Shown: in pieces, positions 1 to 56,702 of the stretch
How the letters are laid out: each line of letters opens with the position of its first letter
How positions within the stretch are numbered: the first letter of the stretch is position 1
Sequence record: NC_024146.1
Source: Enterobacteria phage 9g
Reading direction: 5' to 3' (one strand)
DNA: 56,702 nucleotides
Made by a program: the position numbers and the translations under genes
The notes under the pieces: generated by a model
Told to the model about the DNA's origin: nothing
What the model saw: the letters and a program-made list of their open reading frames with translations, nothing else
Databases searched by the model: none

Positions 1-1
1 T

Positions 2-36
2 GTGGGCCAGTACAAATGTATTGGCCCACTTTTTAT
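2..36 (+). terminator. Rho-independent terminator-like hairpin at the window start
   Basis: gtgggcca(2-9) / tggcccac(22-29), 8-bp stem, 12-nt loop, then TTTTTATT. Would close the plus-strand late operon if the window ends are joined; abuts the polymerase stop codon at 36. Confidence 0.45.
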
Positions 37-2009
37 TAAGCGGCGTATGCGAGTTTTTCCAGCAATTTTTCCGCTTTAGCTATGTACACTTCGTGGTTAA
101 GATCTGGCGGTAACTGATCAGTCAGTTCCATCATTGGTTTACCCCCTGCTGTCTTACCAACACGCCCACCACTCTTAACTATCAGTATTTCAGGTACTTC
201 TTCTTTTGTATAGTACCAGCGAACAACCTTACCTAACGGCTCACTATTCCACGCAGCTCCACCGTTAGCTGTCTTGATACAAACAAACTTACGAATATCC
301 TGACACTCTGTGATAGTTTTAGCAATTGGTGTACCGTCACGGAGAAGATTAACCACAGCATCCATAATGATTTCACCTTCTGCGTTTTTAGCAAGGCCTG
401 TCTCAGCGAACCAACCTTTACGCTTGGCTTTACCATCTGCCTTGATTGCGACGTAGTTGTTAACGTTTGCGGAGTTAAGGCGCAGGTACTGGTTCAACTC
501 CATTTCAAAGCCAGTTGTTTCTTCCCACCACTTAATGATATCTGTCATTAATTGCTTCTTAGCTTTGCAAGGCTTAATAACAATACCGTCCGTGTTAGCA
601 CTGACAACCTGAATACCGTTAAGCTCTAGTGTTTCAATAAGCATGAGCAGAGCTAACTGACCTGTGAGCGTAGTCTGAATAATAAGGTGCGGTGCATACA
701 GAATAGAGAACGGTGAACCGAACTTACCATAAGAACCGTTAATAACGATCTTAAGAGTTTGTGCGGTCTTATCGTCATGAGCCATCTTAGCTGCAATACG
801 TCGTTCTACGATCTTAACGAAGATATCTATAAAGCGCGGGCCCAGGTGCTCAGGATACAGTTGCTGGTTAATGATACAGATCGGGTAGTATGACGTTACG
901 TCAGCGTCCCACATCTCTTCATCTTCAGACGGTACAATCTCCATTAACTCTTCGCACGAGTGCAGACCACCGATACCCATGTTGTAAGTTGTCTGATTGA
1001 TTGTAAACTTCAAAGAGTTCATGGTTGATGGTTGCTTAATTTTACCGTCTTCTGCAACTCGGAAGTAACTATCAAGCACAACCTGAAATACGGACTTCAT
1101 TAGTGGCGTTTGGAAACCTAACCACACTGGAGGATTGTACTTAAAGGTTCTGCCAACTTCCACCATACCCTTCTGTGGTACGAAGCCCAGCATTTCCTTC
1201 ATTTCATGGCGGATTACAGCTTCTGCGATCTGTGCATCGGATTTAGAGCGAAGGTCTACTTTGTACTCCTCACTCATAATCTCACGTAGATGGATCTGCT
1301 CTTCCAGTGAGTTAAACAGAGCCATTGTTGTATCAAGGTCGTTAATGCAGTAGAAGCGCACAATAGCAATTTGTTCTACGGATAACGCCCAATGTGGTGG
1401 GAATGGTAAGTCCTGGAGCTTCTGCATGTGCATACGGCCGCCATACAACTTCAACGAACCGAAGCCAGGAGCCACCTCTTGAACGTCAATGTGGTCAATC
1501 CAAAACTGTTTTACACCAAAGCTGTTAAGAATGTCCCACGGAGCCCACTCTTCCTGGATCATCCTGTCACTTGCTTCTTTTAGCTTGTCAACAGTCAAAC
1601 CAGCAATGGCAAGGAATGTCATCGTATTATCGTAGTTTCTTGAGTTGAAACCAACGGTACGAAAGTTCTTCATTATCCATTCATATTTTTCCGTGTCAAG
1701 TGTCTGACCGGCAGTCATTTCTAGATAATAAACCTTGCCAAACTTAACCCCTTTAAACGCCACAAGAAAATAGTTCTTATAGCATTCTATATCGTATACG
1801 AACGTTTCTTGTGCAAAATACATTTCCACTAATTCACCGTCTGTCATACGCGGATCGTTAGCTGCAAAACGCATTGCTACATCAAGACCTGGAAGGTAGT
1901 CCGGACGCTCCCATACCCTTTCAACTGGTTGACGTTTTACTTTCTGTTTCTTTTCTTTCTTAGTGGGAGGTAAATCCTCCCAAAAGAAACCAATAGCATC
2001 TTTTCTCAT
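36..2009 (-). CDS. DNA polymerase, family B-like, with 3'-5' exonuclease motifs
   Basis: 657 aa. Exo I-like YDIECY; PolB motif A DVTSYYPICII (DxxSLYPS type); motif B KIVINGSYGKFG (KxxxNSxYG type); motif C-like SANTDG. ATG at 2009 overlaps the stop of the upstream gene (ATGA). Confidence 0.85.
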   Translation of the reverse strand: MRKDAIGFFWEDLPPTKKEKKQKVKRQPVERVWERPDYLPGLDVAMRFAANDPRMTDGELVEMYFAQETFVYDIECYKNYFLVAFKGVKFGKVYYLEMTAGQTLDTEKYEWIMKNFRTVGFNSRNYDNTMTFLAIAGLTVDKLKEASDRMIQEEWAPWDILNSFGVKQFWIDHIDVQEVAPGFGSLKLYGGRMHMQKLQDLPFPPHWALSVEQIAIVRFYCINDLDTTMALFNSLEEQIHLREIMSEEYKVDLRSKSDAQIAEAVIRHEMKEMLGFVPQKGMVEVGRTFKYNPPVWLGFQTPLMKSVFQVVLDSYFRVAEDGKIKQPSTMNSLKFTINQTTYNMGIGGLHSCEELMEIVPSEDEEMWDADVTSYYPICIINQQLYPEHLGPRFIDIFVKIVERRIAAKMAHDDKTAQTLKIVINGSYGKFGSPFSILYAPHLIIQTTLTGQLALLMLIETLELNGIQVVSANTDGIVIKPCKAKKQLMTDIIKWWEETTGFEMELNQYLRLNSANVNNYVAIKADGKAKRKGWFAETGLAKNAEGEIIMDAVVNLLRDGTPIAKTITECQDIRKFVCIKTANGGAAWNSEPLGKVVRWYYTKEEVPEILIVKSGGRVGKTAGGKPMMELTDQLPPDLNHEVYIAKAEKLLEKLAYAA

Positions 2010-2998
2010 AGACGAAATCCTACAATTACCCCACGTAGATTTTCACCATAAAAAATAATAGGAGTTGAAAGACCCCTTTCGTCCTTTTCATTGAAACGCG
2101 AAGCATCCCAATCTGTCGCAAGTCCTTTCAACTGCATAATGAGATCTATATTATACACGCCAATTGACTTAGATTCACGGAACATTGCACTAGCACCATC
2201 CAGCTCGTTGTAATGTGTGCGTACAACACCATTTTCCATGTAAATACGCCCATCCCGCTCACAGAACGGTTTTATCTTTTCTAAGCAATTAAAAAGCTCA
2301 GTATCAAGCGTATAGACGTTGGCCCCATTTTCTGTACGCTCAATTATCTTATCAATGTTAGGCCACTTTAATTCCAGCAATTGTGTACGCAACCAGCAAC
2401 CGTCTTCGTAGTGAAATGTCATACTGGTATCTGTACATTGAATTCTTACTGGTGGCTTTTTAATACGCAATAATTCTTTGATGGCCATACGTGGCACAAC
2501 ACAATCTACAGGGAATACAGCACCGAACCAATACTGTATAATACTAGCGTTGTTGGTCGCGTACATGCTGCCCTGTTTTACCAGCACGCCGCAAGACCAC
2601 GGGCGGGAAGCATCGTCGCTTATAAACGGCGTTACACGGCTTAAACCGTTGAGAAAAAGCTGACCGTCTATTTCGTGAATTGTTCCTTCTGGCTCTACGT
2701 GTGCAGTTGGTTTCTGAAGAGTATCCACACTGACCTTAAAGCCACCAGACTTAATGCTCAACTTACCATTCGCTAACATTGTCATCTGTACAGCTTCGTC
2801 ACATGCTGCAATAGCCTTGAGCATTGGTTCAGCTTTAGGAGTACAGTCAATATTTAGTGGTACTGGACTACATAATGAAATAGTTCCGTTAAACCCGCGC
2901 ACAGTACCATCAACAATACGGAAGTGAGTTAAACCTTCCTGAAGTTCTTTCTTAGCTACAGAACCCTGAACAAACTTTAAAGCATCAAGTAAATCCAT
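2006..2998 (-). CDS. Putative beta-sliding-clamp-like processivity factor
   Basis: 330 aa. Motif layout resembles DnaN: N-terminal L..ALKFVQGSV, then GKLSIKSGGFKVSVDTL (cf. DnaN ...RSGRSRFSLSTL) and ATNNASII (cf. ATDGHRLA). Translationally coupled to the polymerase. Call is from remembered motif pattern, not a search. Confidence 0.45.
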   Translation of the reverse strand: MDLLDALKFVQGSVAKKELQEGLTHFRIVDGTVRGFNGTISLCSPVPLNIDCTPKAEPMLKAIAACDEAVQMTMLANGKLSIKSGGFKVSVDTLQKPTAHVEPEGTIHEIDGQLFLNGLSRVTPFISDDASRPWSCGVLVKQGSMYATNNASIIQYWFGAVFPVDCVVPRMAIKELLRIKKPPVRIQCTDTSMTFHYEDGCWLRTQLLELKWPNIDKIIERTENGANVYTLDTELFNCLEKIKPFCERDGRIYMENGVVRTHYNELDGASAMFRESKSIGVYNIDLIMQLKGLATDWDASRFNEKDERGLSTPIIFYGENLRGVIVGFRL

Positions 2999-3006
2999 AA
3001 GTAACC

Positions 3007-3960
3007 TTATTCGTCAAATAAATCCTGGAGACGTTCGTTGAACTTCCCATTGTGGTTAGCAAGAATCATAGCGTTGACCACACCATACGCCCATAAATTG
3101 TATGCAGCGCGTGATTCGTATATGGTTGAAAGTCGTTCGTATGTGAAACCTGACTCCTCTAAGTAGCGCAGAACATTATTCTGTTCTATTTCTGAAAGAT
3201 TACAGATGTGCTGCCCTTGATAGTGGCGTGACGGTGACTTTTCAGATACCTGCATTGGGCCCCACTTAGGAGTTTCAATAGCACCAAACGCCGCAGATTG
3301 AATCCAGGAGGATGAGTCACAGGAGTACCACGGGTAACGCTCCATAAGCGGGCGGGACGTAATACCAAAACCATGAACTTTAATCTTAGCGCGTCCACTA
3401 CCGTCCACAAGGTGCTTATCCCATACCCTGTCCAACCATACCTGAAGTTGTTGTGTACTCGCTCCAACAAGACCACCGAGCGTGATATACTCATAGTTTC
3501 GCACATAATGGTCCAGGTATTCAAAAGGTTCACCGGCGTGGAAGCATGGTAAAGGTCTTACACCTCTGGCTTCCATCTCTTCCTGGTTGCGCCACGTTTG
3601 AAGTGGATCACCAATACCATCGAGTACAGAAGCCATAAGCGAACCATCTTCCACACGGATGATATCTATGTTTCGTTGGATGTAATCACAGTATTCTTTA
3701 ACCGATAACGTAACTCCCAAAGTGTAAGCTGAGAACGCTCCGGAGTCGAGGAATATCTTGGCCCCATCGGCACGCATGGCATCAACATAGGATTGCTTTC
3801 CAACGTAGTGCCAGGATTCGAGAATGTTTGGAATATTTTCGACAACACGTTTTTCTTGTTCGTTGAGTTTGACATAGCGGTTCATTCCTGGTTTATAGCT
3901 GTTCGTATATACGGCAGCCATATAAATCTGAAAGGTATAGTTGATATCTTGTCTGTGCAT
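3007..3960 (-). CDS. dpdA: DpdA-like DNA-guanine transglycosylase (TGT superfamily) for 7-deazaguanine insertion into DNA
   Basis: 317 aa. TGT-like IFLDSGAFSAY (cf. TDSGGFQ) and overall TGT-like length; sits at the 3' end of the folE-queD-queC-queE operon. ATG at 3960 preceded by GGTGA. Confidence 0.75.
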   Translation of the reverse strand: MHRQDINYTFQIYMAAVYTNSYKPGMNRYVKLNEQEKRVVENIPNILESWHYVGKQSYVDAMRADGAKIFLDSGAFSAYTLGVTLSVKEYCDYIQRNIDIIRVEDGSLMASVLDGIGDPLQTWRNQEEMEARGVRPLPCFHAGEPFEYLDHYVRNYEYITLGGLVGASTQQLQVWLDRVWDKHLVDGSGRAKIKVHGFGITSRPLMERYPWYSCDSSSWIQSAAFGAIETPKWGPMQVSEKSPSRHYQGQHICNLSEIEQNNVLRYLEESGFTYERLSTIYESRAAYNLWAYGVVNAMILANHNGKFNERLQDLFDE

Positions 3961-4029
3961 TGTTCACCTAACAAATAAGCGCCCGTAGGCGCTTATTATA
4001 TTAAAGATAATGTATGATTCGCAAATCAG

Positions 4030-4644
4030 TTACTTTTTACACGCTTCAAGAAATTCCCGACGCCATGTGTCACCAGTCACGTCCGGTAATACACCATCAC
4101 CCAATGCAGTACGTCCGCGGAATGCTTTAGTGATGGTTGAGCTTCCGCATACCTGTTTAACACCGCGCGACTCCATGCACATATGTTTTGCATCGATGTA
4201 GACACACACAGCTTTCGGGTCTAAGTGTTCCACGATAGCATCCGCAATCTGATTAGTCAGACGTTCTTGGACTTGCAAACGTCGAGCGAAAGCATCAACT
4301 ACCCGAGATAACTTGCTGAGACCGACGATTTTTCCATTTGGGACATACCCAACCACTGCATGACCAATAATAGGAGCCATGTGATGCTCACAATGACTAT
4401 ATACAGGGATATCACGGACGATGACCATTTCATCACAGTTTTCCCCACCATCTTCAAATGTCTTGAACAGGGATGCGATATCAACAGAATAACCCCCGAA
4501 CCATGTAGCATAAGCCTTAGCTACACGATCTGGAGTTTCTACTAGACCTTCACGCAAGTCATCGCCACCTTCAATCAACTTTAAAATCTTTTCAATACTG
4601 TGCGAAATTTCTGCTCTGTTTGTCATCTTTGTAAATTCATTCAT
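4030..4644 (-). CDS. folE: GTP cyclohydrolase I (FolE)
   Basis: Clear FolE core: ETPDRVAKAY, VIVRDIPVYSHCEHHMAPI, GLSKLSRVVDAFARRLQVQERLT. The longest ORF begins with TTG at 4680 and overlaps queD; the ATG at 4644 with an upstream AAGGA is preferred (4626 is an alternative). Confidence 0.88.
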   Translation of the reverse strand: MNEFTKMTNRAEISHSIEKILKLIEGGDDLREGLVETPDRVAKAYATWFGGYSVDIASLFKTFEDGGENCDEMVIVRDIPVYSHCEHHMAPIIGHAVVGYVPNGKIVGLSKLSRVVDAFARRLQVQERLTNQIADAIVEHLDPKAVCVYIDAKHMCMESRGVKQVCGSSTITKAFRGRTALGDGVLPDVTGDTWRREFLEACKK

Positions 4645-4670
4645 GGTTTGCAGTTTCCTTGTGTGGTCAA

Positions 4671-5204
4671 TTATTTGCAATAGTTAACATGGCATTTGGA
4701 CGTTTCTTCAATGGTGCATTCTACCAATTCAACACCATATTGGTCAAGTAGTTGAGGACCAATTACGTCAACCATATATGCAGCTAAGTTTTCCGCAGTT
4801 GGGTTGAATGGTAAAGCTACCAAAGAATTAAAGAAAGGATCGTAATCTTCATCCGTCACTAAATTGTTCTCACGTGCAAACTTAGTTGATGCAACAACAA
4901 TGAGCGAATTAATCATGCTGTCTTGTTCCCAATGCAGGAACTTATGATCCCAATTATCTTCCAACCACTGGCAGAGCGTAGTTTTAACCACACTAAAGTC
5001 GATAACCCGACCTACGTCGTCCAGCGAACCTTCTAGAGCAAATCCACTTACAGACTTAACGTAACCTTCCGACAATGTTTTCTTTGGTGCAACTTTAAAA
5101 TGGAACTTATAGTTGTGACCATGAAGATGACGACATTTGCTTTCATGCCCTACAACACGATGCCCAGCGCAAATCTCATGTGAACGAATAACAGTGTAAC
5201 CCAT
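4671..5204 (-). CDS. queD: 6-carboxy-5,6,7,8-tetrahydropterin synthase (QueD / PTPS family)
   Basis: 177 aa. N-terminal CAGHRVVGHESKCRHLHGHNYKF (Cx..HGH zinc/catalytic motif of QueD/PTPS). Confidence 0.85.
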   Translation of the reverse strand: MGYTVIRSHEICAGHRVVGHESKCRHLHGHNYKFHFKVAPKKTLSEGYVKSVSGFALEGSLDDVGRVIDFSVVKTTLCQWLEDNWDHKFLHWEQDSMINSLIVVASTKFARENNLVTDEDYDPFFNSLVALPFNPTAENLAAYMVDVIGPQLLDQYGVELVECTIEETSKCHVNYCK

Positions 5205-5206
5205 TT

Positions 5207-6622
5207 TTATTCCTCGTTTTCGTATTTAATAACTTCTTGTGCGTTATTAATATTAAACGCAGTCCGGCGCATCATGCAAGGGCCGCAAGTACCGCAATGC
5301 AAATTCCCGTTACGGTAACAACTCCAGGTGTGCTCCAACGGGGCCCCTAAACGCAGACCTGTAGCGACAATTTCGTGCTTCATTAAGTTACCTACAGGCA
5401 TGAGCACTTCAACGCGCTTACCATCCCCTACAGCGAACGGTAACACCTGATTAAAGCGATTAATAAACTCAGGTTCGTTGTCCGGATAGGCTCCAGCTTC
5501 TTCTAGGTTGTTACCAAGAACAATATAGTCGAAACCGTTAGCTTCTGCGTATGCAGTAGCAACAGAAAGCATCACAAGGTTACGAGCTGGAACCCATTCA
5601 TGCGCAAACTCAGCGCCTTCTTCACCGCCAGCGATTGCAGCATCTTGATCAAATAATGGGCTATCCTTCTTATCATAAATTGGGATTGGAAATTCAATTA
5701 ATGGAACCCCCATCACTTCCGCAATCTTACGAATAGCATACAGCTCATTAGTTTCTGCACGACAACCATATTGGAAGTTAATCAGAGTAACATCTAAACC
5801 ATTGGACTTACACATTTGAGCTGCTACTGTGCTGTCCATACCACCACTGGCGACAACTAACGCGCGTTGAGTCTGCTTATTTGGAATAAGATCAACTTCA
5901 TTGCATACATCAGTTGATGTAACCACATTACATGAATAAGGCTTCAGCATCTGCTTAATAGCGCGGTTGGGTAGCATGTCTTCCTGGCTGGCGAAATACA
6001 TACCAGTATCAGTCTTACCAATCCAGATTGGACGATAATTACATGCTGTAAACACGCATCCCGGAAAGGAATCATGTGTTGCAAGGATTGCGAAGCTACC
6101 TTTCAATTTGCGAACAACTTCATGAAACACACTGTACAGGTAATTAAAGTCAGACAAACACATTTCATCTGCTGAAAGTGTACATTCTGCTAACTGTTCG
6201 ACAATCGCAGCACTATCAATCTTAGTCTGCAGGGCATAGGTACGAATGTCTTTATCGTTCGCAATAGTACCGTTATGAACAATAGTCCAATCATCCATGT
6301 GATACGGTTGCTGGTCCCACTCATTCTTGTCAACAATCCACTCTGTAGTCGGTTCAGCGCGAGCGTTACCAATCATTGTGAAGCTACCAATAGCTCCAGC
6401 ATGAGATGCAATGCGCCCAACTTTAACAAGACGTTCCAGTGACGTTTCCTTACCGACACTAACGATACGTTGCGGGTGCATACTGTGGTCACCATGCGTA
6501 AAGCGTACACCAAGACCATCACGACCACGCTTGATACTGGCTTTAATAAGATCCTCAATGTCGTTACGGATAATAAGACTTTCAGGTTGACCGTTAGTAA
6601 TAACACCAAAGATAGAGCACAT
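5207..6622 (-). CDS. queC: Gat-QueC fusion: class II (Ntn) glutamine amidotransferase domain fused to a QueC-like 7-cyano-7-deazaguanine synthase domain
   Basis: N-terminus after the start Met is CSIFGV (Cys2 nucleophile, as in AsnB/GlmS-type GATases). C-terminal half has the PP-loop SGGMDS, VPARN, and the zinc motif CGTCGPC of QueC. Start set to the internal ATG at 6620-6622 so that Cys is residue 2; it lies 1 nt after the upstream gene's stop. Confidence 0.85.
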   Translation of the reverse strand: MCSIFGVITNGQPESLIIRNDIEDLIKASIKRGRDGLGVRFTHGDHSMHPQRIVSVGKETSLERLVKVGRIASHAGAIGSFTMIGNARAEPTTEWIVDKNEWDQQPYHMDDWTIVHNGTIANDKDIRTYALQTKIDSAAIVEQLAECTLSADEMCLSDFNYLYSVFHEVVRKLKGSFAILATHDSFPGCVFTACNYRPIWIGKTDTGMYFASQEDMLPNRAIKQMLKPYSCNVVTSTDVCNEVDLIPNKQTQRALVVASGGMDSTVAAQMCKSNGLDVTLINFQYGCRAETNELYAIRKIAEVMGVPLIEFPIPIYDKKDSPLFDQDAAIAGGEEGAEFAHEWVPARNLVMLSVATAYAEANGFDYIVLGNNLEEAGAYPDNEPEFINRFNQVLPFAVGDGKRVEVLMPVGNLMKHEIVATGLRLGAPLEHTWSCYRNGNLHCGTCGPCMMRRTAFNINNAQEVIKYENEE

Positions 6623-6623
6623 A

Positions 6624-7385
6624 TTATTTACCTTCCTTAACCATTTCAATTTCACGCTCAACGGATGCAATAATATCGTTGAGGTCTTCCAGTACGTCTT
6701 TATGACCGCGCTCACCCGCACACAGCACCTTCTTCAGTGCATGTTGCATGGGCCCACTGGTTACATTGAATGCTTTAATTACGTCGTACACGTCAACCCA
6801 TACATCAATTTCGATTGGGCTACCGTTAATGTCATGGGATTCAAAAGTTTTAATTTTGCGCATATATTTATTTGGACGTGGAGCTTTAATCTCCTGGATA
6901 CAACCATTGTCGATAAACGTTTCTTTAATGAATACTTCAGGATTGCCTTCTTTGTCATGATCAACGTTAAAGACATTCGTAAGTAGATCGTCCATGATAC
7001 TTGTTAATTTATGAGTAGACGTTGTGTACTTCATGGTATTCGCTTCCGCTTCCTCTGCTGCTTTCTGACTTCTTCTGGCAGAAGTATTGATACGCCATTT
7101 GTAGAGTGCATTACGTGGAGGTGTTACATGCGTGTTGTAGACCGTCTTTAAGTTCATAAGATCGTGTCCATCCATACCTTCAACAAAGACAGTGAGTGCA
7201 GGACAACTATCGTTCAGAACATCCACCAAATATCCTTCCCGAATTACAGATGCAAGAGCTGCATGTGACGCAGCTTGAGAAACTGTGGTTACATAATGTT
7301 TCACAAATCCGTCTTCATCAAACAGACACTGGTTCAACACATTTTCTGGAACAATTTCACCGAGTAATTGAACGTACTTATTCAT
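6624..7385 (-). CDS. Hypothetical protein embedded in the 7-deazaguanine operon
   Basis: 253 aa, ATG at 7385 with AAGGT upstream; tightly packed between queE and gat-queC. No motif recognised by eye. Confidence 0.6.
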   Translation of the reverse strand: MNKYVQLLGEIVPENVLNQCLFDEDGFVKHYVTTVSQAASHAALASVIREGYLVDVLNDSCPALTVFVEGMDGHDLMNLKTVYNTHVTPPRNALYKWRINTSARRSQKAAEEAEANTMKYTTSTHKLTSIMDDLLTNVFNVDHDKEGNPEVFIKETFIDNGCIQEIKAPRPNKYMRKIKTFESHDINGSPIEIDVWVDVYDVIKAFNVTSGPMQHALKKVLCAGERGHKDVLEDLNDIIASVEREIEMVKEGK

Positions 7386-7447
7386 AATGATTTACCTTAT
7401 CAGTTGAACATACCATGTCTTCCAGCGTGTTTTGAATATGTATAACT

Positions 7448-8212
7448 TCACTCTACGCCTAAATATTTATGAATCTGCAATTGCACGATGTAATTGTGCT
7501 TCATTGCATATTTAACGACAGCTTGAGCGTTTGCTTTATTAGCATCGTCGTCCTGTTCATCCATAGGTTGAAGATAAATTTTACCTTTAAAGTGTACAGG
7601 TGGACGTGCGATAAATGGTGTCGCACGGTGATCCAGTGCCTGCAACGGTAATCCATCTTCCTCGTTGACGTTTCCGCTTTTCATTACATATTTGAAAGCA
7701 TCCGCTCGAGCGGAAACGCTAGGGTGGACCTTTGCTGCCTTAGGACTACATACTACCACACAGTTATAGTTGAGTTCACGCGGGATAGGCATAGTTCCGT
7801 TAGTTTCAACCTGTACACGATAACCTTTCATATCAATGAGGTAATTGATAAAATTAGCAACTTCAGGTTGACGGAAAGGTTCGCCGCCCGTAATGACAAC
7901 TAAGTCAGTCTTGGCTTCACCAGTGACACGGACAATCTCTTGCCAAATGTCACCGTGATTCATCTTCTTACGATTGGACGTATAGTTTGTATCACATCCT
8001 GGGCATTGCAAATTACAACCAGCTAATCGAACAAACACGGCAGGTTGACCACAAAATGGGCCTTCGCCTTGAATGGTATGAAAAATGGAATGCACGTCAA
8101 GAATACCACGTTCACGAACTAACTTCTCAGGTTCCTGAGTATTAATAATTTTCATATGATTTCCAAATTTGGCTTGAGCCCAGTGGTGGGCGATAATGGC
8201 TTGTGCAAACAT
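7448..8212 (-). CDS. queE: 7-carboxy-7-deazaguanine synthase (QueE), radical SAM
   Basis: IFHTIQGEGPFCGQPAVFVRLAGCNLQCPGCDT carries the QueE N-terminal signature and the CxxxCxxC radical-SAM cluster. The longest ORF starts with TTG at 8236; the ATG at 8212 preceded by GAGGT is preferred (8155 is an alternative). Confidence 0.85.
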   Translation of the reverse strand: MFAQAIIAHHWAQAKFGNHMKIINTQEPEKLVRERGILDVHSIFHTIQGEGPFCGQPAVFVRLAGCNLQCPGCDTNYTSNRKKMNHGDIWQEIVRVTGEAKTDLVVITGGEPFRQPEVANFINYLIDMKGYRVQVETNGTMPIPRELNYNCVVVCSPKAAKVHPSVSARADAFKYVMKSGNVNEEDGLPLQALDHRATPFIARPPVHFKGKIYLQPMDEQDDDANKANAQAVVKYAMKHNYIVQLQIHKYLGVE

Positions 8213-8280
8213 TTGAACCTCGGGGTAAGATAACAAAGGGGCAGTAAATGCCCCTTCTGAGTTTCCGAAGTATCTACAGA

Positions 8281-9105
8281 TTACTCTGCAGTTTTCTGAG
8301 ACGGAATTTCTACGTTAGCGGCCGCTTGTGCAATATTAGCAGGTACTGGAACGGATACGCGACCAGTAATGCCCATGTATTTCTTCCAGCGAGCGTATTC
8401 CGCTTTGACGTTCGCTTCGTTCAGGCCTTTGTCCAGTGCAACAGGCAGAACGTAGCTGATCGGCGCAGTCTGACCGAGCTCCAGGGTCACAGCGTCAAAG
8501 ATATCCCATGCAGCACGGCACAGAGTACCGACACCTGGCTTGCGAATACCGTTCTGTTCAGGCTCTTTCTTAGCTTCGCGTTCTGCTGCTTTACGAGCAC
8601 GCTCTTCGTCCTGCAGACGTTTCTTCTCAGCGCGTTGTGCGTCACGTTGCGCTTTTTCAGCGGCCTTAGTGGCTTCGCGGGCAGCGGATACACGACCTTT
8701 AACATCTTTCAGAGTGGATTCAATGGAGGAAACCAGATCTTCAGATGCTGCAACGGCAGTTTTCAGCTGATCGTTGTCTTTAACTTTACGTGCTGCCGCT
8801 TTAACAGCTTTCAGACCTTCTTTAGCGGTCTTCAGTTGAGCGGTAACTACGCCTTCAACTGCTTTAACTTCGTCCAGCAATGAACCTTCGTTCAGGGTCG
8901 CGAACTGTTCTTTAACAGCGGACACAGCACCTTCGATCACATTGTAACCGGCAGTGGCTTCGTTCAATGCGGCGTCAACTTTAGCCTGCAATTCACGTGC
9001 TGCTTTTTCTTCAGCTTCACGTTTTTTCTTTGCTTCAGCTTCTTTTGCTGCTTTCTTTGCTGCTTCTTCTGCTTCCAGTTGTTCTGGAGTTTTCTCTTTA
9101 GCCAT
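8281..9105 (-). CDS. Hypothetical coiled-coil protein (Ala/Glu/Lys-rich)
   Basis: 274 aa, ATG at 9105 with GAGGAT upstream; N-terminal ~190 aa are a low-complexity helical A/E/K repeat. Confidence 0.6.
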   Translation of the reverse strand: MAKEKTPEQLEAEEAAKKAAKEAEAKKKREAEEKAARELQAKVDAALNEATAGYNVIEGAVSAVKEQFATLNEGSLLDEVKAVEGVVTAQLKTAKEGLKAVKAAARKVKDNDQLKTAVAASEDLVSSIESTLKDVKGRVSAAREATKAAEKAQRDAQRAEKKRLQDEERARKAAEREAKKEPEQNGIRKPGVGTLCRAAWDIFDAVTLELGQTAPISYVLPVALDKGLNEANVKAEYARWKKYMGITGRVSVPVPANIAQAAANVEIPSQKTAE

Positions 9106-9160
9106 GATTTAAATCCTCACAGTGTGGTTATTGGTTGTGAACTACGTTCTAAGTGGTTGC

Positions 9161-9189
9161 ACTATAACCCCTCTAAAAGAACTATGCAA
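9161..9189 (-). promoter_or_regulatory. Candidate sigma70-type promoter (-35 TTGCAT, 17-bp spacer, -10 TATAGT) for gene 8281..9105
   Basis: On the minus strand: TTGCAT (9189-9184), 17 nt, TATAGT (9166-9161), ~55 nt upstream of the ATG. Confidence 0.35.
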
Positions 9190-9201
9190 TAATTTAGTTA
9201 A

Positions 9202-9924
9202 TTAATTTAAGCCACGTTCTTTTACCCAGACCCCTAATGTATTACTTGATGTATTACGCTTCACACCTTGTGCCTCTAAACGATCCATCATTTGTTTTCT
9301 AAGCTGTAGGATTTCCTTCTTGTCACGAGGTTCACCAGCTTCTTTCCACATTTCGTCAGCAATAACGAAAATAATATCGCGAGTGCCGGCTGTACGCAAC
9401 GTTGCGGCACGTTTTTCGTTTGTCGGTGTGCTAGTACCTTGCCGCTCCCTTGTCGGTGTCCATGCCCCTTGTATGCCCATATTTGTTTGTACGGTTGGGC
9501 CGTCAATGATGGTGGATTCCAATGAACTATCATTCCGTACTTGAATATTAGGCTCCTCCCCCAAATCTGGAACAGAGCTGCCTTCGCGGTACATGCACTC
9601 ACCCTCTTTATTACTAGCAATTGCCCAGTCCGCTTGTTCAGCCACATCCGCATCTATCACTGTCTCCGGTATTTCATTTAAAAAGTAATGGATGATCTTA
9701 CTGATCATTTTCTTTGGATATAAAGCACCTTGCTTATTACCCGTTAAGTTGATATACAAAAGTTGCATTTGCACATCATCAAACTCTTTATACAGTTCTT
9801 CAACTTCTAACGGAAGAACTACAGAACTTTCGCTACAGCATAGAATTCCATACTCATGAAGACGTTGGAAGTTTGGATGCTTGGCTAATACCTGCATCCG
9901 ATCATAATCAATTAAGACGTACAT
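9202..9924 (-). CDS. Hypothetical protein
   Basis: 240 aa, ATG at 9924 with GGAAGGA upstream. Confidence 0.6.
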   Translation of the reverse strand: MYVLIDYDRMQVLAKHPNFQRLHEYGILCCSESSVVLPLEVEELYKEFDDVQMQLLYINLTGNKQGALYPKKMISKIIHYFLNEIPETVIDADVAEQADWAIASNKEGECMYREGSSVPDLGEEPNIQVRNDSSLESTIIDGPTVQTNMGIQGAWTPTRERQGTSTPTNEKRAATLRTAGTRDIIFVIADEMWKEAGEPRDKKEILQLRKQMMDRLEAQGVKRNTSSNTLGVWVKERGLN

Positions 9925-9944
9925 GTTAATCCTTCCAATTAAAA

Positions 9945-11948
9945 TTAAAACGGAATGTCGTCATCAAAATCTGGTGGTAGTTCTTTACCGTTACCAGTAA
10001 GAATAGGTTGATTAGACGTAGAATGCAATACCGTCGTACGGGAATCAGTCTGCTCATCTTCATCAAACTTATTCGTATAACTGCTACCAAACTGGGACAG
10101 ACCATTCATTGCTGCAATTTGTACAACCGGACGTTCGTTTGTTGCTTCTTTCTTACCGAATTCACTACCATCATAACAACTATTCAACACTTCAGGGAAC
10201 TTACCCTTCAAGTTGACATAAATGTGCGTCGGTACACGAAGCTGGCTGACCACATTGAGGGCTTCATCAATGTTAGCTGGGATTGCCAGGCTACAATGCT
10301 CACGCCACCAGTTACGCGCTTTCTTGCCCGCAAAGCCAGTATGGAACAAGCAGATGTATTGTTGGATAGTTTGTGAGCCACAAAGATAGTCGACACGAAG
10401 TGTTGGTGGTTTAGAACGGTCACCCCTGTTCTCGTGGCGGTAGTAACTCACCATATCAACTTTCAACACTTCAGTAACTGGTAAATCATTCTTGATAATA
10501 GCTTTCGTACTAGCACTCGCCATTAGTTTCTTCTCAAAAGTAAACTCATGACCGCAATAACCAGCACGGCACGCTTTATTATTTGTAATGGTATAACCTG
10601 ATCCTTGCAGATAGAGTATTTCTTCATGCGACATACTGCTTGTGTCGAATGGTTTTAACCCACCACAGAAGCGAACTGACGCATGGTTCCATGTTTTACA
10701 TATTGGGCATTCCTTAACAGGTGCAGCGGATTTTCCTTTCTGCCCTGGGCGCTTAGGAATAACAGGGTCATTAATAGGCCCAAGGCGTCTTGTGTTACCT
10801 GCATAATCCAATACAAGACAGTTCTGTTTATGCGAAGCGGAGATAGCTTGCAAACGACCCTCCGTTGTGGTCAAATCAAAACCATCTGCATAATCAGGTC
10901 GTGTACCACGTCCAAGCATCTGAACCCACAAACGGGAAGATTGAGATGGTCGCATACCAATTATCAAATCAAGTCCCGGATGGTCAAAGCCTGTCGTTAA
11001 TACGTTGTTGTTTGCTATTGCCTGTAAACGACCAGCTTTAAAATCAATAAGATACTGGTCACGCAAGGCTTTAGGTGTGTCACCAGTTACAACTTCACAA
11101 CTAATACCGCGCTCGTTGAGGTAGTCTTTAACATCTTTTGCATGGTCTACACCAGCACAAAAGACAAGCCAACTCATTCTATTCTCTTCTTCCGCAATAC
11201 TAATTGCATCATCTAATAAATGGCGAGTTACATCAGGATCGTTTACAACCTTTTGAAGCTCACTTTCAATGAACTCACCGCCTCGAGTATGAACACCACT
11301 TACATCATACTCTTTCTTTGTTTTACGTGGTACTAACGGAACAAGATAACCTTCATCAATGAACCAGTTGAAGCACTCTACGGTACACGCGTTAAATACG
11401 ATTTCATCAAATAGAGCGTTAGGCGCATAATCATCTTTGATAATAGAACCAAAACCAAGACGCCAACTCGTAGCAGTAAGACCGATGATCTTTAGATATG
11501 GATTCTTTTCGCGAATGTGCGCAAAGAACTTCTGATAACTTGTTTGCTGATTTGGACTAATAAGGTCACATTCGTCAACTATAATAATATCAACGTCCTC
11601 AAAGTATTTAGCTTGTTTTGCAACAGACTGAATACCCGCGAACGTTATCATTGCATTCTTATCTTTGCGACCCATACCAGCACTGTAAATACCAGTCGGT
11701 GCTTCAGGCCACAACTTCTTAAATTTATCGTGGTTCTGGTCTATCAATTCTTTTACGTGAGTAATTACCATCATGCGGGTACTACCCCAATTATCGTGAA
11801 TTGTCTTTAATAGACCAGCAATTACAAGGGACTTACCAGTCCCTGTAGGCAACAAGATAACAGGATTTCCTGACTTTTCACCATGCTTGATGAAATAGCG
11901 CAATGTACTGTTTACAGCTTCTTGCTGATAATCACGTAGTTTGAACAT
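9945..11948 (-). CDS. Superfamily-2 DNA helicase (DEAD/DEAH-like) with C-terminal zinc-ribbon-like region
   Basis: 667 aa. DYQQEAV (Q motif), Walker A LLPTGTGKS, DExD-like IIVDECD, LTATSWR (motif III-like); CPICK...C near the C-terminus. Confidence 0.8.
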   Translation of the reverse strand: MFKLRDYQQEAVNSTLRYFIKHGEKSGNPVILLPTGTGKSLVIAGLLKTIHDNWGSTRMMVITHVKELIDQNHDKFKKLWPEAPTGIYSAGMGRKDKNAMITFAGIQSVAKQAKYFEDVDIIIVDECDLISPNQQTSYQKFFAHIREKNPYLKIIGLTATSWRLGFGSIIKDDYAPNALFDEIVFNACTVECFNWFIDEGYLVPLVPRKTKKEYDVSGVHTRGGEFIESELQKVVNDPDVTRHLLDDAISIAEEENRMSWLVFCAGVDHAKDVKDYLNERGISCEVVTGDTPKALRDQYLIDFKAGRLQAIANNNVLTTGFDHPGLDLIIGMRPSQSSRLWVQMLGRGTRPDYADGFDLTTTEGRLQAISASHKQNCLVLDYAGNTRRLGPINDPVIPKRPGQKGKSAAPVKECPICKTWNHASVRFCGGLKPFDTSSMSHEEILYLQGSGYTITNNKACRAGYCGHEFTFEKKLMASASTKAIIKNDLPVTEVLKVDMVSYYRHENRGDRSKPPTLRVDYLCGSQTIQQYICLFHTGFAGKKARNWWREHCSLAIPANIDEALNVVSQLRVPTHIYVNLKGKFPEVLNSCYDGSEFGKKEATNERPVVQIAAMNGLSQFGSSYTNKFDEDEQTDSRTTVLHSTSNQPILTGNGKELPPDFDDDIPF

Positions 11949-12899
11949 TTACTCACCGTAATAATCTGCTGCTTCGTATTGACCACATGCAGCCATCTGA
12001 TCTTCCTTCGTTAATACACCTTCGGTTCCATCTGTGATGTATGCAGTGGCAGAAGCTACTTTGATTGCACATCTCCAGGTTCCATCTTCAAGCGGATAAG
12101 AGTGCTTACAGGTGCGGCAGTTAACTTCAGGCATCTTATTGTTATGACATACCGCTTTGTGGTCACACCATTTGCATTTATAGTAAGACTTACTTTCATT
12201 GATCTTAGGTGGTGGGCATTCTGCCAGTGCAATTACAAATCCACGGTCTTTGTAGCGTTCTGCGGTTTCTTTATCAAACGGTACAAGCTCTGCCCAAATC
12301 TCGTCCGTGTTCTTATTAACTGCAATATAAAGAGCGGCTGGGAGTCCATAGTACAACATGTATTCCTGCATCTGAACATAGTGCTCCCATTTGGATTCCA
12401 TTACACCATTAACGACAAGTTTCTTGAACGAATCATTATTGTGCGTTTTCATCTCCGTTAAGATTGGTGTAGAAGGTTGTGGCATGTCAGGACAACCAAT
12501 GACAATACCATCTATCGCGGAGCCAAAGTGTCCGTTGAGATAGCTGACTCGGTACTGGCTACCATTTTCGTCTTGTTGGATGACTTGCATACCGGCGGTA
12601 AGTAATAAGGCCACGAAGCGACCTTCTTCAAGATGTCCGCGATTGAATAGACGTAAGGTTTTACCGTTAAAGTGTGGTTTTGTTGCCCATCTCCATCCGT
12701 AGAAGATTGCTCTGCTACACTCTTGCCCGATAAGACTAATCCCAAGATGCGAACGGAATCCGCCATCCCCCTCTCTATATGCGTCTTCAATATGCGGTAA
12801 TACTTTTCCGAGCCATACTCTGTAAGCGGATCCTTGATCTCGTTCAATACAGTCATTGAATAACTCCATTGTCTTAGTAGCAGGATAAAAATGTGGCAT
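11949..12899 (-). CDS. Putative PD-(D/E)xK-type nuclease with C-terminal Cys cluster (Cas4/RecB-like exonuclease)
   Basis: 316 aa. C-terminal CKWCDHKAVC ... CRTCKHS ... C (Fe-S/Zn-like cluster); sits between the helicase and the recombinase genes. Confidence 0.45.
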   Translation of the reverse strand: MPHFYPATKTMELFNDCIERDQGSAYRVWLGKVLPHIEDAYREGDGGFRSHLGISLIGQECSRAIFYGWRWATKPHFNGKTLRLFNRGHLEEGRFVALLLTAGMQVIQQDENGSQYRVSYLNGHFGSAIDGIVIGCPDMPQPSTPILTEMKTHNNDSFKKLVVNGVMESKWEHYVQMQEYMLYYGLPAALYIAVNKNTDEIWAELVPFDKETAERYKDRGFVIALAECPPPKINESKSYYKCKWCDHKAVCHNNKMPEVNCRTCKHSYPLEDGTWRCAIKVASATAYITDGTEGVLTKEDQMAACGQYEAADYYGE

Positions 12900-12961
12900 A
12901 TCATAATCCTATATAGAAAAATAAAGCTCCCGGAGGAGCTTTATTATAACATGATTTTTAA

Positions 12962-13888
12962 TTACTGTGCAGCGTCATCACCTTCAGTGGAACGTTTCCA
13001 CGGTGGAGTCTTGGTCTGAGCTGCTTTAGCGATATCGTCCTGGACTTCCGGTTCTGCATGGTTAGCAGTACCAGTGTTCTGAGCTTGAGTTTGCGGTTGC
13101 TCTGCTCCAGGCTGTACCTGCTGAGTTGCCCAGTTAGGCTGCTGTGTGGTTTGTTGCTGCTGCGGCTGCTGCGCACCAGTAGCCCACGGTTGAGATTGTG
13201 CCGCGCTGTTAAAATCAACTGTTCCAGACTGCTGCTGTTGCTGTACCGGCTGCTGCGGCTGTTGTTGCTGCTGCGGTTGCTGGAACCCCTGAGCCTGAGG
13301 TTGTTGCTGCTGTTGCTGCGGCTGCTGCCCAAATGCGCCCGGGAAACCCTGCTGCTGCGGTTGCTGCTGTTGTTGCTGAGCACCACCGAACGCACCACCA
13401 CCAAATGCTGGAGATTGTGCTGCCGCTGCCGGAGTTGATTTAGGCAGGTTAGCCATATCCGCCTTAGTTGCGTATACAACACCTTCCATATTATCAATTG
13501 CTTGATAAATCTGAGGTTCGTTGTTTGGCTCATAGCCAGGTTGCTGACGAACTTTCACTTTCAGGTTAAACGGAATACCGTGCAGTTGTTCCGTATCGTT
13601 CCAGACTGGAACTTTAACAGCACGAGACAGCTCTGCCAGTTCTTCCATTGCAATCTGTACAGCGACAGGGTTCGCGTTCTTGACGTTGTAACCGCCAAAC
13701 ATCACACGACCAGCAAAATCACCCTGCATGATCTTAAACTGAAGATTCAGACGCGCACCGCCTGGAGTTTTAGTCGGTTTGATTTCAGAGTTTACAATCT
13801 GAACAACATACCAACCAGCGGGCATCAAGCTGTTGTGTTGACGCTCTGCGTGTTGTCCAGCGTTAAATTGCATTCCTAAACCGGCCAT
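12962..13888 (-). CDS. Putative ssDNA-binding/annealing protein (DUF669-like) with long Gln/Pro-rich linker
   Basis: 308 aa, ATG at 13888 with AAGGGG upstream. Globular N-terminal domain followed by a ~110-aa Q/P/G-rich low-complexity segment; adjacent to a Sak4-like ATPase gene, as is typical for DUF669 proteins. Confidence 0.5.
   Translation of the reverse strand: MAGLGMQFNAGQHAERQHNSLMPAGWYVVQIVNSEIKPTKTPGGARLNLQFKIMQGDFAGRVMFGGYNVKNANPVAVQIAMEELAELSRAVKVPVWNDTEQLHGIPFNLKVKVRQQPGYEPNNEPQIYQAIDNMEGVVYATKADMANLPKSTPAAAAQSPAFGGGAFGGAQQQQQQPQQQGFPGAFGQQPQQQQQQPQAQGFQQPQQQQQPQQPVQQQQQSGTVDFNSAAQSQPWATGAQQPQQQQTTQQPNWATQQVQPGAEQPQTQAQNTGTANHAEPEVQDDIAKAAQTKTPPWKRSTEGDDAAQ
13093..13435. repeat. 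CAG/CTG-rich low-complexity DNA encoding the poly-Gln/Pro linker
   Basis: Runs of ctgctg/ttgctg on the plus strand (e.g. 13200-13400) correspond to QQQQQQPQQQ... in the minus-strand protein. Confidence 0.7.
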
Positions 13889-14633
13889 TATTGTACCCCT
13901 TTGATTTTGTTAATGATTGCACCGAGATGTGGATATTCCATCTGTCTAACGAACCAGAACGATCTTTACATACATTTGACAGATCTGGTCTTGTCAGCAG
14001 ATAACGAAAATCTGCTTGAGTATTTTGGTCTTTACCAACACTAATCTTGAACACTTCGTCAAAAAAGTATGGTAATTCTGGACCTAATTTTGCACCAGGC
14101 ATAGAAGGACCATAAGACGTAATACCTGTTAACTCGTCCTTATTACGGGACATTTTAGCTGCCATGTATACGTTAAGTCCAGGGATATCTCGAAAAGCAC
14201 GAACCAACGTTTGCATCTTCTCAATGAGATCCCCATAAGCCTGACGCGGATCCTTTACAGTACGCTTCGCATTGTTAAGGCACTTTTCAGCAATCTCAGT
14301 AAGTGAATCCAGCGCAAGAGACTGAAAGCGCGGTAAACCATCTTCACCTACAGGATTGTTTGCAGGATTAGTTGCCCAAACGTAAGCCTGCTCCACATCC
14401 TGGATATTTTCAACCGTGATGGTTGGAATATCGTAACAGATATCTGGTCTGTTTTCACCAAACACACGAGCAATGTTATTCGGTGTTAAAGACAGAAGCC
14501 CAGACTCTGCAGAAATCAGCAACGGTCTTGGAAGAGTTGCTGTAAGCATGGTCTTACCCATACCGGATTCACCATACACAAGCATCTTGACACCAGTGTC
14601 CAAAACTGCCTGCGCGGTAGTTGTAAATTGCAT
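13863..14633 (-). CDS. Sak4-like RecA-fold ATPase (phage recombination protein)
   Basis: 256 aa. Walker A GESGMGKT near the N-terminus; ATG at 14633 with AAGGAA upstream. Confidence 0.6.
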   Translation of the reverse strand: MQFTTTAQAVLDTGVKMLVYGESGMGKTMLTATLPRPLLISAESGLLSLTPNNIARVFGENRPDICYDIPTITVENIQDVEQAYVWATNPANNPVGEDGLPRFQSLALDSLTEIAEKCLNNAKRTVKDPRQAYGDLIEKMQTLVRAFRDIPGLNVYMAAKMSRNKDELTGITSYGPSMPGAKLGPELPYFFDEVFKISVGKDQNTQADFRYLLTRPDLSNVCKDRSGSLDRWNIHISVQSLTKSKGYNNGRFRNAI

Positions 14634-14697
14634 AAGTTGTTCCTTGTGTGGTTACGGTTGCAATACTAGGACCTAATTAACCTGAATGCAAACGTGA

Positions 14698-15642
14698 TTA
14701 TTCACTAATATCTGTTGGATCACGGAAACTTTGATGCGTAGGAATACGCAATTTGTCTTTCATACCGTGAGCAAAGAATTTCCATTTAGAAATCTTCCCA
14801 ATGAATTCATCAGGATGCTCAAAATAATATTTACGTTCTTCGTGCGTAAGACGACCAGCACCTACACGCATCTCTTGCCCGACTTCAATAAGATCTTCAA
14901 GGCCTTCTGGTACTGTAAGCACACGTACATCAAATGAGCCAACCATACCATTTGGAACCATATTAGCTTGATGACTTGAACGATAAGTCTGCCCTAACTC
15001 ATTAATCTGGGCTTCATTCTCATTGGTGCAACCTTCGATGATACGAATGATCTCACCTTCACCATCAGTAAAACGTTTGATGCGGAGATAACCGCCTTCA
15101 CGCTGCGTACTACGGCCCCATTTATATTTCGCTTCAAGGTCACGAATAATAACACCTTCGTACCCCATATCGAGCCAAATATTTTCCCACTCCAGGAGTT
15201 CTTGTTCGTTGTTGACCACATACAGTGGTACAAGTTTCACGTCCATCAACTCACCGTTAGCGTGGCATTCGTCCACGTACTTCTTGAGCATATCATAACG
15301 CTCTTTGTACGGTAGATGTGCAACGTTCGGTTCGCACAAATCGAATACATGCCACGTCCAAACGTATTCACCTTCAATTTTAGATGTTGCACTACTTGTT
15401 TTGCGACATAAGTCAAAGTCCGTTTCGTCCCCAACGGCAAGCTCACCGTCCATACCATCATAAATGGGAGATCCAAACACCTTTGCGACCTGCTTATTTG
15501 CAAAAGATTTAAGACTTCGTCCAACAAGTTCCCCAAACGGCTTCATTCCACGAACGCCGTCAATTTTAGGCATAATACCTACAGGATATTTCTGTTTAGC
15601 TGAATCCCAATCTGTTGCTAGATAAGGTTTAAATCGAGCCAT
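14698..15642 (-). CDS. ATP-dependent DNA ligase
   Basis: 314 aa. Adenylation motif I KIDGVRG (KxDG); ligase-like length and context. Confidence 0.8.
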   Translation of the reverse strand: MARFKPYLATDWDSAKQKYPVGIMPKIDGVRGMKPFGELVGRSLKSFANKQVAKVFGSPIYDGMDGELAVGDETDFDLCRKTSSATSKIEGEYVWTWHVFDLCEPNVAHLPYKERYDMLKKYVDECHANGELMDVKLVPLYVVNNEQELLEWENIWLDMGYEGVIIRDLEAKYKWGRSTQREGGYLRIKRFTDGEGEIIRIIEGCTNENEAQINELGQTYRSSHQANMVPNGMVGSFDVRVLTVPEGLEDLIEVGQEMRVGAGRLTHEERKYYFEHPDEFIGKISKWKFFAHGMKDKLRIPTHQSFRDPTDISE

Positions 15643-16219
15643 TGAAATTTACCTTTGTGTGTTCTCGAACAAGAAGTTTTAACTTCCTAACCCAAGATTG
15701 CTGTTTCTCAATGTTAACTTTTTTCGGTTTAGGAATAACGGATTTTGCTGTATCTACTTTTAATTTATCGTAGTCCATGCGTCGTCTACCTGTTCGCATG
15801 TGCATACCCGCAATTTCATCGCACTTGTCTTGTGCAAGGCTACGGGAATCCATCCTACCTGAATGACCTTTAACATGACGGAATTGGAAACTAAGCCTGT
15901 TCTCGACAATAGTATCCATGAACCATTTATATACTTGCTGCTCTTCTCCTCTCGGTGGACGCTTACCTTCGAACATATGGATAGCTGCTTTGCAATCCGT
16001 CTGGAACAATATAACGTCGCTTGTGTAGATAAGTCCAGCCTCTATACCATGATATAAACCGTTAGCTACTGCAATACATTCAACTACGGTATTATCTGTG
16101 TGACCATGCGCAGGGCCACCGAAAGCCTTCTTACCTCGTTTGGAGGCTACCCAAATTCCATAGCCTCCACATCTAGTACGGTGACAAAACGACGCATCCG
16201 ATATTATCGTGATGAGCAT
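15629..16219 (-). CDS. RNase H-like ribonuclease
   Basis: 196 aa. N-terminal ISDASF...GYGIWV and HVKGHSG (cf. RNase HI ...VKGHAG); acidic residues spaced as in the RNase H fold. Confidence 0.55.
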   Translation of the reverse strand: MLITIISDASFCHRTRCGGYGIWVASKRGKKAFGGPAHGHTDNTVVECIAVANGLYHGIEAGLIYTSDVILFQTDCKAAIHMFEGKRPPRGEEQQVYKWFMDTIVENRLSFQFRHVKGHSGRMDSRSLAQDKCDEIAGMHMRTGRRRMDYDKLKVDTAKSVIPKPKKVNIEKQQSWVRKLKLLVREHTKVNFNGSI

Positions 16220-16645
16220 TTAACCCTTCTTAACAGCGATCTTAACCTGTGGAGAACCTAGAGTTGTGGTCACACATTCGTCAAAGATTGCCAACTGTTC
16301 AGCTGTGAGCTTACGATATGCAGCCACACGGAGTTCTACTTTAGTTTCAGTAACTTCGTTAACATCCACACCAGCTTTAATAAGGTCTGGTAGGATCTGA
16401 CTAAAGATCGCCTTATCAACTTTACGCGTATAAGGTTGAGTAACAACAAGATCATCACCTGTATCAAGTTTAATCTTGTTGGTATTTTCGTTAAGGCCAT
16501 CCGGGAAGAAGACGCTAACCACACTTTGACGCAGTGCGCGTTCTTGCGCTTGCACTCTGGCTAATTCTTCTTTCTTAGAATACCACTTGTAAAGGAGTTC
16601 GTACTTCTGCTCTTCAGTTAAGTTCATTTCTGGTAACTGGACCAT
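16220..16645 (-). CDS. Hypothetical protein
   Basis: 141 aa, ATG at 16645, packed immediately upstream of the RNase H gene. Confidence 0.55.
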   Translation of the reverse strand: MVQLPEMNLTEEQKYELLYKWYSKKEELARVQAQERALRQSVVSVFFPDGLNENTNKIKLDTGDDLVVTQPYTRKVDKAIFSQILPDLIKAGVDVNEVTETKVELRVAAYRKLTAEQLAIFDECVTTTLGSPQVKIAVKKG

Positions 16646-16720
16646 GTTATCGCCCTCGTTGTTTGCTAGTAGGGGTATAATACTTAGAATTAAATTCCTT
16701 GTAAATACCCCTAAATATGA

Positions 16721-17230
16721 TTACAACTTACCAGTAGAACCAAAACCCCCGCGGCCCGTTTCTTCTACAATACCAGAAACAATGCGCGTACGAACCAACT
16801 CCACAAGACGCGCCTGTGCAATACGTTCGCCAACCTGGACTGTATAAGGTTCACAAGAGTCGTTATGTAGACGTATCTTCAACTCATCCCGGTAATCATG
16901 ATCAATGATACCAATACAGTTACCTAAACGAATGCCGTGTTTAAACCCGTGACCGCTACGTGAATAAACTTCCAGGCCGTAACCATGAGGGATCTGTAGC
17001 TTAATACCCGTGTTGAACGTATACGCACGACCACCATAGATAGTTACGGGCTCTGGTTCATCCGCATAGATATCAAAGCACATAGAACCTGGAGTGGCAA
17101 ATCGCGGCATCTGAGCAGTGTCCGTAAGGAGTTCCACAAGTAGCTGTTGCACAGCGCCATCTTGAACCGCAATAGTACCTTTGACAGTCACATCTTTGAT
17201 AATATCAGACATAGCGTCTTTGTTAGTCAT
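16721..17230 (-). CDS. dut: dUTP diphosphatase (dUTPase)
   Basis: dUTPase motifs RSGHGFKHG, GNCIGIIDHDYRDE, and C-terminal GRGGFGSTG (motif V). The longest ORF starts with GTG at 17239; the ATG at 17230 is preferred. Confidence 0.85.
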   Translation of the reverse strand: MTNKDAMSDIIKDVTVKGTIAVQDGAVQQLLVELLTDTAQMPRFATPGSMCFDIYADEPEPVTIYGGRAYTFNTGIKLQIPHGYGLEVYSRSGHGFKHGIRLGNCIGIIDHDYRDELKIRLHNDSCEPYTVQVGERIAQARLVELVRTRIVSGIVEETGRGGFGSTGKL

Positions 17231-17366
17231 GTTTTTCACTCTCTTTATTAAACAGACGTTGTTCCCATTGTTGCTTTAACTGATAATAACGATAAGCGTC
17301 CTCACCAGTTTCAGCTTCCCGTTGCATACGTTCACACCATTGAACAGGACTTTCCTCACAACTCAC
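17223..17366 (-). CDS. Small ORF (47 aa from GTG, or 34 aa from the ATG at 17326), acidic
   Basis: Not in the ORF track (<60 aa). AGGAGG immediately after the upstream stop, GTG 8 nt later; the stop overlaps dUTPase codons 2-3. Peptide: MSCEESPVQWCERMQREAETGEDAYRYYQLKQQWEQRLFNKESEKHD. Confidence 0.3.
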   Translation of the reverse strand: MSCEESPVQWCERMQREAETGEDAYRYYQLKQQWEQRLFNKESEKHD

Positions 17367-17378
17367 TTATTACACCTC

Positions 17379-17840
17379 CTAAGCGTGGCCGTTTCTCTTA
17401 ATGTATTCGTAAGCGTGTGATTTAAAGATTATCCGAAAATCTTCCAGGGATATTTCACATCTTGGAGGATCTTCTTTGTGATGTTTCGCTTCATCAGCGA
17501 AGAGCATGATAGGGTTCATATACAGGACTACGCGCCAGGACTTTTTATTTTGACGGTACATAAGAACTGGAAACTTGTCTGCTTCCAATGCACTCTTAAC
17601 ACACTGCGCCCACCATGTGTTAATTGATAGCTGCTCCTGTCGTTTAACTTCTACCGCATAGAAACAGGTATTTGTGATATCACAACCACCTACAGCACTC
17701 TGATTCTGATTACGTTGTGCTATGGGCTTTTCTGGATAAGTCATTCCAAGAGCGGCGTAAACTTCTTCGTAGATATCATTAAAGAATTTACAAATTTCAC
17801 GCTCACCTGTCTGACCTTTAGTACGAGGATTAGCTCCCAT
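17379..17840 (-). CDS. Putative PD-(D/E)xK nuclease (Holliday-junction-resolvase-like)
   Basis: Start moved to the ATG at 17840 (GGAGA 8 nt upstream); the longer ORF to 17897 would run through a terminator hairpin. Motif ...CFYAVEVKRQEQ (E-x-K) is compatible with a PD-(D/E)xK fold. Function is inferred. Confidence 0.4.
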   Translation of the reverse strand: MGANPRTKGQTGEREICKFFNDIYEEVYAALGMTYPEKPIAQRNQNQSAVGGCDITNTCFYAVEVKRQEQLSINTWWAQCVKSALEADKFPVLMYRQNKKSWRVVLYMNPIMLFADEAKHHKEDPPRCEISLEDFRIIFKSHAYEYIKRNGHA

Positions 17841-17857
17841 GTTATAAATCTCCATCC

Positions 17858-17884
17858 AAAAATAGGGGGTACACAAGTACCCCC
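17858..17884 (-). terminator. Intrinsic terminator-like hairpin (minus strand)
   Basis: gggggtac(17865-17872) / gtaccccc(17877-17884), 8-bp GC-rich stem, 4-nt loop; minus-strand RNA then reads UAUUUUU. Confidence 0.4.
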
Positions 17885-18025
17885 GAAAGCGAAGCATATA
17901 ATAGATAATAACATGTCAGCGAGAGGCAGCCTTCGAAAAGGGGTAATCTACCAACCACTCTCGCAAATAATGTTAACCTGTTTACGTGTTTGATTGCAAT
18001 ACACGAATTCATCAGAATTCACAGG

Positions 18026-18301
18026 TCATACCATACATTTTTGCCAATGGCCCATAGAAAATGACAGCGAAGTGCAGACAACTTCCAACCCGTTATCATC
18101 ACGTACCACGGGCAAAGCTAGGCCGCTGCGGGCGTTATGTACAGTGCGGTGTACTCTATACACAGAGTTATGCGTAAAGCGCCGCGTGTTCACGTTTGTG
18201 CAGCGTAATAACGCTCCGATATGCACAAGTGGAGCGGGCATAGTAAAGCCAATCATTAAATCCTTCTCTTTCTTATTGGGCTGGCGTACAGTTACATTCA
18301 T
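18026..18301 (-). CDS. Hypothetical protein
   Basis: 91 aa. Its ATG overlaps the stop of the upstream HTH ORF (ATGA), suggesting translational coupling; no recognised motif. Confidence 0.35.
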   Translation of the reverse strand: MNVTVRQPNKKEKDLMIGFTMPAPLVHIGALLRCTNVNTRRFTHNSVYRVHRTVHNARSGLALPVVRDDNGLEVVCTSLSFSMGHWQKCMV

Positions 18302-18477
18302 TGTGTCGTCCCCTCATTTAAAGATTCCAGGCGCTCACCTAACAAAATGAGCGATTTGATTTGATGCGGTTTCTTACCAAGATGTTCAGCAATGTGGTTA
18401 TAAGTAAAACCATTCTCCCGCATACGATAAGCAGTAATAGCGGCATTGCGATTGCGGATATCGGTTTTCTTACTCAT
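18298..18477 (-). CDS. Small helix-turn-helix protein
   Basis: 59 aa, not in the ORF track: MSKKTDIRNRNAAITAYRMRENGFTYNHIAEHLGKKPHQIKSLILLGERLESLNEGTTQ. The segment GFTYNHIAEHLG is HTH-like. Confidence 0.45.
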   Translation of the reverse strand: MSKKTDIRNRNAAITAYRMRENGFTYNHIAEHLGKKPHQIKSLILLGERLESLNEGTTQ

Positions 18478-18794
18478 GGTAAACTAATTCTCCTTAATTT
18501 AGCTTCAATACGATTAATTAGCATCGATATACTACGATCTGCAACCATATGACGCGGTTCGTAGTAACCATATGCCCAATAGTTTACCTCTTGCCCACAA
18601 TGATTACAATTAATCTTTGACTCGCACACAGGCGAATAGTAGCCATCAATGTGATCTACAACAGTCTCTGTAAACTCAGTGTGACCACACTTTGCGCATC
18701 GTGTACACTTCATTTCCTTGTCGTAGTTTGAGCGAAAAGTATAAGGCTTCCATCCTAACACCTTGTATATTTTGCTAGGCATTAATTTACCCAT
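18474..18794 (-). CDS. Zinc-ribbon protein
   Basis: Start moved to the ATG at 18794 (AAGGAG 7 nt upstream). CTRCAKCGH ... CESKINCNHCGQ gives two CxxC pairs. Confidence 0.55.
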   Translation of the reverse strand: MGKLMPSKIYKVLGWKPYTFRSNYDKEMKCTRCAKCGHTEFTETVVDHIDGYYSPVCESKINCNHCGQEVNYWAYGYYEPRHMVADRSISMLINRIEAKLRRISLP

Positions 18795-18829
18795 CGCCCA
18801 CTCCTTAAATCTTAATGGTAAACTGGAAG

Positions 18830-19027
18830 TTAAAAGAACGTACCAGTAAGCACATACAGCACAGCGTCGCGCAGTGTTGGCAACAAAGGCGAACATTTAG
18901 GAACGCTGTAGAATTTACGTGATCCCACTTTAACACTCACTATTGTAATAGAACGTTTATTGCGCTCTACTGCGTGGAGACCACCACCGAGACGACGAAC
19001 TTTATATAGAGGTTGATGCTTTTGCAT
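18830..19027 (-). CDS. Small basic hypothetical protein
   Basis: 65 aa, ATG at 19027 with AAGGAG 8 nt upstream. Confidence 0.5.
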   Translation of the reverse strand: MQKHQPLYKVRRLGGGLHAVERNKRSITIVSVKVGSRKFYSVPKCSPLLPTLRDAVLYVLTGTFF

Positions 19028-19044
19028 GTTTTAACTCCTTTCAT

Positions 19045-19323
19045 TTATTTACTGACACGTATAGCTTTACCTGTTAAGAAGGTGTACCCACAGTGCCGCA
19101 TTAAGTCACGTTCTTCTATTACACTTCGTAACTGGCGTGACAGCGTTTCATAGTAAGGACGGACCTCGTTCCTACTAATAGCTAAAGCATAGGCGAACAG
19201 TTGTTCCGAGTCAATACGATTAGACTTGATTCTTTGGATTGCCTGCTCAATTCCTGGGAACTCCTCATCCTGGTACAGAGCACCGTACACAATTTTAATA
19301 GCTGCTAGATTGTAACTGGACAT
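19045..19323 (-). CDS. Hypothetical protein
   Basis: 92 aa, ATG at 19323 with GAGGG upstream. Confidence 0.55.
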   Translation of the reverse strand: MSSYNLAAIKIVYGALYQDEEFPGIEQAIQRIKSNRIDSEQLFAYALAISRNEVRPYYETLSRQLRSVIEERDLMRHCGYTFLTGKAIRVSK

Positions 19324-19358
19324 TTAACCCTCGGACGTAAAATAATTCGTGATACCTA

Positions 19359-19386
19359 TTGCATTCCTAAGGAAATGCTCTATAGT
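19359..19386 (+). promoter_or_regulatory. Candidate sigma70-type promoter (-35 TTGCAT, 16-bp spacer, -10 TATAGT)
   Basis: TTGCAT 19359-19364, TATAGT 19381-19386, followed by GGAGGA and the ATG at 19422. Confidence 0.4.
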
Positions 19387-19421
19387 ATGTATTATACAGT
19401 TTGTAAGCGGAGGAACACAAA

Positions 19422-19652
19422 ATGACTCACCAAGATCTTATAAAAAGAAACATCAGAACTGCAATGAACAAATCAGAGGAATTTTCACACAACTGTACTG
19501 ATGGTACTCATAAAATTAGATACGAATATATGGGATCCTCAACTGTGGTTACATTTGAGAAAGATGAGTATCACGTTGGAGATTTTTCAACACCAGATTA
19601 TGACGAGATGTTTGAATACGTTGTATGTGGGTTCTTAGAGTTGCACGAATAA
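19422..19652 (+). CDS. Hypothetical protein (lone plus-strand gene within the minus-strand block)
   Basis: 76 aa. Own promoter-like element, strong SD (GGAGGA), and a terminator directly downstream. Confidence 0.6.
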   Translation: MTHQDLIKRNIRTAMNKSEEFSHNCTDGTHKIRYEYMGSSTVVTFEKDEYHVGDFSTPDYDEMFEYVVCGFLELHE

Positions 19653-19656
19653 TATA

Positions 19657-19686
19657 ATGGGCGCATATAGCGCCCATTTTTTTTAT
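19657..19686. terminator. Bidirectional Rho-independent terminator
   Basis: atgggcgc(19657-19664) / gcgcccat(19670-19677), 8-bp stem, 5-nt loop, then T9 on the plus strand; A/T-rich flank on the other side. Lies between convergent genes 19422..19652 (+) and 19683..22058 (-). Confidence 0.6.
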
Positions 19687-22058
19687 AGCTTAATAATCTT
19701 CTCCATGCGTTCGATATCCACTAAATAACACTTCATCCTCGGTGGTACAAAATCAGGACCGAATAAACTTGAGAAGTCCATAGGCCTCATTTCAGCAAGA
19801 ACTTCCATAGACATCAGACCATAAATTGTATTGTCTATGACCTGCAATATGTTGTCGTTTCTTGTCTGCTTGAACGCTTTAAATTGCCTACAATAAGTAC
19901 ATAAATCACTCCGTGTAACTATAAACGAGTCCTTAAACATTGGGAATTTATCATACACATAAGCCTTCACTTCTCCGTCCAAGAATCTTTTTATAGTCGC
20001 GAGCATTATCTTCTCACGGCTTGTACTATCTGTAGACCCAATTTGCCCACTGTTACGCTTCTCTAAGAAACGCTCGTTACCCTGATCGATAAATGACTCA
20101 GCCCAACGATAATGTTCCATAGTAACAACGGGTCGTTCACTGTTATCCGCAACAGCAAGAAGAGAAGCTATACGCAATACCTTCAACGCCTTCCTTGTGT
20201 ACATCTGACGAATTACTTCGTCTTGCACCTGCTCACCATCGTTGCCGCTGTTCAGGAACTTCGCAACAACATTATCAAGATTATCAAACGCTTCGTGTAC
20301 CTCTGCTTCCATTTCAACATAACACGGAGCAGTCCCTGACATAATACGCACAGCTTGTTTATAGATAGCTCCAATAGTGCGCAGAATTGCTTCTGGATAT
20401 TCCAGGAGCATACTCTTATTCATCAACGGGCGGTTAGCTGTACATTCCCATGCGATAATACGGGACATGAAGCCACTAGACATCATACGGTCATCCACGT
20501 TCCCGTAAAATTCATCTGGTGTTGTTTCACCTGCAAAACTATACGCCTTAACCTTACCACCAGCAGTCGTATTATCTTTACTAGAGTGCTTTGAACCACC
20601 AGAGAAAGCATAGAAATGCCCCTTGTCATAAAGGGAAAGCATTTCATCCATAATGTCTTTAGCTTTACCAACTTCCATCTTACCGTTACGGAAAAACGCA
20701 CCGACTTCAGTCTTATAGTTGATGGATGAGCCACAAGACATAACGGACGTATCCATTATGACGTCCTTGCGCAATGCAGCATCAGACGCATAGGTACTTG
20801 TATCTAGGACACGTTCAATACCAAATATCTGCTGACCGTCTTGACCGCCATAATTGGATACTTGAGAAAGAATAGTTTCAATGTTAGAGCGAAACGCTTC
20901 TTTACCAATACCAGAACGTGCAATTAATACAAAGTAGTTATTCAAACCACTTCGTGTGACTGTGTTCCACGCCTTACCGCACATACCACTAAATAAAGCA
21001 AGAGCAGACAGAATACTAATGTCTTTAATAGGCAACAAGCTCGCTTTATACATATTACGCGCAACCTCGCCCATAAAGCCCGGAGGCCAAGCCAAACCGT
21101 CTGCCTGCTCTTCAGTGTAATTACCATCTGTGGTCAACACTTCTTCAGGTGGGCGTTCTGGTGTAGTTGCTTGACGTAGTTTTTCCGTGCGCTCTATAGC
21201 TGCATTAACGTTATTCTGAACTATCTGCATAAGTCCCATAGATTTAACATGGGCATCATAACGATAGTTGCGAATCATTCTATCCAGGTGATACGGACGT
21301 TTAATTTTTTCACCAGGCATACGACGGGAATCATCATAACGACTACTCATTGGTGAATACATGAATAGACGTCTTACCTGGAAATTGTACTTACTCTTAA
21401 AGCAAAGAAAGTCAATTAATGCAAATTCTGCTTCAGACTGAGAAGGGAAACAACGTTCGCCGATAGAAGTATCAACTTCTTCAGCTCTCCAACGACCTTC
21501 CCATAGCTGCTTAAACAATGTTCCGTTTTCTTGTTCGCACAGCTGGATATAGACATCCTGGTCTTCCATTGCATATGGGTCGTTACTAAAATCTTCTTCA
21601 GTAAGTTCCAGCATTTGGAAGCCATCAGACTCATTAATCTCACTCATCTCAGACATAAGTTGATGAATGAGATTAGCGATATACCCTTCGCTTTCACTGC
21701 CTGGAGCACCAGACACAATACGCGGAGTAATATCCCAGTGATCGCCTGTACAGATAATAAAACGATACTGCGAATACACTTCCACACCATCACGGCGCTT
21801 ACCAGCCTGAGGGATGGAATAAATCCATGTATGCAACCCATCACCACTTCTGGAAATTTCCGTATAGCTATGGAACGATTCAACAATCTTCTTATATCGC
21901 TCACCAGCAACTTTCTTTTCCATTTCAGACATGGTATCTTTAATGTCCATGTCTATACAACAGAACGGGTCACTTGGAAGTAGATAGAAACCTAAACGCA
22001 AGTTATGGCCAATCTCGTTATAATAACGAACGCAGCGTTCAGCATCTTCAAAAGACAT
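19683..22058 (-). CDS. Putative DNA primase (PrimPol/AEP-type N-terminal domain) with C-terminal NTPase-like region
   Basis: 791 aa. AEP motifs CIDMDIKD (DxD) and SRSGDGLHTWIY (sGxGxH); later LIARSGIGKE (P-loop-like). Confidence 0.6.
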   Translation of the reverse strand: MSFEDAERCVRYYNEIGHNLRLGFYLLPSDPFCCIDMDIKDTMSEMEKKVAGERYKKIVESFHSYTEISRSGDGLHTWIYSIPQAGKRRDGVEVYSQYRFIICTGDHWDITPRIVSGAPGSESEGYIANLIHQLMSEMSEINESDGFQMLELTEEDFSNDPYAMEDQDVYIQLCEQENGTLFKQLWEGRWRAEEVDTSIGERCFPSQSEAEFALIDFLCFKSKYNFQVRRLFMYSPMSSRYDDSRRMPGEKIKRPYHLDRMIRNYRYDAHVKSMGLMQIVQNNVNAAIERTEKLRQATTPERPPEEVLTTDGNYTEEQADGLAWPPGFMGEVARNMYKASLLPIKDISILSALALFSGMCGKAWNTVTRSGLNNYFVLIARSGIGKEAFRSNIETILSQVSNYGGQDGQQIFGIERVLDTSTYASDAALRKDVIMDTSVMSCGSSINYKTEVGAFFRNGKMEVGKAKDIMDEMLSLYDKGHFYAFSGGSKHSSKDNTTAGGKVKAYSFAGETTPDEFYGNVDDRMMSSGFMSRIIAWECTANRPLMNKSMLLEYPEAILRTIGAIYKQAVRIMSGTAPCYVEMEAEVHEAFDNLDNVVAKFLNSGNDGEQVQDEVIRQMYTRKALKVLRIASLLAVADNSERPVVTMEHYRWAESFIDQGNERFLEKRNSGQIGSTDSTSREKIMLATIKRFLDGEVKAYVYDKFPMFKDSFIVTRSDLCTYCRQFKAFKQTRNDNILQVIDNTIYGLMSMEVLAEMRPMDFSSLFGPDFVPPRMKCYLVDIERMEKIIKL

Positions 22059-22240
22059 AAGTAAATGCAGGTTAGACGGTTTCTTATCATTGCCGTCTTT
22101 ACGAAGTGGGACATATCCCCTAAATCATCGTCCCACACATAAGGTTGTTTTTCTGATGATGTACCTGGATGAAAACCGCAGACAGCCCACTGTTCGTATT
22201 GTTTAATTTCTTGAGGAAAAAGTTCCAGCATGTTATTACC

Positions 22241-22477
22241 TTAAAACGTAGCGGGATTAATTTCAAATAACGAACGTGATGGTACAACATCAAAGTTGAC
22301 ATCTACCAGCTTAAAAGAATTCGTGTAAACACACCATGTACCGACTTTTTCATTAAAGACGGGCTTGTCATTATTAAATGCGTACACGCAACCATCAGAA
22401 TCTGTTGCAATATATCTTGTGTCTTTTGGTACTTCTACATCTGAACCATAATAGTGAATGGTAATTAAATCTGACAT
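22241..22477 (-). CDS. Hypothetical protein
   Basis: 78 aa, ATG at 22477 with AGGAGA upstream. Confidence 0.55.
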   Translation of the reverse strand: MSDLITIHYYGSDVEVPKDTRYIATDSDGCVYAFNNDKPVFNEKVGTWCVYTNSFKLVDVNFDVVPSRSLFEINPATF

Positions 22478-22549
22478 GATATTCTCCTACGATCCATTAG
22501 GACACACCTAGTATATACTGATGGATCGCAGGGGGTTAACCCCTGCAAA

Positions 22550-22948
22550 TTATGGTACTAAGACCCAACGACAGGTGATGGGTTTACATGTTATCTGTTC
22601 TTTAGAGATAGTAATTCTGTCCCTGAACATTATTCTCGGATAAAAATATTGCATGTAATTATCCGAATCCGTTTTACATTGTGCATTCAATATGCGGGAG
22701 CTGACAATAAACTTCAGATCCGCCCAATCCTCCATAGAATCAGAAAAAGATAAGATACGCCCATTTCCACGGACTTTAGCTGTTGACTCAGCTGGTAGTC
22801 TATGGTTAATATCACACGGTAAGTCTAAAGCAGGTAGCTTCCCTTTGATTAATTTATCGGTATTAAAAGAACCAATTTCTAAAGTATGGATATTTTGACC
22901 TTTAATTGGTTCTTCAAACTTAACATCAACAACAAGTTTGACTAGCAT
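22550..22948 (-). CDS. Hypothetical protein
   Basis: 132 aa, ATG at 22948 with GAAGGT upstream. Confidence 0.55.
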   Translation of the reverse strand: MLVKLVVDVKFEEPIKGQNIHTLEIGSFNTDKLIKGKLPALDLPCDINHRLPAESTAKVRGNGRILSFSDSMEDWADLKFIVSSRILNAQCKTDSDNYMQYFYPRIMFRDRITISKEQITCKPITCRWVLVP

Positions 22949-23040
22949 ATATTACCTTCACAGTTACCATAAAATTTCTGCACTTTCAGTGATATCCAGA
23001 GTTTCACTGTTTGTGCGGGCTTCTTGCGCTGTAATCATGA

Positions 23041-23256
23041 TTATTGCTCCATAGCTTGTTTCATCAATGCGTCATAGATACGTTTCGCACTAGACGCGTC
23101 CCACAGTTGTTCGTCTGTCTGAACTTCCTGGTTCCATTGCTTGTCAAATAAACCTTCTTCATACGCATCTTTAATACGCTTGCACAAAGTAAGGATGTCG
23201 GTCTGAAGAATATCAATTTCTTCTTGAGTTAACGCAGTTTGGAGTTCTTTACTCAT
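23041..23256 (-). CDS. Hypothetical protein
   Basis: ATG at 23256 (GAAGGTGG upstream) preferred over the GTG at 23265. Confidence 0.5.
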   Translation of the reverse strand: MSKELQTALTQEEIDILQTDILTLCKRIKDAYEEGLFDKQWNQEVQTDEQLWDASSAKRIYDALMKQAMEQ

Positions 23257-23635
23257 CTTTGCCACCTTCTTTATTCAGTTGACCACATACTGGAGTCCAT
23301 TGTCCGTTCGATGTGCGCTTATAATCATCTTTGCGCATACGTTCGAACCATTCAGTGTGGTCACGTGGATTGTCGCTTACTTTATAATCAATATTAACAC
23401 ACGTTTCTTTGAAATCCATACCTTCCAGGTCCACGTTATAACAGATATCGATTTCAATACCTGGCTCAGTTAATACCCAAAAACCATCGCCATCAATACA
23501 TTCACACCACTGAGGCTCATTCTCAAACGCAGTTAAAGTACCGTCCTCGTCGACCGCAAGGTATTTCGCCCACACTGGAACAAACAACACTTCACCGAAG
23601 TATCGCACAGCCTTCTGAGTAAGATTAATTTGCAT
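23249..23635 (-). CDS. Hypothetical protein
   Basis: ATG at 23635 (GGGAGGTGA upstream) preferred over the GTG at 23641. Confidence 0.5.
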   Translation of the reverse strand: MQINLTQKAVRYFGEVLFVPVWAKYLAVDEDGTLTAFENEPQWCECIDGDGFWVLTEPGIEIDICYNVDLEGMDFKETCVNIDYKVSDNPRDHTEWFERMRKDDYKRTSNGQWTPVCGQLNKEGGKDE

Positions 23636-23975
23636 GTTCACCTCCCGATACTATTTCTAAAGTCTGACGAAGCAGACGCTCGAGCTTCGATTTATTTTTG
23701 ATAAGCTGATATTGCCGATCTACCACAAGCGCCTTCTCACGGTTACGCATAAGGTATTCGAATGCACCTTGAAAATCTTCGACTTCACCTTCATAACCTA
23801 AAGCCTTGGCGACGTGCGATATACGATGAAACAGAAAGTCCGCCGAATCCATAACTTCCATCGCATTAACAATAACGTCAATTAAATCCGAATTTGTAAT
23901 CGGGTCTAGCTGTTTAGCTTGTTCAAGAAGCCTCACCTTTGCTTTATATAAAGGTGAATTGCTTACTGTTTGCAT
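23625..23975 (-). CDS. Hypothetical protein
   Basis: ATG at 23975 (GGAGGA upstream) preferred over the GTG at 23978. Confidence 0.5.
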   Translation of the reverse strand: MQTVSNSPLYKAKVRLLEQAKQLDPITNSDLIDVIVNAMEVMDSADFLFHRISHVAKALGYEGEVEDFQGAFEYLMRNREKALVVDRQYQLIKNKSKLERLLRQTLEIVSGGEHAN

Positions 23976-24244
23976 CACTTCCTCCAGATATCACGCGATT
24001 CTTTAATACGGATGTTGTACCGTATAAGTTGCCGCATAACTTTATGCAGGTCATTAAGATGCTCCCTTAAACGAAGACGTTTCTTGATAGCCCACAGGTT
24101 CTTCATATCCGTTCGTTGAAGATCTTCCCTTAAATGCAATGAAAAGTCAGTCTGCCGGTCTAAGATAAATTGGATACGCATTAAAGTATCCGACTTACGA
24201 TAATCAGGATACCACTTAGGAAGAAGATCTTGTTCGCCAATCAT
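23975..24244 (-). CDS. Hypothetical protein
   Basis: Start moved to the internal ATG at 24244 (GGAGCG upstream); the longer ORF would overlap the upstream gene by 112 nt. Confidence 0.45.
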   Translation of the reverse strand: MIGEQDLLPKWYPDYRKSDTLMRIQFILDRQTDFSLHLREDLQRTDMKNLWAIKKRLRLREHLNDLHKVMRQLIRYNIRIKESRDIWRK

Positions 24245-24245
24245 C

Positions 24246-24866
24246 TTACGCTCCAAACTGATCAATATATTCAATGAGCTCTTGCAATTCTTGCTGTAAC
24301 TGCACATTACCACTATTATTCGTCTGAAGTCTAACGAGGCGTTCCTTGATATGCCCAATGTGGTTAGTGCTCACCCGACGCTTCTGTACATCACACCAGT
24401 GAACAACACCATCTTTAATATATGCACGACGTGCTTTACCACGCGGGTATCGCATCGGCCGAATTTCACACTTATCGCCCTCCCACTTAAAGCCCAGGAT
24501 CATAACAGCGTTACCTTCCGTATCAGGACACACGTCAAAGCAACTGGTGAACCCTTTACTGTACATATACTTGTTGAGCGGAATCACACAATCCACATCT
24601 AACAACCAGTACCCGAAGTAAATGTCAACAGTGAACATCATACCCGACACCGGAGCCGACCAGCACATATACATCCGCCCGTCATCCAACTTCTTGACCG
24701 CATTCGGCCGCAACACGAGGCCAGCCTCCTTCCACGCTTTGACCACATTACTTAGGCTGTCATTATGCTGCTCTAATATGGCTACCGCTTTGGCGTACAT
24801 ACCTTCGTCATAACCGAACATTTCTTGTACGTGTGCGTGTGTTATTTCAATTTTACGATTCCGCAT
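24246..24866 (-). CDS. Hypothetical protein
   Basis: 206 aa, ATG at 24866 with AAGGTGAGG upstream; first gene of the long minus-strand block. Confidence 0.55.
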   Translation of the reverse strand: MRNRKIEITHAHVQEMFGYDEGMYAKAVAILEQHNDSLSNVVKAWKEAGLVLRPNAVKKLDDGRMYMCWSAPVSGMMFTVDIYFGYWLLDVDCVIPLNKYMYSKGFTSCFDVCPDTEGNAVMILGFKWEGDKCEIRPMRYPRGKARRAYIKDGVVHWCDVQKRRVSTNHIGHIKERLVRLQTNNSGNVQLQQELQELIEYIDQFGA

Positions 24867-25903
24867 AACCTCACCTTGATGATAATAAATCTGCTAATTT
24901 TGAAATTCAGTTGCCAAGTTTTAATTTATGCAAAGTTTTTGCTATTTGCAACTGTGATATTTTGCGGTGTTTGTATGTGCAATGTTTTTGCTTTTGCAAA
25001 AATTACAGCAGTCTGAAGGTGAGAAATTGCAAATTTATAAAGATCGGTGAAAAAATGCACAATTTATAAAGATCCCGTAATACATAAAACGGCGAAGCGA
25101 AGTGTATGAAAAATAAGGGAAAATTTCGAGGATTGGGAGGTTTGTATGAATTTATATTATTTATAAAGGGGTCCCGTAGGGGTCGTCAGTAGACAACTCA
25201 AAAATAAAAAATCTTTATAAAATTTATATAAATACACACATACACACATTTTTACCTTACTTTTCAAGCACTTACCTCCTTTCATTTTGTATATTAAGCG
25301 ACTATATATGAACAATATGACATATATTTGTTGCGCAACACCTGTGCGTTTTTTAACCAATCGAAAGATTGCTTTATATACGTCCGCGCGTCTAACACAA
25401 AAGAAAAGTGGATTGCAAGCGATTTTTGCTGAGGTAACTCTCGAAGTGAAAGCGATTTGCGAGTTTGAAATTTTGTAGCCCGAAAACGATTCTATTTTAT
25501 GGTATAAATGCCGGATTTTTCGGTGAAAGCCGGCTTTTCGGCGAGGTGGGGTGGCCGAGATCGGGGTGGCGAGTCGCCCATAAGGCGAAAATAGCCGCGA
25601 AAACGGGGCACACAGCGCGATTAAATGGTTGGATCAGTGTAAGGGTGGCGGTGAGGGGTGAAAATGCCCTAAAAACGCGTACAGGGAAGCAGGGAGCGGA
25701 TCGCTGTAAGGGCGTATAAAGCGAGCAAATTGGAGTCTATGGTAATGTACGGAAGAGGGATTCAGGTTCTTAGAGCGCGAATGGTGGTGCTATGGGTGAG
25801 GAATATGTGGTCAGCGGGGTAGCGCGGGAGGTTATGCAGGTACAAAGACGAAAACGCCCCGTTGGACTTCAACAGGGCGCGGATTGTATAATGCAGTTAG
25901 AAG
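24867..25903. promoter_or_regulatory. ~1-kb non-coding region: AT-rich motif-dense half (24867-25460) plus purine-skewed G-rich half (25460-25900)
   Basis: No ORF with a plausible start/SD. Repeated TTTGC(A/G)A motifs; direct repeat AATTTATAAAGATC at ~25027 and ~25059; many G-tracts on the plus strand. Role unknown. Confidence 0.4.
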
Positions 25904-26149
25904 TTATTTATTATCTAATAATACCGCCCAGGTATTATCTGGAAGCGTACCAATTCCGAGAATGCGAACCTTCCACTGAGCGCGAGAGTTGTACCTGTCC
26001 ACAAGTTCTTGCGCTGCATAAGCTGCATTCGCTTCGCTGCTGAGGCGGTAGTCAATGGGGGTAACAACGCACATGTCAAGGCCGACAGCTTTATAGCGCC
26101 GACATTTCGTTTCGGTAGCGGACAGGGTTTTTACATGGATAGCTTGCAT
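25904..26149 (-). CDS. Hypothetical small protein (paralogue of 26393..26638)
   Basis: 81 aa, ATG at 26149 with AGAGGA upstream. Shares MxQAI..K.L.A.T ... A..A..EL ... G.LPD with the neighbouring 81-aa ORF. Confidence 0.5.
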   Translation of the reverse strand: MQAIHVKTLSATETKCRRYKAVGLDMCVVTPIDYRLSSEANAAYAAQELVDRYNSRAQWKVRILGIGTLPDNTWAVLLDNK

Positions 26150-26217
26150 AATAGTTTCCTCTGTTAACTATGCGAAGTGCATATTATTGCCCACTGTTAC
26201 TATGGGCAATGTATATG

Positions 26218-26382
26218 TCACTCAGCGGACACGTATTCTAACGCTTCTGATAGTGTAGCGAAGTGACCATCACTTACCAGATTAATAGCGTACTCAAGTT
26301 TATCTCGGGTCAGGTTGCGAAACTTGTTACGGATGTGATAGCAACGACCGTGATAAATAACCTGGAAATAGTTGCGTTCCAT
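26218..26382 (-). CDS. Hypothetical small protein
   Basis: Start moved to the internal ATG at 26382 (AAGGGGA upstream); the longer ORF overlaps the upstream gene. Confidence 0.4.
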   Translation of the reverse strand: MERNYFQVIYHGRCYHIRNKFRNLTRDKLEYAINLVSDGHFATLSEALEYVSAE

Positions 26383-26392
26383 AATTATCCCC

Positions 26393-26638
26393 TTAAGCAA
26401 CGATGAACGCGTAACCGCTTTGATCCGGGAGCTCACCACCAGCAACAATCTCAAATTCAACACCAGCCTTATTGTTGAAGTTCTTGATAAGCTCCTCCGC
26501 CGCGGCGCGGTGGTTTCCGTAAGCACTCAAATCGTAACGCCACGTGATAGTCAAGGAGCCGTTCCAACCCGTTGCTTTTACGCGATCGCCACGGGACATA
26601 GTTGGAGCGAGGAATTTAGTGATAATAGCTTGAGCCAT
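26393..26638 (-). CDS. Hypothetical small protein (paralogue of 25904..26149)
   Basis: 81 aa, ATG at 26638 with GGAGT upstream. Confidence 0.5.
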   Translation of the reverse strand: MAQAIITKFLAPTMSRGDRVKATGWNGSLTITWRYDLSAYGNHRAAAEELIKNFNNKAGVEFEIVAGGELPDQSGYAFIVA

Positions 26639-26643
26639 GATAA

Positions 26644-26829
26644 TTACTCCGGTAATATTACAGTCACGTTAATATTTGCAATGCGAGCGCACTCGCGGAA
26701 ACCTGTTACATAAGCATCCATTTCGTCATAGGATGCGAAAGTCACGTCCGGGACTGGTCCGTTGTTAATATTCACGCAATATTCGTGTTCGTCCAGGTCA
26801 ACCCAACAATATAGAACGATAGTTTCCAT
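26644..26829 (-). CDS. Hypothetical small protein
   Basis: Start moved to the ATG at 26829 (GGAGGG 8 nt upstream); 61 aa. Confidence 0.45.
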   Translation of the reverse strand: METIVLYCWVDLDEHEYCVNINNGPVPDVTFASYDEMDAYVTGFRECARIANINVTVILPE

Positions 26830-26830
26830 A

Positions 26831-26905
26831 TTATTTGCCCTCCGTATAATACAGACCCGCAACTATTGGAGCTCCAAACACCAAGAAAGCTAATAAGTAG
26901 AACAT
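26831..26905 (-). CDS. Candidate 24-aa hydrophobic peptide
   Basis: Not in the ORF track. MFYLLAFLVFGAPIVAGLYYTEGK; AAGGGGG upstream; its stop sits 1 nt before the next ATG. Confidence 0.25.
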   Translation of the reverse strand: MFYLLAFLVFGAPIVAGLYYTEGK

Positions 26906-26907
26906 AA

Positions 26908-27387
26908 TTAATTGCCCCCTTTATTATTGAGCCCGTTGAATTTACGCCATGCGTAGAATTCAATCGTTGCATTATTAATATTCCAACCATTAACTTTCGC
27001 AAGGTCACGGACGTTACCAATAGTTGGCACATTATTAGGTAACATATTATCCAGGGCATTCCAAACGTCTGCGCATTTACCCTTAACTGGGCGGCGGACC
27101 CCGTTGCGCGTTTCGCTGCGCGTTTTACTTTTAACGGGAGCGACAGGAGCTTGCTGTGTGGTCACTTCCACGACAATTGCTTTATCAGCTTCCACCAGAT
27201 CGTTAGCTGCCTTATTAACTGCGCTTTCGCTGAACCAGTAGCGGCCACCATTTTCCATGGGTTCCTGGTGGATAAAACTATTTGCTGTCGCTGTGTCTAC
27301 GTCCAGAAACTTTTTCAAGGCACGGCGAGCGTTAGACATATTGGTGAAAAAGCGAGCATCTTTTGCTACGCGAGTGATAGTAACCAT
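26908..27387 (-). CDS. Hypothetical protein
   Basis: Start moved to the ATG at 27387 (GGAGA 8 nt upstream); 159 aa. Confidence 0.5.
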   Translation of the reverse strand: MVTITRVAKDARFFTNMSNARRALKKFLDVDTATANSFIHQEPMENGGRYWFSESAVNKAANDLVEADKAIVVEVTTQQAPVAPVKSKTRSETRNGVRRPVKGKCADVWNALDNMLPNNVPTIGNVRDLAKVNGWNINNATIEFYAWRKFNGLNNKGGN

Positions 27388-27463
27388 TGTGATTATCTCC
27401 ATGCTGTTCTAGCGGATTGCTAGTGGGAGCCCACTGTTACAATGGGCAACCATTAGCACGCTA

Positions 27464-27769
27464 TCATTGTTGAATAGCTTTCGCTATCATTGTAATAAAG
27501 CAGAACACAGACCACAGACTATTCGCTTGGCATACTGCGCGACCATACATTACGCTATGAGAGCTGACAGTGCCGTCCTCGTTAATGCGAATATACAACG
27601 CGGTGCTGGAATATTTTTCGTTTCCCGGGAGCATTACTAAATACTCGTCAAAATCCCAGTCCCCGGCAACTTTTTCCGCTGTAAGGCCCAACTGGTGCAG
27701 GCGCTTGCCAATAATACGTTTGGTGATCATGGACTGGGACATGGGACGCGGTAAGTAAATACTGGACAT
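27464..27769 (-). CDS. Hypothetical protein (first gene of the minus-strand early cluster)
   Basis: Start moved to the internal ATG at 27769 (AAGGGAGA 8 nt upstream); the ATG at 27886 has no SD. Confidence 0.5.
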   Translation of the reverse strand: MSSIYLPRPMSQSMITKRIIGKRLHQLGLTAEKVAGDWDFDEYLVMLPGNEKYSSTALYIRINEDGTVSSHSVMYGRAVCQANSLWSVFCFITMIAKAIQQ

Positions 27770-27954
27770 AATGCAATCTCCCTTCGGGTGAAGCGGGCGC
27801 GGAACCCGTGTCCCGCTTAAAAACCCCCTTAACCCCACGCAGTTATAGTAGGACAACGGGGTATTAGATGCAACTATTATCTGCATTATTTTAGAACTTT
27901 TTTAGTTGTGTTTCATAATAATAACATCCGGGACTATGCGGTAGATGGTGTGCC

Positions 27955-28033
27955 GGAAATACCAGGTAACGCGAGCGTGTCGAAAATACCAGGTAACAGC
28001 ATATGCCGAACATACCAGGTAGCACATACATAG
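27955..28033. repeat. Three tandem direct repeats (period 26-27 bp) with core GAAAATACCAGGTAAC
   Basis: ggaaATACCAGGTAac (27955-), gaaaATACCAGGTAac (27982-), gaacATACCAGGTAgc (28008-); cores at 27959-27968, 27986-27995, 28012-28021. Confidence 0.7.
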
Positions 28034-28070
28034 ACAGCACATAGTGGGCAGGTGGATAGTAACAGATGTA

Positions 28071-28088
28071 ACTATACTGGACAGTATA
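28071..28088. promoter_or_regulatory. Perfect palindrome CTATACTG-GA-CAGTATAG (operator-like) in the divergent control region
   Basis: 8-bp inverted arms with a 2-bp spacer, between the minus-strand and plus-strand early gene clusters. Direct repeats ACGTTATAGTA occur nearby at ~28154 and ~28216. Confidence 0.4.
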
Positions 28089-28374
28089 GTATAGTCATGT
28101 AATAGATAGCACACTAATCAAATAAAAAATAGTAACGCGTGTAATAATAAACAACGTTATAGTAGAGCGCATGACAGTCACATGACGTAACAATCACCTC
28201 ACCGACGATCACGGGACGTTATAGTAACGCCGCGGGGCGGCTCTTAGATCTCTGCCAAGGATTCATCGTTTGTAGATTATCTCGTCACTAGACACTTTAT
28301 ATCCTCACCTCACCTGCCCTATATTGTTCGTATAAAGTTAATTCCGTATATAAATACTCGAGAGGAGATCTATT

Positions 28375-28662
28375 ATGTTCGTTCTGGCTTTCAGTAGTGC
28401 AATATGGCTAGGTATCAACTGGATCCTTGCAATTATATTAGGTCTTGTGATTTGGTATGTGCCGTTTATGCGTTACGCTGTTATTATTTCGCTTGCATAT
28501 TTAGTTGTTAAACATTTCCTCGTATGGTGTGTATGTAACCCACAAGCTGCAGACATCAAACGTAACAAAGCGAACTTCTTTAGTGTGCTTATTTTAGGTT
28601 CACTGATTGTGTACGCATGGTTGCTCGGTGTGCGGAACTTAGGTTGGTTCACCTTGCCTTAA
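28375..28662 (+). CDS. Small membrane protein (2-3 predicted TM helices)
   Basis: 95 aa, very hydrophobic; ATG at 28375 with GAGGAG upstream; first gene of the plus-strand cluster. Confidence 0.6.
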   Translation: MFVLAFSSAIWLGINWILAIILGLVIWYVPFMRYAVIISLAYLVVKHFLVWCVCNPQAADIKRNKANFFSVLILGSLIVYAWLLGVRNLGWFTLP

Positions 28663-28751
28663 TGTGGTCACTAATTGTTGCGGCCGGCTATGTTAATCAG
28701 CTTGCGTATCCTGTTATAGTTATTCCGTTAACGTTAAAGGGGTTTATATGA
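28662..28751 (+). CDS. Candidate 29-aa hydrophobic peptide
   Basis: Not in the ORF track. MWSLIVAAGYVNQLAYPVIVIPLTLKGFI; its ATG overlaps the upstream stop (TAATG) and its stop overlaps the next ATG. Speculative. Confidence 0.2.
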   Translation: MWSLIVAAGYVNQLAYPVIVIPLTLKGFI

Positions 28752-29113
28752 ACGAGAATATAGTTAAAGCCTGGTCTATCTTACGACCACAGCTGAAAGA
28801 CGATCGCGTCGCTTTTGTTTTATGTCCTGCTAACGAATATCGCCGGAAGCTCGAAGAAGTGTTGCGCGAAGATCCTGAGTTCGTTCGCTGTGTGCAACTG
28901 TCGCGCGAGTCATCTGTGGTACAGTTTGATCGTTTCCACCTTCGTTTGGTTTCTCACCACAGAGCTTCGTATGAAGACACTGTTACTCGTACGAGTGGCT
29001 TCCATTGTGATATTGCAATTCTTGACTGCAAACTGGAAATTGGGCAGAAACAAGAGTTATATAATCTCGCTCGTGAACGTCATGGTGAATTATTAATTGT
29101 GGAAGTGCAATAA
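28748..29113 (+). CDS. Hypothetical protein
   Basis: 121 aa, ATG at 28748 with AAGGGG upstream. Confidence 0.55.
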   Translation: MNENIVKAWSILRPQLKDDRVAFVLCPANEYRRKLEEVLREDPEFVRCVQLSRESSVVQFDRFHLRLVSHHRASYEDTVTRTSGFHCDIAILDCKLEIGQKQELYNLARERHGELLIVEVQ

Positions 29114-29451
29114 TGGCCAAAGATATCGTTATTCCGAAAATGTATTGCCAGCTTCGTGATACTTTATTACAAAGCGGTTGGATTATTAGTCACACCGATG
29201 TAAATGACACTTATATTGTTCTTATACCACCTGACGGAACAATATCCTGCATTTTGCACTACATGCCCGAAGCAAAGACGGTTTATCCGAACGGGTCGTT
29301 CCTGCTTCGTCTGCGCTCCGATACATGGAAGATCCAGACAGATACCTGTGCAATTGACGAGAATACCAGTAAAGAATTTATTCGCAAGCTAACTCAGCTG
29401 AATAAAATCTACCAGCATGTTAAATTTGATTTGTTTAAGGAAGTGTTCTAA
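29113..29451 (+). CDS. Hypothetical protein
   Basis: 112 aa, start overlaps the upstream stop (TAATG). Confidence 0.55.
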   Translation: MAKDIVIPKMYCQLRDTLLQSGWIISHTDVNDTYIVLIPPDGTISCILHYMPEAKTVYPNGSFLLRLRSDTWKIQTDTCAIDENTSKEFIRKLTQLNKIYQHVKFDLFKEVF

Positions 29452-29891
29452 TGATTACTATCAACGATCCAATCAAGCATAAAACTCAGCAAAGTATAAT
29501 GGCTTGCATTCCCACCTGCCTTGCCATGCTTCTTGACAAAGACCCTAAGCAGGTATATGACGAGTTCACGAAGGATTATATTCGTGGTTTTACTGACGTG
29601 TCGAACTATCTGTATAAGCACGGTGTCTTTGCGCAGCCGCATATCACTGCCGGTATGCACCAGATCCGACCTGGGCGCTTGTATCTTGCGACTGTACCCT
29701 CTTTGCAGTTACCTGGACTTTTCCATCAGATCATTATTGACGCTCGCTTCGGTGATGTTAAGGTATACGACCCATGTAAAGGTCTGCAAGGGAAACAATA
29801 CTATTCCTATGACCACGTTGCAGAGGGTAATGATCTGGCGTATCCTCTGCGGTCTTTCCTGATTGATTACGAAATTATATTACCGGAGTGA
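29451..29891 (+). CDS. Putative papain-like cysteine peptidase (C39-like)
   Basis: 146 aa. N-terminal QQSIMACIPTCLAMLL resembles the C39 Gln/Cys motif (Q...C..CLAM); downstream YDHVAEGND could supply the His/Asp. Call is from motif pattern only. Confidence 0.4.
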   Translation: MITINDPIKHKTQQSIMACIPTCLAMLLDKDPKQVYDEFTKDYIRGFTDVSNYLYKHGVFAQPHITAGMHQIRPGRLYLATVPSLQLPGLFHQIIIDARFGDVKVYDPCKGLQGKQYYSYDHVAEGNDLAYPLRSFLIDYEIILPE

Positions 29892-29894
29892 TTC

Positions 29895-30248
29895 ATGAGC
29901 TTGCAACGTTTTGACAATGCAGAACTCGCGTGTGAATTTGCAAAGCGCAAGTTCGCAAAAACAGGTACGCCGCGATGCGTACACGCGGCTATTGGGCAAA
30001 ATGGGGCAAAGTATTGGTACGTCGGTACAGTAGCTCAGATCAAGCGAAGATTCGCGACTACGCCCGAAATGCGCCGGCTTGGGTCCCCTACACTTATGCG
30101 AAACAGGCAGTTGGATAAAGAGGAAATTTATCAATTTCTTAGGAATTACACTGGTAAGGAGAATAGATTTCAGGTTGCAGCGAAAGAGTTTAATATCGGT
30201 CTTTCCACTGCTTATAAAATTTATCACATGTATGGGCGTTTAATATGA
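29895..30248 (+). CDS. Putative DNA-binding protein (C-terminal HTH-like)
   Basis: 117 aa, GGAG upstream; C-terminal FQVAAKEFNIGLSTAYKIY is HTH-like. Confidence 0.5.
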   Translation: MSLQRFDNAELACEFAKRKFAKTGTPRCVHAAIGQNGAKYWYVGTVAQIKRRFATTPEMRRLGSPTLMRNRQLDKEEIYQFLRNYTGKENRFQVAAKEFNIGLSTAYKIYHMYGRLI

Positions 30249-30460
30249 CTGCAATTGCTTATCGTAATGGTATACTGGCTGTAGATCGTCAGGTTACATG
30301 GGGTAATATTGCAACAACTACAGATAAAGTTCATACTGTCAATATTCCAGGAATTGGGCTTTGTCTTGTCGCAATGTCTGGTAAACTACGTCCTGTAACT
30401 GATATTGTGGATCATCTAAAACTACGGTTCATGGACGTAAAGAACCTTTCTCGGACTTAA
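30245..30460 (+). CDS. Hypothetical protein
   Basis: 71 aa, ATG overlaps the upstream stop (ATGA). Confidence 0.45.
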   Translation: MTAIAYRNGILAVDRQVTWGNIATTTDKVHTVNIPGIGLCLVAMSGKLRPVTDIVDHLKLRFMDVKNLSRT

Positions 30461-30486
30461 ATCCGGATTCCCGTTATGGTATTGCA

Positions 30487-30738
30487 GTGACGCAGGATCT
30501 TGTCGTATATCCTATCTACGGGGATGGTAAATTAGGTCTACCGGACACTAACGAATTTATTGCGGAAGGTAGCGCGTTTGAGTTCTTGATGGGTGCAATG
30601 GCTGGAGGTTGCACCGCCGAAGAGGCTGTACGACTGGCGTGCGTATATTGCGACAGTTGTGGTCAAGGGGTTAAATTCTATGACGTAGCCTACACTCTTA
30701 AAGTGGCGCAGTGTAAAATCGAGGAGAAACCATTTTGA
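30487..30738 (+). CDS. Hypothetical Cys-rich protein
   Basis: 83 aa from a GTG start with no clear SD; contains CVYCDSCGQ. Confidence 0.35.
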   Translation: MTQDLVVYPIYGDGKLGLPDTNEFIAEGSAFEFLMGAMAGGCTAEEAVRLACVYCDSCGQGVKFYDVAYTLKVAQCKIEEKPF

Positions 30739-30926
30739 AGAAACCTAAGACTGGTCTGTTCCTTTGTGTTGGTGGACCTTTTGACGGTAAGCGTATACGC
30801 TTAACAACATCAGATTTGTATCCAAGTTCTTCCGTTTTCTCTGTTGCATCCTATAAAAACGGTGAGAAGGGGAAATATATCTTCAATGATCAAATTCGAA
30901 ACAGTGTAATCTGGAGAACATCGTGA
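30735..30926 (+). CDS. Hypothetical protein
   Basis: 63 aa from a TTG start 8 nt after GAGGAG; overlaps the upstream stop. Confidence 0.35.
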   Translation: MKKPKTGLFLCVGGPFDGKRIRLTTSDLYPSSSVFSVASYKNGEKGKYIFNDQIRNSVIWRTS

Positions 30927-31150
30927 GCGATCCTACAAATACACAATTAGCCGCTGCAAGAGTGTATATGCGCGGAGCTGCCGCTGAGATTGATGCTTTG
31001 CCACAATTTGAAAAGCATGTACAGCAACTTGAACATAAATTTAAGGCTCTTAAAGATCTAGGGGATACGAAAGGTGCTATAGCCTTTCTTCTTGCTATCC
31101 AATACTTGTCTATGGAGGTTGGTGACAAAGTATGTTCCTTAGAAGAATAA
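30923..31150 (+). CDS. Hypothetical protein
   Basis: 75 aa from a GTG start with GGAGA upstream. Confidence 0.4.
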   Translation: MSDPTNTQLAAARVYMRGAAAEIDALPQFEKHVQQLEHKFKALKDLGDTKGAIAFLLAIQYLSMEVGDKVCSLEE

Positions 31151-31632
31151 TTGGTATTATTGCACCTTGGATACTACTTGTCATAATTGTTATTCTAGCC
31201 TACTGGGCTTATGACAATGCCATACAATCAGCTAGAAAGGAGGGTTTCGATGCCGGTGTGTCGTACCAAAAAGAAACTCAGAAAGCGGTTGATTTCGAGG
31301 AGGAGAAACGAAGAGCACATGAGAAAGACACTATCGAACGTCAGTACAGATCTCGTATTGAATCTTTGCTTGCCGATCTTAATAATTATCGCGCTACTAA
31401 TGACAGGTTGCACAACGAAATCGCAACCGTCCGTAAGTACCTCGGTGACGCTACCGGCCCTCAGCCCGACAGCAAGACAACCGCCCAGATCGCCCGTGTG
31501 CTCACCGAACTGTATTCAGAAAGCGTCACAGAATACGGACAAGTGGCAGAAGAGGCTGAAAAGTATCGTCTTGCCGGCGAGCAGTGCGAACTACAGTACG
31601 ATGCAATGCGAAATCCGCATAAAGAACGATGA
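31132..31632 (+). CDS. i-spanin (Rz-like)
   Basis: 166 aa. N-terminal TM helix IIGIIAPWILLVIIVILAYWAY followed by a charged coiled-coil periplasmic domain; lies upstream of endolysin and holin candidates. Confidence 0.65.
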   Translation: MFLRRIIGIIAPWILLVIIVILAYWAYDNAIQSARKEGFDAGVSYQKETQKAVDFEEEKRRAHEKDTIERQYRSRIESLLADLNNYRATNDRLHNEIATVRKYLGDATGPQPDSKTTAQIARVLTELYSESVTEYGQVAEEAEKYRLAGEQCELQYDAMRNPHKER

Positions 31633-31663
31633 TAAACTGCAAAGTCCTTGCCGGATTGCGTAA
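31319..31663 (+). CDS. o-spanin (Rz1-like lipoprotein), overlapping the i-spanin in the +1 frame
   Basis: Internal ATG at 31319 gives MRKTLSNVSTDLVLNLCLPILIIIALLMTGC... with a signal peptide, lipobox-like LMTGC, and a Pro-rich mature region with Cys; extends 31 nt past the i-spanin stop. Confidence 0.55.
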   Translation: MRKTLSNVSTDLVLNLCLPILIIIALLMTGCTTKSQPSVSTSVTLPALSPTARQPPRSPVCSPNCIQKASQNTDKWQKRLKSIVLPASSANYSTMQCEIRIKNDDKLQSPCRIA

Positions 31664-31754
31664 CTAAACGTTCAATCTTAATCGCACATAATTGATTGTG
31701 TGAGTGTGATAATTCCACTATGCTCTATTCGGTTTAACTGAATGGAGCTTTTTT

Positions 31755-32189
31755 ATGACTGTGCAACCACGAGGCATCCGGAATAATAATCCTGGAAATA
31801 TTCGTTGGGGTGATAACTGGAAAGGTCTTGTTCCAGAAGACAAACGAACTGACCGTTCTTTCTGTCAATTTATCGATGTAAAATACGGCATACGCGCGAT
31901 CGCGCGTATTCTACTAAACTACCGGAACCGCGAAGGGATGAAGCGCGTCGGAAATAAAGGGATTGACACTGTACGGGAGATTATTTCGCGCTGGGCTCCA
32001 CCGATTGAAAATAACACTGAAGCCTATATTCAATCCGTGTCTAAGGCTTGTGGTGTTGGTGCAGAACAGCCGATTTCAGTCACCGATGATAAAATCATGC
32101 TTGCGATCGTGAAAGCGATCATTAAACATGAGAACGGTGTGCAACCTTATTCTGATGAAGTTTTGCTCGCGGGTATCCATATGGCATAG
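31755..32189 (+). CDS. Putative endolysin (assigned by position in the lysis cassette)
   Basis: 144 aa, ATG at 31755 with GGAG upstream; lies between the spanins and the holin. Catalytic family not recognised by eye (contains GIRNNNPGNIR). Confidence 0.4.
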   Translation: MTVQPRGIRNNNPGNIRWGDNWKGLVPEDKRTDRSFCQFIDVKYGIRAIARILLNYRNREGMKRVGNKGIDTVREIISRWAPPIENNTEAYIQSVSKACGVGAEQPISVTDDKIMLAIVKAIIKHENGVQPYSDEVLLAGIHMA

Positions 32190-32202
32190 TAAGAGGTTAT
32201 AA

Positions 32203-32511
32203 GTGTCGCCGAATTGGGATTGGAATATAGTTTTTATTCTCACTGCCATTGCGATGGTAGGGGGTTCCCTTGGCTACGCTGCAAGAACCCATGATGCTAA
32301 AGAAAGGTTCAGACTTAGTGTCTTCATTCAAGAGGGTACTTTTTCTGCATTCTTTGGTTTCTTGATAGGTGTAATTAACGTGGAACATGGGGTCCCACTG
32401 GGGCTCAGTGGGGCGTTCATAGGTGTGTTATCTTGGTCAGGTTCAAGAACCATGCTGAAGTTTCTACGGAAAAAGACGGAAGTATGTGACCGAGAAAAGG
32501 AAAGAGGTTGA
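32203..32511 (+). CDS. Holin-like membrane protein
   Basis: 102 aa from GTG after AAGAGG. Three hydrophobic segments (IVFILTAIAMVGGSLGYAA; FSAFFGFLIGVI; LGLSGAFIGVLSW) and a charged C-terminal tail. Confidence 0.55.
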   Translation: MSPNWDWNIVFILTAIAMVGGSLGYAARTHDAKERFRLSVFIQEGTFSAFFGFLIGVINVEHGVPLGLSGAFIGVLSWSGSRTMLKFLRKKTEVCDREKERG

Positions 32512-32513
32512 TT

Positions 32514-32750
32514 ATGCGTCACTTTATCAACGATCTTCTTATATTGTGTAAGAAACCGCGATTGCTTTTCATCTATACGATGATTGGACTTGCACAAATT
32601 GGAGTCAGTGCTATCGCCATTGATCAGATGCACAAGAAACACAGGGCAAACCTGCGACCTTCAAAACCACCTGCTTATGTGGTCAACAAGGTTGAACAAA
32701 TCAAACAAGATATCCGGGAGATAACGTACATTCCTAAAGTTGAAATGTAG
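32514..32750 (+). CDS. Small membrane protein (possible holin partner/antiholin)
   Basis: ATG at 32514 (AAAGAGG upstream); one TM segment FIYTMIGLAQIGVSAIAI. Confidence 0.4.
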   Translation: MRHFINDLLILCKKPRLLFIYTMIGLAQIGVSAIAIDQMHKKHRANLRPSKPPAYVVNKVEQIKQDIREITYIPKVEM

Positions 32751-32765
32751 ATTGCTTTATAAGTA

Positions 32766-32804
32766 AAGCCCGCTCCTTGAATTTATATCGAGCGGGCTTT
32801 TTAT
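32766..32804 (+). terminator. Rho-independent terminator after the lysis cassette
   Basis: aagcccgctc(32766-32775) / gagcgggctt(32790-32799), then TTTTT. Confidence 0.6.
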
Positions 32805-32833
32805 TGACATTTGCTATAACCCTTGCAATTAAT
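32804..32833 (+). promoter_or_regulatory. Candidate sigma70 promoter for the packaging/late operon
   Basis: TTGACA 32804-32809, 18-bp spacer, ATTAAT 32828-32833. Weak -10; speculative. Confidence 0.25.
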
Positions 32834-32879
32834 TAGTCCACCGCTTATATTCGTGTCAAGAATCGACAGGAGTAACGTT

Positions 32880-33431
32880 ATGGTAAAGCCTATTCTACCT
32901 TGGACACGTAGCATTGAATACGAAGCCGATCTCACTGAAGAAGAGATGGCTATACGTGACTCTGTCGTTGAAGAATATCTGTTCGATTATGATTGGGTTA
33001 ATGCGTGTAAACGTGTAGGCATGAGCTCCGCAATGGCGTTTGATTATGCTAAACGTTTTCAGGATGATAGCTATTGCCAAAGACGAATTAAAGAACTTCA
33101 ACAGCAGAAAGCAAGAAGTGCTGAACGTGACCGCAAATATGAAATAGAACAAGAGCGCCAGCGCATCATTGAAGGTCTTAGATTTGAATCCACTTATCGT
33201 GGTCCTGGATCTTCTCAAGCTGCTCGTGTTGCTGCATATAAACAATTATGTAGCATCTTTGGATTTGAAGCTCCTAAGCAACAGAAGATGGATGTTGGCG
33301 TATCTACTGGTGTTATGCTGGTTCCTATGGTTGGTTCTATGGCTGATTGGGAAAGAGTTGCTGGGGAGTCTCAGACTAAGCTGCAAGAGGATACTTTAAA
33401 TGGACTCAATGATTCAGACACCGTCCACTAA
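32880..33431 (+). CDS. Terminase small subunit
   Basis: ATG at 32880 (GGAG 7 nt upstream) preferred over the TTG at 32823; 183 aa, charged and helical; immediately upstream of and overlapping TerL. Confidence 0.6.
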   Translation: MVKPILPWTRSIEYEADLTEEEMAIRDSVVEEYLFDYDWVNACKRVGMSSAMAFDYAKRFQDDSYCQRRIKELQQQKARSAERDRKYEIEQERQRIIEGLRFESTYRGPGSSQAARVAAYKQLCSIFGFEAPKQQKMDVGVSTGVMLVPMVGSMADWERVAGESQTKLQEDTLNGLNDSDTVH

Positions 33432-34998
33432 GGTAGTATGGAAACCACATCCAGGATCTCAGGTACTGGCACTAAGTTGTCCAGCAGATGAGATTTTATA
33501 TCATGGTACTCGTGGCCCTGGAAAGACCGATGCTCAGTTGATGCGTTTTCGTCGTTATGTTGGCATGGGGTATGGTAAACACTGGCGCGGTATCATTTTT
33601 GACCGAGAATACAAAAACTTAGATGACTTAGTTGCAAAGTCACAGCGTTGGTTTCCTGAATTTAATGATGGTTGTAAATTCTTATCTTCCAAGTCAGATT
33701 ATAAATGGGTATGGCCTAGCGGCGAAGAACTAATGTTCCGTGTTGCTAAAAAACCTAAGGATTACTGGCTGTACCACGGTCAGGAATTTCCATTTATTGG
33801 ATGGAACGAATTAACTAAATATCCTGATAGTGGGCTTTATGAAGCAATGAAGTCCTGTAACCGTACATCCTTTGTTGCAGAAGAAAACCCAATAATTATT
33901 GACGGTGATGTGTATCAGAGAACTGGGCGTCTTGTGCTTGTTCAACCGGACCATGAATACGCAATGCAGTTCATACTACCACCTTTGCCGTTGCAGATCT
34001 TTTCTACGACTAACCCATTTGGGGTTGGACATAACTGGGTCAAGAAATATTTTATTAACTCTTGCCCTCTTGGGTCCATGAAGAAGGAAGTAACAAACGT
34101 CTTCAACCCTCGTACACAGAAACGGGAAGACGTAGTTCGAACTCGCTGCCATATATTTGGTTCGTATCGAGAGAACCGCAACTTGACACCTGAGTATGTT
34201 GCGCAGCTTGTAAACATTGACGATCCTAACCTCCGTATGGCATGGCTCGGTGGTAGCTGGGATATTACGTCAGGCGGAATGTTCGACGACCTGTGGCGTC
34301 AGAATATACATGTGGTCAAGCCATTCCCAATACCTCACTCCTGGAGAATTGATAGATCATTTGACTGGGGCTCAAGTAAACCGTTTTCTGTTGGTTGGTG
34401 GGCAAGAAGTGATGGTAGTGATATCGTGTATCCAAATGGGCGTCGTGTACGAACAGTACGAGGTGACTTATTTAGGATCATGGAGTGGTATGGTACTAAC
34501 GGGAAACCGAACGAAGGTTTAAGATTATTGGATTCTGAAATTGCTCGTGGTATCATCGTCAGGGAAATTGAAGCTGGTTTATACGGTCGCGTAGTTCCAG
34601 GCCCTGCTGATAACAGCATTTGGGACGTTAAGGACGGTAACAGTACCGCAGCAACAATGTCTAAACCAATAACTATCAATGGTCGGTCTTATCCTGGTGT
34701 ACAGTGGATTCGAAGTGATAAATCCCCTGGATCTCGTAAAGCAGGTTGGAAACGAATGCGGGAATATTTAGCTGCTTCAATTCCGGATCCTAAGGTTGCC
34801 GCTTTACGTGAAAGACCTTCTATGTTTATTTTTGATAACTGTCATCACTTTATAGATCTTGTTCCAACTCTTGCTAGAGACGAAGATGATCTTGATGATG
34901 TCGATACTGATTCTGAAGACCACATTGCTGACGAAGCTCGTTATCGCGTAGCTAACGAAGCACGTGGTGGTAGTATCGGTAAGACTGTTGGGACATAA
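33400..34998 (+). CDS. Terminase large subunit
   Basis: 532 aa. Walker A GTRGPGKT near the N-terminus; C-terminal nuclease-like acidic residues; AAGAGG upstream. Confidence 0.9.
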   Translation: MDSMIQTPSTKVVWKPHPGSQVLALSCPADEILYHGTRGPGKTDAQLMRFRRYVGMGYGKHWRGIIFDREYKNLDDLVAKSQRWFPEFNDGCKFLSSKSDYKWVWPSGEELMFRVAKKPKDYWLYHGQEFPFIGWNELTKYPDSGLYEAMKSCNRTSFVAEENPIIIDGDVYQRTGRLVLVQPDHEYAMQFILPPLPLQIFSTTNPFGVGHNWVKKYFINSCPLGSMKKEVTNVFNPRTQKREDVVRTRCHIFGSYRENRNLTPEYVAQLVNIDDPNLRMAWLGGSWDITSGGMFDDLWRQNIHVVKPFPIPHSWRIDRSFDWGSSKPFSVGWWARSDGSDIVYPNGRRVRTVRGDLFRIMEWYGTNGKPNEGLRLLDSEIARGIIVREIEAGLYGRVVPGPADNSIWDVKDGNSTAATMSKPITINGRSYPGVQWIRSDKSPGSRKAGWKRMREYLAASIPDPKVAALRERPSMFIFDNCHHFIDLVPTLARDEDDLDDVDTDSEDHIADEARYRVANEARGGSIGKTVGT

Positions 34999-35010
34999 GG
35001 AGTTTAACAG

Positions 35011-36537
35011 ATGGCCATTTCTTCGGTTCATCCTAAATATTTACAGTTTAGTGCATTATGGTTGAAGATGCGGGACTGTTTCCTTGGGGCTGACCACGTT
35101 AAGGCTCAAGGTACTTTGTATCTTCCACCGACACCTGCTATGCGTTATGACGGTATGAAACCAGGCGAAGATGGCTATCTCCGTTACAGCGATTATAAAG
35201 AACGTGCGGTGTTCCCGGAGTATGTCGCTGATGCGGTAGTTAATCACAGTGGTATGCTTCATAGCAAGTCAGCTATTATTCAGTTACCTGCTGCAATGGA
35301 ACCACTTCGTCAATCTGCTACCAGCAAGCGCGAAGGTTTAGATCAGCTACTACGCCGCATAAACGAGCTACAGCTACGCGATGGTCGTCTTGGCCTTCTG
35401 TTGGAGCTGCCAGCGGGAAGTACCCGTGACACGCTGCCGTACATCGCAGTATACGAGGCGTTAAGTATACGAAACTGGGACGATGGTGAAGATGATCTTG
35501 GTTCACTTAACCTTAACCTAGTTGTTCTGGATGAGTCCAAAGAAGTAATGGACAAGACTTCATTTGATTGGACTTATAAAGTTCAATATCGAGTTCTTGT
35601 TCTTGGAAGCGCCAACGTAAATGAACCATCAGATAGCGGTTACGTGTATGGGCAGTATATGACAGAACTGCTTCCTGGCGAAGATGACGAACCAGAAGAG
35701 GTGAGCTCTGACGTTGTAGTCCCTCAATATAAAGGTACTCCTCTTGAGCAGATACCTTTCGTATTTTGTAACGCCATGGACTTAGTCCCAGAACCTGATA
35801 AACCACCGCTACTTGCATTAGCAAACAGATGTATTTCCATTTATCAGGGTGAAGCTGATTATCGACAGGCTTTGTTTATGCAGAGCCAGGATACGCTGGT
35901 TGTTCGCGGTGGTATTACGAACAGTGACGCAATTGATGATAAAGCTCCTGTTCGTGTTGGTGCTGGTGCTCGTATTGATGTATCTCCGGACGGTGATGCC
36001 AAATACATTGGTACTAATTCACAAGGTTTACCGGAGCAACGTAAGGCACTTGAAGCTGACCATAAAGACGCTCAGACCCGTTCCGGGCATTTAACCAGTG
36101 CAGAAAATGCTTCTCAAGAATCTGGTGACGCACTGGAAACACGTCTTATCACCAAGACTGCTTCATTAGTTGGTATTGCTAAGACTGGTGCTGCTGCGTT
36201 AGAAAAAATCCTTCGTATTTGTGCTATATGGATGGGATTAAATCCAGATGAAGTTAGAGTTACACCTAACCTTGACTTCAGCAAAGCTAATATTGAAGGC
36301 CAGGAATTGGTGCAGGTGCAGACTGCCAAGAATCTTGGTGCTCCGTTATGTGCTGAGTCTATGCACAACTGGTTGCAGGATAAGGGAATGACCTCTTTGA
36401 CGTTTGAAGAGGAGATGAAACGACTTGAGGAGGAGCGCAAAGAATACCCGTTCCTTTTACCTCAAGTTAAAAACGATCAGAACCAAATCCAGCAAATAAC
36501 TGGAGAACAAACGGGGAATGAAAATGCCGCTAAGTAA
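35011..36537 (+). CDS. Portal protein
   Basis: 508 aa directly after TerL; AAGGAG 8 nt upstream; portal-like size and position. Confidence 0.8.
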   Translation: MAISSVHPKYLQFSALWLKMRDCFLGADHVKAQGTLYLPPTPAMRYDGMKPGEDGYLRYSDYKERAVFPEYVADAVVNHSGMLHSKSAIIQLPAAMEPLRQSATSKREGLDQLLRRINELQLRDGRLGLLLELPAGSTRDTLPYIAVYEALSIRNWDDGEDDLGSLNLNLVVLDESKEVMDKTSFDWTYKVQYRVLVLGSANVNEPSDSGYVYGQYMTELLPGEDDEPEEVSSDVVVPQYKGTPLEQIPFVFCNAMDLVPEPDKPPLLALANRCISIYQGEADYRQALFMQSQDTLVVRGGITNSDAIDDKAPVRVGAGARIDVSPDGDAKYIGTNSQGLPEQRKALEADHKDAQTRSGHLTSAENASQESGDALETRLITKTASLVGIAKTGAAALEKILRICAIWMGLNPDEVRVTPNLDFSKANIEGQELVQVQTAKNLGAPLCAESMHNWLQDKGMTSLTFEEEMKRLEEERKEYPFLLPQVKNDQNQIQQITGEQTGNENAAK

Positions 36538-36610
36538 AGGCGTGCAACGTAAAGCAAAAGTCAAGAGTAAAAAATAGTTGCTTCATTCTTAATGATGTAT
36601 TAGTCTTTAT

Positions 36611-36641
36611 AGCGCGGTAGAACGGTCTATCGCGCTTTTTA
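36611..36641 (+). terminator. Terminator-like hairpin after the portal gene
   Basis: agcgcg(36611-36616) / cgcgct(36631-36636), then TTTTT. Confidence 0.35.
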
Positions 36642-36668
36642 GTGGAACGGTCCACAATGGAGAATTTT

Positions 36669-37547
36669 ATGAACAACTATCACATTCATCTAGCGGTAGC
36701 TTATTCCACTGGCTTCTTCCAGTCCATGCCTCGTTTTGGTGCATTGGAACTTGAATATACTTCTGAAGATGAGATCCCGGAAAATGCGCGTGAGTATTAT
36801 TCCCAAGAAGGCGATAAGTGGATCCTCACTGGTGTAAAGGGTGGTGGCAAACAGAATATTGACAGGTTGCAATCCGCACTTGAAAAAGAACGCAACGATC
36901 ATAAAGCGGTCAAGAGTAAGCTAAGTAAGCTGAACGGACGTGATATTGACGAACTCTTGCAGCGCGACGCTGAATATGAAGAGCTTAAACTGCGTGCGGA
37001 TAAAGTTGATGATGAAAAGTTGGAGCAGATCATTAACGTACGAATCCGTAACAAGTTAACTCCGCTTGAGCGTGAACGTGACGAGCTGAAAAACAAACTT
37101 TCTACCTATGAGAAGCAAGTAGAAGAGTTGACCACAAAAGAGAAGAACCGCATCGTTAAAACCGCTCTGAGCAAGGCTGCAATGTCTGCTAAAGTGATCA
37201 CGGAAGCTATTGACGACGTGGAACTGATTGGTTCTCGTTTATTTGAGCTCACCGAAGACGGTCAGGTTGTAACACGCGACGGTGTGGGTGTAACTCCTGG
37301 AATCACTCCAGAAATGTGGTTACAGGATATTCAGGATAAGAAACCTCACTGGTTCCCTGGAAACGTTGGCGGTGGTGCTGGTGGCTCACGTACTCCTGGC
37401 GCTGCTGGTAAGAACCCGTGGAGTGCCGACGGTTGGAACCTTACTGAGCAGGGTAAAATTCTTCGTGAAAATCCTGAAAAAGCAGGCCGTCTGGCAGCCA
37501 TGGTAGGCGTGGACTTGAAGCGTCCAGTACGTCCAGTTAAAAAATAA
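36669..37547 (+). CDS. Putative head scaffolding protein
   Basis: Coiled-coil-rich (ERNDHKAVKSKLSKL...ELKLRADK...); lies between portal and capsid genes. Start could be 36657 or 36669 (GGAG 7 nt upstream); the GTG at 36642 is unlikely. Confidence 0.55.
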   Translation: MNNYHIHLAVAYSTGFFQSMPRFGALELEYTSEDEIPENAREYYSQEGDKWILTGVKGGGKQNIDRLQSALEKERNDHKAVKSKLSKLNGRDIDELLQRDAEYEELKLRADKVDDEKLEQIINVRIRNKLTPLERERDELKNKLSTYEKQVEELTTKEKNRIVKTALSKAAMSAKVITEAIDDVELIGSRLFELTEDGQVVTRDGVGVTPGITPEMWLQDIQDKKPHWFPGNVGGGAGGSRTPGAAGKNPWSADGWNLTEQGKILRENPEKAGRLAAMVGVDLKRPVRPVKK

Positions 37548-37685
37548 TAAAATTTGTTGACACTCCCTCCGGTTGGTGTTAGTTTTACATCAACCGGAGC
37601 ACGGGCTCCGATCAATCAAGGATTATTGGAGCCTCCCACGGCGGTAGAGTTCCAAAGTAAATCGATTAACTTTGCGGAGACTACC

Positions 37686-38789
37686 ATGTCTAAAATTCTG
37701 TCAGCTCCGATGCTTAATTTGCGAGCTACTAATTCAATTCTTCTGTCTGCTGTTCGTCGTGGTGCAATCACTGAACTTGCAGATGTTATCGTTCCAGAAA
37801 TCTTCGTACCGTATGTGCAGAACCGCACGACTGAGAAGTCTCGACTGATTCAGTCTGGTGCTATTGAGATTTCTGAGCGTCTTAACGCCGCATTGATGGG
37901 TGAAGGTACTACCTTTAACCAGCGTTTCTTCAAAGACCTGGATCGTGACGAAGAAAACGTTTCAAGCGCAAGCGATTCAACCGATTCTACTCCTGGTGGT
38001 ATCAAATCTGGGCGTGAAATTCAGATCCGTCTGTCCCGTAACCATTCATGGGGTTCCGCGGACCTGCTGGACAGCTTGATCTCCCCTGATCCGCTGGATG
38101 CTATCATTAATTTAGTGGCAAGCTACCGTCAGAGCCGTCTGCAACGTGCATTCGTTGCAACTGTAGGTGGTGTGTTTGCTATGAACGCCGCTGCTCCGGC
38201 TGGTTCCGGTGATAAGAAGTCTACTCACGTTCAGAACGATATGACCCATGATATCTCTGGTTCATCCTTCACCGATGGTGTGACTAACTTCAACCCGGCT
38301 GGTGTTATCCTGGCTGCTGGTACTATGGGTGACTCCCTGAACGACCTGTCTATGATGATGGTTCACAGTGTGGTCTACCAGCGTATGCAGCTGATGAACC
38401 TGATCGACTTCATCCCGGATGCTCGTGCTGAAGTAATGATCCCAACCTACATGGGCCGTGAAGTTATCGTTGATGATATGATGCCTCACGACGGCGGTAA
38501 GTACGAAACCTGGCTGGTCGGCCGTGGCGCATTCCAGTTAGGTGTTGGTTCACCGAAAGTTCCTGTTGAAACTGAACGTAAACCTGCATCCTACAAAGGT
38601 GGCGGTTCTGAAATCCTGTTCCACCGCTGGGAAAACATCATTCACCCTGTCGGTCACGCATGGGTTGGTACTGCTGCTGAAGGTGGTCCGGATAACGCCG
38701 CTCTGAAGACTGCTACCAACTGGGCTCGTGTATTCCCTGAGCGTAAACAGATTAAGATTGCTCGCCTGATCACTCGCGAACACGCTTAA
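37686..38789 (+). CDS. Major capsid protein (lambda gpE-like)
   Basis: Start moved to the ATG at 37686 (GGAG upstream). Segments KPASYKGGGSEILFH and PDNAALKTATNWARVF resemble lambda gpE as remembered; followed by a strong terminator. Confidence 0.75.
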   Translation: MSKILSAPMLNLRATNSILLSAVRRGAITELADVIVPEIFVPYVQNRTTEKSRLIQSGAIEISERLNAALMGEGTTFNQRFFKDLDRDEENVSSASDSTDSTPGGIKSGREIQIRLSRNHSWGSADLLDSLISPDPLDAIINLVASYRQSRLQRAFVATVGGVFAMNAAAPAGSGDKKSTHVQNDMTHDISGSSFTDGVTNFNPAGVILAAGTMGDSLNDLSMMMVHSVVYQRMQLMNLIDFIPDARAEVMIPTYMGREVIVDDMMPHDGGKYETWLVGRGAFQLGVGSPKVPVETERKPASYKGGGSEILFHRWENIIHPVGHAWVGTAAEGGPDNAALKTATNWARVFPERKQIKIARLITREHA

Positions 38790-38808
38790 TGCTTTAGCCA
38801 TGTAATTA

Positions 38809-38834
38809 AAGGGGCCTATATGGTCCCTTTTTTG
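38809..38834 (+). terminator. Rho-independent terminator after the capsid gene
   Basis: aaggggcc(38809-38816) / ggtccctt(38822-38829) with one G-U pair, loop TATA, then TTTTTTG. Confidence 0.6.
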
Positions 38835-38846
38835 TTAGGAGGAAAC

Positions 38847-39290
38847 ATGCGTTATCAACGTTATCAACGTCATTCAAGACATCGTCGTTATGTACGTCAT
38901 GAACGTCACGGTTCAGATGCAACACCTAAAGCAAAGATTAAGACTGTAGGTAAAGTTCAGTATTCAGCTGATGGTGAAAGTGGTTGGCAGGATACAATCC
39001 CTGAAGGTCTTATGAAAGTAAGCACACCACTGACTTTCTACATTCGTGCTAAAGAAGTAGATCCAGAGGATGATGGTTCTTATATCTACAAGTTTGAAAT
39101 TGCTACTGGAACTGGTGATGCGTTGTCTCTTCAAAATACGGACGTCAACAAAGCAAAAATCTCTGGTACGGCTCCAGAAGGTATGCTGAGTAAAACGTTC
39201 AGTGTGAACTGTACTGTTGAAGACAGTTATGGGACAGAAGTTACGGGAACTGCATTAACACAAGCCTGGTCTGCAGCTTCTGAAGCATAA
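38847..39290 (+). CDS. Hypothetical virion protein with Arg/His-rich N-terminus (possible head decoration protein)
   Basis: AGGAGG then ATG at 38847; N-terminal MRYQRYQRHSRHRRYVRHERH, then a beta-rich (Ig-like?) domain; flanked by terminators on both sides. Confidence 0.55.
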   Translation: MRYQRYQRHSRHRRYVRHERHGSDATPKAKIKTVGKVQYSADGESGWQDTIPEGLMKVSTPLTFYIRAKEVDPEDDGSYIYKFEIATGTGDALSLQNTDVNKAKISGTAPEGMLSKTFSVNCTVEDSYGTEVTGTALTQAWSAASEA

Positions 39291-39316
39291 ACGTTAAATT
39301 GCTAGATGTTTTAAAG

Positions 39317-39350
39317 GGTGTTACACTTCGCTTGTAACACCTTTTATTTT
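39317..39350 (+). terminator. Rho-independent terminator
   Basis: ggtgttaca(39317-39325) / tgtaacacc(39333-39341), then TTTTATTTT. Confidence 0.6.
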
Positions 39351-39359
39351 GAGGAATGA

Positions 39360-40031
39360 ATGATGAAAGACAAGATCATTGAAGGGCTTCGTAAACTCAA
39401 CGTTGAGAATGACAATCATTGGACTGCCGATGGCCTGCCTAAAATTGAAGCATTGAAGTTTACAGTTGGCCCGTCCGTCACGCGAGAAGATGTCAATTCT
39501 GTTGCGCCTGGGTTCACTCGTTCAAATCCTGTAATTGAGGACGTCGAACATGAAGAAAAGCATGACACTTCCTCATTGCAGGAAACCGAACAGACGGAAG
39601 TTGTTGCAGATACCGACAATGCACAATATGAGTCCTTATCTAAGGCTGAAGCAGATAAGGAAACTGTTAACGGTAAATCGATTGTCACTACGCGAGTAGC
39701 TTTAGAAGTCAACGTGAGCGATGCAGTTAAAGCAATGCTCAAAGGTATTCCAGATATTGACTTTGACACTGTTTCTGTGGAAGAGCTTAAAGAATATGAA
39801 AAAGTTCTTTCAGAACAAGTCAACGCAGACAACCAGATGTTATCTGCAATGAACGAACTTGTTGAATCTCGTGCTAAACTGTACGCAAAAGTCAACACTG
39901 AGATTGAACGTCGTAAGCCTAAGACCGAACTGGCTCACACGTTAGCATCTTTCCGCGATCAGATGGCACAAATCCCGCATGTGGTCAATCAGCCTCGTAT
40001 GGTTGTTCGTAACGGTATTCGCACTCGTTAA
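39360..40031 (+). CDS. Hypothetical acidic structural-region protein
   Basis: 223 aa, GAGGA upstream. Confidence 0.55.
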   Translation: MMKDKIIEGLRKLNVENDNHWTADGLPKIEALKFTVGPSVTREDVNSVAPGFTRSNPVIEDVEHEEKHDTSSLQETEQTEVVADTDNAQYESLSKAEADKETVNGKSIVTTRVALEVNVSDAVKAMLKGIPDIDFDTVSVEELKEYEKVLSEQVNADNQMLSAMNELVESRAKLYAKVNTEIERRKPKTELAHTLASFRDQMAQIPHVVNQPRMVVRNGIRTR

Positions 40032-40039
40032 GGTGACAT

Positions 40040-40369
40040 ATGGCATTTCGAACAGACAAAAAGTTCTTGTTTCATATGATGCAACGTAACAGACGTCGTC
40101 GAGATGCCACGTTGAACCCTGTAAGCGGTGTCCTGGGGTGGGTAACGCCGCCCCCGTCGACAGGTGTGGTAGATACCGATTACGTTACAACGTGGCAGAA
40201 TGGACAAACACCTTACGTTGTACAGGTCTTTAAAGATAAAGAATTGGTCTCACAGAATCAGTCTGATTTGCAGACCTTCACAATTAACGAATCGTCTGCT
40301 GCAAGGCATGACATTAAAATTATAAGTGCAGACGGTCAGATTCTTAATGGTACAATAGATATCGCCTGA
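40040..40369 (+). CDS. Hypothetical protein
   Basis: 109 aa, AAGGTGA upstream. Confidence 0.5.
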   Translation: MAFRTDKKFLFHMMQRNRRRRDATLNPVSGVLGWVTPPPSTGVVDTDYVTTWQNGQTPYVVQVFKDKELVSQNQSDLQTFTINESSAARHDIKIISADGQILNGTIDIA

Positions 40370-40376
40370 GGTGCAT

Positions 40377-40880
40377 ATGACTGTAACTATCATTGTTGAA
40401 GATGGGTCTTGTGTACCTAACGCAAATAGCTATATTGATGTCGAATATGCTACGCAGTATTTAGAAGACCGTGGATTTACTGTTCCGGCGGAAGATAAGT
40501 TAAAACCTATGCTTATCAACGCAATGGATTTTATGGAAAGTCTTAATCGCTATAAGGGTAAGCGCACCAACCAGGATCAGGAACTACAGTTCCCGCGCAG
40601 CGGCTTATACAGCGACGGTGTAGAGATTCCAGGTAATACCATACCTGTAGCAATTAAGCGAGCACAGGCCCAACTGGTCGCGGATACGGTGCAGAGCGGT
40701 AAGCCATTATTAAGTAACAGTACCAATTATGCACTGAAAAAGCGTGTTCTTGGACCTCTGACGCTTGAATATGCAGTTGGTCAGAGTGCTGTATTAGAAA
40801 GTGCAACACCACATCCGCGTTTCTGGGCTTTGATTAATGACTACCTGCGAAGCTCTAGCTCACAAGGAGTAATGCGATGA
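40377..40880 (+). CDS. Putative head-tail connector/adaptor protein (by position)
   Basis: ATG at 40377 (GAGGTG upstream) preferred over the GTG at 40371; 167 aa. Confidence 0.5.
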   Translation: MTVTIIVEDGSCVPNANSYIDVEYATQYLEDRGFTVPAEDKLKPMLINAMDFMESLNRYKGKRTNQDQELQFPRSGLYSDGVEIPGNTIPVAIKRAQAQLVADTVQSGKPLLSNSTNYALKKRVLGPLTLEYAVGQSAVLESATPHPRFWALINDYLRSSSSQGVMR

Positions 40881-41251
40881 CAATTGCTTCAGAATTTATT
40901 GCAATGGCACATGAGATGCTGAACGACCAAGAAATTGGTTTTGATGGAACACTCATTGTTAAAGTAAAAGAAGATGGAAGTGAATCAAAGCCTTGGGCTC
41001 CGACTTTTAAAGAGCAAGAAATACCACTGCGTTTGTTCTATGACGAGCAGTCAAAGACTAACGTAAACGGTAGTATACTTCTTAAAGGTGAGAAGGTCTT
41101 TATCGCTTACGAACCGGACGGTATTAGTCTGGAAGATTGCATAGGTTTTAAATTTATTGACCACAAAGGGCGCTCGTTCGTTGTTAATGCAGTTGAGCCT
41201 ATCGGTGCGGGTGGAACTACAATTATTAGTTACGTTAAAGTTGGTTCCTAA
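40877..41251 (+). CDS. Putative head-tail joining protein (by position)
   Basis: 124 aa, AAGGAG upstream, overlaps the upstream stop (ATGA). Confidence 0.5.
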   Translation: MTIASEFIAMAHEMLNDQEIGFDGTLIVKVKEDGSESKPWAPTFKEQEIPLRLFYDEQSKTNVNGSILLKGEKVFIAYEPDGISLEDCIGFKFIDHKGRSFVVNAVEPIGAGGTTIISYVKVGS

Positions 41252-41670
41252 TGGCTAAGAAGAGCTTCCGTGATCAGTTTACCAGTGCTCAATTAAGAGC
41301 CATGCAAAAAGCCGCAGGTGAGGTAAAACAAAGACTTTATGGCTTCGTTAGTGCTGTTGTTGATGACACTCCTGTTAAGGACGGTGGATTACGCGGAAGT
41401 TGGCAGATACAAAAATCACCCGACCTTATTGAGGACAATCTACCGGAAGACCCGTCCGGAGCTGCTACGAAACAAAGATTGTTTACTAAAATAAGGTATC
41501 TCCCAATCCATCAAGATTGGGATATTTATTTTGGTAACGGTAAGCCTTATGCTCAGAAGATTGAATATGAAGGTTACAGTAAGCAGGCGCCTAACGGGAT
41601 GCTGCGTAAGAACATCGCAAGAGGTGGACAAGCATTCAGTGGATTTAAACTTGGGAGCTTTGATAAATGA
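41251..41670 (+). CDS. Putative head-tail joining/tail completion protein (by position)
   Basis: 139 aa, start overlaps the upstream stop (TAATG). Confidence 0.5.
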   Translation: MAKKSFRDQFTSAQLRAMQKAAGEVKQRLYGFVSAVVDDTPVKDGGLRGSWQIQKSPDLIEDNLPEDPSGAATKQRLFTKIRYLPIHQDWDIYFGNGKPYAQKIEYEGYSKQAPNGMLRKNIARGGQAFSGFKLGSFDK

Positions 41671-42134
41671 TCCCGTATCCGTTTCATTGGGTAGAAGATA
41701 CCCTGAAATCACACTTAGTGAATAACTATGCTGAAATGTCACACGCTATGGCGTGGAAGAACTTGACATTTGATGCCAGCGGCTTTAAAGTGTGGTTAAA
41801 GATTATCAATACCCCATCCAGCGAAGACCCTGTAACGTTAGGCCCTTATGGCGATAATGAAATGCGTGGGTTTTTACAGATTGGTATATATTCACAGTTG
41901 AATATCGGTATTGAAGAATCTAACGCTGTTCTTGGGCATGTGAGTAAAATCTTTAGTGTACCAAGACAGCTCCAGGCACCGGACGGCTGCATGTTAAGAC
42001 TGACAAGAAAGACGTTTTCTCAAGGTGGGCAGACGTCAATTGCAGACTTCACTCGCGGTGGTGTTGAAGGTGTTTGGGATGCTCAATATGTAACAATCTA
42101 CTGGCTCGCACGTGAGCCTAAACAGAGGATATAA
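41667..42134 (+). CDS. Putative tail terminator/completion protein (by position)
   Basis: 155 aa, start overlaps the upstream stop (ATGA). Confidence 0.5.
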   Translation: MIPYPFHWVEDTLKSHLVNNYAEMSHAMAWKNLTFDASGFKVWLKIINTPSSEDPVTLGPYGDNEMRGFLQIGIYSQLNIGIEESNAVLGHVSKIFSVPRQLQAPDGCMLRLTRKTFSQGGQTSIADFTRGGVEGVWDAQYVTIYWLAREPKQRI

Positions 42135-42136
42135 CG

Positions 42137-43318
42137 ATGGCTGAAGGTTCACGTTATAGTAGCTATTACATCAAAGAACAGACCTCCGGTGTCACTCCGT
42201 CTAGCGGAACTCTGAAGGTCTTTCGTGCTACTAAATCGGGTCTTGATATTAAAGTCGCTACTCTGCAATCTGAAGAAATTCGAGATGACGCGGAAGTGGC
42301 GGATTTCCGTCTTGGTGCTCGACACGTAGAAGGTACAGCAACGGGTGAACTGTCTTATGAGACATTTGATGACCTGTTGGGTGGTGCGTTACGTGGTACG
42401 TTTGCGGACGAAGTGTTAACCGCAGGCATCGAGCGCCAATCCTTTACTTTTATCGACTATAACGCAGATATTGCGGACTTCCCGTATACCATCTATCGCG
42501 GTTGTGAAGTTAACAGTCTTGCAATTACTGTAAGTGCTGAAGCTATCACCGGCGTGGAATTCGGTATTGTTGGTCGTACAATGGAACAAGCTGCTGCCCT
42601 GCCGTCTGGTCTAAGTAAAGGTACTCGTACGACTACATCACCTATGGACGGCTTCTCTGGTAAGCTGGCTATGGGCGATGTGTCCGTTGATGTTATTACT
42701 GAGATGGCTATTAACCTTGAGAACGGCATCGAGCCTCGCTTCGTTGTTGGTTCCAAGTTCTCTATCAAGCCAAGTTCTAAACGTCGTCAGATTAGTGGTA
42801 CACTAACCGCCTACTACGAAGATAATAAACTGCGTAGTAAATTCCTGAACGAACAGGAAAGTGACCTGACTATCGACATCCTGGACGGAACTACTGGTGC
42901 CGGTTATCGCTTCAGTATGCCTCGTATCAAGATTACGGAAGCTCCGCGTCCGATCGATGGTGAAGGCGATATCATGCTGAACATGAGTTATACTGGTCTG
43001 CTGGATCAGGGAGAAGGTTACAGCATTCGTATTACCAAACTTCCTCCGATGTCTTTCACGACCGATCTTACCGCAGACAAGACTATCACTAAAGGACAAA
43101 CCTTAACCCTTTCAGTTGTGGTCAAAGGCGGTGAAGAACCTTATACCTATGTGTGGAAGAAAGGTGGTGTTGTTATTCCGGAAGCTAAACAAGCGACATA
43201 CACTAAATCTAACGCACAAGAAGCGGATGCCGGTCAGTATGTATGTGAAGTAACAGATTCACATGGTCGTACTATACCGAGCACATCTTGCCTTGTTGCT
43301 GTTAATCCTGGTGAGTAA
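42137..43318 (+). CDS. Major tail protein with C-terminal Ig-like domain
   Basis: 393 aa, AGAGGA upstream. C-terminal ~90 aa (TKGQTLTLSVVVKGGEEPYTYVWKKGGVVI...AGQYVCEVTDSHG) look like a Big_2/Ig-like fold; followed by a terminator. Confidence 0.7.
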   Translation: MAEGSRYSSYYIKEQTSGVTPSSGTLKVFRATKSGLDIKVATLQSEEIRDDAEVADFRLGARHVEGTATGELSYETFDDLLGGALRGTFADEVLTAGIERQSFTFIDYNADIADFPYTIYRGCEVNSLAITVSAEAITGVEFGIVGRTMEQAAALPSGLSKGTRTTTSPMDGFSGKLAMGDVSVDVITEMAINLENGIEPRFVVGSKFSIKPSSKRRQISGTLTAYYEDNKLRSKFLNEQESDLTIDILDGTTGAGYRFSMPRIKITEAPRPIDGEGDIMLNMSYTGLLDQGEGYSIRITKLPPMSFTTDLTADKTITKGQTLTLSVVVKGGEEPYTYVWKKGGVVIPEAKQATYTKSNAQEADAGQYVCEVTDSHGRTIPSTSCLVAVNPGE

Positions 43319-43322
43319 TTGG

Positions 43323-43346
43323 AACGGGGTGTAAACCCCGTTTTAT
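43323..43346 (+). terminator. Rho-independent terminator after the major tail gene
   Basis: aacgggg(43323-43329) / ccccgtt(43336-43342), then TTTATT. Confidence 0.55.
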
Positions 43347-43358
43347 TAAGGAACGATT

Positions 43359-43787
43359 ATGTCTTCAGAAAACAAACAAGTATCTACTGAAGTTGCAAAG
43401 AAAGCTGTTGGTACATCTTTCCGTGACTTTAACTTGAAAAAGAAATTAGAGAACGCTCCGCTGCTGCATTACCCGCTTGTTTTTCCAGGGCAGGGCGATA
43501 CAGGTCACTGGCTGAAGATTCGCAACCGCCACAGCGAAGAATTTCGTCAAGCGGATTTAAAAGCACAACGTCAGATCAGTGCGCTTGTCGTTGCCAACGG
43601 ATCTTTTGAAAACATTGATAAGGACATGCTCGACGATATCAATATGCGAGCGTTCTGTAAGTTGGTTGCTTCGTGGAGCTTCGAAGAAGAATGCAACGAA
43701 GACAATCTTCTTGAATTCTTTGATAATAACCCGTTTGCGTATGACGACATCAATCGTCTGGCAGCGCAAGATTCCCTTTTTTTCTAA
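43359..43787 (+). CDS. Tail assembly chaperone (gpG-like)
   Basis: 142 aa, immediately upstream of the tape-measure gene; ends ...QDSLFF* at a T_TTT_TTC slippery heptamer. Confidence 0.65.
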   Translation: MSSENKQVSTEVAKKAVGTSFRDFNLKKKLENAPLLHYPLVFPGQGDTGHWLKIRNRHSEEFRQADLKAQRQISALVVANGSFENIDKDMLDDINMRAFCKLVASWSFEEECNEDNLLEFFDNNPFAYDDINRLAAQDSLFF

Positions 43788-44170
43788 GATCCCGCGAAAA
43801 GCTAATTGATCACTTACTGCTCGAATGGCAATTGCACAGTTGCCCGCCGGGCAGTAAGACTCCAACAATTAAACATCTCCAGCACGTTAAAAAAGTCACT
43901 GGTAAGACTCCCTCCTTACTAGCAAAGTACGAATCCAGCTCCGTACCGCACGAACTCAGATACATTTACAAGTTATTTCTTGACTTTTATAATGGTGATA
44001 AATTCAGTTACAGCGAATTTAATGCCTGGCAAGATTATATAGATGTAGAACTTGATTTTAGAGAGCGTGAACTAATTCGGCAGATTTGTCTTGAACGGCA
44101 AGCATTTGATATTAGGCGTCAACAAGAACTTATGCAACACGCTCAAACCAATAATAAAGGAGGTAAATAA
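43359..44170 (+). CDS. Predicted gpGT-like frameshift fusion product (-1 shift at 43778-43784)
   Basis: The -1 frame continues ...FLRSREKLIDHLLLEWQLHSCPPGSKTP... through ORF 43832..44170 without a stop; matches the conserved G/GT arrangement upstream of tape-measure genes. Confidence 0.5.
43778..43784 (+). other. Candidate -1 programmed ribosomal frameshift site (T_TTT_TTC)
   Basis: Canonical X_XXY_YYZ heptamer one codon before the gpG-like stop. The -1 frame is open from here to 44170, ending at the tape-measure start (TAATG). Confidence 0.55.
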
Positions 44171-47100
44171 TGGCTGATGCAGCTGACATCGTCATTAGAG
44201 TCCGTGCTGAAGGTATTCAGAATGCTGAAACAGCACTGCGACGCTTGCAAGCGGCAGGTGTAAGAGTTGAGACTGTCAGCTCGCGTATGGAGAATGGTTT
44301 TCACCGTGCGGCTACAAGTGCTGACGCATTCCATCACGCCATTAGTGCAATCTATACGGTAATGACTGTAACCACACTGACATCTTACGTCGGTGGGCTT
44401 GCTAAGTTATCGGATGCGTGGCTGGACGTTACTAACAAACTGGCTAACGCCAACTCTGCAAACGAGCAGATGGTTGATATTCAAGAGCGAGTGTTTGGTA
44501 TTGCTCAAAGAACTCGTACGAGCCTGGAAGCTACGTCAACTCTTTATGCTCGTATGGAACGTTCACTGAACCAGTACGGTGTGACTGGTAGACAGGTTGC
44601 TCAGATCACTGAAACAATTAACAAGGCAATGATTGTTTCTGGTGCAACCACTGCGGAATCTACTGCTGCTATTATCCAGTTCTCACAGGGTCTGCAATCT
44701 GGTGTGTTACGTGGGGATGAATTCCGTTCTGTAATGGAACAAGCTCCTCGTCTTGGTAAGATGATTGCAGATGGTCTTGGTGTTGGTACTGCTGGTCTAC
44801 GTCAGATGGCTAACACTGGACAATTAACCGCTGATGTTGTTATTAACTCCATTTCTAAAGCTGCATCAACTATTGACGATGAGTTTAATCGTACAATACC
44901 AACGTTCTCTCAGCGAATGGAGATTGCGAATAACAACTTAATTAAATTCGCGGGAACGTCAACCTCGGTACAAACTGTGGTCAATTCAATGGGTGCTGTC
45001 ATTGAAACTGCTACAGACCACCTCACCTTGCTGTCTAATACCGCAATCGGTGTTGCTGCTATTGTTGGCGGTCGAATGATTACCGCCCTGGCCGCACAAA
45101 TTGCAGCATTCATAAAGCTCAACGCGATACAAGCAAGTAGCTCGGCCATAAATATCAAGACCATTGATGGTATCACAAGATCCGCAGTAGCTCGATATAA
45201 TGAAGCACAAGCAACGTTAGCACAGGTTGCAGCCGAGCGCACCAAGATTCAGGCGGCATTGCAAGCCGATCAAACGTATTATAAAGGTATAGCGACACTC
45301 AACGCATACATGCAGAATACGCGGCAGGTACGCGAAGCTACGGAAGCGGTTGCTATTGCCCAGACTACCATGCAGGCACGTATGGCTGCCGCAACTGTAG
45401 CGTCCCGTGTGCTTACTGTCACCATGACAGGCCTGCGGACGGTAATGGGCTTGATGGGTGGACCTGTAGGTGTGGTCACATTGGCTGCTGCCGCATGGTT
45501 CATGTGGAGTCAAAACAGTAAACAAGCTGTCCAGGATGCACAGAACCTTGCTTCCTCTCAAGAAGATTTAAAGAACAAGTTAAAAGAAACAACTCTTGAA
45601 CAACAACGAGCTCTTAGTGTTCAGTTGCAACGTGCCGCTATTACGTTGGACGAACAGATTGCCTCTGAAAACAAGGAGTTGGCTGAATTAAAGAACCGTC
45701 TCAGCACAGTAACGCGCTATCAAGCTGAAGCAACTGAAGGAACAAGCGAGTATAACCGACTCACTAAAGACCGTAAGGAATTAGAAGGTGATGTTGCTAT
45801 CAAAATTGGTGAAATATCCACTCTTGAGCAAAAAGCACAACAGATTAAATCTAACTTAACGACTGTACTGAACAATTTAACTGCTGCTGTAATGGGTCAT
45901 ACTGATGCACTCAAAGCAGAAAACGAGCAGTTATCTATTAATATCAGTTCTGCTGCCGGTCGTTCGCAGGAGCTAGTTAGTGCAATCCAAGCTCAGAATA
46001 ATGAGTTAGATGTTGCTCAATTGAAGATGTCTGGTCATGCACGACAAGCGAACATCTTAAGAGATGCTCAGACAGCTCTTGGTAAGAAGTATAAAGAAAA
46101 CGAATCATTCATCAAGAGCTATATTAGCGGTCATGCTGACGCAACTGCTGTATTAACGGATGAGCAACGAGGACTGGTTGAATTTATCAACTTGTCTGGA
46201 AAGAACTATGACGCTCAGAAGAAGATCCATGAACAGCAAGAAAAACAACGTCAGAGTAAGAAAGACAATAAAGCTGCCATACGCTATGCTGAACAATGGG
46301 ATAAAGCATATGAACGCGTAGAAGCGCGTGGTGCTACTGGTTTACAGCGTCTTAACTTACAGCAAGAAGCTGAAGTTCGTGCCATTCGTAATAAAGCTGA
46401 ACGAGCTAAAGCATCTGAAGAAGAATTACAGAACGCGTTACTGGCTATCCAACGTAAGTATGATCTGAAACGTGCAGAACTGGCAGAGCAGTACAAGCCA
46501 GGCGTTGCAATGGTGCGTGCGTACAAAGAAGCCCAACAAGAAATAAATCAGTTGCTTGAAGCTGGTTTATTGACAGAGCAACAGGCATATACTGCTAGAT
46601 TGAATTTGCAGGCGGATTATTATACAAAACGTGCGCAGATGCAATCTGAATTGAACCCTGCTGGACAAGCTGCTGATCAAGAAGCTGCTGAACTTGCAAC
46701 ACTTAAATCCCAGTATGAAACAGCGATTGAATTAGCTGCTGGCAAAGAAGAGCAACTAACCGCTATCAAAGAGAACTATGAGCGCATACGACACGACATT
46801 CAGTTGAAGTACGCTCAGAAGCAGATGCTCGCACAGAACCAGACGGCAATGGCTTACATTGAAAGTCTGAGCTCTATGGCTGGGTCAATGACCACAATTA
46901 TGGCGGCTGCTGGTGATGACGCTAGTGGTGCTTACAGGGTTATGTTCGCACTGTCTAAATCGTTCAGTATTGCTCAGTCGATGTTAAGTATTACCACCGC
47001 ACTATCGCAGGTGTTAGCAGATCCGACAGCATTGACACCGATGCAAAAGATGGCCAACTATGCAACTATTGCGGCCGCTGGTGCTAACATTATTTCGACA

Positions 47101-47430
47101 TTATCCAGTGTTGCTCTTACTGGTATGGCTCACGATGGTATAGCCAACGTTCCAGAAGAGGGTACGTGGCTTCTCAATAAAGGTGAACGAGTTCTTAGTC
47201 CCCAACAGAACGCGGACTTTACTAACTTTATGAAGGGTCAATCAAATACTGGCAATAATTCGGGTGGGGGTGTTATCATTAACCAGAACTTTAACATCCA
47301 GGGTAATGGTGATGCAGCTTTGAAAAGCGCAGTTCAACAAGCTGCGAGAGATGGCGCCCAGCAAGGTTATAACATGGTACTCCAAGACTTTGCTAACCGT
47401 GGATCAATTAGAAAATTAGCGTTGGGGTAA
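44170..47430 (+). CDS. Tail tape measure protein
   Basis: 1086 aa, largely alpha-helical and repetitive, AAGGAGG upstream, located between the G/GT chaperone and the distal tail genes. Confidence 0.9.
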   Translation: MADAADIVIRVRAEGIQNAETALRRLQAAGVRVETVSSRMENGFHRAATSADAFHHAISAIYTVMTVTTLTSYVGGLAKLSDAWLDVTNKLANANSANEQMVDIQERVFGIAQRTRTSLEATSTLYARMERSLNQYGVTGRQVAQITETINKAMIVSGATTAESTAAIIQFSQGLQSGVLRGDEFRSVMEQAPRLGKMIADGLGVGTAGLRQMANTGQLTADVVINSISKAASTIDDEFNRTIPTFSQRMEIANNNLIKFAGTSTSVQTVVNSMGAVIETATDHLTLLSNTAIGVAAIVGGRMITALAAQIAAFIKLNAIQASSSAINIKTIDGITRSAVARYNEAQATLAQVAAERTKIQAALQADQTYYKGIATLNAYMQNTRQVREATEAVAIAQTTMQARMAAATVASRVLTVTMTGLRTVMGLMGGPVGVVTLAAAAWFMWSQNSKQAVQDAQNLASSQEDLKNKLKETTLEQQRALSVQLQRAAITLDEQIASENKELAELKNRLSTVTRYQAEATEGTSEYNRLTKDRKELEGDVAIKIGEISTLEQKAQQIKSNLTTVLNNLTAAVMGHTDALKAENEQLSINISSAAGRSQELVSAIQAQNNELDVAQLKMSGHARQANILRDAQTALGKKYKENESFIKSYISGHADATAVLTDEQRGLVEFINLSGKNYDAQKKIHEQQEKQRQSKKDNKAAIRYAEQWDKAYERVEARGATGLQRLNLQQEAEVRAIRNKAERAKASEEELQNALLAIQRKYDLKRAELAEQYKPGVAMVRAYKEAQQEINQLLEAGLLTEQQAYTARLNLQADYYTKRAQMQSELNPAGQAADQEAAELATLKSQYETAIELAAGKEEQLTAIKENYERIRHDIQLKYAQKQMLAQNQTAMAYIESLSSMAGSMTTIMAAAGDDASGAYRVMFALSKSFSIAQSMLSITTALSQVLADPTALTPMQKMANYATIAAAGANIISTLSSVALTGMAHDGIANVPEEGTWLLNKGERVLSPQQNADFTNFMKGQSNTGNNSGGGVIINQNFNIQGNGDAALKSAVQQAARDGAQQGYNMVLQDFANRGSIRKLALG

Positions 47431-47432
47431 AG

Positions 47433-48023
47433 ATGGCGATATTAACCTGGCCTGAAGCCTTAAGACCTTCTACGATGGACTGGGATCTCGTATCTAACTC
47501 TGTAAAATTTACAAGTCCCTTCAACGGGGCTTCACAGGTTGTAGGATATCCAGGATCACGTTGGAAGGCGAGTCTTAAATTTAATAACTTGGACGATTGG
47601 GAATCCCGAAAGTTGGAAGTCCTTATCGCTAAGTTGGACGGCATGGTTGGCATGATAAAGTTGCACGACTTCGGTAGATGGGGACGTCCACCAGTTGGGA
47701 CACCTGTGGTCAAAGGAGCAAATAATACCGGGACACAGATACAGTCAAGCGGTTGGCTCGCTAAACGCCTTGTTCTACAAGAAGGTGATTACATTACTGT
47801 CAATAACGAACTTAAACTTGTTACAGAAGATGTATGGAGCGACGCCAGTGGTCTTGCTACGGTGTACTTTGCACCTATGTTAAGAAATGTTCCACCTGAC
47901 GGAGCTAAGATAGAGACTGAAAACCCGTTTGGATTGTTTCGTTTATCTGATAACACAAATGGTGTGTCCCGTCAACCTGCATTCAATAACTCGTTCACGT
48001 TAGAGTTTGAGGAGACTTTTTAA
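47433..48023 (+). CDS. Minor tail protein (gpM-like position)
   Basis: 196 aa directly after the tape measure. Confidence 0.6.
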   Translation: MAILTWPEALRPSTMDWDLVSNSVKFTSPFNGASQVVGYPGSRWKASLKFNNLDDWESRKLEVLIAKLDGMVGMIKLHDFGRWGRPPVGTPVVKGANNTGTQIQSSGWLAKRLVLQEGDYITVNNELKLVTEDVWSDASGLATVYFAPMLRNVPPDGAKIETENPFGLFRLSDNTNGVSRQPAFNNSFTLEFEETF

Positions 48024-48608
48024 ATGATATTTAGTCCGTTCAGTGACTCTTTATTGGACTCTATGGAACAACCTAGCGTCACGATGATAATTGCAGTTGC
48101 AATTTATTTTGATTCAGGAACAACAAGAGTCCACTCTGGTACTGGCGTATTATCTATTGATGGTCAGACATTCGTTGGTGTCGGTAATCTTGGTGATGTA
48201 GGTGGTGTCACGGAAGAGAATACTACCAGTGCAAGTACGATGTCTCTTACATTAAGTGGACTTGATATGACACTTGTTGGGCAGACACTCAATGAAAACT
48301 GCGTAGGGCGCGATGTGAAATGTTATATCGCTACTATGGATGAAAGAGGGCAGGTGACTAACGCCAACGTCCTCTTTGAAGGTTTTATTAGTGATACTGC
48401 AATGCAAGCGGGCACAACAAACGCTATCACATATACGGTGTCAAATATATTTGAAAAGTGGTCTTCCGGTATACCGGATCGTTATACGGATGAAAGCCAA
48501 CAACGATTACATCCAGGAGATCGTTTCTTTAGATATGTTGCACAAATGGCAGAGCGTTCAATCTATTGGGGAAGTAAAAAAGATGCACCAGGATTCAGTT
48601 ACCAGTAA
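48024..48608 (+). CDS. Minor tail protein (gpL-like position)
   Basis: 194 aa, GAGGAG upstream. Confidence 0.6.
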   Translation: MIFSPFSDSLLDSMEQPSVTMIIAVAIYFDSGTTRVHSGTGVLSIDGQTFVGVGNLGDVGGVTEENTTSASTMSLTLSGLDMTLVGQTLNENCVGRDVKCYIATMDERGQVTNANVLFEGFISDTAMQAGTTNAITYTVSNIFEKWSSGIPDRYTDESQQRLHPGDRFFRYVAQMAERSIYWGSKKDAPGFSYQ

Positions 48609-49017
48609 GACTCCAGGTTGGCAGATGCGCTTGCTAACCACAGTTAACTCGCTCAAAGAAGTACCTTTTCAATGGGGCCAAAACGATTGCTGCATCTTTG
48701 CCGCTAAGTGTATTGATGCTCAATATGGTACAAAGATTGCGGATGAAGTTGTCGGTCAGTATGACTCAGAGATTAGCTGTAAACGCTTTATGCTAAAACG
48801 AGTCAAAGACACATCCCTAGCAATGGTTCTGGATTCATTCCTACCAGTTCGTGTAGACAGAAAGTTTGCTCAACGCGGTGACGTAGTGACATTTAACGGG
48901 GATCTTGGCTTAACTGCCGGGGTACTGTGGACAGGTTGCATCTGGGCGATGGGTCCGAATGGTGTTGTTACCTTTAAACTGGCGGACGTCGAAATCACAG
49001 ACGCGTGGAGGGTGTAA
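48583..49017 (+). CDS. Tail assembly protein with NlpC/P60-like motif (gpK-like)
   Basis: Start moved to the internal ATG at 48583. Contains QNDCCIFAAKCI (cf. NlpC/P60 DCSG Cys) and RGDVVTFNGDLG. Confidence 0.55.
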   Translation: MHQDSVTSKTPGWQMRLLTTVNSLKEVPFQWGQNDCCIFAAKCIDAQYGTKIADEVVGQYDSEISCKRFMLKRVKDTSLAMVLDSFLPVRVDRKFAQRGDVVTFNGDLGLTAGVLWTGCIWAMGPNGVVTFKLADVEITDAWRV

Positions 49018-52000
49018 ATGCCACCAGCAATAATTGGAGCTGTAGTTGCTATCGGTGCAGCGGCTGGGGCAGCGGCAGGTATTCTCCCAGCCACTGCCGC
49101 GCTTGTGATTGGTATTGCTGCCAGTGCCGCTGGAGCTCTACTTACAAAAACTCAGAGCTTTAACTTTGACTCCTATACAGCTCAGAGTGAGCGTAAACAG
49201 GTTATTCGTGCTGCTGCTGCATCCCGGACAGTGATTTATGGGACGACTGTATCTAGTGGTGTACTTGTATTTGCAGAAGAAGAACCGGGAGAACAGGATA
49301 CCAATAAACATGGTGAGAACCATGAAAAGCTGACGTTGGTTCTTGCATTGGCAGGCCATCCGCTGACAGGCGTAGGACAAGTGTGGTTAGGTGATGACGC
49401 TATCGAGACTTTTGGTGATAAAGCGAAGTGTATAATACATAATAATCCTACTACCGTTAGTCAGGATATGTTGAATCGTTGCCCATCGTGGAAAAGGGAC
49501 ATGATTGGTAAAGGTATTTGCTGGATGCAATTAAACCTTGTGTTCGATTCTGAAAAATTCCCGTCTGGTCTACCTAACGTTAAATGCCTTAAGAAAGGTC
49601 GTAAGGTATTAGATCCTAGAACTGGTAATATGGTATTTAGCAATAACGCAGCTTTAGTCATTCTGGATTACTTACGAGTGTACTTAAAACGCTCTGATGA
49701 CGCAATTCTTTGGGACCAGTTCAAAGAAGCTGCTAATATCTGTGATGAAAGTGTAAAGAACGCGGACAACACATACGAACCTCGTTACACCATAAATGGT
49801 GAGTTTGATATTGATGAAGCTCCCTCTAAGATTTTGGAGGATATGCTTGACGCTTGTGGTGGCGAGTTAACTTACATTGGCGGTAAACATGGTATTCTTG
49901 TTGGTGCATATTATGGTCCACCTGAATTAACACTGGATACAAGTTGTATTGCTGGTGACATTAAAATCACACCTGAAACAGCTTTCAAAGAACGCACAAA
50001 TACAATCACTGGTACTTATATAGATCCTCTGCAAAATTATCAGGAAGCTGACTTCCCTCCTGTAAGTGTCGCAGAATGGATACAACAAGACGGCCAAGAG
50101 ATCACACAGGACGTAGACTATCGTTTTGTAACAAGCCCATACCAGGCACAACGTCTGTCTAACTTAACATTGAAACGCAAACGTATTGGCCGTTCCATAG
50201 AGATACCATGTAACATGCGTGGGTATCGTTTCCGTCCAGGTATGTACGTTTACGTTGACATTCCTAACATTGGAATGAACAAAGTAGAGATGCGTGTTAT
50301 TAAGTGGCAGTTTGATCCGAAAGGTGGTGTTACTGTAACTGTACGCCAAGACTTCCCGGCCTTATGGGACGATGCAATTGGCAAACCTGTAGAGCGTCCA
50401 GATTTAGTGGATTTGCCTACTGGTGGCGCTATGCAACCTCAGAATTTGCAGTATGAAGTCTTGCAGATCAGCGACGTTGTACAAGGTGTGCTGTCGTGGC
50501 AAAATATAATGGCTGTAGCCTACAACAACGTAGTAATTAAGAAAGATGGTACTACCGTATTGACGGTGCAAGTACCGGGCCAGAGCACGCGGATTACAGG
50601 GCTTATTCGCGGCGCTTATACAGCACATGTGAAAGCTGTAGCGTATACCGGCGCAACAAGTCCAGAAGCGTATCTTGAATTCAATATTCAAGCACCTTCC
50701 GCTCCTACGTCTGTTGAAGTAACGCAAGGCTACTTCGCAGTGACATTGAAACCAAAATCTGCGGATCTAGCGAACGTTAGTACACAATATGATTTCTGGA
50801 CGTCCGGTGAAACAAGATTACCATCCACTGCTGTAGACGTGGTAGAGAGACAAGCCACTCGTGCTGGTATGGGTACAACGTGGACTTCAGAAGGGTTGCT
50901 CAATGACCACACTTATTACTGGTATGTGCGGGCAATTAATGCTTTTGGTTCTTCTGCATTTGTAGAGGTGGCTGCAAGATGCTTCACAGATGCTGCTGGC
51001 CTTATTCCGCAGATTGACACAGAGTTCAAAGGTACTAACACCTATAAAGAACTTATGGCTGAGATTGGAAGCGTCAGCGATGGTGTCAAGAGTTATGTGG
51101 ACGACCAAATTGAAACCTCTGAAGGGCGCTTAACTCAAACAATAGATACAGTGCAACAATCTGTAGTTCTTGTTGACGGTAAAGTGCAGCAACAAGGCGT
51201 CACAATCAATGAACAGGGGCAGTTAATAGATGCTCAGGGTAAGTTGATTCAAACAAACGGCCAACAGATTAATGTGGTCAAAGCTACCGTACAGGAAGTC
51301 AGTAAGTCCGTTGTAGATCTTGAAGGTAACGTTAACGCTCAGTGGGGCGCCAAGATCCAGGTGGATAATAAAGGCCAAAAATACGTTGCCGGTATTCAGT
51401 TAGGTATGGAAGGTTCCGGTGGAGCTATCCAATCTTACTTTATGGTCAACGCCAACAACTTTGCTATCTATAACCCAACTGACAGTACAGCGGATTTAGC
51501 ATTTGCAGTTAAGAACGGTCAAGTGTTCATGAAGGCAACGTTCATTGAGAACGGGTCTATTGATAACGCTAAGATTGGTAACTATATTCAATCTAACAAC
51601 TATGTAGCTGGTTCCGCAGGTTGGAAGTTGAATAAAGCTGGTGACGCTGAATTCAATAACGTAACTGTCAGAGGTGTGGTATATGCTAGTGGCGGTAGAT
51701 TTACTGGTGAGATACAAGCAACAAGCGGTAAGTTCAAAGGAACTGTAGAAGCGCAAAGTTTTATCGGGGACATTGCAAATATGCACACAGGGACGAATGT
51801 GAGTCGGACTAATGATGGATCTTTAGAAAAGGTAATGACTTATACGGATTCATCCAGTTCTGGGCACGCAAGACACGTCTGTGTTATAGCAAACGTTAAA
51901 GGTAATGGTGCGGGAATAATCAATATCAACGGTAGTGAGAGTGGTTCATCCGTGCAAGACACAGAGAGACTTATCATGCATTCTGCGGTTGTGACAGGAC

Positions 52001-52107
52001 CAAACGTGACAGTTCGTATTAAAGTGTCCGCTCAAAATGGCAGGGGTGCGTCCATTTCTTCTCCTACTATCATAGTATCACACGGATCTGGATCATTCAC
52101 AGGTTAA
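49018..52107 (+). CDS. Tail tip/host specificity protein (lambda gpJ-like) with N-terminal gpI-like hydrophobic Gly/Ala-rich segment
   Basis: 1029 aa. YYWYVRAINAFGSSAFVEV and KYVAGIQLGMEGSGG...NNFAIYNP resemble lambda J (YYFYIRSVNTVGKSAFVEA; HYVAGIGLSMED...NRIAFIDP) as remembered. N-terminus begins MPPAIIGAVVAIGAAAGAAAGIL. Confidence 0.85.
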   Translation: MPPAIIGAVVAIGAAAGAAAGILPATAALVIGIAASAAGALLTKTQSFNFDSYTAQSERKQVIRAAAASRTVIYGTTVSSGVLVFAEEEPGEQDTNKHGENHEKLTLVLALAGHPLTGVGQVWLGDDAIETFGDKAKCIIHNNPTTVSQDMLNRCPSWKRDMIGKGICWMQLNLVFDSEKFPSGLPNVKCLKKGRKVLDPRTGNMVFSNNAALVILDYLRVYLKRSDDAILWDQFKEAANICDESVKNADNTYEPRYTINGEFDIDEAPSKILEDMLDACGGELTYIGGKHGILVGAYYGPPELTLDTSCIAGDIKITPETAFKERTNTITGTYIDPLQNYQEADFPPVSVAEWIQQDGQEITQDVDYRFVTSPYQAQRLSNLTLKRKRIGRSIEIPCNMRGYRFRPGMYVYVDIPNIGMNKVEMRVIKWQFDPKGGVTVTVRQDFPALWDDAIGKPVERPDLVDLPTGGAMQPQNLQYEVLQISDVVQGVLSWQNIMAVAYNNVVIKKDGTTVLTVQVPGQSTRITGLIRGAYTAHVKAVAYTGATSPEAYLEFNIQAPSAPTSVEVTQGYFAVTLKPKSADLANVSTQYDFWTSGETRLPSTAVDVVERQATRAGMGTTWTSEGLLNDHTYYWYVRAINAFGSSAFVEVAARCFTDAAGLIPQIDTEFKGTNTYKELMAEIGSVSDGVKSYVDDQIETSEGRLTQTIDTVQQSVVLVDGKVQQQGVTINEQGQLIDAQGKLIQTNGQQINVVKATVQEVSKSVVDLEGNVNAQWGAKIQVDNKGQKYVAGIQLGMEGSGGAIQSYFMVNANNFAIYNPTDSTADLAFAVKNGQVFMKATFIENGSIDNAKIGNYIQSNNYVAGSAGWKLNKAGDAEFNNVTVRGVVYASGGRFTGEIQATSGKFKGTVEAQSFIGDIANMHTGTNVSRTNDGSLEKVMTYTDSSSSGHARHVCVIANVKGNGAGIININGSESGSSVQDTERLIMHSAVVTGPNVTVRIKVSAQNGRGASISSPTIIVSHGSGSFTG

Positions 52108-52110
52108 ACT

Positions 52111-52134
52111 ATTAACCCCTCGAAAGAGGGGTTA
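52111..52134. terminator. Perfect 10-bp palindromic hairpin between convergent genes
   Basis: ttaacccctc GAAA gaggggttaa; sits between the J-like gene stop (52107) and the minus-strand lipoprotein stop (52139). Confidence 0.5.
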
Positions 52135-52138
52135 ATGT

Positions 52139-52372
52139 TTAGTAGTCTATAACACAGTTTGAAGGGCTCCCAATTCTTCGGTATTCGTGAGCAATCTCCT
52201 GGCACCATTGCCCCGTCATTGGGAGCTTTTCGGTATCGTAAATTAAAGAACCGTTATCGTCCCGATCCAATGGTTTTGGGATAACGCCGGAATTCGGTTT
52301 ACCGGTATCTAAGCCATTACCACATGCGGTGAGGGATAAACAAAATGTGAGCATAATCAGAGCGCGTTTCAT
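52139..52372 (-). CDS. Small lipoprotein, candidate Llp/Cor-like superinfection-exclusion factor
   Basis: 77 aa. Signal peptide and lipobox [17 protein letters not shown]; AAGGAG 6 nt upstream; the only minus-strand gene in the structural block, between tip and fibre genes. Confidence 0.65.
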
Positions 52373-52453
52373 TGGGACTCCTTTGTGTTGTTGACAGGGT
52401 TGAATTTCAATATACTTGTTGTGTTGAGTAAGCTAAATAAAGCGAGAAACATT

Positions 52454-55400
52454 ATGGCAATTCGTTTACATGGTATTCTAGTTGATGGATTGAATAAACC
52501 AATCGTCAATGCAAACGTCTTCTTACTTGCACGAAGCAATACTATTGTAGTTCTAGGTGGAAGTAAAGCGGTATTTAAGACTGATTCGCAAGGTGCTTAC
52601 GACGTCACAGTCAACGCCGGGCATTATGTGGTTATCATTGGACCGGAAGGTAAGGAACCGTATAAAGCGGGTGACATTGTAATCTATGCAGATAGCCAGA
52701 ACGGTTCACTTAACGCATATCTTACTAAATGGGCTCCAGAAGAAACTACACCTGAAATACTTCATGAGATAAAGCAACTGGTGGCTAATTCTGAGCAATT
52801 CGCATTGCAGGCGTCTGAATCCGCTGCTAATGCTAAGAAGAGTGAGCTTAACGCGGAGACAAGTAAAAACTCTGCTGCAACGGATGCAGCGTCAGCTCTG
52901 CTATCAAAACAGGAATCTGCCGCTAGTGCGTCTTCCGCATTGCAATCCAAGAACGCTGCGGCTGGTTCTGCTACATCAGCTCAACAATCTCTTACTGCTG
53001 TGCAAGGACTCAAAGTTGAAGTCCAACAATTAAAAACCGACACGCAGCATATTAAAGAAGAGGGCGTCGCTGAAGTAACAGCTCTCAAAAATGCTGCAAC
53101 TACAGCGGCTAACAATGCTAAAGCATCAGAAACTGCATCTGCTAATAATGCGACTTTGGCTGATACTAAAGCAAAGGAAGCGTCTGTAAGTGCAACCACT
53201 GCTGATCAAGCGAAAGTGGCTGCTGAGGCAGCAAAGGACGCATCCGAAGCAAGTGCGGTTGAATCTGCTACTTCTGCTGGTGAATCGCAGACCTCAGCTA
53301 ATGCAGCTAAGGCAAGCGAAACGGTTGCAACACAGAAGGCAGCTTCGGCCTCTACGTCTGAAACTAATGCGGCAGCTTCCGCTCAGACTGCGACTAACAA
53401 AGCTGGTGAGTCTGCCGCTAGTGCTACCGCAGCTAAGGCAAGCGAAACTAATGCTAAGACGTCAGAAACTAATGCTGGTACATCAGCTGGAAGATCTGAG
53501 TCCGCTGCTTTGCGCTCAGAAGCTGCTGCTGAACGTGCGGAAGAGATTGCTGGTGCAATTGGTCTTGAAGATGCGACTTTGACTGTTAAAGGTATCGTTC
53601 GTCTTAGCAATGATACTGACAGCACTGCTGAAGACCTGGCGGCTACACCAAAGGCTGTTAAAACAGTCATGGACGTTGCTAATACTAAAGCTCCGTCAAA
53701 TAGTCCTGTTCTAACTGGTGTACCAACGGCACCAACTCCAGCACCTGAAGTTAATAACAATCAGATTGCTACAACTCAGTTTGTACACCAAATTATAAGC
53801 GCACTTATTGGTGATGCACCAGACGCGTTAAACACTCTGAAAGAGTTAGCTGACGCTCTTGGTGATGATCCGAACTTTGCTACAACGATGACCACACTTA
53901 TTAACAGTAAGTTGGCCAAAGATCAGAACGGTGCTGACATTCCTAATAAGCAACTGTTTATTGATAACGTTGGTTTACGTGAGACTGTTAACTTAGCTCT
54001 CGGTGCATTGCAGAAGAATCAGAACGGTGCGGATATACCGGATAAAGGCGTCTTCCTTAATAACATCAATGCTGCCAGCAAGACGGATATGGCCGCTAAA
54101 CGTGGAATGAAGTTTTCGCGTGTAGATGCACCAGCGGGAGTTGAAGCAGACAAGTTTTATCCTGTGGTCATTCGTCGTTGTTCTGGATTCAACAGTGAAT
54201 TAGCATCAAGGGTAACGATAAGTACAGATTCAAGAATGTCAAGCCATAGGATGAACAACTGTGATTTCAATGGTTTTGTGATGCCTGGTGGATGGACCGA
54301 CCGCGGACGATATGCTTATGGAATGTTCCACGCATATACTGCAAATGAGCGTGCTATTCATTCTATTATGATGGGTGACTCGGATGATGATCTGTGCTCT
54401 GTGTTCTATGTTGAAGGTGAAGCGTTCCCTATCTCTGTATATGTAGAAGAAGGCTTATTTGTTGTTGTACCGTCCGCCGACTATGTTGTCGGACAAACGA
54501 CTTACAAATGGGGTGCTACAGACCCTAGAACAGAATGTGTGGCCGCTAAAACTATACTTGATTTCTGCAATGGTAGAGGATTCTATAGTTCGCACGCACT
54601 CCTCACAAATGCAGATATTAGCGGTGCGAAAATCTACGCCAACGGTGAAATCGTAGCTCGCGGTGAGAATCAAGTTCGTATGATTGGTGGGGACTACGGT
54701 GCATTATGGCGCAATGACGGTGCCATGACCTATCTCTTATTTACCGCTAAAGGTGATCAATACGGTGGTTGGAACGATTTAAGACCATTTATGATTGATA
54801 ACGCTACTGGTGAGTTTACCATCGGCACTAAATTGAACGCCAATCAAGGTGTGAATGGTAATGCGTCAAGTGCTACGAAGTTACAAACAGCGCGTAAAAT
54901 TGGTGGCGCCTCATTCGATGGTACTGCTGACGTCAATCTTCCAGGTGTTAACATTCAGGGTAATCAGAACACAACTGGTAACGCGGCAACTGCCACCAAA
55001 CTACAGACAGCAATAAAAATATCTGGTGTTTCGTTTGATGGTTCTACTGATATCACTTTAACCGCCGGGCATGTAGATGCTTTTGCCAGAAGGGCAACGG
55101 GTACATATTCCGATGCGGATGGTGGCGTTCCCTGGAATTCCGAATCAGGCGCTTACAATGTCACCCGCTCTGCCGACAGCTATATATTGGTTAACTTCTA
55201 TATCGGAGTCGGAAGTTGCCGGACCCTGCAGATGAAGGCGCATCACAGAAATGGAGGTCTGTTCTACCGTTCCTCAAGAGATGGCTACGGTTTCGAAGAA
55301 GATTGGGACCAAATTTACACTAAAAAGAATCCACCTCCGGCTGGTGAAAGTTTACCTGTAGGTGTTCCATTACCGTGGCCTACGGATACACCTCCGTCCG

Positions 55401-56089
55401 GTTATATTGTAATGCAGGGTCAATCCTTCGATAAAGCTGCATACCCGAAACTGGCGGCTGCATACCCAACGGGCGTGCTTCCAGACATGCGTGGTCAAAC
55501 TATCAAAGGTAAACCAGCAAGCGGTCGCGACGTACTTTCTACGGAAGATGACGGTGTGAAGTCACATACTCACACTGCGTCTACTGCATCTGTCGATCTT
55601 GGAAGCAAGACAACTTCCAGCTTTGACTATGGTACTAAGACAAGTTCGAGTTTTGACTATGGCACCAAATCTGCTGCTTCAGCTGGTGCGCATACGCATA
55701 GTCTGAGCGGTTCAACAGGCTCAGCTGGTGCTCATGCCCACACAGGTGGTTTAAGGATGAACAGTGGTGGTTGGGACCAATACGGATCAATAACCGTTCC
55801 GGCAAGTGTATCCACGGTTAAAGGAACCAACCAGCAGGGAGCTGGTTATTGTGCGAAAACAGACAGTCAGGGCAACCACACTCACTCTTTATCTGGTACT
55901 GCTGCTTCGGCTGGAGCTCATACACATAACGTGGCCGTTGGTGCTCATACGCATACTGTAGGTATTGGTGCTCATACCCATACAGTCGCTTTAGGTTCAC
56001 ATAGCCACGGTGTTACAGTTAACGCAACTGGTAACACGGAGAACACCGTTAAGAACGTTGCATTCAACTATATTGTGAGGGCTGCTTAA
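52454..56089 (+). CDS. Side/long tail fibre protein with C-terminal His-rich HxH repeats
   Basis: First ATG at 52454 (GTG at 52385 possible). Ala/Ser-rich helical repeat region; C-terminal [53 protein letters not shown] repeats; a Tfa-like gene follows. Confidence 0.85.
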
Positions 56090-56667
56090 TGTCTTTTGAA
56101 ATGAGTAATGAAGACCAGACTGTAACCGTGTATGACTACTCCAGGGATACGGGCGAATATGTGGGAACCCGTGAGGCGTATGTGGTAGCCAACACAGGTC
56201 TTCCAGCATGTTGTACTGATATGGAGCCTCCAGTGGCTCCAGAAAATCATGTGGCAATTTTTAAAATAGACAGCCAAGTATGGATTTTACGTGAGGACCA
56301 TCGAGGGAAAGTTGTATACGATAAAAATACAGGACTTCCTTTAGTGATAACCACTATTGGATCTCTCCCGGATAATGTGACCTTTATCGCTCCCAACGGC
56401 GAGTATATGAAGTGGAACGGTAATATGTGGGTGAACGATCCGGATGCACAACGTGCTAAGTCGGTTGCGGATGCAACACAACACAAAACAGATCTTCTTA
56501 ATTTAGCAGATTATAAAATCAGTATTCTACAAGATGCTGTGACTTATAATCTAGCTACTGACGAAGAAAGTTCGATGCTGGAATCGTGGAGAAAGTTTCG
56601 TGTACTTGTGAACCGCGTAAACGAAAACGATCCACAGAATATTATCTGGCCTGAGACTCCAGAATAA
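56089..56667 (+). CDS. Tail fibre assembly protein (Tfa-like chaperone)
   Basis: 192 aa immediately after the tail fibre gene, start overlapping its stop (TAATG); typical Tfa size and position. Confidence 0.65.
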   Translation: MSFEMSNEDQTVTVYDYSRDTGEYVGTREAYVVANTGLPACCTDMEPPVAPENHVAIFKIDSQVWILREDHRGKVVYDKNTGLPLVITTIGSLPDNVTFIAPNGEYMKWNGNMWVNDPDAQRAKSVADATQHKTDLLNLADYKISILQDAVTYNLATDEESSMLESWRKFRVLVNRVNENDPQNIIWPETPE

Positions 56668-56702
56668 GCAGAGGCAACGTACGGCATTTTGGGGCATTTT
56701 AT

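Follow-up and report, generated by a model that had tools for sequence, protein, structure and literature searches.

The window analysed here, the whole 56,702-nucleotide stretch of Enterobacteria phage 9g DNA (NC_024146.1), belongs to a Nonagvirus siphophage (9g-like, Queuovirinae). The region from 43300 to 44250 is 94–99% identical to 16 phage records, all of them Nonagvirus or 9g-like and including SE1, JenK1, JenP1/2, HdK1, FritzHoffmann and ESCO3. The genes of this region are read from the plus strand in the order tail terminator, tube, G, T and tape measure (TMP), and their coordinates are listed with those of the associated signals in Table 1. G is preceded by the Shine-Dalgarno sequence AAGGAA, and the tape measure gene has a strong Shine-Dalgarno sequence of its own (AAAGGAGG); the stop codon of T overlaps the tape measure ATG at 44170 as TAATG. 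By analogy with other long-tailed phages, the T domain would be expected to bind the tube protein, and the tape measure protein is the probable substrate of the G and GT chaperones. The short interval between the tube gene and G contains a terminator-like hairpin; it was not called in a simple terminator scan. A 'terminator' feature is present under the matching region in the feature lists of the HdK1, HdSG1 and SP8 records.

Table 1. Genes, reading frames and RNA signals at the tail chaperone locus of phage 9g (positions in the 56,702-nucleotide window).
Feature	Coordinates	Strand	Remarks
Tail terminator gene	41667–42134	+	PF13554
Major tail tube gene, 393 aa	42137–43318	+	PF18906, E = 2.5e-40; C-terminal Ig-like domain (Ig_3/Ig_2)
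Terminator-like GC hairpin with T-rich tail	43322–43345	+	AACGGGGTGTAAACCCCGTTTTATT; between tube gene and G
G, short tail assembly chaperone ORF, 142 aa	43359–43787	+	Stop TAA 43785–43787
Slippery heptamer T_TTT_TTC	43778–43784	+	In phase with G; P-site TTT 43779–43781, A-site TTC 43782–43784
T segment, −1 frame after the predicted slip, 128 codons	43784–44170	+	Stop TAA 44168–44170
Conserved RNA hairpin within the T-only segment	43813–43858	+	Starts 28 nt 3′ of the heptamer; about −24.5 kcal/mol
Tape measure protein gene, 1086 aa	44170–47430	+	PF20155, E = 9e-57

The 3′ end of G reads GAT TCC CTT TTT TTC TAA in frame 0, such that the heptamer sits within a T7 run (43777–43783) and the G stop is the next codon after it, with zero sense codons between. 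An earlier note on this DNA had described a −1 slippery heptamer with G ending one codon later; the heptamer stands, and the distance of one codon holds only if the stop itself is counted. The −1 frame is open from 43745 to its stop codon, and its overlap with G (43745–43787) contains the heptamer. The note had further stated that this frame is open from 43784 to 44170, for ~128 codons and up to the tape measure start, as translation confirmed. Joining 43359..43784 to 43784..44170 gives a conceptual GT fusion of 270 aa, and T would be made solely as the C-terminal half of this fusion.

Sites of this kind are rare in the window. Both strands were scanned for in-phase XXXYYYZ heptamers that follow an open frame of 80 codons or more, meet a 0-frame stop no further than 10 codons on and lead into a −1 frame open for 100 or more codons, and two sites were returned against a mean of 0.01 in shuffled sequence: the heptamer at 43778 and a G_GGA_AAC at 34501. 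The latter is an artefact, since its supposed 0 frame is a spurious ORF of 101 aa lying within a real gene of 532 aa. There are two runs of at least seven T residues in the 56.7 kb (~5.6 expected) and no runs of at least seven A residues; the second T run, a T8 at 19677–19684, is the U-tract of an intergenic terminator hairpin. The arrangement of heptamer and frames is identical in all 12 Nonagvirus genomes fetched, and is therefore not a sequencing indel.

Profile searches assign the T part of the putative fusion to a tail assembly chaperone family and suggest the same function for G. G matches phrog_569 (E = 1.9e-30, profile positions 5–125 of 256) and phrog_313 'tail assembly chaperone' (2.3e-14), and scores 17.3 bits against PF08748 (Phage_TAC_4), just below the cutoff of 21.1; 15 of the 16 aligned homologues match PF08748. 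The T part matches Pfam PF23812 (Phage_TAC_18; E = 9.2e-16, 58.2 bits with a cutoff of 27) as well as positions 160–249 of phrog_569, the same profile as G. The 270-aa fusion matches this profile in a single stretch (residues 1–267 on positions 5–249, E = 3.7e-42), and phrog_569 therefore already contains full-length fusions. The GT alignment is gapless across the junction, and in an AlphaFold model of the whole fusion (pLDDT 82.7) a predicted helix spanning residues 125–160 crosses the junction at 142/143. A search of the fusion sequence against PDB chains gave nothing meaningful, and a designed repeat protein was the only match in a fusion profile search; in a large protein search, all matches to the fusion were of G length (151–181 aa, ~52% coverage), with neither a deposited Nonagvirus fusion nor any new fusion among them.

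The first possible start codon in the −1 frame is TTG 43832, located 16 codons past the heptamer. Variability of these first 16 T codons was counted within four lineages (Nonagvirus, Kpn-like, EC151-like and Seuratvirus). The variable sites are distributed 3:1:16 over T-frame codon positions 1:2:3, with 17 synonymous variable codons and 1 non-synonymous, whereas in the other two frames nearly all would be non-synonymous; the 16 codons are also homologous across genera. Judged by these counts, the −1 frame is evidently under strong purifying selection directly past the heptamer and ahead of any start codon. The counts also weigh against a reading without recoding, in which T is an independent 112-aa protein initiated at TTG 43832. 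The corresponding ORF exists (43832..44170) and is annotated as a 'hypothetical protein' in FritzHoffmann, SE1 and others; however, no Shine-Dalgarno sequence precedes the TTG (cgaatggcaa TTG), which is also buried in the stem of the RNA hairpin. The equivalent codon is ATG in EC151 and Vid5 but CTA or CTG in Seuratvirus and Kpn2-P2, and in relatives the T start has been annotated anywhere between 10 and 85 codons past the heptamer. Given the scattered starts, the missing Shine-Dalgarno sequence, the non-conserved codon and the coding upstream of it, independent initiation fails to explain the conservation and a fusion can; the fit of the fusion to one PHROG profile from end to end likewise argues against separate synthesis of T, which we consider very unlikely.

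A tblastn search with the T part identified 133 phage records, with homology from residue 1, directly after the heptamer. Loci were fetched from ~25 lineages. Those from enterobacterial and Pantoea phages comprise the 12 Nonagvirus genomes, Klebsiella Kpn2-P2-like and Enterobacter EC151-like phages, Pantoea Vid5 and Seuratvirus; the others are from Providencia PSTCR7, two Vibrio phages, Acinetobacter DMU1 and JeffCo, Pseudomonas PSASB_03, phiH1 and ZQG1, Xanthomonas Mallos and DoCa5, Variovorax V45iii, and six metagenomic lineages (IMG/VR, ENA and Logan contigs), with PaMx28 left out. In all ~25 lineages the T homologue is in the −1 frame of the G homologue and a slippery heptamer lies in phase within the overlap, and this is maintained in homologues down to ~25% identity (25–35% in the T part). 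The heptamer is T_TTT_TTC in most lineages, T_TTT_TTA in the EC151-like phages and two Logan contigs, T_TTT_TTT within a T9 run in one relative (L031), and A_AAT_TTT in another (L032). The overlap of the two frames is reduced to 10–13 nt (TTTTTTC plus the stop) in Seuratvirus and Vid5, and the shift is therefore pinned to the heptamer.

Phe-Phe is conserved at the protein level, and part of the T run thus follows from the amino acids. This is what would be expected if the run merely encoded these residues ahead of a decaying or non-coding −1 ORF. However, the codon before Phe-Phe varies by lineage (CTT, AAT, AGT, GAT or GCT) yet has T as its third base in every case, and TTT is invariably the first of the two Phe codons, also in the GC-rich Pseudomonas and Xanthomonas phages; because of this, the conservation of the heptamer indicates selection that probably acts on the nucleotides rather than on the protein. 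The T frame is moreover open, conserved and matched by a Pfam chaperone family, and shuffled sequence gives almost no such sites. The comparative data already contradict a chance juxtaposition, to which we attach almost no probability. The proposal of the earlier note that the locus follows the G/GT strategy of long-tailed phages is instead supported by the gene order, the protein families, the conserved heptamer and the apparent selection in the −1 frame.

The reading that we favour, with a probability of roughly 85%, is a programmed −1 ribosomal frameshift of the lambda G/GT type that yields the GT fusion; we infer the ribosomal nature of the shift, as well as its efficiency and its stimulator. 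Most ribosomes would end at the TAA abutting the heptamer and produce the 142-aa G chaperone, and a small fraction would slip back by one base with tRNA-Phe on TTT in the P site and on TTC in the A site. Both tRNAs would re-pair with TTT TTT and decoding would resume at CTA (43784), such that the shifted ribosomes read 128 more codons to 44170 and make the 270-aa GT, with the junction ...AAQDSLFF/LRSREK.... By analogy with lambda, the G parts would coat the tape measure protein, the T domain would recruit the tube protein, and tail assembly would need both products at a skewed ratio.

In E. coli reporters U_UUU_UUC shifts at 0.12% without a stimulator, about twice background, at 0.89% with the IS911 stimulators and at 7.6% with the IS3 pseudoknot (Sharma et al., PMC4066793 supplement); UUY and all-pyrimidine heptamers are shift-prone in this host (PMC4066793). 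As the heptamer alone gives 0.12%, a stimulator would therefore be needed to reach a lambda-like few per cent. In this clade the stimulator is likely to be the stop codon abutting the heptamer, which would act through a slowly filled A site that lets the P-site tRNA-Phe slip. No upstream Shine-Dalgarno-like stimulatory element was seen at the 9g site.

The weakness of the heptamer as a ribosomal shifter also speaks for transcriptional slippage, in which RNA polymerase would add one U on the T7 and some mRNAs would thereby fuse G and T, with an identical GT protein (...LFFLR...). The site is a homopolymer, it is extended to T9 in L031, and UUUUUUU is under-represented in every frame of E. coli genes, perhaps because of transcriptional slippage (Sharma et al., PMC4066793). 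However, Seuratvirus, Vid5, Vibrio and Providencia phages keep the arrangement with only T6, and in L032 the run is replaced by A_AAT_TTT, which is a ribosomal heptamer and no homopolymer. Efficient slippage by bacterial RNA polymerase usually needs at least 8–9 identical bases (A/T), and the T7 here, or T6 in many homologues, is below this length. Furthermore, the 3′ end of the run is fixed in the codon phase X_XXY_YYZ in nearly all lineages, and this favours the ribosome because phase matters for tRNA re-pairing and not for RNA polymerase. Slippage by the polymerase is accordingly judged improbable, and the ribosomal frameshift is retained as the source of GT.

The T-only segment contains a real and covarying RNA hairpin. 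It has an 11-bp outer stem (CUUACUGCUCG/CGGGCAGUAAG) followed by a 3×3 internal loop, and its tip is formed by a 7-bp inner stem (GGCAAUU/AGUUGCC) with a GCAC loop. The segment 43785–43870 folds at −29.1 kcal/mol (z −5.06), with none of 200 shuffles as stable, and among the 56-nt windows of the plus strand only two in the whole 56.7 kb are more stable than the hairpin. Against a null that keeps the T protein and redraws synonymous codons, it was equalled in 2 of 300 draws, and the hairpins of Seurat, Kpn2-P2 and Vid5 in 0 of 300 each; that of EC151 was not significant in the same comparison. Among 21 aligned sequences, 78.6% of cells pair, versus 21–46% when the 3′ partners are slid, and 31 cells have changed on both sides, a number reached by none of 500 shuffles. 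Compensatory changes occur at five of eight pairs of the outer stem and include CG to UA, UA to GC, AU to GC and GC to AU. The RNAalifold consensus over all 21 sequences is weak (−1.4 kcal/mol) because mid-stem pairs are in different registers across lineages, and the shared outer and apical helices were therefore specified by hand for the covariation test. No Rfam family was near threshold in 43300–44300, and there is no U-tract 3′ of the hairpin.

Two other explanations of structure in this region were discarded. If the hairpin belonged to a whole series of structures that shield a poorly translated T (e.g. against Rho), other parts of T should be structured too, but the rest of T is less structured than average. 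Pairing of the T run with an A6 run at 43889–43894, which appeared in one fold, involves an A run that is not conserved, the Seurat sequence being GTT GAG GAA.

There is no structure at the canonical spacing of 5–9 nt in 9g, where 43785–43830 folds at −6.6 kcal/mol (z −0.45), and at 28 nt (22–35 nt in the clade) the hairpin is too far from the heptamer for a canonical stimulator touching the ribosome there. Across the family the geometry is bimodal. Where the 0-frame stop is 0–6 codons past the heptamer (this window, the other enterobacterial phages, Vid5 and Vibrio ALK) the hairpin is at 22–35 nt, with the exception of a metagenomic contig (L041, ENA41) whose best and weaker hairpin is at +15 nt. 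In the Pseudomonas, Xanthomonas, Acinetobacter and Variovorax phages the stop is 16–34 codons later and the hairpin is at 0–9 nt (PSASB_03 +7, DoCa5 +6, JeffCo +9), a range that includes the canonical spacing for programmed frameshifting. Vibrio 1.117 has its stop 6 codons past the heptamer yet a near hairpin at +6 nt, and lies outside the distal group.

The distance of 28 nt is approximately one ribosome footprint. Possible roles of the hairpin are modulation of the shift from a distance, a part in RNA processing or stability, and masking of TTG 43832. That the frameshift is tuned at a distance, whether by the hairpin stalling a leading ribosome that then becomes a roadblock for the one on the heptamer, or by the hairpin governing processing or stability of the G and T-TMP portions of the mRNA and thereby the G:GT:TMP ratios, is a tentative and rather unlikely extension of the frameshift model. 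A stalled leading ribosome stimulates −1 shifting of the trailing one with an optimum of 9 codons (Smith et al. 2019, PMC6815119), although such a relay would be weak here because a ribosome must have shifted before it can reach the hairpin. Distal tuning, if true, would add a novel type of accessory signal to the phage G/GT frameshifts, in contrast to the canonical near hairpin of the Pseudomonas, Xanthomonas and Acinetobacter relatives.

The lambda G/G-T chaperones, the paradigm for such loci, are reportedly the subject of work by Levin, Hendrix and Casjens in 1993 and by Xu, Hendrix and Duda in 2004, 2013 and 2014. As in lambda, the 9g locus has two overlapping ORFs between the major tail and tape measure genes with a −1 shift near the end of the first, giving (here by prediction) a short abundant protein and a rare fusion with a common N-terminus, and the expected role is in tape measure and tube assembly. 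However, 9g G and T have no detectable sequence similarity to lambda G or T, and the heptamer is T_TTT_TTC rather than the G_GGA_AAG of lambda. In 9g the stop abuts the heptamer and a conserved hairpin follows 28 nt downstream, whereas the lambda frameshift is not known to need a downstream structure. The lambda system and its conservation in long-tailed phages are reviewed in PMC5009743.

Phage P2 resembles 9g in having a −1 shift on a T6N heptamer in its tail chaperone pair, and its E/E+E′ uses TTTTTTG (Christie et al. 2002, as described in PMC3091744), but P2 is a myovirus and its proteins are unrelated to 9g G and T; a downstream hairpin is not reported there for P2 or its relatives (PMC3091744). 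The canonical cassettes of dnaX, IS911 and IS3 likewise share with the 9g site an X_XXY_YYZ heptamer and a stable downstream stem-loop, which covaries here, but have a spacer of 5–9 nt to the stem-loop or pseudoknot where 9g has 28 nt.

The closest parallels are true homologues (phrog_569/PF23812) with an in-phase T_TTT_TTC and a common gene order, found in Escherichia phage Seurat (KM236243) and Acinetobacter phage DMU1 (MT992243). Seurat resembles 9g further in that the stop immediately follows the heptamer and the hairpin is distal, although its T part is 35% identical to that of 9g. In DMU1 the T part is about 26–35% identical, the 0 frame runs 34 codons past the heptamer, and the main hairpin stem starts ~5 nt after it. 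Both sites carry annotations: Seurat CPT_Seurat13/14 is a 'tape measure chaperone' with a two-piece CDS and the note 'ribosomal slippage (10236)', and the DMU1 site is annotated as 'gpG' and 'frameshift product gpGT'. A join annotation is missing from all 16 matching Nonagvirus records; T is omitted (ESCO3) or given as a 'hypothetical protein' from the TTG, and SE1 calls G a 'tail length tape measure protein'. The published descriptions of Vid5 and EC151 do not mention a frameshift.

The 9g locus adds an unannotated case to a well-known recoding system; in a sister genus (Seurat) the homologous site has been annotated before. The predicted 270-aa GT chaperone is absent from all 16 Nonagvirus records, and adding the join would put right the annotation of a gene essential for tail assembly, in a genus represented in phage-therapy collections and the BASEL collection. 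The family also presents two layouts of one homologous site, one with the heptamer and a hairpin at 0–9 nt and the other with the heptamer, an adjacent stop and a hairpin at 22–35 nt, and this natural comparison could be used to probe what stimulates the weak U_UUU_UUC in bacteria.

The hairpin downstream of the T_TTT_TTC heptamer at the end of the tail assembly chaperone gene G is displaced relative to those of distant homologues, in which it lies 0–9 nt past the heptamer, whereas in the window the spacing is 28 nt. The slip site itself also differs among relatives. In the EC151-like loci L005 and L024–L026, T_TTT_TTC plus a stop codon is replaced by the heptamers T_TTT_TTA and T_TTA_AAG, which overlap and are both in phase (TTTTTTAAAG, ~889–898). 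Between the heptamer and the hairpin is the sequence GAAAAG (43796–43801), corresponding to the T-frame codons GAA AAG, that in Nonagvirus and in the Kpn-like and EC151-like lineages is nearly invariant in nucleotides. Within it, 11 nt 5′ of the hairpin, is the slippery tetramer A_AAG, and a hypothetical second -1 slip here would encounter TAA two codons on. GAAAAG is missing from Seuratvirus, however, and for this reason its conservation probably reflects simply a conserved Arg-Glu-Lys peptide. The promoter-like match further downstream in T is retained only in Nonagvirus and Kpn-like sequences, with its TATAAT present largely because the DFYNG peptide is conserved.

Promoter-like and stem-loop features of the phage 9g genome (window coordinates)
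Feature	Coordinates	Location	Details
GC-rich hairpin, then T-rich tail	43322–43345	between tube gene and G	
Very stable, covarying RNA hairpin	43813–43858	within T-only segment	starts 28 nt past heptamer
Sigma-70-like promoter match	43965–43993	in T coding region, upstream of tape measure gene	TTTACA–17–TATAAT, 11/12
Hairpin, then T8	19650–19690	outside all open frames of at least 60 codons	GGGCGCATATAGCGCCC
Terminator-like hairpin	52085–52140	outside all open frames of at least 60 codons	TTAACCCCTCGAAAGAGGGGTTAA

The window has a GC content of 43.9%, and a search of it for tRNA and tmRNA genes yielded none. On its + strand, no local structure is more stable than that at 27409–27464 (-29.3 kcal/mol), which sits at the beginning of a 75-codon open frame. 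The T8 tract at 19677–19684 is the sole T run of at least 7 besides that of the heptamer and looks, together with its preceding hairpin, like a typical intrinsic terminator.

The tube gene, coding for the major tail tube protein, is a single intact open reading frame of 393 aa in the window. The corresponding locus of Salmonella phage SE1 (NC_042025) has one additional T directly preceding the Ig-like domain (CTTCCTTCC versus CTTCC-TCC at window ~43045), and the SE1 record therefore divides the gene into a ‘minor tail protein’ and a ‘tail protein’. The extra T could have arisen by mutation or by an error in sequencing, or the Ig domain could be a frameshifted one. Downstream of the tube gene, the GC-rich hairpin precedes G; the records of phages HdK1, HdSG1, and SP8 include ‘terminator’ among the features listed under the match. 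Such a terminator-like hairpin would reduce expression of G and the tail genes beyond it compared with that of the tube protein.

Follow-up and report, generated by a model that had tools for sequence, protein, structure and literature searches.

The central tail-tip protein of Enterobacteria phage 9g probably carries a built-in plug of the lambda gpI type and is preceded by a non-canonical, assembly-linked NlpC/P60 protein. The analysis covered 56,702 nucleotides (the window; NC_024146.1) from a Nonagvirus-like (Queuovirinae) coliphage, a siphophage of E. coli.

Gene layout

In the tail-tip module, the tape measure protein (TMP) is followed by the distal tail protein (Dit), a short hub, a K-like and a J-like protein (Table 1), Dit being gene 1 of the four. 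Pfam searches gave no DUF2460 match for Dit and no match for the short hub. By position, the short hub is the counterpart of lambda gpL and RcGTA g13. Its Cys number only 2, whereas the R4C hub and lambda gpL have 7-8, and the Fe-S (4-Cys) domain is absent. The preliminary description had placed the K-like and J-like genes exactly; counted from ATG 48583, the first ORF is 144 aa long and stops at 49017, and the second occupies 49018-52107 (1029 aa). The TAA stop of the first adjoins the ATG of the second (49015-49020).

Table 1. Features of the tail-tip region, in positions of the window
Feature	Position	Strand	Remarks
Tape measure gene	44170-47430		Directly 5' of Dit gene
Distal tail protein (Dit), 196 aa	47433..48023	+	PHROG phrog_1302 'distal tail protein', E 2.8e-70
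Short hub-like tail protein, 194 aa	48024..48608	+	PHROG phrog_2048 'tail protein', E 7.4e-93
K-like protein, DUF6950 family, NlpC/P60 fold, 144 aa	48583..49017	+	130 aa with start 48625
F-x-W-G-x-x-D-C motif	48667..48690	+	Nucleophile-position Cys, Cys22 (130-aa numbering) or Cys36 (144-aa numbering)
Thr97 codon, at canonical catalytic His position	48913..48915	+	hhalign, three alignments
Ala108 codon, at or beside third-triad position (His in MepS)	48946..48948	+	hhalign, MepS FVHAS vs IWAMG
J-like central tail-tip protein, 1029 aa	49018..52107	+	Pfam Phage-tail_3, Ig_J, Ig_J_second, Phage_Tail_Tip
Hydrophobic Gly/Ala-rich segment, J residues 1-42	49018..49143	+	Two helices parted by Pro24
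Strand motif AAAASRTVIYGTTVSSGVLVFAEEE, J residues 65-89	49210..49284	+	Counterpart of gpI C-terminal PVLYGEMRVGSRVVS and T5 pb3 262-282
J body start LTLVLALAGHPLTGVGQVWLGDD, J residues 105-127	49330..49398	+	Profile alignment to pb3 and R4C megatron
C-terminal receptor-binding region of J, mosaic origin	51541..52107	+	Nucleotide comparisons

Three starts are available for the K-like gene: TTG 48376 in the automatic ORF list, ATG 48583 in the preliminary description, and 48625 as annotated in phage FritzHoffmann. We favour 48583 over 48625 because the DUF6950 N-terminal motif, [R/K]-x-x-[D/N/G]-W-[P/E/Q], reads KTPGWQ here and is encoded 5' of 48625, and because most database gene calls are 144 aa long.

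The order Dit, hub, DUF6950, J recurs in 12 diverse loci. Among phage records, 346 contain DUF6950 and 351 the J-like N-terminal region, and the organism names divide almost identically in the two sets. The two occur together in some 350 phage records, which makes the layout ordinary. One database protein (P0072) contains both DUF6950 and the J-like N-terminus within a single 650-aa ORF. The two departures from lambda that had been pointed out are real but not unusual, being normal in a large known phage group.

The K-like protein lacks the triad histidines

The K-like protein matched Pfam DUF6950 with E 9.6e-39, and this family comprised 1346 cluster representatives at E<=1e-3, so the resemblance is not due to chance. 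The Pfam NLPC_P60 model did not match it, BLASTP and Pfam detected no direct similarity to gpK, and the JAB/MPN domain is absent. The designation gpK-like thus holds for the NlpC/P60 half of gpK and fails for the rest. By hhalign, the DUF6950 alignment matched R4C gp15 over 100 columns (probability 90%, E 1.4e-6); this peptidase, with Cys, His and His, itself matches both NLPC_P60 (E 5e-6) and DUF6950 (E 2.3e-5). The DUF6950 profile also aligned with the gpK family from Cys motif to His motif (88 columns, E 5e-4). An AF2 model built on a 138-sequence alignment reached a pLDDT of 97.5, and its Foldseek matches include RipD, whose PDB title describes a non-catalytic NlpC/P60 domain. DUF6950 has retained the fold (by prediction), Asp-Cys, the GD motif and a C-terminal WRV.

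The sequence contains FQWGQNDCC, with the Cys codon at 48688-48690, and AQRGDVVTF at 48868-48894, and its translation has no histidine past residue 2. Among 138 DUF6950 representatives, 25-70% identical, D21 and C22 never vary; conservation is at least 90% at F15, W17 and G18. The AF2 model places Cys22 at the N-terminus of helix 22-34. Thr97 aligned with the H of GRHVGI in MepS, PNHAAIY in the gpK family and FAHVGIL in the R4C peptidase; the family column is T56/A39/C7/S7, with no His. At Ala108 the column is A59/S16/V14/F13, again without His; the second His of the R4C peptidase has no partner in the alignment, the gap opposite it lying just ahead of this residue. The only His-rich column is position 20 (N49/H43), and the domain is free of His in 20 of the 138 members. 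The missing catalytic His reported in the preliminary description is thus confirmed, as a property of the whole DUF6950 family, and none of the three alignments showed an intact Cys-His-His triad. Because both triad histidines are missing family-wide, DUF6950 cannot be a canonical Cys-His-His peptidoglycan endopeptidase. Compared with the bacterial NlpC/P60 endopeptidases (MepS/Spr, CwlO, LytE, SagA; about 20% sequence identity), the catalytic His is replaced by Thr/Ala and the third polar residue by Ala/Ser/Val. If a residue near Cys22 compensates for the loss, it may be Tyr46, which is nearly invariant, or else Arg84 or Asp86. A Cys present in all 138 sequences is unusual for a non-enzyme, and the protein may yet have a catalytic role.

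The J-like N-terminus resembles the C-terminal half of gpI

The J-like protein starts with MPPAIIGAVVAIGAAAGAAAGILPATAALVIGIAASAAGALL and has no charged residue in positions 1-43. Its Kyte-Doolittle 19-residue means rise to 2.26, compared with 1.78 in the hydrophobic part of lambda gpI, and the hydrophobic segment is kept in most of the diverse J-like relatives. It is followed by a conserved ..VIYG..SG..FAEEE strand and then by an LAGHPLxG motif; G75 and G81 in the strand are invariant in 14 diverse sequences. By hhalign, the J N-terminus was collinear with gpI 141-215 (E 4.4e-5, score 31.3), residues 27-44 pairing with gpI 141-156. Sixty composition-preserving shuffles, which kept the hydrophobic and polar zones, scored at most 22.3 (mean 11.3, SD 2.7), and the reversed profile scored 9.9. 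A broader 16-sequence profile lowered the score to 23 (E 1.5e-3), and removal of the hydrophobic helices left E 0.005-0.014. The similarity consists of about 25 well-aligned residues plus the hydrophobic helices. BLASTP of J 1-201 against gpI found nothing (E 5) and Pfam gave no gpI match. Within gpI, the Pfam Lambda_tail_I model is confined to residues 14-97, the ubiquitin-like part, so the missing Pfam match is no argument against an I-J fusion. This ubiquitin-like domain is absent here, and gpI is represented by its C-terminal module alone; the I-J fusion proposed earlier receives moderate support.

The J N-terminal HMM matched one solved structure in the PDB, T5 pb3 (residues 261-311, E 0.015); hhalign extended this to pb3 262-317 (E 1e-4). 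The gpI profile found its best site on pb3 at residues 262-276, the same as the J match. In profile alignments, the N-terminus of the R4C megatron (its iris/penetration end) was likewise collinear with the J-like N-terminus.

The whole protein matched phrog_31 'central tail fiber J' (E 3.7e-180) and lambda J (BLASTP E 2e-30). Profile methods gave pb3 ~295-311 (AEGEIDG) and the megatron SLGEGPLNG as counterparts of LTLVLALAGHPLTGVGQVWLGDD; by eye, lambda J ~22-50 (ISEGPIEG) may correspond as well. J-like residue 171 aligns to lambda J 217, and the stretch from LAGHP to the first confident segment is much shorter than in lambda J. The 3' end of TipJ in E. coli prophages, that of Nissle 1917 included, shares 90-93% nucleotide identity with the C-terminal receptor-binding region, and HK97 J shares 83%; the match with the nearest Nonagvirus relatives ends at about 51625-51770.

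Comparison with known tail tips

In RcGTA and roseophage R4C the tape measure gene is likewise followed by four genes in this order (Dit g12, hub g13, peptidase g14, megatron g15), and there too a small NlpC/P60 gene directly precedes that of the large tip protein. Hydrophobic Gly-rich helices, a ..ISGRVAVAGTVIWA.. strand and SLGEGPLNG follow one another at the R4C megatron N-terminus in the order seen here; this region forms an iris or plug in RcGTA/R4C and later penetrates the outer membrane (PMC7296036, PMC10276861). In contrast, the R4C/RcGTA peptidase has both histidines (FAHVGIL, VLHTYD) and DUF6950 neither, Dit and hub here do not match Pfam DUF2460, Gp84_N or BR0599, the hub is short and without the 4-Cys Fe-S domain, and the tip-protein body is lambda-J-like (Ig_J, Phage_Tail_Tip) rather than megatron-like.

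Lambda also has an NlpC/P60-fold gene between the hub and tip genes, and its J body is homologous with that of the J-like protein. By order and motif, the C-terminal half of gpI (H1, H2, plug, beta-strands) corresponds to the first ~96 J residues. The K-like protein differs from gpK in having neither the JAB/MPN domain nor the triad histidines, and the gpI-C module lies covalently within J, without a ubiquitin-like Lambda_tail_I domain, instead of in a separate protein.

In T5 pb3 the matched segment directly follows the plug. Unlike here, the hub (gpL-like) domains are in the same chain and the plug is a beta-hairpin rather than a hydrophobic helix pair; this hairpin is anchored in the outer membrane by its hydrophobic tip, residues 233-236 (PMC10038345). 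In the T5 stretch examined, the distal tail protein gene is followed by pb3 with no separate gene between, and thus with no NlpC/P60 gene; T5 muralytic activity has been assigned to the tape measure C-terminus (PMC10038345). TAPI-TAPJ fusions, and TAPK with an NlpC/P60 domain only in some operons, have already been described (Iyer, Burroughs and Aravind 2006, PMC1779556). In those fusions TAPI was recognised via its ubiquitin-like domain, whereas phage 9g has the TAPI-C module alone, next to an NlpC-like partner that is His-less.

Alternative explanations

DUF6950 might be an active virion-carried peptidoglycan hydrolase, located in the tail lumen above the plug like RcGTA g14 and ejected into the periplasm, in which Cys22 works with an unconventional partner (e.g. 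Tyr46, Asp86, water, or a residue of another protein) that substitutes for the two histidines. The universal Cys, the retention of all NlpC/P60 scaffold motifs and the homology with the R4C/RcGTA peptidase favour this view, as do a tape measure protein with no other muralytic domain detected by Pfam and the degradation of peptidoglycan by g14, which is thought to occupy the tail lumen (PMC7296036). Some GenBank records name homologs 'peptidase', 'CHAP domain protein' or 'peptidoglycan hydrolase', but these are unvalidated annotations. The family-wide loss of both histidines argues against it; we know of no NlpC/P60 or CHAP enzyme that functions without His. Moreover, rV5-like myoviruses keep DUF6950 next to a J-like protein that is annotated in BASEL phage records as lateral tail fibre protein and would then sit away from the DNA conduit. 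We consider an active hydrolase unlikely. That DUF6950 is a dead pseudoenzyme, a structural brick or chaperone whose Cys and flanking Asp cap and pack the central helix, is quite unlikely in our view. The general base and third triad residue are lost, non-catalytic NlpC/P60 domains such as that of RipD exist, and gpK, undetected in lambda virions, acts in assembly (PMC10721106). On the other hand, the Cys is, with Asp21, the most conserved DUF6950 residue, while structural positions usually tolerate Ser/Ala across sequences of such diversity. RipD, besides being non-catalytic, has lost its nucleophile Cys.

The likeness of J to gpI could also be convergent or compositional, the hydrophobic stretch being a mere membrane anchor or export signal. 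Consistent with this, BLASTP failed to detect it, Gly/Ala-rich hydrophobic columns contribute much of the hhalign score, and hhalign probabilities are 17-69%. We nevertheless regard convergence as very unlikely. The real score exceeds those of all shuffles and of the reversed profile, and helices, ~25 residues, a YG strand, ~30 residues and xxGxPxxG occur with like order and spacing in gpI plus gpJ, T5 pb3, the R4C megatron and the J-like protein. Residues 1-43 bear no charge and hence no basic n-region, unlike a Sec signal peptide, and the equivalent RcGTA/R4C segment has been seen within the tail lumen (PMC7296036, PMC10276861).

Proposed mechanism

The lambda tube is sealed by gpI, in which residues 101-223 make up helices H1 and H2, the plug and the beta-strands augmenting gpJ (PMC11101478, PMC10721106). 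The J N-terminus would carry in cis a module equivalent to this C-terminal half: two hydrophobic helices, a linker and a beta-strand (VIYG..SG..) leading straight into the J body. We propose that residues 1-42 serve as plug and outer-membrane insertion element, like gpI H1/H2 and the RcGTA iris/penetration domain (megatron residues 1-46; PMC7296036). By analogy with the lambda gpI, T5 pb3 plug and RcGTA/R4C iris structures, three J N-termini would close the tail-tube exit and grip the tape measure protein C-terminus. Receptor binding may then release the plug copies for insertion into the outer membrane, much as the plug of T5 pb3 changes its fold and becomes anchored in the membrane (PMC10038345).

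DUF6950 would represent a His-less branch of the NlpC/P60 tail proteins that include the lambda gpK C-domain and RcGTA g14. Most likely it partners the J-like protein and is linked to assembly, because gpK and g14 are both needed for tail formation: gpK is required for tail assembly though undetected in virions (PMC10721106, PMC12617516), and g14 deletion yields no tails (PMC7296036). In rV5-like myoviruses DUF6950 (~45% identity by tblastn; annotated in V18 as a 141-aa protein) adjoins a J-like protein whose hydrophobic helices have been lost, which favours a role in J-like assembly over one in the membrane step. The invariant Cys may have a non-canonical role, in substrate or partner binding or in thiol chemistry with a base supplied in trans. 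Since Pfam detected no peptidoglycan hydrolase domain in the tape measure protein, DUF6950 may still be needed for cell-wall passage. A JAB-Ubl pairing has been put forward (PMC1779556); the absence of both the gpI ubiquitin-like and gpK JAB domains fits this processing pair, which would be unneeded if gpI-C is made within J.

Taken as one explanation with the above, it is rather likely that the module follows the RcGTA/R4C and T5 plan instead of the lambda plan. The layout is nearer to the RcGTA/R4C type than to an altered lambda, and the difference may stem from either fusion or fission. A His-less K-like protein followed by a gpI-type J start is the standard layout of a large, already sequenced group of phages.

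Organization of the tail tip genes

The 4.7 kb around the K-like and J-like genes of phage 9g is 92-95% identical in nucleotide sequence to the Nonagvirus phages JenK1, HdK1 and FritzHoffmann (Queuovirinae). The features that the preliminary description had reported from these two genes (48583-52107) are all present in the sequence. The K-like gene ends with TAA and the ATG of the J-like gene follows directly. For the K-like protein, the start at 48583 appears preferable to 48625, which is used in the FritzHoffmann annotation, because the N-terminal family motif [R/K]xx[D/N/G]W[P/E/Q] (here KTPGWQ) is encoded upstream of 48625 and because most database gene calls give 144 aa.

Tail genes and neighboring features of phage 9g
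Feature	Coordinates	Strand	Family or domain match
Tape measure gene	44170-47430		Pfam TMP_3
Distal tail protein (Dit)	47433-48023		phrog_1302
Short hub-like 'tail protein'	48024-48608		phrog_2048
K-like gene	48583-49017	+	Pfam DUF6950; phrog_2134, 'unknown function'
J-like gene	49018-52107	+	phrog_31
77-aa ORF with lipoprotein signal	52139-52372	-	phrog_12984 'lipoprotein', E 8e-54
Lateral tail fibre (1234 aa), downstream of J-like gene	within 52385-56667		prophage tail-fibre N-terminal, T4 gp34-type trimerisation and Collar domains
Lambda-type tail fibre assembly protein, after the lateral tail fibre	within 52385-56667		Caudo_TAP

The K-like protein has an NlpC/P60 fold with Cys but no catalytic His

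The K-like protein is a full-length member of DUF6950 (PF22262), its residues 9-144 matching profile positions 2-134 of 134 (133 bits vs. a cutoff of 27, E 9.6e-39). An exhaustive HMMER search yielded 1346 cluster representatives of this family. No mention of DUF6950 was found in the literature searched and no member was found in the PDB. With the K-like protein alone, a PDB sequence search returned only noise, and NCBIfam contained no matching tail-peptidase model. An AlphaFold model built with 138 DUF6950 representatives reached a pLDDT of 97.5, as compared to only 43.6 for the single-sequence run. It shows the papain-like alpha+beta fold of NlpC/P60 proteins, in which a helix begins with the Cys and packs on an antiparallel sheet. 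Foldseek identified the NlpC/P60 fold (E 5e-5), and NlpC/P60 proteins were the next-best matches after DUF6950 proteins in a viral structure library. DUF6950 keeps the FxWG, the Asp-Cys at the helix N-terminus, the RGD on the first strand, the Gly of the HxG strand and the C-terminal W-R-V of the NlpC/P60 scaffold.

The NlpC/P60 peptidases (MEROPS C40) carry a nucleophilic Cys, a catalytic His in the HxGI of the second core strand and, on the strand after it, a third polar triad residue, which can be His, Asn, Gln or Glu. Residues are numbered here in the modelled 130-aa frame; 14 is added for the 144-aa protein. C22 is present in 138 of 138 DUF6950 members and the preceding D21 is invariant, arranged as in the canonical xDCSG motif. 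The His position is occupied by Thr97 (T56/A39/C7/S7 in the family, His in 0 of 138), and alignments to MepS, the gpK family and the R4C tail peptidase agree on this assignment. The third position corresponds to Ala108 in the MepS alignment (A/S/V/F in the family, no His), and the R4C alignment places the second His at a gap beside Ala108. The Cys motif without a catalytic His, noted in the preliminary description, was thus borne out: FQWGQNDCC and AQRGDVVTF are present, no His follows residue 2, and profile alignment to NlpC/P60 gave no intact Cys-His-His triad. No member has His at a triad position, and 20 of 138 lack it throughout the domain. A Cys-His dyad within the protein can therefore be excluded for the whole family and not for phage 9g alone.

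Two other candidate sites were rejected. The only His-rich column of DUF6950 is position 20, where a His might replace the missing base; of 138 members 49 have Asn and 43 have His, and phage 9g has Asn. A metal or Fe-S site made from the CC..C pattern is not a family feature, as only C22 is invariant (C23 62%, C29 43%).

Relationship to gpK and to the RcGTA tail peptidase

The preliminary description called this protein gpK-like. The name is appropriate for the gene position, between a hub (L-like) gene and an I/J-type gene as in the gpK family, and for the NlpC/P60-type domain, but not for the overall architecture. Lambda gpK consists of JAB and NlpC/P60 domains, whereas the K-like protein lacks the JAB/MPN domain (no Prok-JAB match; lambda gpK matches). 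Pairwise BLASTP with lambda gpK found no similarity (E 52), and hhalign to the gpK family covered 88 columns with E 5e-4 and a probability of 31%.

Judged by profile comparison, the closest characterised relative is the 'tail peptidase' of the gene transfer agent RcGTA and roseophage R4C. The R4C peptidase gp15 matched both Pfam models (NLPC_P60, E 5e-6; DUF6950, E 2.3e-5) and aligned with the DUF6950 profile over 100 columns (hhalign probability 90%, E 1.4e-6). R4C gp15 retains Cys, His and His, whereas DUF6950 has Cys alone. This homology indicates that DUF6950 is a His-less branch of the RcGTA/R4C tail-protein lineage. In phage 9g as in RcGTA, a small NlpC/P60 protein precedes a tip protein that begins with a hydrophobic domain of the iris/penetration type, but a Dit of DUF2460 type and a hub with Gp84_N attachment and BR0599 Fe-S domains were not found in phage 9g. 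The Dit and hub of phage 9g had no Pfam match at E<=0.1, whereas their R4C counterparts matched strongly, and the hub-like protein has only 2 Cys.

The N-terminus of the J-like protein resembles the C-terminal part of gpI

The first 42 residues of the J-like protein (1029 aa) are uncharged and rich in Gly, Ala and Ile, and their hydrophobicity exceeds that of the hydrophobic part of gpI. A Sec signal peptide was considered and rejected, as residues 1-43 carry no charge. Lambda gpI residues 101-223 comprise two helices predicted to span the membrane, a plug, and strands that add to the gpJ sheets; this part closes the tube and grips the C-terminus of the tape measure (PMC11101478, PMC10721106). 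The gpI module looked for in the J-like protein consists of Gly/Ala-rich hydrophobic helices followed by a ..P(V/L)(L/V)YGxxx(V/I)G.. strand.

Single-sequence comparisons were negative. BLASTP of J 1-201 with gpI found no similarity (E 5), and a PDB search with the J N-terminus gave noise only. The ubiquitin-like (Ubl) domain, represented by Pfam Lambda_tail_I, had no match in J 1-110 or 1-200 at E<=10 (gpI 14-97, E 1e-28). Since this Pfam model spans the Ubl part of gpI alone (residues 14-97), dedicated profiles were built from 13-16 diverse J-like N-termini and from 12 gpI sequences (nine phages and three database clusters). The diverse gpI and gpK sequences were drawn from phage records because a gpI homolog search gave only relatives with at least 69% identity. 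A word-indexed search with J 1-160 recovered only 4 fragments, probably owing to low-complexity words, and a related-locus search with J 44-200 recovered close relatives only.

With these profiles, hhalign aligned J 27-96 collinearly with gpI 141-215 over 67 columns (E 4.4e-5, probability 69%). The aligned elements are, in order, the second hydrophobic helix, a spacer, and ..VIYGTTVSSGVLVF.. in J against ..PVLYGEMRVGSRVVS.. in gpI. The score of 31.3 exceeded those of 60 zone-preserving column shuffles (maximum 22.3, mean 11.3, SD 2.7) and of reversed profiles (9.9). A broader profile lowered the significance to E 1.5e-3, and omitting the helices lowered it to E 0.005-0.014. Among PDB sequences, the J N-terminal profile matched solely residues 261-311 of the T5 baseplate hub protein pb3 (E 0.015; hhalign to pb3 262-317, E 1e-4), and the best site of the gpI profile on pb3, residues 262-276, falls on the same residues. 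This pb3 segment comes after the plug, which is anchored in the outer membrane by the tip of its hairpin, residues 233-236 (PMC10038345). The N-terminus of the R4C megatron, the tip protein, was also collinear with that of the J-like protein (E 2.3e-3); residues 1-46 of the RcGTA megatron are the iris/penetration domain (PMC7296036). The gpI C-terminal, pb3 post-plug and megatron N-terminal elements are equivalent in the solved structures. The domain order in the J-like protein follows the lambda gene order, I then J. These data give moderate support to the I-J fusion proposed in the preliminary description, the profile alignment with gpI 141-215 scoring above all controls. A tblastn search with the C-terminal 67 residues of gpI found gpI-family genes only and no J-fused intermediates. 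Fusions of the gpI and gpJ families (TAPI-TAPJ), as well as gpK-family (TAPK) variants with NlpC only, were already noted in 2006 (PMC1779556).

The body and receptor-binding end of the J-like protein

The rest of the protein has the Phage-tail_3, Ig_J and Phage_Tail_Tip domains of lambda J in order (Pfam matches at residues 321-423, 475-560, 562-667 and 758-894), with E 3.7e-180 to phrog_31 and E 2e-30 to lambda J by BLASTP. It is not a lambda_TipJ equivalog, because its score with that NCBIfam model was far under the model's own cutoff. The last ~190 codons (51541-52107) are 90-93% identical in nucleotide sequence to the 3' end of TipJ from E. coli prophages (Nissle 1917 and others) and 83% identical to HK97 J, and the match to the closest Nonagvirus relatives ends at about 51625-51770. 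This pattern suggests that the receptor-binding domain was acquired by exchange with lambdoid phages. The lipoprotein ORF lies directly 3' of the J-like gene; FritzHoffmann has a different 966-bp gene in its place. Its position beside the J receptor-binding end suggests a superinfection-exclusion lipoprotein of the Llp/Cor kind. The lateral tail fibre carries His-rich GAHTH repeats near its C-terminus.

Distribution of the module

The order Dit, short hub, DUF6950, J-like recurs in twelve loci, from PY54, Vibrio, Pseudomonas, Lokivirus and Roseobacter phages, rV5-like myoviruses and three unrelated metagenome contigs. Among phage records, DUF6950 was found in 346 and the J-like N-terminal region in 351, and the two sets are distributed over organism names in almost the same way. 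A 650-aa metagenome protein (P0072) joins a DUF6950 domain (residues 24-143) and a J-like N-terminus in a single ORF; its J-like part has hydrophobic helices, then HRLVYGRVRVSG, then AAHITKG. The ORF may be a genuine fusion, or it may result from a stop codon that was missed or from a frameshift. The J-like protein of the rV5-like myoviruses and of one metagenome contig has the YG strand but has lost the hydrophobic helices, and DUF6950 (about 45% identity by tblastn in rV5-like phages) is kept. Its retention beside a helix-less J suggests that DUF6950 is linked with the J-like protein as such and not with insertion into the membrane.

In the rV5-like records (~130-140 kb), the DUF6950 gene lies directly upstream of the J-like gene (e.g. 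Escherichia phage V18, L013 1293-4935) and is preceded by two genes sized as siphophage Dit and hub. The BASEL rV5-like records annotate the J-like gene as lateral tail fibre protein. Eighteen 'Campylobacter phage' records (135-143 kb; e.g. D1, A147, C7, A135) contain rV5-like tail genes identical to those of Escherichia phages and may be mislabelled or contaminated deposits.

All 12 hub proteins beside DUF6950 genes are short (178-225 aa) and have 0-2 Cys (window 48024-48608 and loci L012-L019 and L028-L030, compared with L032 11457-12332 and L002 3930-4628). Hubs with so few Cys cannot hold the 4-Cys Fe-S cluster of lambda gpL (8 Cys) and the R4C hub (7 Cys, BR0599). In this sample of 12 hubs, loss of the hub Fe-S domain coincides with loss of the peptidase His, which may be an effect of shared lineage.

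Shewanella phage KASIA (L025 843-1686) encodes a stand-alone 114-aa JAB/MPN protein that has an HSH motif and lacks an NlpC/P60 domain, and directly downstream of it a gpI homolog bearing the Ubl part. KASIA, with JAB only, and the DUF6950 phages, with NlpC-like only and no Ubl, show that the two halves of gpK occur separately. Gene content in this small sample suggests that JAB tracks the Ubl domain.

Proposed roles of the two proteins

We propose that the N-terminal ~100 residues of the J-like protein form a built-in gpI C-terminal part, a plug of the iris type. Three copies of the plug would shut the tube and grip the C-terminus of the tape measure, and after receptor binding the plug would be released and insert into the outer membrane. 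JAB and Ubl have been proposed as a processing pair (PMC1779556). Such a pair would not be needed here, because the plug is made as part of J, and the joint absence of JAB and Ubl fits that proposal.

DUF6950 is not a canonical endopeptidase and would act as a partner of J during tip assembly; its invariant Cys points to a retained thiol-dependent or binding role. An assembly role is proposed because both gpK and g14 are needed for tails. Lambda gpK is required for tail assembly and undetected in virions, its location being unknown (PMC10721106, PMC12617516), and deletion of RcGTA g14 results in no tails (PMC7296036). The Vid5 virion proteomics lists 11 proteins, Dit not named among them, and is uninformative on K-like proteins in virions.

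DUF6950 might instead be an active peptidase of a non-canonical kind that is ejected into the periplasm. RcGTA g14 degrades peptidoglycan and is probably located in the tail lumen (PMC7296036), and the Asp-Cys is kept in DUF6950; both histidines of R4C gp15 are gone, and we consider this reading unlikely. That DUF6950 is a fully dead structural protein seems more doubtful still: the lost histidines would suit it, but the invariance of the Cys speaks against it. A further reading, also rather improbable, is that DUF6950 is no degenerate peptidase but a repurposed NlpC/P60 scaffold that uses the invariant Cys without His. It could take the form of a composite active site, possibly completed on docking to the J-like or hub protein, so that peptidoglycan or a tail protein such as the tape measure is cut only in the assembled tip; or the thiol could possibly form a covalent intermediate during tip assembly. 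Either form, if true, would add a new catalytic arrangement to the papain-like NlpC/P60 superfamily. At least about 350 sequenced phages would have it, among them the rV5-like myoviruses, in J-like modules annotated as lateral fibre.

GenBank names of DUF6950 homologs include 'peptidoglycan hydrolase' (Hafnia phage yong3), 'putative peptidase' (Cruim01), 'peptidase' (SA126VB), 'CHAP domain protein' (Mangalyan) and 'putative tail fiber protein'. As the histidines are missing, the enzymatic names are unsupported; 'peptidase', 'CHAP domain protein' and 'peptidoglycan hydrolase' are probably wrong, and such names are a poor guide in searches for virion-associated lysins.

The layout of the module is the usual one in a large group of phages with sequenced genomes, and it is related to the known tail tips of RcGTA and T5. 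L, I and J are separate in lambda, I and J are fused in phage 9g and RcGTA, and L, I and J are fused in T5, a series in which the I-J arrangement is unsurprising. In lambda, gpK is essential for tails and the enzyme for crossing the cell wall is unidentified (PMC12617516, PMC11101478). DUF6950, with the fold and Cys kept and both His, JAB and Ubl dropped, offers a natural separation-of-function set for K-type proteins. It suggests that their conserved job is building the tip around the gpI/J junction, and not cutting peptidoglycan.

Follow-up and report, generated by a model that had tools for sequence, protein, structure and literature searches.

The 56,702-nucleotide window examined here (Enterobacteria phage 9g, NC_024146.1) carries a short gene on the opposite strand between the stop codon of a J-like tail gene and a long tail fiber gene (Table 1). 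An initial annotation made from the bare sequence (the first-pass annotation) had singled out this 77-residue ORF for its LSLTAC lipoprotein signal and strong Shine-Dalgarno sequence, and both are indeed present. Of all ORFs in the window with 35 amino acids or more, a strict scan for lipoprotein signals returned this one alone; a looser look at the window added, as a second candidate, the o-spanin within the Rz gene. Residue +2 of the lipoprotein is Gly, not Asp. In E. coli, lipoproteins with a residue other than Asp at +2 are sorted by the Lol system to the outer membrane, and the protein is therefore predicted to be targeted there.

The ORF is a real gene under strong purifying selection. 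Compared pairwise with four equal-length homologues, the gene has a dN/dS of 0.08-0.11 overall and of 0.02-0.09 in its mature part, at dS values of 0.3-1.3. A 25-member alignment of the family shows C17, C57 and C73 to be invariant, with conservation also of the N-terminus and the lipobox, and with G, A, S or T at position +2. The family motifs PNSGV, DTEKLPxTGQWC and RRIGSPSNC are all found in the window protein, while the mature N-terminus of the family forms a flexible, Gly/Pro-rich tether of variable length.

That this is the only reverse-strand gene in the structural block, as originally proposed, agrees with the gene order of the relative JenK1, where gp01-gp28 occupy one strand throughout and the sole exception is the gene at the lipoprotein position. 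Upstream of the terminase, ten plus-strand ORFs in 28375-32511 match PHROG families, 10 out of 10. In the same region, the ORFs at 30245-30460 and 30487-30738 both match PHROG 1040 (HslV-family peptidase), at profile positions 14-71 and 91-170, and look like one gene split by a stop codon or frameshift, or two fragments. An assignment of the lipoprotein ORF as an o-spanin was considered and rejected, as the lysis cassette with its Rz gene and embedded lipoprotein lies elsewhere; the only PHROG spanin match of the ORF (E = 0.14) covers just the signal peptide.

Table 1. Coordinates of the lipoprotein locus, its neighbors and the lysis cassette (positions in the window)
Feature	Position	Strand	Remarks
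J-like central tail fiber / tail tip protein, 1029 aa	49018-52107	+	From ORF list
HK97-type receptor-binding tip, last ~110 aa of J	51775-52104	+	
Exchanged host-recognition cassette	51771-52453	.	J tip, hairpin, lipoprotein gene, divergent promoter region
GC-rich stem-loop	52104-52142	.	Overlaps stop codons of J and lipoprotein genes; fills 31-nt gap
Lipoprotein gene	52139-52372	-	ATG ORF, 77-aa precursor; from ORF list
Signal peptide of lipoprotein, codons 1-16	52372-52325	-	
Lipidated Cys17	52324-52322	-	Lipobox LSLTAC
Mature lipoprotein coding part, 61 aa	52324-52142	-	
Shine-Dalgarno AGGAG of lipoprotein gene	52378-52382	-	5 nt before ATG; invariant across five relatives
Putative sigma-70-type promoter of lipoprotein gene	52409-52436	-	Proposed from conservation
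Putative -10, TATATT	52414-52409	-	Invariant in five-relative alignment
Putative -35, TTAGCT	52436-52431	-	16-nt spacer to -10
Lateral (side) tail fiber gene	52455-56089	+	Homology to JenK1/PD328; N-terminus MAIRLHG
Rz-like i-spanin	31132-31632	+	Lysis cassette 31132-32511
Presumed o-spanin, embedded out of frame	Within ORF 31211-31663		Lipobox LMTGC near 31400
Endolysin	31755-32189	+	Lysis cassette
Holin	32203-32511	+	Lysis cassette

The convergent hairpin and the upstream region

The hairpin that the first-pass annotation had placed beside the gene is confirmed by folding. Its core, at 52111-52136, reads ATTAACCCCTC-GAAA-GAGGGGTTAAT, and the structure has a free energy of -21.8 kcal/mol (z = -6.0), with none of 200 shuffled sequences folding as well. 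A scan for consensus promoters and terminators called neither the hairpin nor a promoter for the lipoprotein gene; the hairpin lacks a long run of T and for this reason escapes recognition as a canonical terminator. At the same junction a GC-rich hairpin of different sequence is found in KurtStettler, CAjan, SeppeHuegi, lambdoid prophages, the mEp phages, JenK1 and PD328, and one is also present after cor of phage T1. KurtStettler and the mEp phages have CCCCGC as the stem, a Salmonella prophage has GGTGTGGGGA, JenK1 has TAGGCGCTC, and the hairpin behind T1 cor has GCCCC, so that what is conserved is the position and structure of the hairpin, not its sequence. The junction hairpins are annotated as Rho-independent terminators in the mEp010 and T1 records, and the window hairpin is likely to be a bidirectional transcription terminator for the convergent J and lipoprotein genes.

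Upstream of the lipoprotein gene, a near-invariant stretch is common to five relatives and comprises TTGACT, a 16-nt spacer, TATATT and the Shine-Dalgarno sequence. The -35 hexamer reads TTGACT in CAjan, SeppeHuegi and KurtStettler, as against TTAGCT in the window, and the window version of the promoter scores below the scan threshold. The promoter and terminator are thus proposed from conservation and folding, not from the consensus scan. Host sigma-70 RNA polymerase would transcribe the gene from this putative promoter of its own, so that expression would not depend on the late operon, which ends at the hairpin, and would be constitutive in lysogens; the same region is also constrained by the divergent fiber gene. 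For that fiber gene the start is most likely the ATG at 52455, not the mechanically listed GTG at 52385: the match to JenK1 and PD328 sets in again at 52454, a single base ahead of the ATG, and the JenK1 fiber coding sequence begins at the homologous position. With this start, a divergent control region of 82 nt would separate the two genes.

A host-recognition cassette on a Nonagvirus backbone

The window has the backbone of a Nonagvirus (Queuovirinae), positions 30000-51770 being 96% identical to HdSG1, HdK1 and JenK1. The match to these three phages stops at 51770, within the last 112 codons of J. Local comparison gives 93% identity to JenK1 and 91% to PD328 up to 51770, and 97% and 96%, respectively, from 52454 onward, with no match in between. 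J outside its tip is 86% identical to JenK1 J, while the tip is 89% identical to that of HK97 J, 88% to KurtStettler (Bas22), 69% to mEp010 J and 92% (101/110, last 110 aa) to J of the prophage in E. coli Nissle 1917. At the nucleotide level, 51512-52540 is 87.9% identical to an E. coli lambdoid prophage (locus L011), and 51512-52119 is 81% identical to HK97, a match whose end falls within the hairpin's left arm. These alignments indicate that the J tip, the hairpin, the lipoprotein gene and the promoter region were replaced as one cassette. The best matches to the cassette are in lambdoid E. coli prophages, that of Nissle 1917 included, and several metagenomic contigs of 57-60 kb carry the same Nonagvirus backbone and cassette. 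Loci of this type, with frequent horizontal exchange and cognate superinfection exclusion genes, were described by Maffei 2021.

Virulent Nonagvirus phages and temperate lambdoid prophages exchange the J tip and the lipoprotein gene jointly, as a cassette of ~680 bp. Such mobility matters for receptor prediction and for the design of phage cocktails, because a resident prophage of this kind may give cells cross-resistance to every LamB phage. In HK97, J ends in a tip of the same type (89% across the final 110 aa), and no lipoprotein gene lies between J and stf (locus L005, 4067-4275), which implies that the lipoprotein gene is dispensable.

The relatives closest in backbone, JenK1 (locus L002, 4678-4968) and PD328 (locus L006, 2189-2467), have a different reverse ORF at the lipoprotein site. 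It encodes 92-96 amino acids with a signal of the signal peptidase I type, a Gly-rich middle and a C-terminal pair of cysteines; the product is a secreted protein rather than a lipoprotein and falls in PHROG 2243 (function unassigned). It is probably an exclusion factor for the receptor of the JenK1/HdK1/HdSG1 cassette.

Relatives of the lipoprotein and the receptor LamB

The window ORF belongs to phrog_12984, described as 'lipoprotein' (E = 9e-55), and Lpp010 of phage mEp010 matches the same PHROG (E = 1e-26). In BLASTP the ORF is 49% identical to mEp010 gp116 (Lpp010) over the full length (77/82 aa; E = 1e-28). The tblastn match in mEp010 is locus tag mEp010_116, i.e., gp116, which was cloned as pLpp010 (Negrete-Mendez 2025). 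Altogether, tblastn found homologues in 42 phage records. The copies in Seuratvirus and related Queuovirinae (CAjan, Seurat, GottfriedDienst, KurtStettler, WildeMaa, SeppeHuegi and others) are 79-91% identical; those of EP23, PNS1, Maverick, CS16 and HH3, which are phages of 42-44 kb (Dhillonvirus-sized), are 72-75% identical; and those of mEp010, mEp013, mEp044 and mEp554 are 49-50% identical. In a database of 5.8 billion proteins, 27 protein clusters carry homologues, and when 1.84 billion representatives were searched exhaustively by profile, only four clusters at 50% identity came up. The family is therefore narrow, which limits deeper alignment, and its members are all enterobacterial. 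Searches of Pfam, NCBIfam and PADLOC with the lipoprotein produced signal-peptide noise only.

The gene lies directly after J in convergent orientation, with the hairpin between, in mEp010, KurtStettler, CAjan, SeppeHuegi, lambdoid prophages and Nissle 1917, a placement that spans Queuovirinae, Dhillonvirus-sized phages, mEpimmI phages and the lambdoid prophages of both E. coli and Salmonella. Two outlying members were seen. P0016, on 29 E. coli contigs, is a variant with an altered C-terminus after residue 54 and is probably frameshifted; P0025 (locus L014, 3293-3511; locus L015, 2212-2430) has no canonical lipobox and no adjoining J gene.

Lpp010 has been studied directly. When expressed from a plasmid it excluded four phages that depend on LamB, namely mEp010, mEp044, mEp554 and lambda (Negrete-Mendez 2025, PMC11893012), but it did not exclude mEp013, which is itself LamB-dependent, nor phages that use OmpA (PMC11893012). 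Exclusion of mEp021 and mEp515, which depend on OmpA, was seen with another lipoprotein, Lpp021 (PMC11893012). Keio mutants served to show that the four mEp phages need LamB. Lpp010 and the window protein share the lipobox, the three cysteines and the motifs, and their genes share the junction hairpin, a tail fiber gene as the next gene and an HK97-type J tip. Relative to Lpp010, a 'type-C' lipoprotein of mEpimmI phages, the window protein has a tether shorter by 5 residues and a sequence that is 51% different, and its carrier is a virulent Nonagvirus whereas that of Lpp010 is temperate.

Association with LamB extends beyond the mEp phages. Among the 25 small siphoviruses Bas01-25 of the BASEL collection, LamB is the terminal receptor of Bas21-24 only (S5 table of Maffei 2021). 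These four are exactly the BASEL phages in which tblastn finds the lipoprotein gene (4/4 versus 0/21), a distribution with a chance of 1 in 12650 if the phages were independent; they are not fully so, all four carriers being Seuratvirus. Their copies occupy the same position as the window gene and are 83-91% identical to it in amino acids (91% for Bas23); the window backbone is Nonagvirus as against the Seuratvirus of Bas21-24, and the published relatives with a Nonagvirus backbone have a different cassette. The gene is absent from Bas25, a Seuratvirus that uses LptD, and no BASEL carrier of the family uses FhuA. The 2025 extension of the collection holds no LamB phages that break the association. 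Similarly, the four LamB-dependent mEp phages carry the gene and the two OmpA-dependent ones do not.

By sequence, the window J tip is of a type shown to need LamB, namely that of KurtStettler (lamB-dependent, with complementation) and mEp010 (lamB-dependent). Lipoproteins that are ~90% identical accompany J tips that are only ~27% identical, both LamB-dependent: HK97-type tips occur in the window, KurtStettler, HK97 and mEp010, and CAjan-type tips in CAjan, SeppeHuegi, WildeMaa and GottfriedDienst. Against the tip of the window, the one paired with the CAjan-type Seuratvirus copies thus reaches only about 27% identity. A third type of J tip accompanies the gene in a Salmonella prophage, and lambda, which Lpp010 excludes, has an unrelated tip. 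In these comparisons the family tracks the receptor, LamB, and not the sequence of the J tip. As the lipoprotein is much better conserved than the phage proteins with which it travels, and tracks the receptor, it most plausibly contacts a conserved host surface. The first-pass annotation had suggested that the protein blocks the receptor recognized by the adjacent J-like or fiber protein. The first of these alternatives is the one that the comparisons favor: there is little doubt that the receptor concerned is LamB, to which the J tip binds, and not the target of the lateral fiber.

The same data bear on whether the gene could simply be a moron with a role in host fitness unrelated to receptors, such as Bor-like serum resistance or Lom-like adhesion, inserted at a moron-prone site. 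The site after J of lambda holds lom, the gene has a putative promoter and terminator of its own in the manner of morons, and annotation of the family goes no further than 'lipoprotein'. Against these points stand the strong conservation of the gene in strictly virulent Queuovirinae, its co-occurrence with LamB specificity and replacement when the tip changes, and the direct exclusion phenotype of the homologue Lpp010; a purely host-directed function is thus very improbable. HK97 gp15 is a moron that reportedly does mediate exclusion, as an inner-membrane protein that blocks DNA entry of related phages. It resembles the window gene in its location within the tail gene block and in the J tip type of its phage, but it is an inner-membrane protein rather than a lipoprotein and is unrelated in sequence.

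The original proposal was of an exclusion factor like Llp of T5 or Cor of phi80 and N15. Direct homology with either was examined and rejected. In hhalign only residues 1-23 align, that is, the signal peptide and lipobox; T5 Llp (its sequence confirmed against PDB 8A60 chain B) and T1 Cor both match phrog_1119, to which the window ORF has no match at E ≤ 1; and a profile search of the PDB with the window family did not retrieve Llp. Spacing of the cysteines differs as well, with the second and third lying 40 and 56 residues after the lipid-bearing cysteine in the window protein and about 9-10 and 56-57 residues after it in Llp and Cor. What stands of the proposal is its functional logic, through the homology to Lpp010, the co-occurrence with LamB dependence and the match in synteny and orientation to T1 cor, which lies on the opposite strand just after a J-linked receptor-binding locus and ends at a bidirectional terminator. 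Cor of T1, phi80, N15 and mEp167 is, like the window protein, a small outer-membrane lipoprotein, although it excludes FhuA-dependent phages. T5 Llp (PDB 8A60, 7QJF) likewise has a 77-residue precursor and a 61-residue mature protein, and the two have in common outer-membrane lipidation, a single disulfide (predicted in the window protein), a location next to a receptor-binding gene and expression signals of their own. Llp, however, targets FhuA, a TonB-dependent transporter, by way of its plug, and LamB, the presumed target here, is plugless. The overall role of the window protein is most likely that of a LamB-directed counterpart of Llp.

Much of this picture has a published basis: the type of locus was described by Maffei 2021, exclusion lipoproteins for LamB phages such as Bas23 were predicted by van den Berg 2022, and the phenotype of a homologue was reported by Negrete-Mendez 2025. 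A literature search on the Bas21-24 lipoproteins and on Lpp010 found nothing later beyond these three papers.

Possible modes of LamB exclusion

The reading we favor, at a probability of roughly 0.7, is that the ORF encodes an outer-membrane lipoprotein that makes the infected cell or lysogen refractory to LamB phages and that travels with the LamB-binding J tip. The precursor would be processed by Sec, Lgt, LspA and Lnt and, as residue +2 is Gly, delivered by Lol to the inner leaflet of the outer membrane, with DsbA forming a disulfide between Cys57 and Cys73. A folded part of ~45 residues, held on the Gly/Pro-rich tether, would then bind LamB from the periplasmic side, and LamB so bound would be unusable for J-mediated irreversible adsorption. 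For a virulent Nonagvirus the benefit would be that superinfection is prevented in the latent period and that progeny are not lost on debris; protection of progeny from adsorption to debris has been argued for T5 Llp (van den Berg 2022).

How binding might disable LamB is a separate matter. It was pointed out that LamB has no plug and no known allostery and that lipoproteins of this kind might be surface-exposed (van den Berg 2022); the mechanism of Llp is therefore not transferable as it stands. One tentative proposal, to which we give somewhat less than an even chance, is that a mini-domain stabilized by the disulfide enters the periplasmic mouth of LamB and re-orders the inward-folded loops, such that diverse J tips cannot trigger, or else that the tether is threaded through the porin. 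If this is true, the family would represent a second structural class of receptor-disabling phage lipoproteins. AlphaFold2 models of the full precursor (25 sequences; pLDDT 56) and of the mature domain (23 sequences; pLDDT 51) are of low confidence, and neither lends structural support to any binding mode. The family nonetheless offers a clean test case for how a small lipoprotein could disable a porin without a plug or known allostery.

Action from outside the cell is another possibility, in which a surface-exposed lipoprotein masks the extracellular loops of LamB, or its tether threads through the porin. Comparable cases are TraT, for OmpA phages, and RcsF, which threads through OmpA, OmpC or OmpF. 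The flexible Gly/Pro-rich tether of variable length at the mature N-terminus would suit such a topology, and van den Berg 2022 considered surface exposure for lipoproteins directed at receptors that are not TonB-dependent transporters. Yet the mature domain, with its dN/dS of 0.02-0.09, is far more conserved than the J tips, which presumably diversified in step with LamB's variable external loops, and an external competitor would be expected to vary likewise. The protein has no surface-export signal, and Llp, the sole solved precedent, is periplasmic. We accordingly regard masking from outside as unlikely, though less so than a role in host fitness.

Binding of LamB from the periplasm, the preferred reading, has to accommodate the behavior of mEp013. 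As this phage escapes Lpp010 though it is LamB-dependent, exclusion cannot amount to simple loss of LamB; and as mEp044 and mEp554, which are excluded, have J tips 74-76% identical to that of mEp013, the block depends on the tip allele. mEp013 has its own copy of the lipoprotein gene (locus L016, 1529-1777), in which Lys2 in the n-region of the signal peptide is replaced by Gly.

A further case is that of the probiotic strain Nissle 1917. It carries a copy of the gene (WP_021567253.1; NZ_CP022686.1, 430269-430502; locus L022, 6001-6234) that is identical at 69/77 residues and lies convergent after the prophage J. Nissle is fully resistant to lambda; its cloned repressor gene (pr) explains only about 200-fold of this, and an 'unidentified factor' in the prophage was invoked (Bury et al. 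2018). Lambda binds to Nissle 1917 through LamB, slowly and without infection (Bury et al. 2018), which means that adsorption is not fully blocked, if the Nissle copy is expressed.

Both cases enter into the question of whether exclusion might occur after adsorption, with J-LamB binding intact and with tail-tip opening, tape-measure insertion or passage of DNA blocked instead. Ltp of the Streptococcus phage TP-J34 is the comparison for exclusion of this kind. Adsorption of lambda without infection to a strain with a 90% identical copy, the escape of mEp013 despite its need for LamB, and the lack of a LamB plug that might relay a periplasmic signal all fit such a step, and interference with DNA ejection is listed as an option by the authors of PMC11893012. 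The family is, on the other hand, 50-90% identical across phages with unrelated tape-measure and tail-tip proteins, and Lpp010 excludes lambda too, so that LamB is the only common denominator seen; moreover, pr accounts for part of the Nissle resistance, in which the role of the Nissle copy is putative. A post-adsorption block is improbable on balance, if somewhat less so than masking from outside, and we continue to favor exclusion through LamB itself. The gene is present in 34 of 5426 complete E. coli genomes, and the Nissle copy could be the prophage factor behind the lambda resistance. In a probiotic whose full resistance is only partly explained, this is a lead of residual interest.

Follow-up and report, generated by a model that had tools for sequence, protein, structure and literature searches.

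A long stretch of the tail fibre gene of Enterobacteria phage 9g (positions 52790-53560 of the window, which is the whole 56,702-nucleotide sequence of record NC_024146.1) encodes a low-complexity protein region. A reading made from the sequence alone had described it as an Ala/Ser/Thr-rich, quasi-repetitive helical region of the fibre shaft, which creates long spurious ORFs on both strands and where recombination with other fibre genes is likely. This locus raises the question of what the stretch is within the fibre, and whether fibre genes are exchanged through it.

The fibre gene and the domains flanking the coil

The flagged stretch is in frame with the fibre gene and corresponds to aa 113-369 of its product. 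Pfam searches with this 1211-aa protein revealed matches to PF08400, PF03406, PF21446 and PF07484, and it also matched phrog_295 (tail fibre, E=3e-215). The gene starts at the ATG at 52454 and not at the program-listed GTG at 52385; the equivalent ATG is annotated as the stf start in all four relatives (JenK1, HdK1, HdSG1 and PD328), and the GTG overlaps the RBS and the start of a divergent lipoprotein gene.

At the N terminus of the fibre, PF08400 matches aa 1-131 (E=4e-22), the collar of Ur-lambda Stf (PDB 9e7m_Ta/9mgh) matches aa 1-91 (E=3.5e-13), and aa 2-77 form beta strands in the AlphaFold2 model with a pLDDT of ~80. Beyond the coil, the hinge region shows 59-64% identity to lambda-like and P2-like fibres and is matched by the Mu gpS structures 5yvq and 8ju3; its counterpart in lambda Stf is aa 394-422 (PMC12617516). 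Pfam and PDB sequence searches also revealed that the distal fibre carries a Gp34_trimer domain, a Mu-S-like segment and a gp37-type tip. The coil sits between the PF08400 collar and the hinge repeat matched by PF03406; aa 132-374 lie outside all Pfam models. When the coil region alone and three of the alternative-frame ORFs were searched against Pfam, there was no match other than a weak chance one (Jiraiya, E=0.1). A PDB sequence search with the coil alone likewise returned only a chance match (E=0.15), which indicates that there is no solved homologue of the coil.

Table 1. Coordinates of the fibre gene, its proximal domains, the repeats in the coil and the ORFs in other frames
Feature	Coordinates	Strand	Basis or detail
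stf-type side (lateral) tail fibre gene, 1211 aa	52454..56089	+	ORF list, Pfam, phrog_295
N-terminal collar domain StfN (aa 1-~91) and short linker (aa ~92-99)	52454..52750	+	PF08400, PDB match, AlphaFold2
Whole predicted alpha-helical coiled-coil rod, aa 100-368	52751..53557	+	AlphaFold2, heptad periodicity; contains the flagged stretch
Coil block 1, aa 106-203, register a = 106+7k	52769..53062	+	a = ISAAAAASAAAVVT; d = LFSSSDSSSSSLLI
Coil irregularity, aa 200-214	53051..53095	+	Heptad register +4 between blocks; AlphaFold2 helix break at aa 201-206
Coil block 2, aa 215-369, register a = 215+7k	53096..53560	+	a = AASAAAASSSAAAAASAAASSAI; d = ASNKSAASSSSKSSKSSSSAAI
Longest exact internal direct repeat, 20 nt, GCAGCTAAGGCAAGCGAAAC	53303..53448	+	Copies at 53303 and 53429
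Sole tandem DNA repeat in the region, 21-bp unit, 2.1 copies	53432..53476	+	TRF score 55
Hinge with Phage_fiber_2 repeat, aa 375-415, directly 3' of the coil	53576..53698	+	PF03406, E=2e-16
Antisense ORF, 62 aa	52762..52950	-	ORF list
ORF in frame +2, 67 aa	52830..53033	+	ORF list
Antisense ORF, 72 aa	52981..53199	-	ORF list
Spurious ORF in frame +2, 130 aa, Leu/Arg/Gln-rich	53190..53582	+	ORF list
Spurious antisense ORF, 125 aa	53383..53760	-	ORF list

Composition, periodicity and predicted structure of the coil

In aa 113-369, Ala (30%), Ser (15%) and Thr (11%) together account for 56% of the residues, compared with 28% in the remaining protein, and the residues LIVMFYW account for 9% compared with 27%. 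The region contains no Pro, Cys, Trp, Tyr or Met. Gly occupies 8 of the 257 positions and no period-3 signal was present, so a collagen-like Gly-X-Y repeat was rejected. Internal periodicity was found by autocorrelation of BLOSUM scores, with peaks at lag 7 (z=6.1) and lag 14 (z=4.9) and raised values at lags 28, 35, 42 and 49; in 1000 shuffles, the highest z across 60 lags had a 99th percentile of 3.8. The Fourier spectrum of Ala peaked at period 3.5 with a power of 10.2, all other periods reaching at most 3.3. At the DNA level, a weak 21-nt period was detected (lag 21, z=3.9 against codon shuffles, for which the 99th percentile of the maximum was 3.56), and the two copies of the longest exact repeat are spaced by 126 nt, or 6 heptads. 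A minisatellite-like tandem DNA repeat array was rejected, as TRF gave just 2.1 copies of the 21-bp unit. Because neither TRF nor a seed-based repeat search revealed a real tandem array, the periodicity lies at the protein level.

The repeat unit of the coil is A-x-x-S-A-x-x, in which Ala occupies heptad position a and Ser position d. The motif (S/T)E(S/T)AA(N/K)A, which the sequence-only reading had proposed, describes the region loosely: [ST]E[ST] occurs seven times and SESAANA once. In block 2, position a is Ala or Ser in 22 of 23 heptads and position d is Ser or Ala in 18 of 22, and the C-terminal end of this block is a conserved cap (...RAEEIA...). A canonical hydrophobic-core coiled coil with Leu/Ile/Val at a and d was also rejected, the core being Ala/Ser save for three heptads. 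These three, at aa 183-200, are the last of block 1 and have a Val/Leu/Ile core, and the A/S/T-rich run is uneven around aa ~180-214. Across the irregularity at aa 200-214, the column composition in a fixed frame changes from A..SA.. to SA..A..; this shift was read from such column counts, as Fourier phase tracking at period 3.5 was insufficiently sensitive to a register shift. The pLDDT falls below 50 at aa 199-209. The segment aa 200-214 is kept in ESCO3-type fibres; an 11-residue insertion at aa 200-210 relative to those fibres, which MAFFT placed there, was rejected after segment-wise local alignment showed aa 200-214 to be collinear, and this gap is an alignment artefact caused by the low-complexity sequence. 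The +4 register shift, in contrast to that gap, is visible in the sequence of the fibre itself.

AlphaFold2 and DSSP assigned helices to aa 100-200, 207-270 and 280-368, with a pLDDT of 55-69 in the coil, and the monomer model interrupts the helix at aa 201-206 and 271-279. Comparison with homologues revealed that lambda-like fibres are collinear with this fibre over aa 1-490/540 at ~41% identity, and that block 1 and its counterparts in other Queuovirinae fibres are collinear and share 44-48% identity (aa 100-199, z=19-27 over shuffles). Against any homologue, aa 215-290 score hardly higher than composition alone would give (z=0.6-5.5 over shuffles), and homology there thus rests on position between homologous flanks. 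Columns that are invariant across lambda-like and Queuovirinae fibres recur at 7-residue spacing (A134, A141, A148, A162, A169 and A176; S137, S158, S165 and S172), and block 2 likewise has invariant a, d and e columns across the lambda-like homologues. In addition, 84 homologues fell into nine coil-length classes, seven of which are congruent modulo 7; in six of the eight non-modal classes, the offset from the mode is a multiple of 7 (-98, -77, -42, -14, -7 and +105), a pattern with a chance of ~2e-4 under a binomial calculation that ignores phylogeny. The coil of the fibre studied here exceeds the modal lambda-like class by 18 residues.

Composition, heptad periodicity, conservation at a and d, predicted helicity, position between the flanking domains and heptad-quantised lengths support the reading of this region as a shaft. 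It is very probably the proximal coiled-coil shaft of a lambda-Stf-type side tail fibre, for which homologues suggest a trimeric state and a rod shape. Three N-terminal collar domains would anchor three chains to the tail, the short linker would gather them, and the ~269-residue helix (aa 100-368) would zip them in register into a thin rod, whose length may be ~40 nm at 0.15 nm per residue. The rod would terminate in the ...RAEEIA... cap and the Phage_fiber_2 hinge, followed by a beta-structured distal fibre with a T4-gp37-like receptor-binding tip, and it may act both as a spacer and as a trimerisation register that sets the reach of the tip. The heptad pattern would be the sole constraint on the rod sequence, which would explain both its fast drift and its change in length by whole heptads. 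T4 fibritin-type phage fibre coils use a heptad-based parallel helical rod as a trimerising shaft, and the same would apply here. However, canonical trimeric coils of phage fibres have a Leu/Ile/Val core, whereas the core here is Ala/Ser, and stable trimers with such a core are atypical; this substitution accounts for the low-complexity look of the region and for its being missed by Pfam models. The description as a quasi-repetitive helical region of the shaft is thus borne out by the A+S+T content, the signal at lag 7, the predicted helix and the PF08400 and PF03406 flanks, and it agrees with the coiled coil that experiments revealed in homologues (PMC3368898, PMC12617516).

Alternative frames, alternative folds and recombination

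The source phage is a lytic Nonagvirus whose DNA is 93-96% identical to that of JenK1, HdK1, HdSG1 and PD328. In these four relatives, the stf gene has the same position and start codon, and the flagged region is 94.7-96.0% identical over its full length with no indel. Upstream, the relatives depart from the phage studied here in the C-terminus of J and in the lipoprotein module. Distally they do so at aa ~860-968 and ~1070-1140, to which HdSG1 adds aa 540-800. Between 21 and 31 of the 31-41 substitutions among them fall at codon position 3 of the stf frame, and the stf frame is under purifying selection. Five ORFs of 62-130 aa lie on both strands of the region, as had been claimed, and stops are depleted in two alternative frames: frame +2 and one antisense frame each have 1.2 stops per 100 codons, compared with 3.6-5.4 elsewhere in the gene. 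These ORFs arise as a by-product of the use of GCN/TCN/ACN/GAA/AAR codons, and the stop depletion results from the lack of Tyr/His and hydrophobic codons; a stop in the antisense frame of 53383..53760 requires a Tyr, His or Gln codon on the sense strand, and the region has few of these.

It is extremely improbable that one of the long ORFs, such as 53190..53582 on the plus strand or 53383..53760 on the minus strand, is a real overlapping gene. A length of 125-130 aa is long for chance, and the antisense ORFs are open in the four relatives with more synonymous than nonsynonymous changes. However, this excess is automatic because the antisense wobble position coincides with the sense wobble position of stf, and such counts were rejected as uninformative for the antisense ORFs. 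The 130-aa ORF in frame +2 has one internal stop in all four relatives, with 18-24 nonsynonymous versus 2-5 synonymous changes; the products are low-complexity and match no Pfam family, and the starts are GTG or TTG. That these ORFs are spurious is confirmed by this stop and by the prevalence of third-position changes in stf. The region is also very unlikely to be an intrinsically disordered, flexible linker instead of a folded rod. Its low-complexity composition, its position outside Pfam models, its modest AlphaFold2 confidence and its rapid divergence would suit disorder, but the 7-residue periodicity is strict, with Ala at a and Ser at d kept in distant homologues, Pro is absent and Gly scarce (8/257), AlphaFold2 predicts helix and not coil, and length changes by heptads. 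In addition, the homologous PCoil is helical and trimeric in vitro (PMC3368898), and the coil of lambda forms a rod in cryo-ET (PMC12617516). We consider it just as unlikely that the helices would fold back into a compact bundle, as the breaks at aa 201-206 and 271-279 in the AlphaFold2 monomer might suggest. AlphaFold3 likewise gives a folded full-length lambda Stf, but according to the authors of that study this conflicts with cryo-ET of an extended proximal domain (PMC12617516); the tail length of PfN-PCoil in EM suits an extended coil (PMC3368898), and folding back is a frequent artefact when homotrimeric coils are modelled as monomers.

The proposal that the shaft is a likely site of recombination with other fibre genes found little support, as the region is collinear in the four close relatives with no breakpoint: alignment of their fibres for mosaic boundaries revealed no indel in the coil and 90-100% identity per 60-nt window. 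It is possible, though on balance doubtful, that the quasi-repeats are a hotspot that provides homology patches for swaps of distal modules or for unequal crossing-over that alters length. Indirect support from deep evolutionary time is given by the coil-length classes, which among homologues differ mostly by whole heptads (also PMC3368898), and by a switch in the family affinity of the flanks across the coil. Patches of 57-70 nt at 79-84% identity are shared with T5-like L-shaped fibre genes. DNA similarity to other Queuovirinae ends at ~52743-52812, at the start of the coil, and similarity to lambda-like prophages (Gifsy-1/2, Fels-1) begins at ~53517, at its end. At the protein level, aa 1-214 are of Queuovirinae type (identity from 70% to 45%) and aa 370-490 of lambda/P2 type (59-64%), the latter segment being missing in ESCO3-type fibres, which change distal domains just after a shorter coil. 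However, the breakpoints relative to the four close relatives lie at aa ~540, ~860-968 and ~1070-1140 and none in the coil, the junctions seen near the 5' end are those at 51658-51778 and ~52454 and one within the N-domain (aa ~50-65) in a related contig (L005), and the longest exact internal repeat is just 20 nt. Fast drift under a heptad-only constraint explains the loss of DNA similarity equally well, and selection on register, not a mechanism of exchange, may underlie the heptad-multiple lengths. A wider scenario, which we regard as improbable, is that the Ala/Ser rod is an evolutionary joint: in-register heptad exchange might have brought together an attachment module specific to Queuovirinae (aa 1-214) and the hinge plus distal module of lambda/P2 type (from aa 370), and might also have produced the heptad-quantised lengths, so that the coil would be a preferred, register-preserving substrate for the exchange of host-range modules.

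Comparison with PCoil and Ur-lambda Stf

The shaft found here is real but ordinary, since this type of coil domain has previously been described in lambda-type fibres. Little is new in it: the gene segment is ~95% identical in published Nonagvirus genomes, the biochemistry of the domain dates from 2012 and its placement in the lambda virion from 2025. Its value lies mainly in annotation, where a low-complexity stretch proves to be a genuine structural domain lacking a Pfam model, one that yields misleading ORFs on both strands and may trigger low-complexity masking. Fibre engineering would find its natural module borders at the two ends of the coil (aa ~100 and aa ~369), and any change in coil length should comprise whole heptads.

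PCoil was described after PfN in the E. coli O157:H7 prophage proteins EPclA and EPclB (Ghosh et al. 2012, PMC3368898). It consists of Ala-x-x-Ala/Ser-x-x-Ser heptads with few Leu/Ile and with lengths that differ by multiples of 7; it is a trimer by AUC, its CD is alpha-helical with reversible melting near 50 C, and rotary-shadowing EM revealed PfN-PCoil as a rod whose tail length matches an extended coil (PMC3368898). Like the PCoil of EPclA/EPclB, the coil studied here directly follows PF08400 (PfN), is Ala/Ser-rich and almost without Leu/Ile, and has a loose heptad and heptad-multiple lengths. An alpha-helical trimer is predicted for this type of coil and was measured for EPclA. The coil of EPclA is ~110 residues long, compared with ~269 here, and the stretch with a Val/Leu/Ile core and the +4 register shift at aa ~180-214 distinguish this fibre from both proteins. 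After the coil, EPclA and EPclB continue with collagen repeats, while the fibre here continues with the Phage_fiber_2 hinge and a gp34/Mu-S/gp37-type distal part.

In Ur-lambda Stf, cryo-EM/ET and AlphaFold3 placed a proximal coiled coil at residues 102-393, between the linker and the hinge; this coil model combines cryo-ET density with AlphaFold3 (PMC12617516). The two fibres have in common a collar, a linker of ~10 residues, a long coiled coil, a LEDA..KGIVQLS hinge, a distal fibre and a gp37-like tip. The N-domain is ~40% identical to that of Ur-lambda Stf, while the coils are alike mainly in pattern. Ur-lambda is a lambdoid phage and the fibre here comes from a lytic Nonagvirus, and the distal part of the latter carries an extra Gp34_trimer domain and Mu-S-like segment compared with Ur-lambda Stf.

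The heptad repeat of the coil

The gene under study, which encodes a Stf-type side tail fibre (stf) in phage 9g, a member of Nonagvirus (Queuovirinae), reads on the plus strand from an ATG at 52454 to a stop at 56089 (1211 aa), and an equivalent start is annotated in all four of the related phages. A GTG at 52385, the start in a mechanical ORF list, was rejected, as it would overlap the ribosome-binding site and the start of the divergent lipoprotein gene. The protein was assigned to the tail fibres of PHROGs (phrog_295, E=3e-215), and a Pfam search found no domain in aa 132-374. On its 5' side, stf is flanked by a small lipoprotein gene and the gene for a gpJ-like tip protein, and on its 3' side by a gene for tail fibre assembly (Caudo_TAP), which is intact here and in PD328 and is annotated as two pieces or with a putative frameshift in JenK1 and HdSG1.

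The Ala/Ser/Thr-rich region at 52790-53560 encodes aa 113-369 in the stf frame. Ala, Ser and Thr make up 56% of its residues versus 28% of the remaining protein, large hydrophobic residues make up 9% versus 27%, and there is no Pro, Cys, Trp, Tyr or Met. Self-comparison of the protein by lag revealed the internal periodicity that the sequence-only reading had expected, with z scores of 6.1 (lag 7) and 4.9 (lag 14), where a threshold of 3.8 was set by the best lags of 1000 shuffles that kept the composition (99th percentile); lags 28, 35, 42 and 49 were likewise raised, and Fourier analysis of Ala occupancy gave one peak, at period 3.5. At the DNA level, periodicity was weak but present (lag 21, z=3.9 versus codon shuffles), and the longest exact repeat inside the region was 20 nt. 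The repeat is thus a protein-level heptad and not a DNA repeat array. Its unit is A-x-x-S-A-x-x; the motif proposed earlier, (S/T)E(S/T)AA(N/K)A, matched only loosely.

Written in sevens, the coil, a predicted helical rod at aa 100-368, consists of two blocks that share this motif and are offset in register by +4 residues at aa 200-214, immediately preceded by three heptads whose core is conventional (Val/Leu/Ile). Its C-terminal end is a conserved cap that runs into the hinge motif KGIVRLS. When aligned with lambda-like and Queuovirinae fibres, the coil has invariant or near-invariant columns that are nearly all Ala/Ser, seven residues apart. AlphaFold2, run on a 13-sequence alignment, predicted the N-domain as beta with confidence, followed by three helices (aa 100-200, 207-270 and 280-368; pLDDT 55-69), and the monomer model folded back owing to two helix breaks. 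A similar AlphaFold3 fold-back has been reported for Ur-lambda Stf and, according to its authors, contradicts their tomograms (PMC12617516).

Features of the fibre gene and its surroundings (aa, residues of the fibre counted from ATG 52454; other positions in nt)
Feature	Position	Source	Details
phage_tail_N	aa 1-131	Pfam	
Phage_fiber_2	aa 375-415	Pfam	
Gp34_trimer	aa 667-781	Pfam	
Collar	aa 970-1017	Pfam	
Coil block 1	aa 106-203		position a ISAAAAASAAAVVT; position d LFSSSDSSSSSLLI
Coil block 2	aa 215-369		position a AASAAAASSSAAAAASAAASSAI; position d ASNKSAASSSSKSSKSSSSAAI
Mu gpS-like repeats	aa 484-541		
T4 gp34 trimerisation domain (Gp34_trimer, as above)	aa 667-781		
Mu S-like segment	aa 871-965		
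T4 gp37 needle/tip	aa 965-1211	2xgf, E=2e-66	
Tandem DNA repeat	53432-53476	TRF, sole call in region	21-bp unit, 2.1 copies
Lipoprotein gene	52139-52372	phrog_12984	77 aa, minus strand, divergent
Tail fibre assembly gene	56089-56667	Caudo_TAP	192 aa
27-nt periodic array	55671-56003	TRF 55912-55982, 2.6 copies; families D1, D3	GAHTH-type His-x-His repeats
Inverted repeat	52666-52682 / 55153-55169		AGCGGGTGACATTGTAA; 17 nt, perfect; arms 2.47 kb apart

Overlapping ORFs in the region

The region is overlapped, on both strands, by five ORFs (62-130 aa). Stop density in frame +2 and one antisense frame was 1.2 per 100 codons, versus 3.6-5.4 elsewhere in the gene, because the region has few of the codons (hydrophobic, Tyr, His or Gln) that stops in those frames require. 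Among the four close relatives (JenK1, HdK1, HdSG1 and PD328), the third codon position of the stf frame takes 21-31 of the 31-41 substitutions in the region. The 130-aa ORF in frame +2 was rejected as a gene, since it is interrupted by a stop in all four relatives and its changes are mostly nonsynonymous. The antisense ORFs are open in the relatives, and their apparent "conservation" is due only to a wobble position common to their frame and that of stf. None of the alternative-frame ORFs has a family match (Pfam search with three of them). These ORFs are artefacts, as had been suspected from the sequence.

Exchange in and around the fibre gene

Across the structural region, identity to HdSG1, HdK1, ESCO3, PD328 and JenK1 is 93-96%, and 52790-53560 is 94.7-96.0% identical to the four close relatives over its full length. 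The sequence-only reading had regarded the coil as a likely recombination site. Among the junctions located (four relatives, upstream segment and contig L005, a metagenomic Queuovirinae sequence), none falls inside it: against the four relatives the region contains no indel and every 60-nt window is 90-100% identical, as in the N-domain, whereas identity collapses at aa ~860-968 and ~1070-1140 in all four and at aa ~540-800 in HdSG1 only. Other junctions also lie outside the coil. Phage 9g differs from JenK1 and ESCO3 from 51658-51778 (the J C-terminus) to ~52454, with JenK1 identity picking up again at the stf start codon, and contig L005 switches from the 9g type to the ESCO3 type at ~52600-52650, within the N-domain.

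Over greater divergence, there is indirect evidence for exchange: DNA similarity to other Queuovirinae stops at ~52743-52812 and similarity to lambda-like prophages starts at ~53517; aa 1-214 are of Queuovirinae type and aa 370-490 of lambda/P2 type, and ESCO3-type fibres, found in other Queuovirinae, lack a counterpart of aa 370-490 and carry other distal domains directly after a shorter coil. These flank affinities and the heptad-step variation in coil length fit exchange at or in the coil, but rapid drift of pattern-only sequence together with register selection fits equally well. We consider it rather unlikely that the coil is a recombination hotspot. Judged by sequence comparison, host-range variation sits in the distal segments (aa ~860-968 and ~1070-1140; in HdSG1 also 540-800) and not in the coil.

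Upstream of stf, the segment 51658-52453, which holds the lipoprotein gene and the last ~150 codons of the gpJ-like gene, is unlike JenK1, HdK1 and ESCO3, to which the remaining genome is ~95% identical; Seuratvirus phages (CAjan, Seurat, GottfriedDienst) match it at 76-78%. The segment has the look of an exchanged receptor-binding-protein/superinfection-exclusion module with putative junctions at ~51660-51780 and the stf start. The distal fibre (54013-56089, aa ~520-1211) is a mosaic of known modules, and the 27-nt array corresponds to the His-rich needle of its gp37-like tip. The right arm of the inverted repeat within stf lies in a segment unique to phage 9g and missing from relatives, and the match ends at 17 nt; no invertase context was seen, and the repeat is probably due to chance.

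Relation to known proximal coiled coils

Stf-type fibres are already known to carry this region, which has been called PCoil or the proximal coiled-coil domain. The name PCoil was given by Ghosh et al. (2012, PMC3368898) to the low-complexity stretch that follows PfN in fibre proteins of O157 prophages, with Ala-x-x-Ala/Ser-x-x-Ser heptads, a lack of Leu/Ile and length differences in multiples of seven; PfN-PCoil was an alpha-helical trimeric rod by CD, AUC and rotary-shadowing EM, with reversible melting near 50 C. In 84 homologues, the distance from an N-domain anchor to the LED motif fell into 9 classes (143, 156, 177, 212, 240, 247, 254, 272 and 359), and six of the eight non-modal classes lay a multiple of 7 away from the mode (254), the 9g fibre being one exception (+18). 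The heptad-quantised lengths were thus reproduced independently. A 57-70-nt patch at 53419-53488 shows 79-84% identity to L-shaped or long tail fibre genes of T5-like phages (Bf23, slur09, ESCO30 and Salmonella Kenya phages), so the Ala/Ser heptad motif also occurs in unrelated siphophage fibres.

By analogy with homologous proximal coils, from which trimer state and rod shape are carried over, the rod would bring three chains together as an in-register trimer and may project the hinge and receptor-binding tip ~40 nm off the tail (269 residues x ~0.15 nm). The region is nearly unchanged in published Nonagvirus genomes, and a PDB sequence search with the coil alone returned no atomic structure for any such coil, whose Ala/Ser core is unusual.

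In Ur-lambda Stf, a collar domain (residues 1-91), linker (92-101), proximal coiled coil (102-393), hinge (394-422) and distal fibre (after 422) follow one another (Yu et al. 2025, PMC12617516). The part order is identical in the 9g fibre, and this order, the heptad period and the AlphaFold2 helices bear out the helical shaft first proposed. In addition, aa 1-91 of the 9g fibre match the Ur-lambda Stf collar chain (9e7m_Ta, E=3.5e-13), and identity between its hinge region and those of lambda-like and P2-like fibres is 59-64%.

Follow-up and report, generated by a model that had tools for sequence, protein, structure and literature searches.

Side tail fiber locus of phage 9g

The window analyzed here is the whole 56,702-nucleotide stretch of Enterobacteria phage 9g (sequence record NC_024146.1), which contains, on one strand, a side tail fiber gene followed directly by the gene of a tail fiber assembly chaperone:

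52454..56089, plus strand: side tail fiber gene stf, 1211 aa plus stop codon; exact database match to AHN84586.1, 'side tail fiber [Enterobacteria phage 9g]'
56089..56667, plus strand: tfa, tail fiber assembly chaperone, 192 aa; exact match to the 9g 'tail fiber assembly protein' AHN84587.1

The start of stf was placed at the ATG at 52454, which gives the 1211 aa of the public 9g protein, and the gene ends with the TAA at 56087-56089; the GTG at 52385 that opens the frame in the mechanical ORF list was set aside. The product carries the Pfam domains phage_tail_N, Phage_fiber_2, Gp34_trimer, Collar, and Phage_fiber repeat, and it matches the tail fiber family PHROG 295 (E = 7e-215). Within 55635-56000, small ORFs in other frames or on the reverse strand were dismissed, since the coding frame that contains them is strongly conserved and nothing supports them, and a scan of 51900-56702 for promoters and terminators returned no more than is expected by chance.

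The ATG of tfa overlaps the stf stop codon (TAATG), starting on its last base. The predicted protein was matched to Pfam Caudo_TAP (PF02413, E = 5e-32, 111 bits against a cut-off of 22) and PHROG 105 (E = 2e-74), is 44% identical to lambda Tfa (E = 1e-63), 27% to T4 gp38, 29% to the chaperone of phage vB_EcoM_ESCO47, and 93% (aa) to that of phage PD328, and has a C-terminus resembling Mu gpU (PDB 5YVQ, E = 5.5e-9). By these matches, Tfa is classified as a lambda-type chaperone of the Caudo_TAP family. The folding of the 9g fiber would, judging from its homologues, need Tfa, whose gene lies directly downstream and would be translationally coupled to stf, and the fiber tip may likewise be chaperone-dependent.

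Eight His-x-His motifs fall within the last 175 residues of the stf product (aa 1038-1185 of the 1211-aa protein) and account for 16 of its 28 histidines. Read in the stf frame, these motifs and the tandem peptide repeat that accompanies them are as follows:

55559-55579, plus strand: His-x-His 1, unit KSHTHTA, His codons 55565-55573
55616-55639 and 55646-55669, plus strand: tandem SSFDYGTK, two copies with a 10-aa period
55685-55711, plus strand: His-x-His 2, unit GAHTHSLSG, His codons 55691-55699
55727-55747, plus strand: His-x-His 3, unit GAHAHTG, His codons 55733-55741
55871-55897, plus strand: His-x-His 4, unit GNHTHSLSG, His codons 55877-55885
55913-55933, plus strand: His-x-His 5, unit GAHTHNV, His codons 55919-55927
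55940-55960, plus strand: His-x-His 6, unit GAHTHTV, His codons 55946-55954
55967-55987, plus strand: His-x-His 7, unit GAHTHTV, His codons 55973-55981
55994-56014, plus strand: His-x-His 8, unit GSHSHGV, His codons 56000-56008

The spacing between successive motifs is 42, 14, 48, 14, 9, 9, 9. An initial annotation of the window had reported at least seven such units, and all seven that it listed were found in the plus-strand frame of the ORF ending at 56089; the eighth, KSHTHT at 55565-55573, lies inside the range that it had given and was overlooked. The duplication of SSFDYGTK that it described is present as well. At the DNA level, the copies that underlie SSFDYGTK (55600-55629 and 55630-55659, 30 nt each) are 80% identical, and a tandem array with a 27-nt unit, 74-79% identical from copy to copy, encodes the last four His units (55912-56003).

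Predicted needle architecture by homology to T4 gp37

The C-terminal 247 aa of the fiber align with PDB 2XGF, a crystal structure of the receptor-binding tip of T4 gp37, with E = 5.8e-66 (phmmer against PDB; query 56-302 aligned to residues 27-242 of chain 2xgf_A), and each of the seven T4 HxH motifs, at 883, 915, 929, 966, 980, 989, and 998, aligns to an HxH in 9g. The comparison with T4 gp37 that had been drawn from the histidine motif is, owing to this match and to the motif alignment, a matter of direct homology and not of analogy or mere resemblance, and the interpretation built on it holds in substance. A tblastn search located the 9g tip in 617 phage records, with lambda-like, T4-like, and P2-like phages among them and with best identities of 85% for gp37 of vB_EcoM_ESCO47 (hereafter ESCO47), 71.5% for lambda Stf, and approximately 50% for T4 gp37, and an exhaustive search retrieved 1908 representatives of 50%-identity clusters at E ≤ 0.001. 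In a five-way alignment, the fibers of 9g, lambda, ESCO47, and nonagvirus JenK1 all have eight HxH and two FDYGTK, and that of T4 has seven and one.

In T4 gp37, domain D10 comprises residues 811-881 and 1010-1026, the stem 882-931 and 960-1009, and the tip 932-959 (PMC6957217). Carrying these published limits over to 9g by alignment gives the following predicted parts:

55346..55561, plus strand: collar (D10) domain, first part, aa 965-1036 (Pfam Collar PF07484, E = 2e-11), equivalent to T4 gp37 811-881 and directly N-terminal to the needle
55562..55741, plus strand: descending needle limb, aa 1037-1096, holding His-x-His 1, 2, and 3 and both SSFDYGTK copies
55742..55858, plus strand: tip (head) subdomain, aa 1097-1135, 39 residues, equivalent to T4 932-959; presumed receptor-contact surface
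55859..56035, plus strand: ascending needle limb, aa 1136-1194, holding His-x-His 4-8 and the 27-nt tandem array 55912-56003
56036..56086, plus strand: C-terminal strand returning to the collar, 17 residues, equivalent to T4 1010-1026; many invariant columns

The T4 gp37 needle holds seven iron ions on the fiber axis that are coordinated by its HxH motifs (PMC6957217; PMC11705849; PMC6563267), alteration of either H929 or H931 to alanine is lethal and abolishes function (PMC6957217), and the gp37 proteins of T-even phages have seven to nine HxH motifs each (PMC6563267). By homology, the 9g fiber end would also be a trimer, in which three chains build a collar and each chain then descends along the fiber axis, makes a small tip, and re-ascends, yielding a needle of six strands. 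At each of eight axial levels, one inward-facing His-x-His from each of the three chains would contribute to a set of six imidazoles gripping one metal ion, with a site geometry taken here from 2XGF, and the metal ions (iron in T4 gp37) would staple the needle together. The metal bound in 9g may be iron, as in T4 gp37, or a different one, as in T4 gp12, which uses zinc at an HxH site. We consider it very likely that the region 55346-56086 is, as a whole, the receptor-binding end of the 9g side tail fiber and belongs to the needle family of lambda Stf and T4 gp37.

Structure prediction of the fiber C-terminus, a check that the initial annotation had proposed, left the needle unmodelled. In an AF2 monomer built on an alignment of 57 sequences, the collar (pLDDT 72-87) was the sole confident part, and the needle (pLDDT 50-64) was not extended; the sole significant Foldseek match of this model was 2xgf_A (E = 4.7e-15), yet with a TM score of 0.33-0.37, and the modelled collar matched the collar of T4 gp12 (1ocy, 5iv5) weakly (E = 0.1-0.2). 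A linker-joined trimer model, made of three copies with 25-residue Gly-Ser linkers and ten homologues tripled, had a mean pLDDT of 33 and was unusable.

Coupling of the two needle limbs

The first HxH spacing, within which the FDYGTK units lie, takes the values 32, 42, or 52, and in every one of 123 close homologues it is matched by two, three, or four 9-residue spacings at the end of the array (65, 55, and 3 cases, respectively); these homologues are related to one another and are not to be counted as independent events. The rule is exact in 83 of the 87 cluster representatives at 50% identity that could be parsed, the exceptions being two proteins with a one-residue deletion and two that lack the second motif, and the 14-residue spacings are placed symmetrically on either side of the tip. 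A simpler relation, in which the total number of HxH would track the number of FDYGTK, was tried and fails, as there is a class with six HxH and two FDYGTK; the limb-by-limb spacing rule was adopted in its place.

Judging from these sequences, in which the three states recur with many different tips, coincidence is an unlikely source of the coupling. The 32/42/52 series provides an indirect test that supports a down-and-up hairpin with the tip as an insertion, since a chain that descends and then re-ascends must keep both limbs in register. We propose that the descending 10-residue FDYGTK units, which have no histidine, pair in space with the ascending 9-residue G-x-H-x-H-x-V-x-(I/L) units, and that it is this pairing that locks the two copy numbers together; the second SSFDYGTK copy on the descending limb would then be the counterpart of the additional His unit on the ascending one. 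By its spacing, the 9g array is of the eight-site lambda Stf format and not of the T4 format, and its needle would be one layer longer than that of T4.

Comparison with characterized fibers

Lambda Stf shares several features with the 9g fiber: its last 246 residues are 71.5% identical (aa), it has the same spacing (42, 14, 48, 14, 9, 9, 9), the same two FDYGTK and eight HxH, and a tip of equal length that is 62% identical, it begins with an N-terminal phage_tail_N attachment domain, a Tfa with 44% identity follows directly downstream, and it is the side fiber of a siphovirus that also bears a central J-type fiber. The differences are that 9g is an unrelated virulent nonagvirus (Queuovirinae) and not lambdoid, that its shaft is longer (1211 aa) and contains other modules including Gp34_trimer and a Mu-S-like segment, that 38% of the tip positions differ, with a receptor that may differ as well, and that nucleotide similarity to 9g is only 71%. 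The lambda side fibers are dispensable on laboratory strains (PMC12617516).

T4 gp37 shares a homologous collar, needle, and tip (approximately 50% identity), the iron-binding HxH, of which it has seven, the conserved C-terminal strand, and a chaperone gene directly downstream. Unlike 9g, however, it has one FDYGTK and the pattern 32, 14, 37, 14, 9, 9, which is one layer fewer, its tip is 11 residues shorter and only 11% identical, its chaperone gp38 is the more distant one noted above (27%), and T4 is a myovirus with essential long fibers. The ends of T4 genes 37 and 38 have been traced to a lambda-like source (PMC3157838).

The closest known tip is that of gp37 from ESCO47, a Mosigvirus of the T-even type, at 85% aa identity over 246 residues and with a spacing pattern equal to that of 9g, and ESCO47 was obtained from horse feces, as was 9g (9g: PMC4276943). 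This similarity is, however, limited to approximately 55632-55975, the collar and C-terminus being only 67-76% identical in nucleotides and the remaining genome unrelated, and the ESCO47 chaperone is of the T4 gp38 type. The side fibers of JenK1, HdK1, HdSG1, and PD328, by contrast, represent the same gene at the same locus, with 90-94% nucleotide identity over most of its length, the eight-site scaffold, and the same tfa; they depart from 9g in the tip, which is of a 53-spacing type in JenK1, HdK1, and HdSG1 and of a 37-spacing type in PD328, and the annotation of the first three of these phages shows stf and/or tfa broken up by frameshifts.

Recombinant tip patch

The first 25 kb of 9g are 96% identical to JenK1, and stf is 90-94% identical in nucleotides to its nonagvirus kin save for two gaps. 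One of these divergent patches lies at 55013-55246/55279, and the other covers the tip:

55632..55975, plus strand: recombinant patch of approximately 345 bp, from the second FDYGTK to His-x-His 6; like ESCO47 (Mosigvirus gp37), with JenK1-like flanks

At sites that are informative between JenK1 and ESCO47, the 9g gene is JenK1-like up to approximately 55630, ESCO47-like from approximately 55632 to approximately 55975, and JenK1-like once more from there to its end; the ESCO47-like stretch comprises over 140 such sites in a row, of which few are exceptions. Nucleotide identity of the collar and C-terminus is 93-98% to JenK1 and HdK1 against 67-76% to ESCO47, and that of the tip with His-x-His 4 and 5 is 33-59% against 93-97%, with exact tracts of 84, 59, and 36 nt between 9g and ESCO47. 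Amino acid identity of the tip alone is 82% to ESCO47 gp37, 62% to lambda Stf, 21-29% to JenK1 and PD328, and 11% to T4. The left crossover, from JenK1-like to ESCO47-like, falls at 55618-55631, inside the first FDYGTK copy and off any long tract of identity between present-day JenK1 and ESCO47; the right crossover, back to JenK1-like, falls at 55961-55978, at His box 7, where a 16-nt tract is common to both parental types. Comparison among related phages, which the initial annotation had recommended, uncovered three tip types on the one scaffold that five sister nonagviruses share; other nonagviruses, such as Bas19, have a lateral fiber unrelated to 9g stf and lack a tfa gene.

An ESCO47-like patch in a JenK1-like gene, with both crossovers in repeats, lends comparative support to the earlier suggestion of tip switching by recombination. 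The further suggestion that the repeat DNA itself favors such events holds insofar as the conservation of the boxes between phages matters; within the gene, no exact match between repeats exceeds 13 nt, and the copies have diverged too far to be good substrates for one another. In the mechanism that we propose, the conserved repeat boxes flanking the tip would supply homology for recombination between phages, and the 9g tip would have been exchanged through these boxes with a T-even-type myovirus lineage.

Alternative explanations for the array and the chaperone

Beyond its repetitive look, nothing favors treating the array as a product of chance or as a low-complexity, histidine-rich tail without defined structure. 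When the last 190 residues of the protein were shuffled, H-x-H motifs numbered 1.26 on average and six at most, with 0 of 20,000 shuffles reaching eight (mean of 0.61 and maximum of 4 when the whole protein was shuffled), and the HxH spacing is kept in hundreds of proteins; the shuffle test, together with the homology to 2XGF (E = 5.8e-66), refutes this reading, to which we assign practically no probability. It could also be argued that the repeats function mainly as DNA, serving as programmed recombination hot spots for the tip cassette, and that the histidines they encode are of lesser importance. The ESCO47-like patch does have both of its crossovers inside repeats, the right one on a 16-nt tract common to both parental types, and Tetart et al., in works of 1996 and 1998 that PMC3157838 and PMC6957217 cite, reportedly described duplications and swaps between conserved motifs in T-even g37. 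The internal repeats, however, have no exact identity longer than 13 nt and are 63-87% identical overall, their His and Gly positions are fixed at the protein level in 57 homologues while the codons drift, the coupling of repeat number between the limbs is a constraint of protein structure, and the HxH histidines that have been tested in T4 are essential (PMC6957217). A primary role as DNA is for these reasons highly improbable, and recombination at the boxes most plausibly follows from their being conserved.

A different division of labor would make Tfa the real adhesin, which would stay on the fiber end and contact the receptor in the manner of Mu/P2-type Tfa or T2/S16-type gp38. [quoted passage not shown] Against it, Tfa matches only Caudo_TAP and tail fiber assembly PHROGs and not a gp38-type adhesin, the 9g fiber end is of the T4/lambda type, and the receptor contacts of T4 map to the gp37 tip itself (PMC6957217). 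Furthermore, ESCO47 has nearly the same tip as 9g and yet a chaperone with only 29% identity to 9g Tfa, and the recombinant patch exchanged the tip and left tfa alone. As the tip is shared with ESCO47 and the chaperone is not, specificity appears to go with the tip, and we regard an adhesin role for Tfa as improbable.

Receptor of the fiber tip

With the tip taken as the receptor-binding part, its characterized relatives offer candidates for the receptor. The Stf of Ur-lambda, which is homologous to gp37, binds OmpC and speeds up adsorption (PMC12617516), and the T4 gp37 tip binds OmpC and LPS (PMC6957217). The known hosts of 9g are all without O-antigen, and during the first minutes the phage goes through an unexplained phase in which it attaches transiently and detaches again (PMC4276943); rough-only hosts and transient attachment would both fit a reversible binder of a porin or the LPS core that is masked by O-antigen. 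The genome paper of 9g does not discuss the fiber tip (PMC4276943). We put forward a model in which the 39-residue tip between His-x-His 3 and 4 would make a reversible first contact with the cell, most probably by binding OmpC, the LPS core of rough E. coli, or both, after which the central J-like fiber would find the terminal receptor. We put the odds of OmpC/LPS core as the 9g receptor at roughly even or better, but the tip differs from that of lambda at 38% of positions and is only 11% identical to that of T4.

A rival reading makes the 9g fiber one of the O-antigen-recognizing lateral fibers proposed for nonagviruses and T5-like phages, so that its tip would bind a specific polysaccharide instead of OmpC or the LPS core. 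In the 9g genome paper it is suggested that the side fibers may recognize some O-antigen (PMC4276943), the BASEL paper proposes O-antigen as the primary receptor of Nonagvirus lateral fibers and describes the locus as highly variable (PMC8594841), and the three tip variants in the sister phages could be taken in the same sense. No glycan-binding or depolymerase domain was found in stf by Pfam, however, and the distal 250 aa are fully explained by collar, needle, and tip. Those tips of the family that have been characterized target OmpC, the LPS core, or both (T4, PMC6957217; Ur-lambda, PMC12617516), the Stf of Gifsy-1 has been likened to the OmpC-targeting Stf of Ur-lambda (PMC12312913), and the 9g tip is 62% identical to the lambda Stf tip. 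Every known host of 9g is, moreover, rough (PMC4276943), and other nonagviruses such as Bas19 have an unrelated fiber, so the statement made for the genus need not cover 9g. O-antigen recognition by this fiber is in our assessment unlikely, and the published guess regarding the class of receptor probably needs correcting.

Implications for phage 9g and related fibers

The histidine-rich needle is an already known, textbook feature, and the gene that encodes it is already annotated in the published 9g genome; work on T4 and lambda from the 1980s through the 2010s had already covered the motif, its structure, metal binding, the chaperone, and the swapping of such tips among phages. What is added here is small and consists of the eight sites in 9g, the matched-layer rule of the two limbs, the patch of approximately 345 bp that is common to a myovirus, and the guess as to receptor class that is probably in need of correction. 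The near-identical tip in a myovirus from a like sample, horse feces, represents a clean and recent exchange between phage families.

The full joint reading is that the needle is length-quantized and built of paired layers whose numbers have to match, with a descending 10-residue FDYGTK unit set against an ascending 9-residue GxHxH unit and with 14-residue HxH units on either limb, that its boxes act as points of crossover between siphoviruses and T-even-type myoviruses, that it was by such an exchange in the horse gut that 9g gained its tip, and that this tip targets OmpC or the LPS core and not O-antigen. We advance this combination tentatively, as something a little short of an even chance. 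If it is true, it would account for the restriction of 9g to rough hosts and for its transient phase of attachment and detachment. The lateral fiber of the nonagvirus subgroup of 9g, JenK1, HdK1, and PD328 is probably a lambda-Stf-type binder of a porin or the LPS core, contrary to the assumption of O-antigen recognition for the genus. The matched-layer rule and the mapped crossovers, at the FDYGTK duplication and His box 7, also indicate sites at which tips could be grafted in host-range engineering while sparing the needle.

Mosaicism of the side tail fibre

The mosaicism of the side tail fibre gene, stf, evidently extends to its shaft, where comparison with the fibres of the related nonagvirus JenK1 and its kin delimits a further segment:

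55013-55279, second patch of 9g divergence from the JenK1-type relatives

The interval 54938-55574 is approximately 80% identical at the nucleotide level to lambdoid side-fibre genes, e.g., those of PhiR30_1, Turner, and mEp332, and the residues directly preceding the collar match fibre protein S of phage Mu (E = 1.6e-14 to 8ju3). Within the fibre tip (55742-55858), the sole cysteine is Cys1130 (codon 55841-55843, in GAGYCAK), which is also present in the T-even-type myovirus ESCO47 and is replaced by leucine in lambda Stf; the three Cys1130 residues could lie near one another in the predicted trimer. The faeces or dung of horses yielded both phage 9g (PMC4276943) and ESCO47, with which it has a near-identical tip patch in common, and this likeness in isolation source is consistent with a recent exchange of the tip.

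Integrity and neighbourhood of stf and tfa

Both stf and tfa, the adjoining gene for the tail fibre assembly chaperone, are intact in 9g and its relative PD328, and the annotations of three sister phages contain a frameshift-split stf and/or tfa at the following locus positions:

JenK1, L001 6805-7382
HdK1, L006 1501-5167
HdSG1, L007 1501-5798

The side fibre of lambda PaPa was lost on laboratory hosts, and by analogy the split genes may have arisen because the side fibre was dispensable on such hosts; they could also be sequencing errors.

A small reading frame lies upstream of stf:

52139-52372, minus strand, 77-aa ORF with a lipoprotein signal (containing LSLTAC; PHROG 12984 'lipoprotein', E = 8e-54)

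It is encoded on the strand opposite to that of stf, and because of its placement between stf and the gene for the J-like central fibre (49018-52107) we suggest that it is a putative receptor-masking superinfection-exclusion lipoprotein resembling T5 Llp or Cor.

Distribution of the stf-tfa module

The 90%-identity cluster of 9g Tfa (56089-56667) includes several members from contigs of approximately 58 kb assigned to Shigella sonnei or Shigella boydii, which are probably nonagvirus genomes inside isolate assemblies, and one on a 2,204-bp contig filed as Sulfoacidibacillus thermotolerans, an assembly probably contaminated by coliphage. At the stf-tfa locus of the nonagvirus Bas19 (ChristophMerian), no tfa is present, the lateral fibre (L008 3656-5557) is much shorter at 634 aa and unrelated to that of 9g, and the two phages become homologous again no earlier than the final 42 nt of the window. 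Since some nonagviruses, such as Bas19, thus carry an unrelated fibre and lack tfa, the entire stf-tfa module is an exchangeable cassette within the genus.
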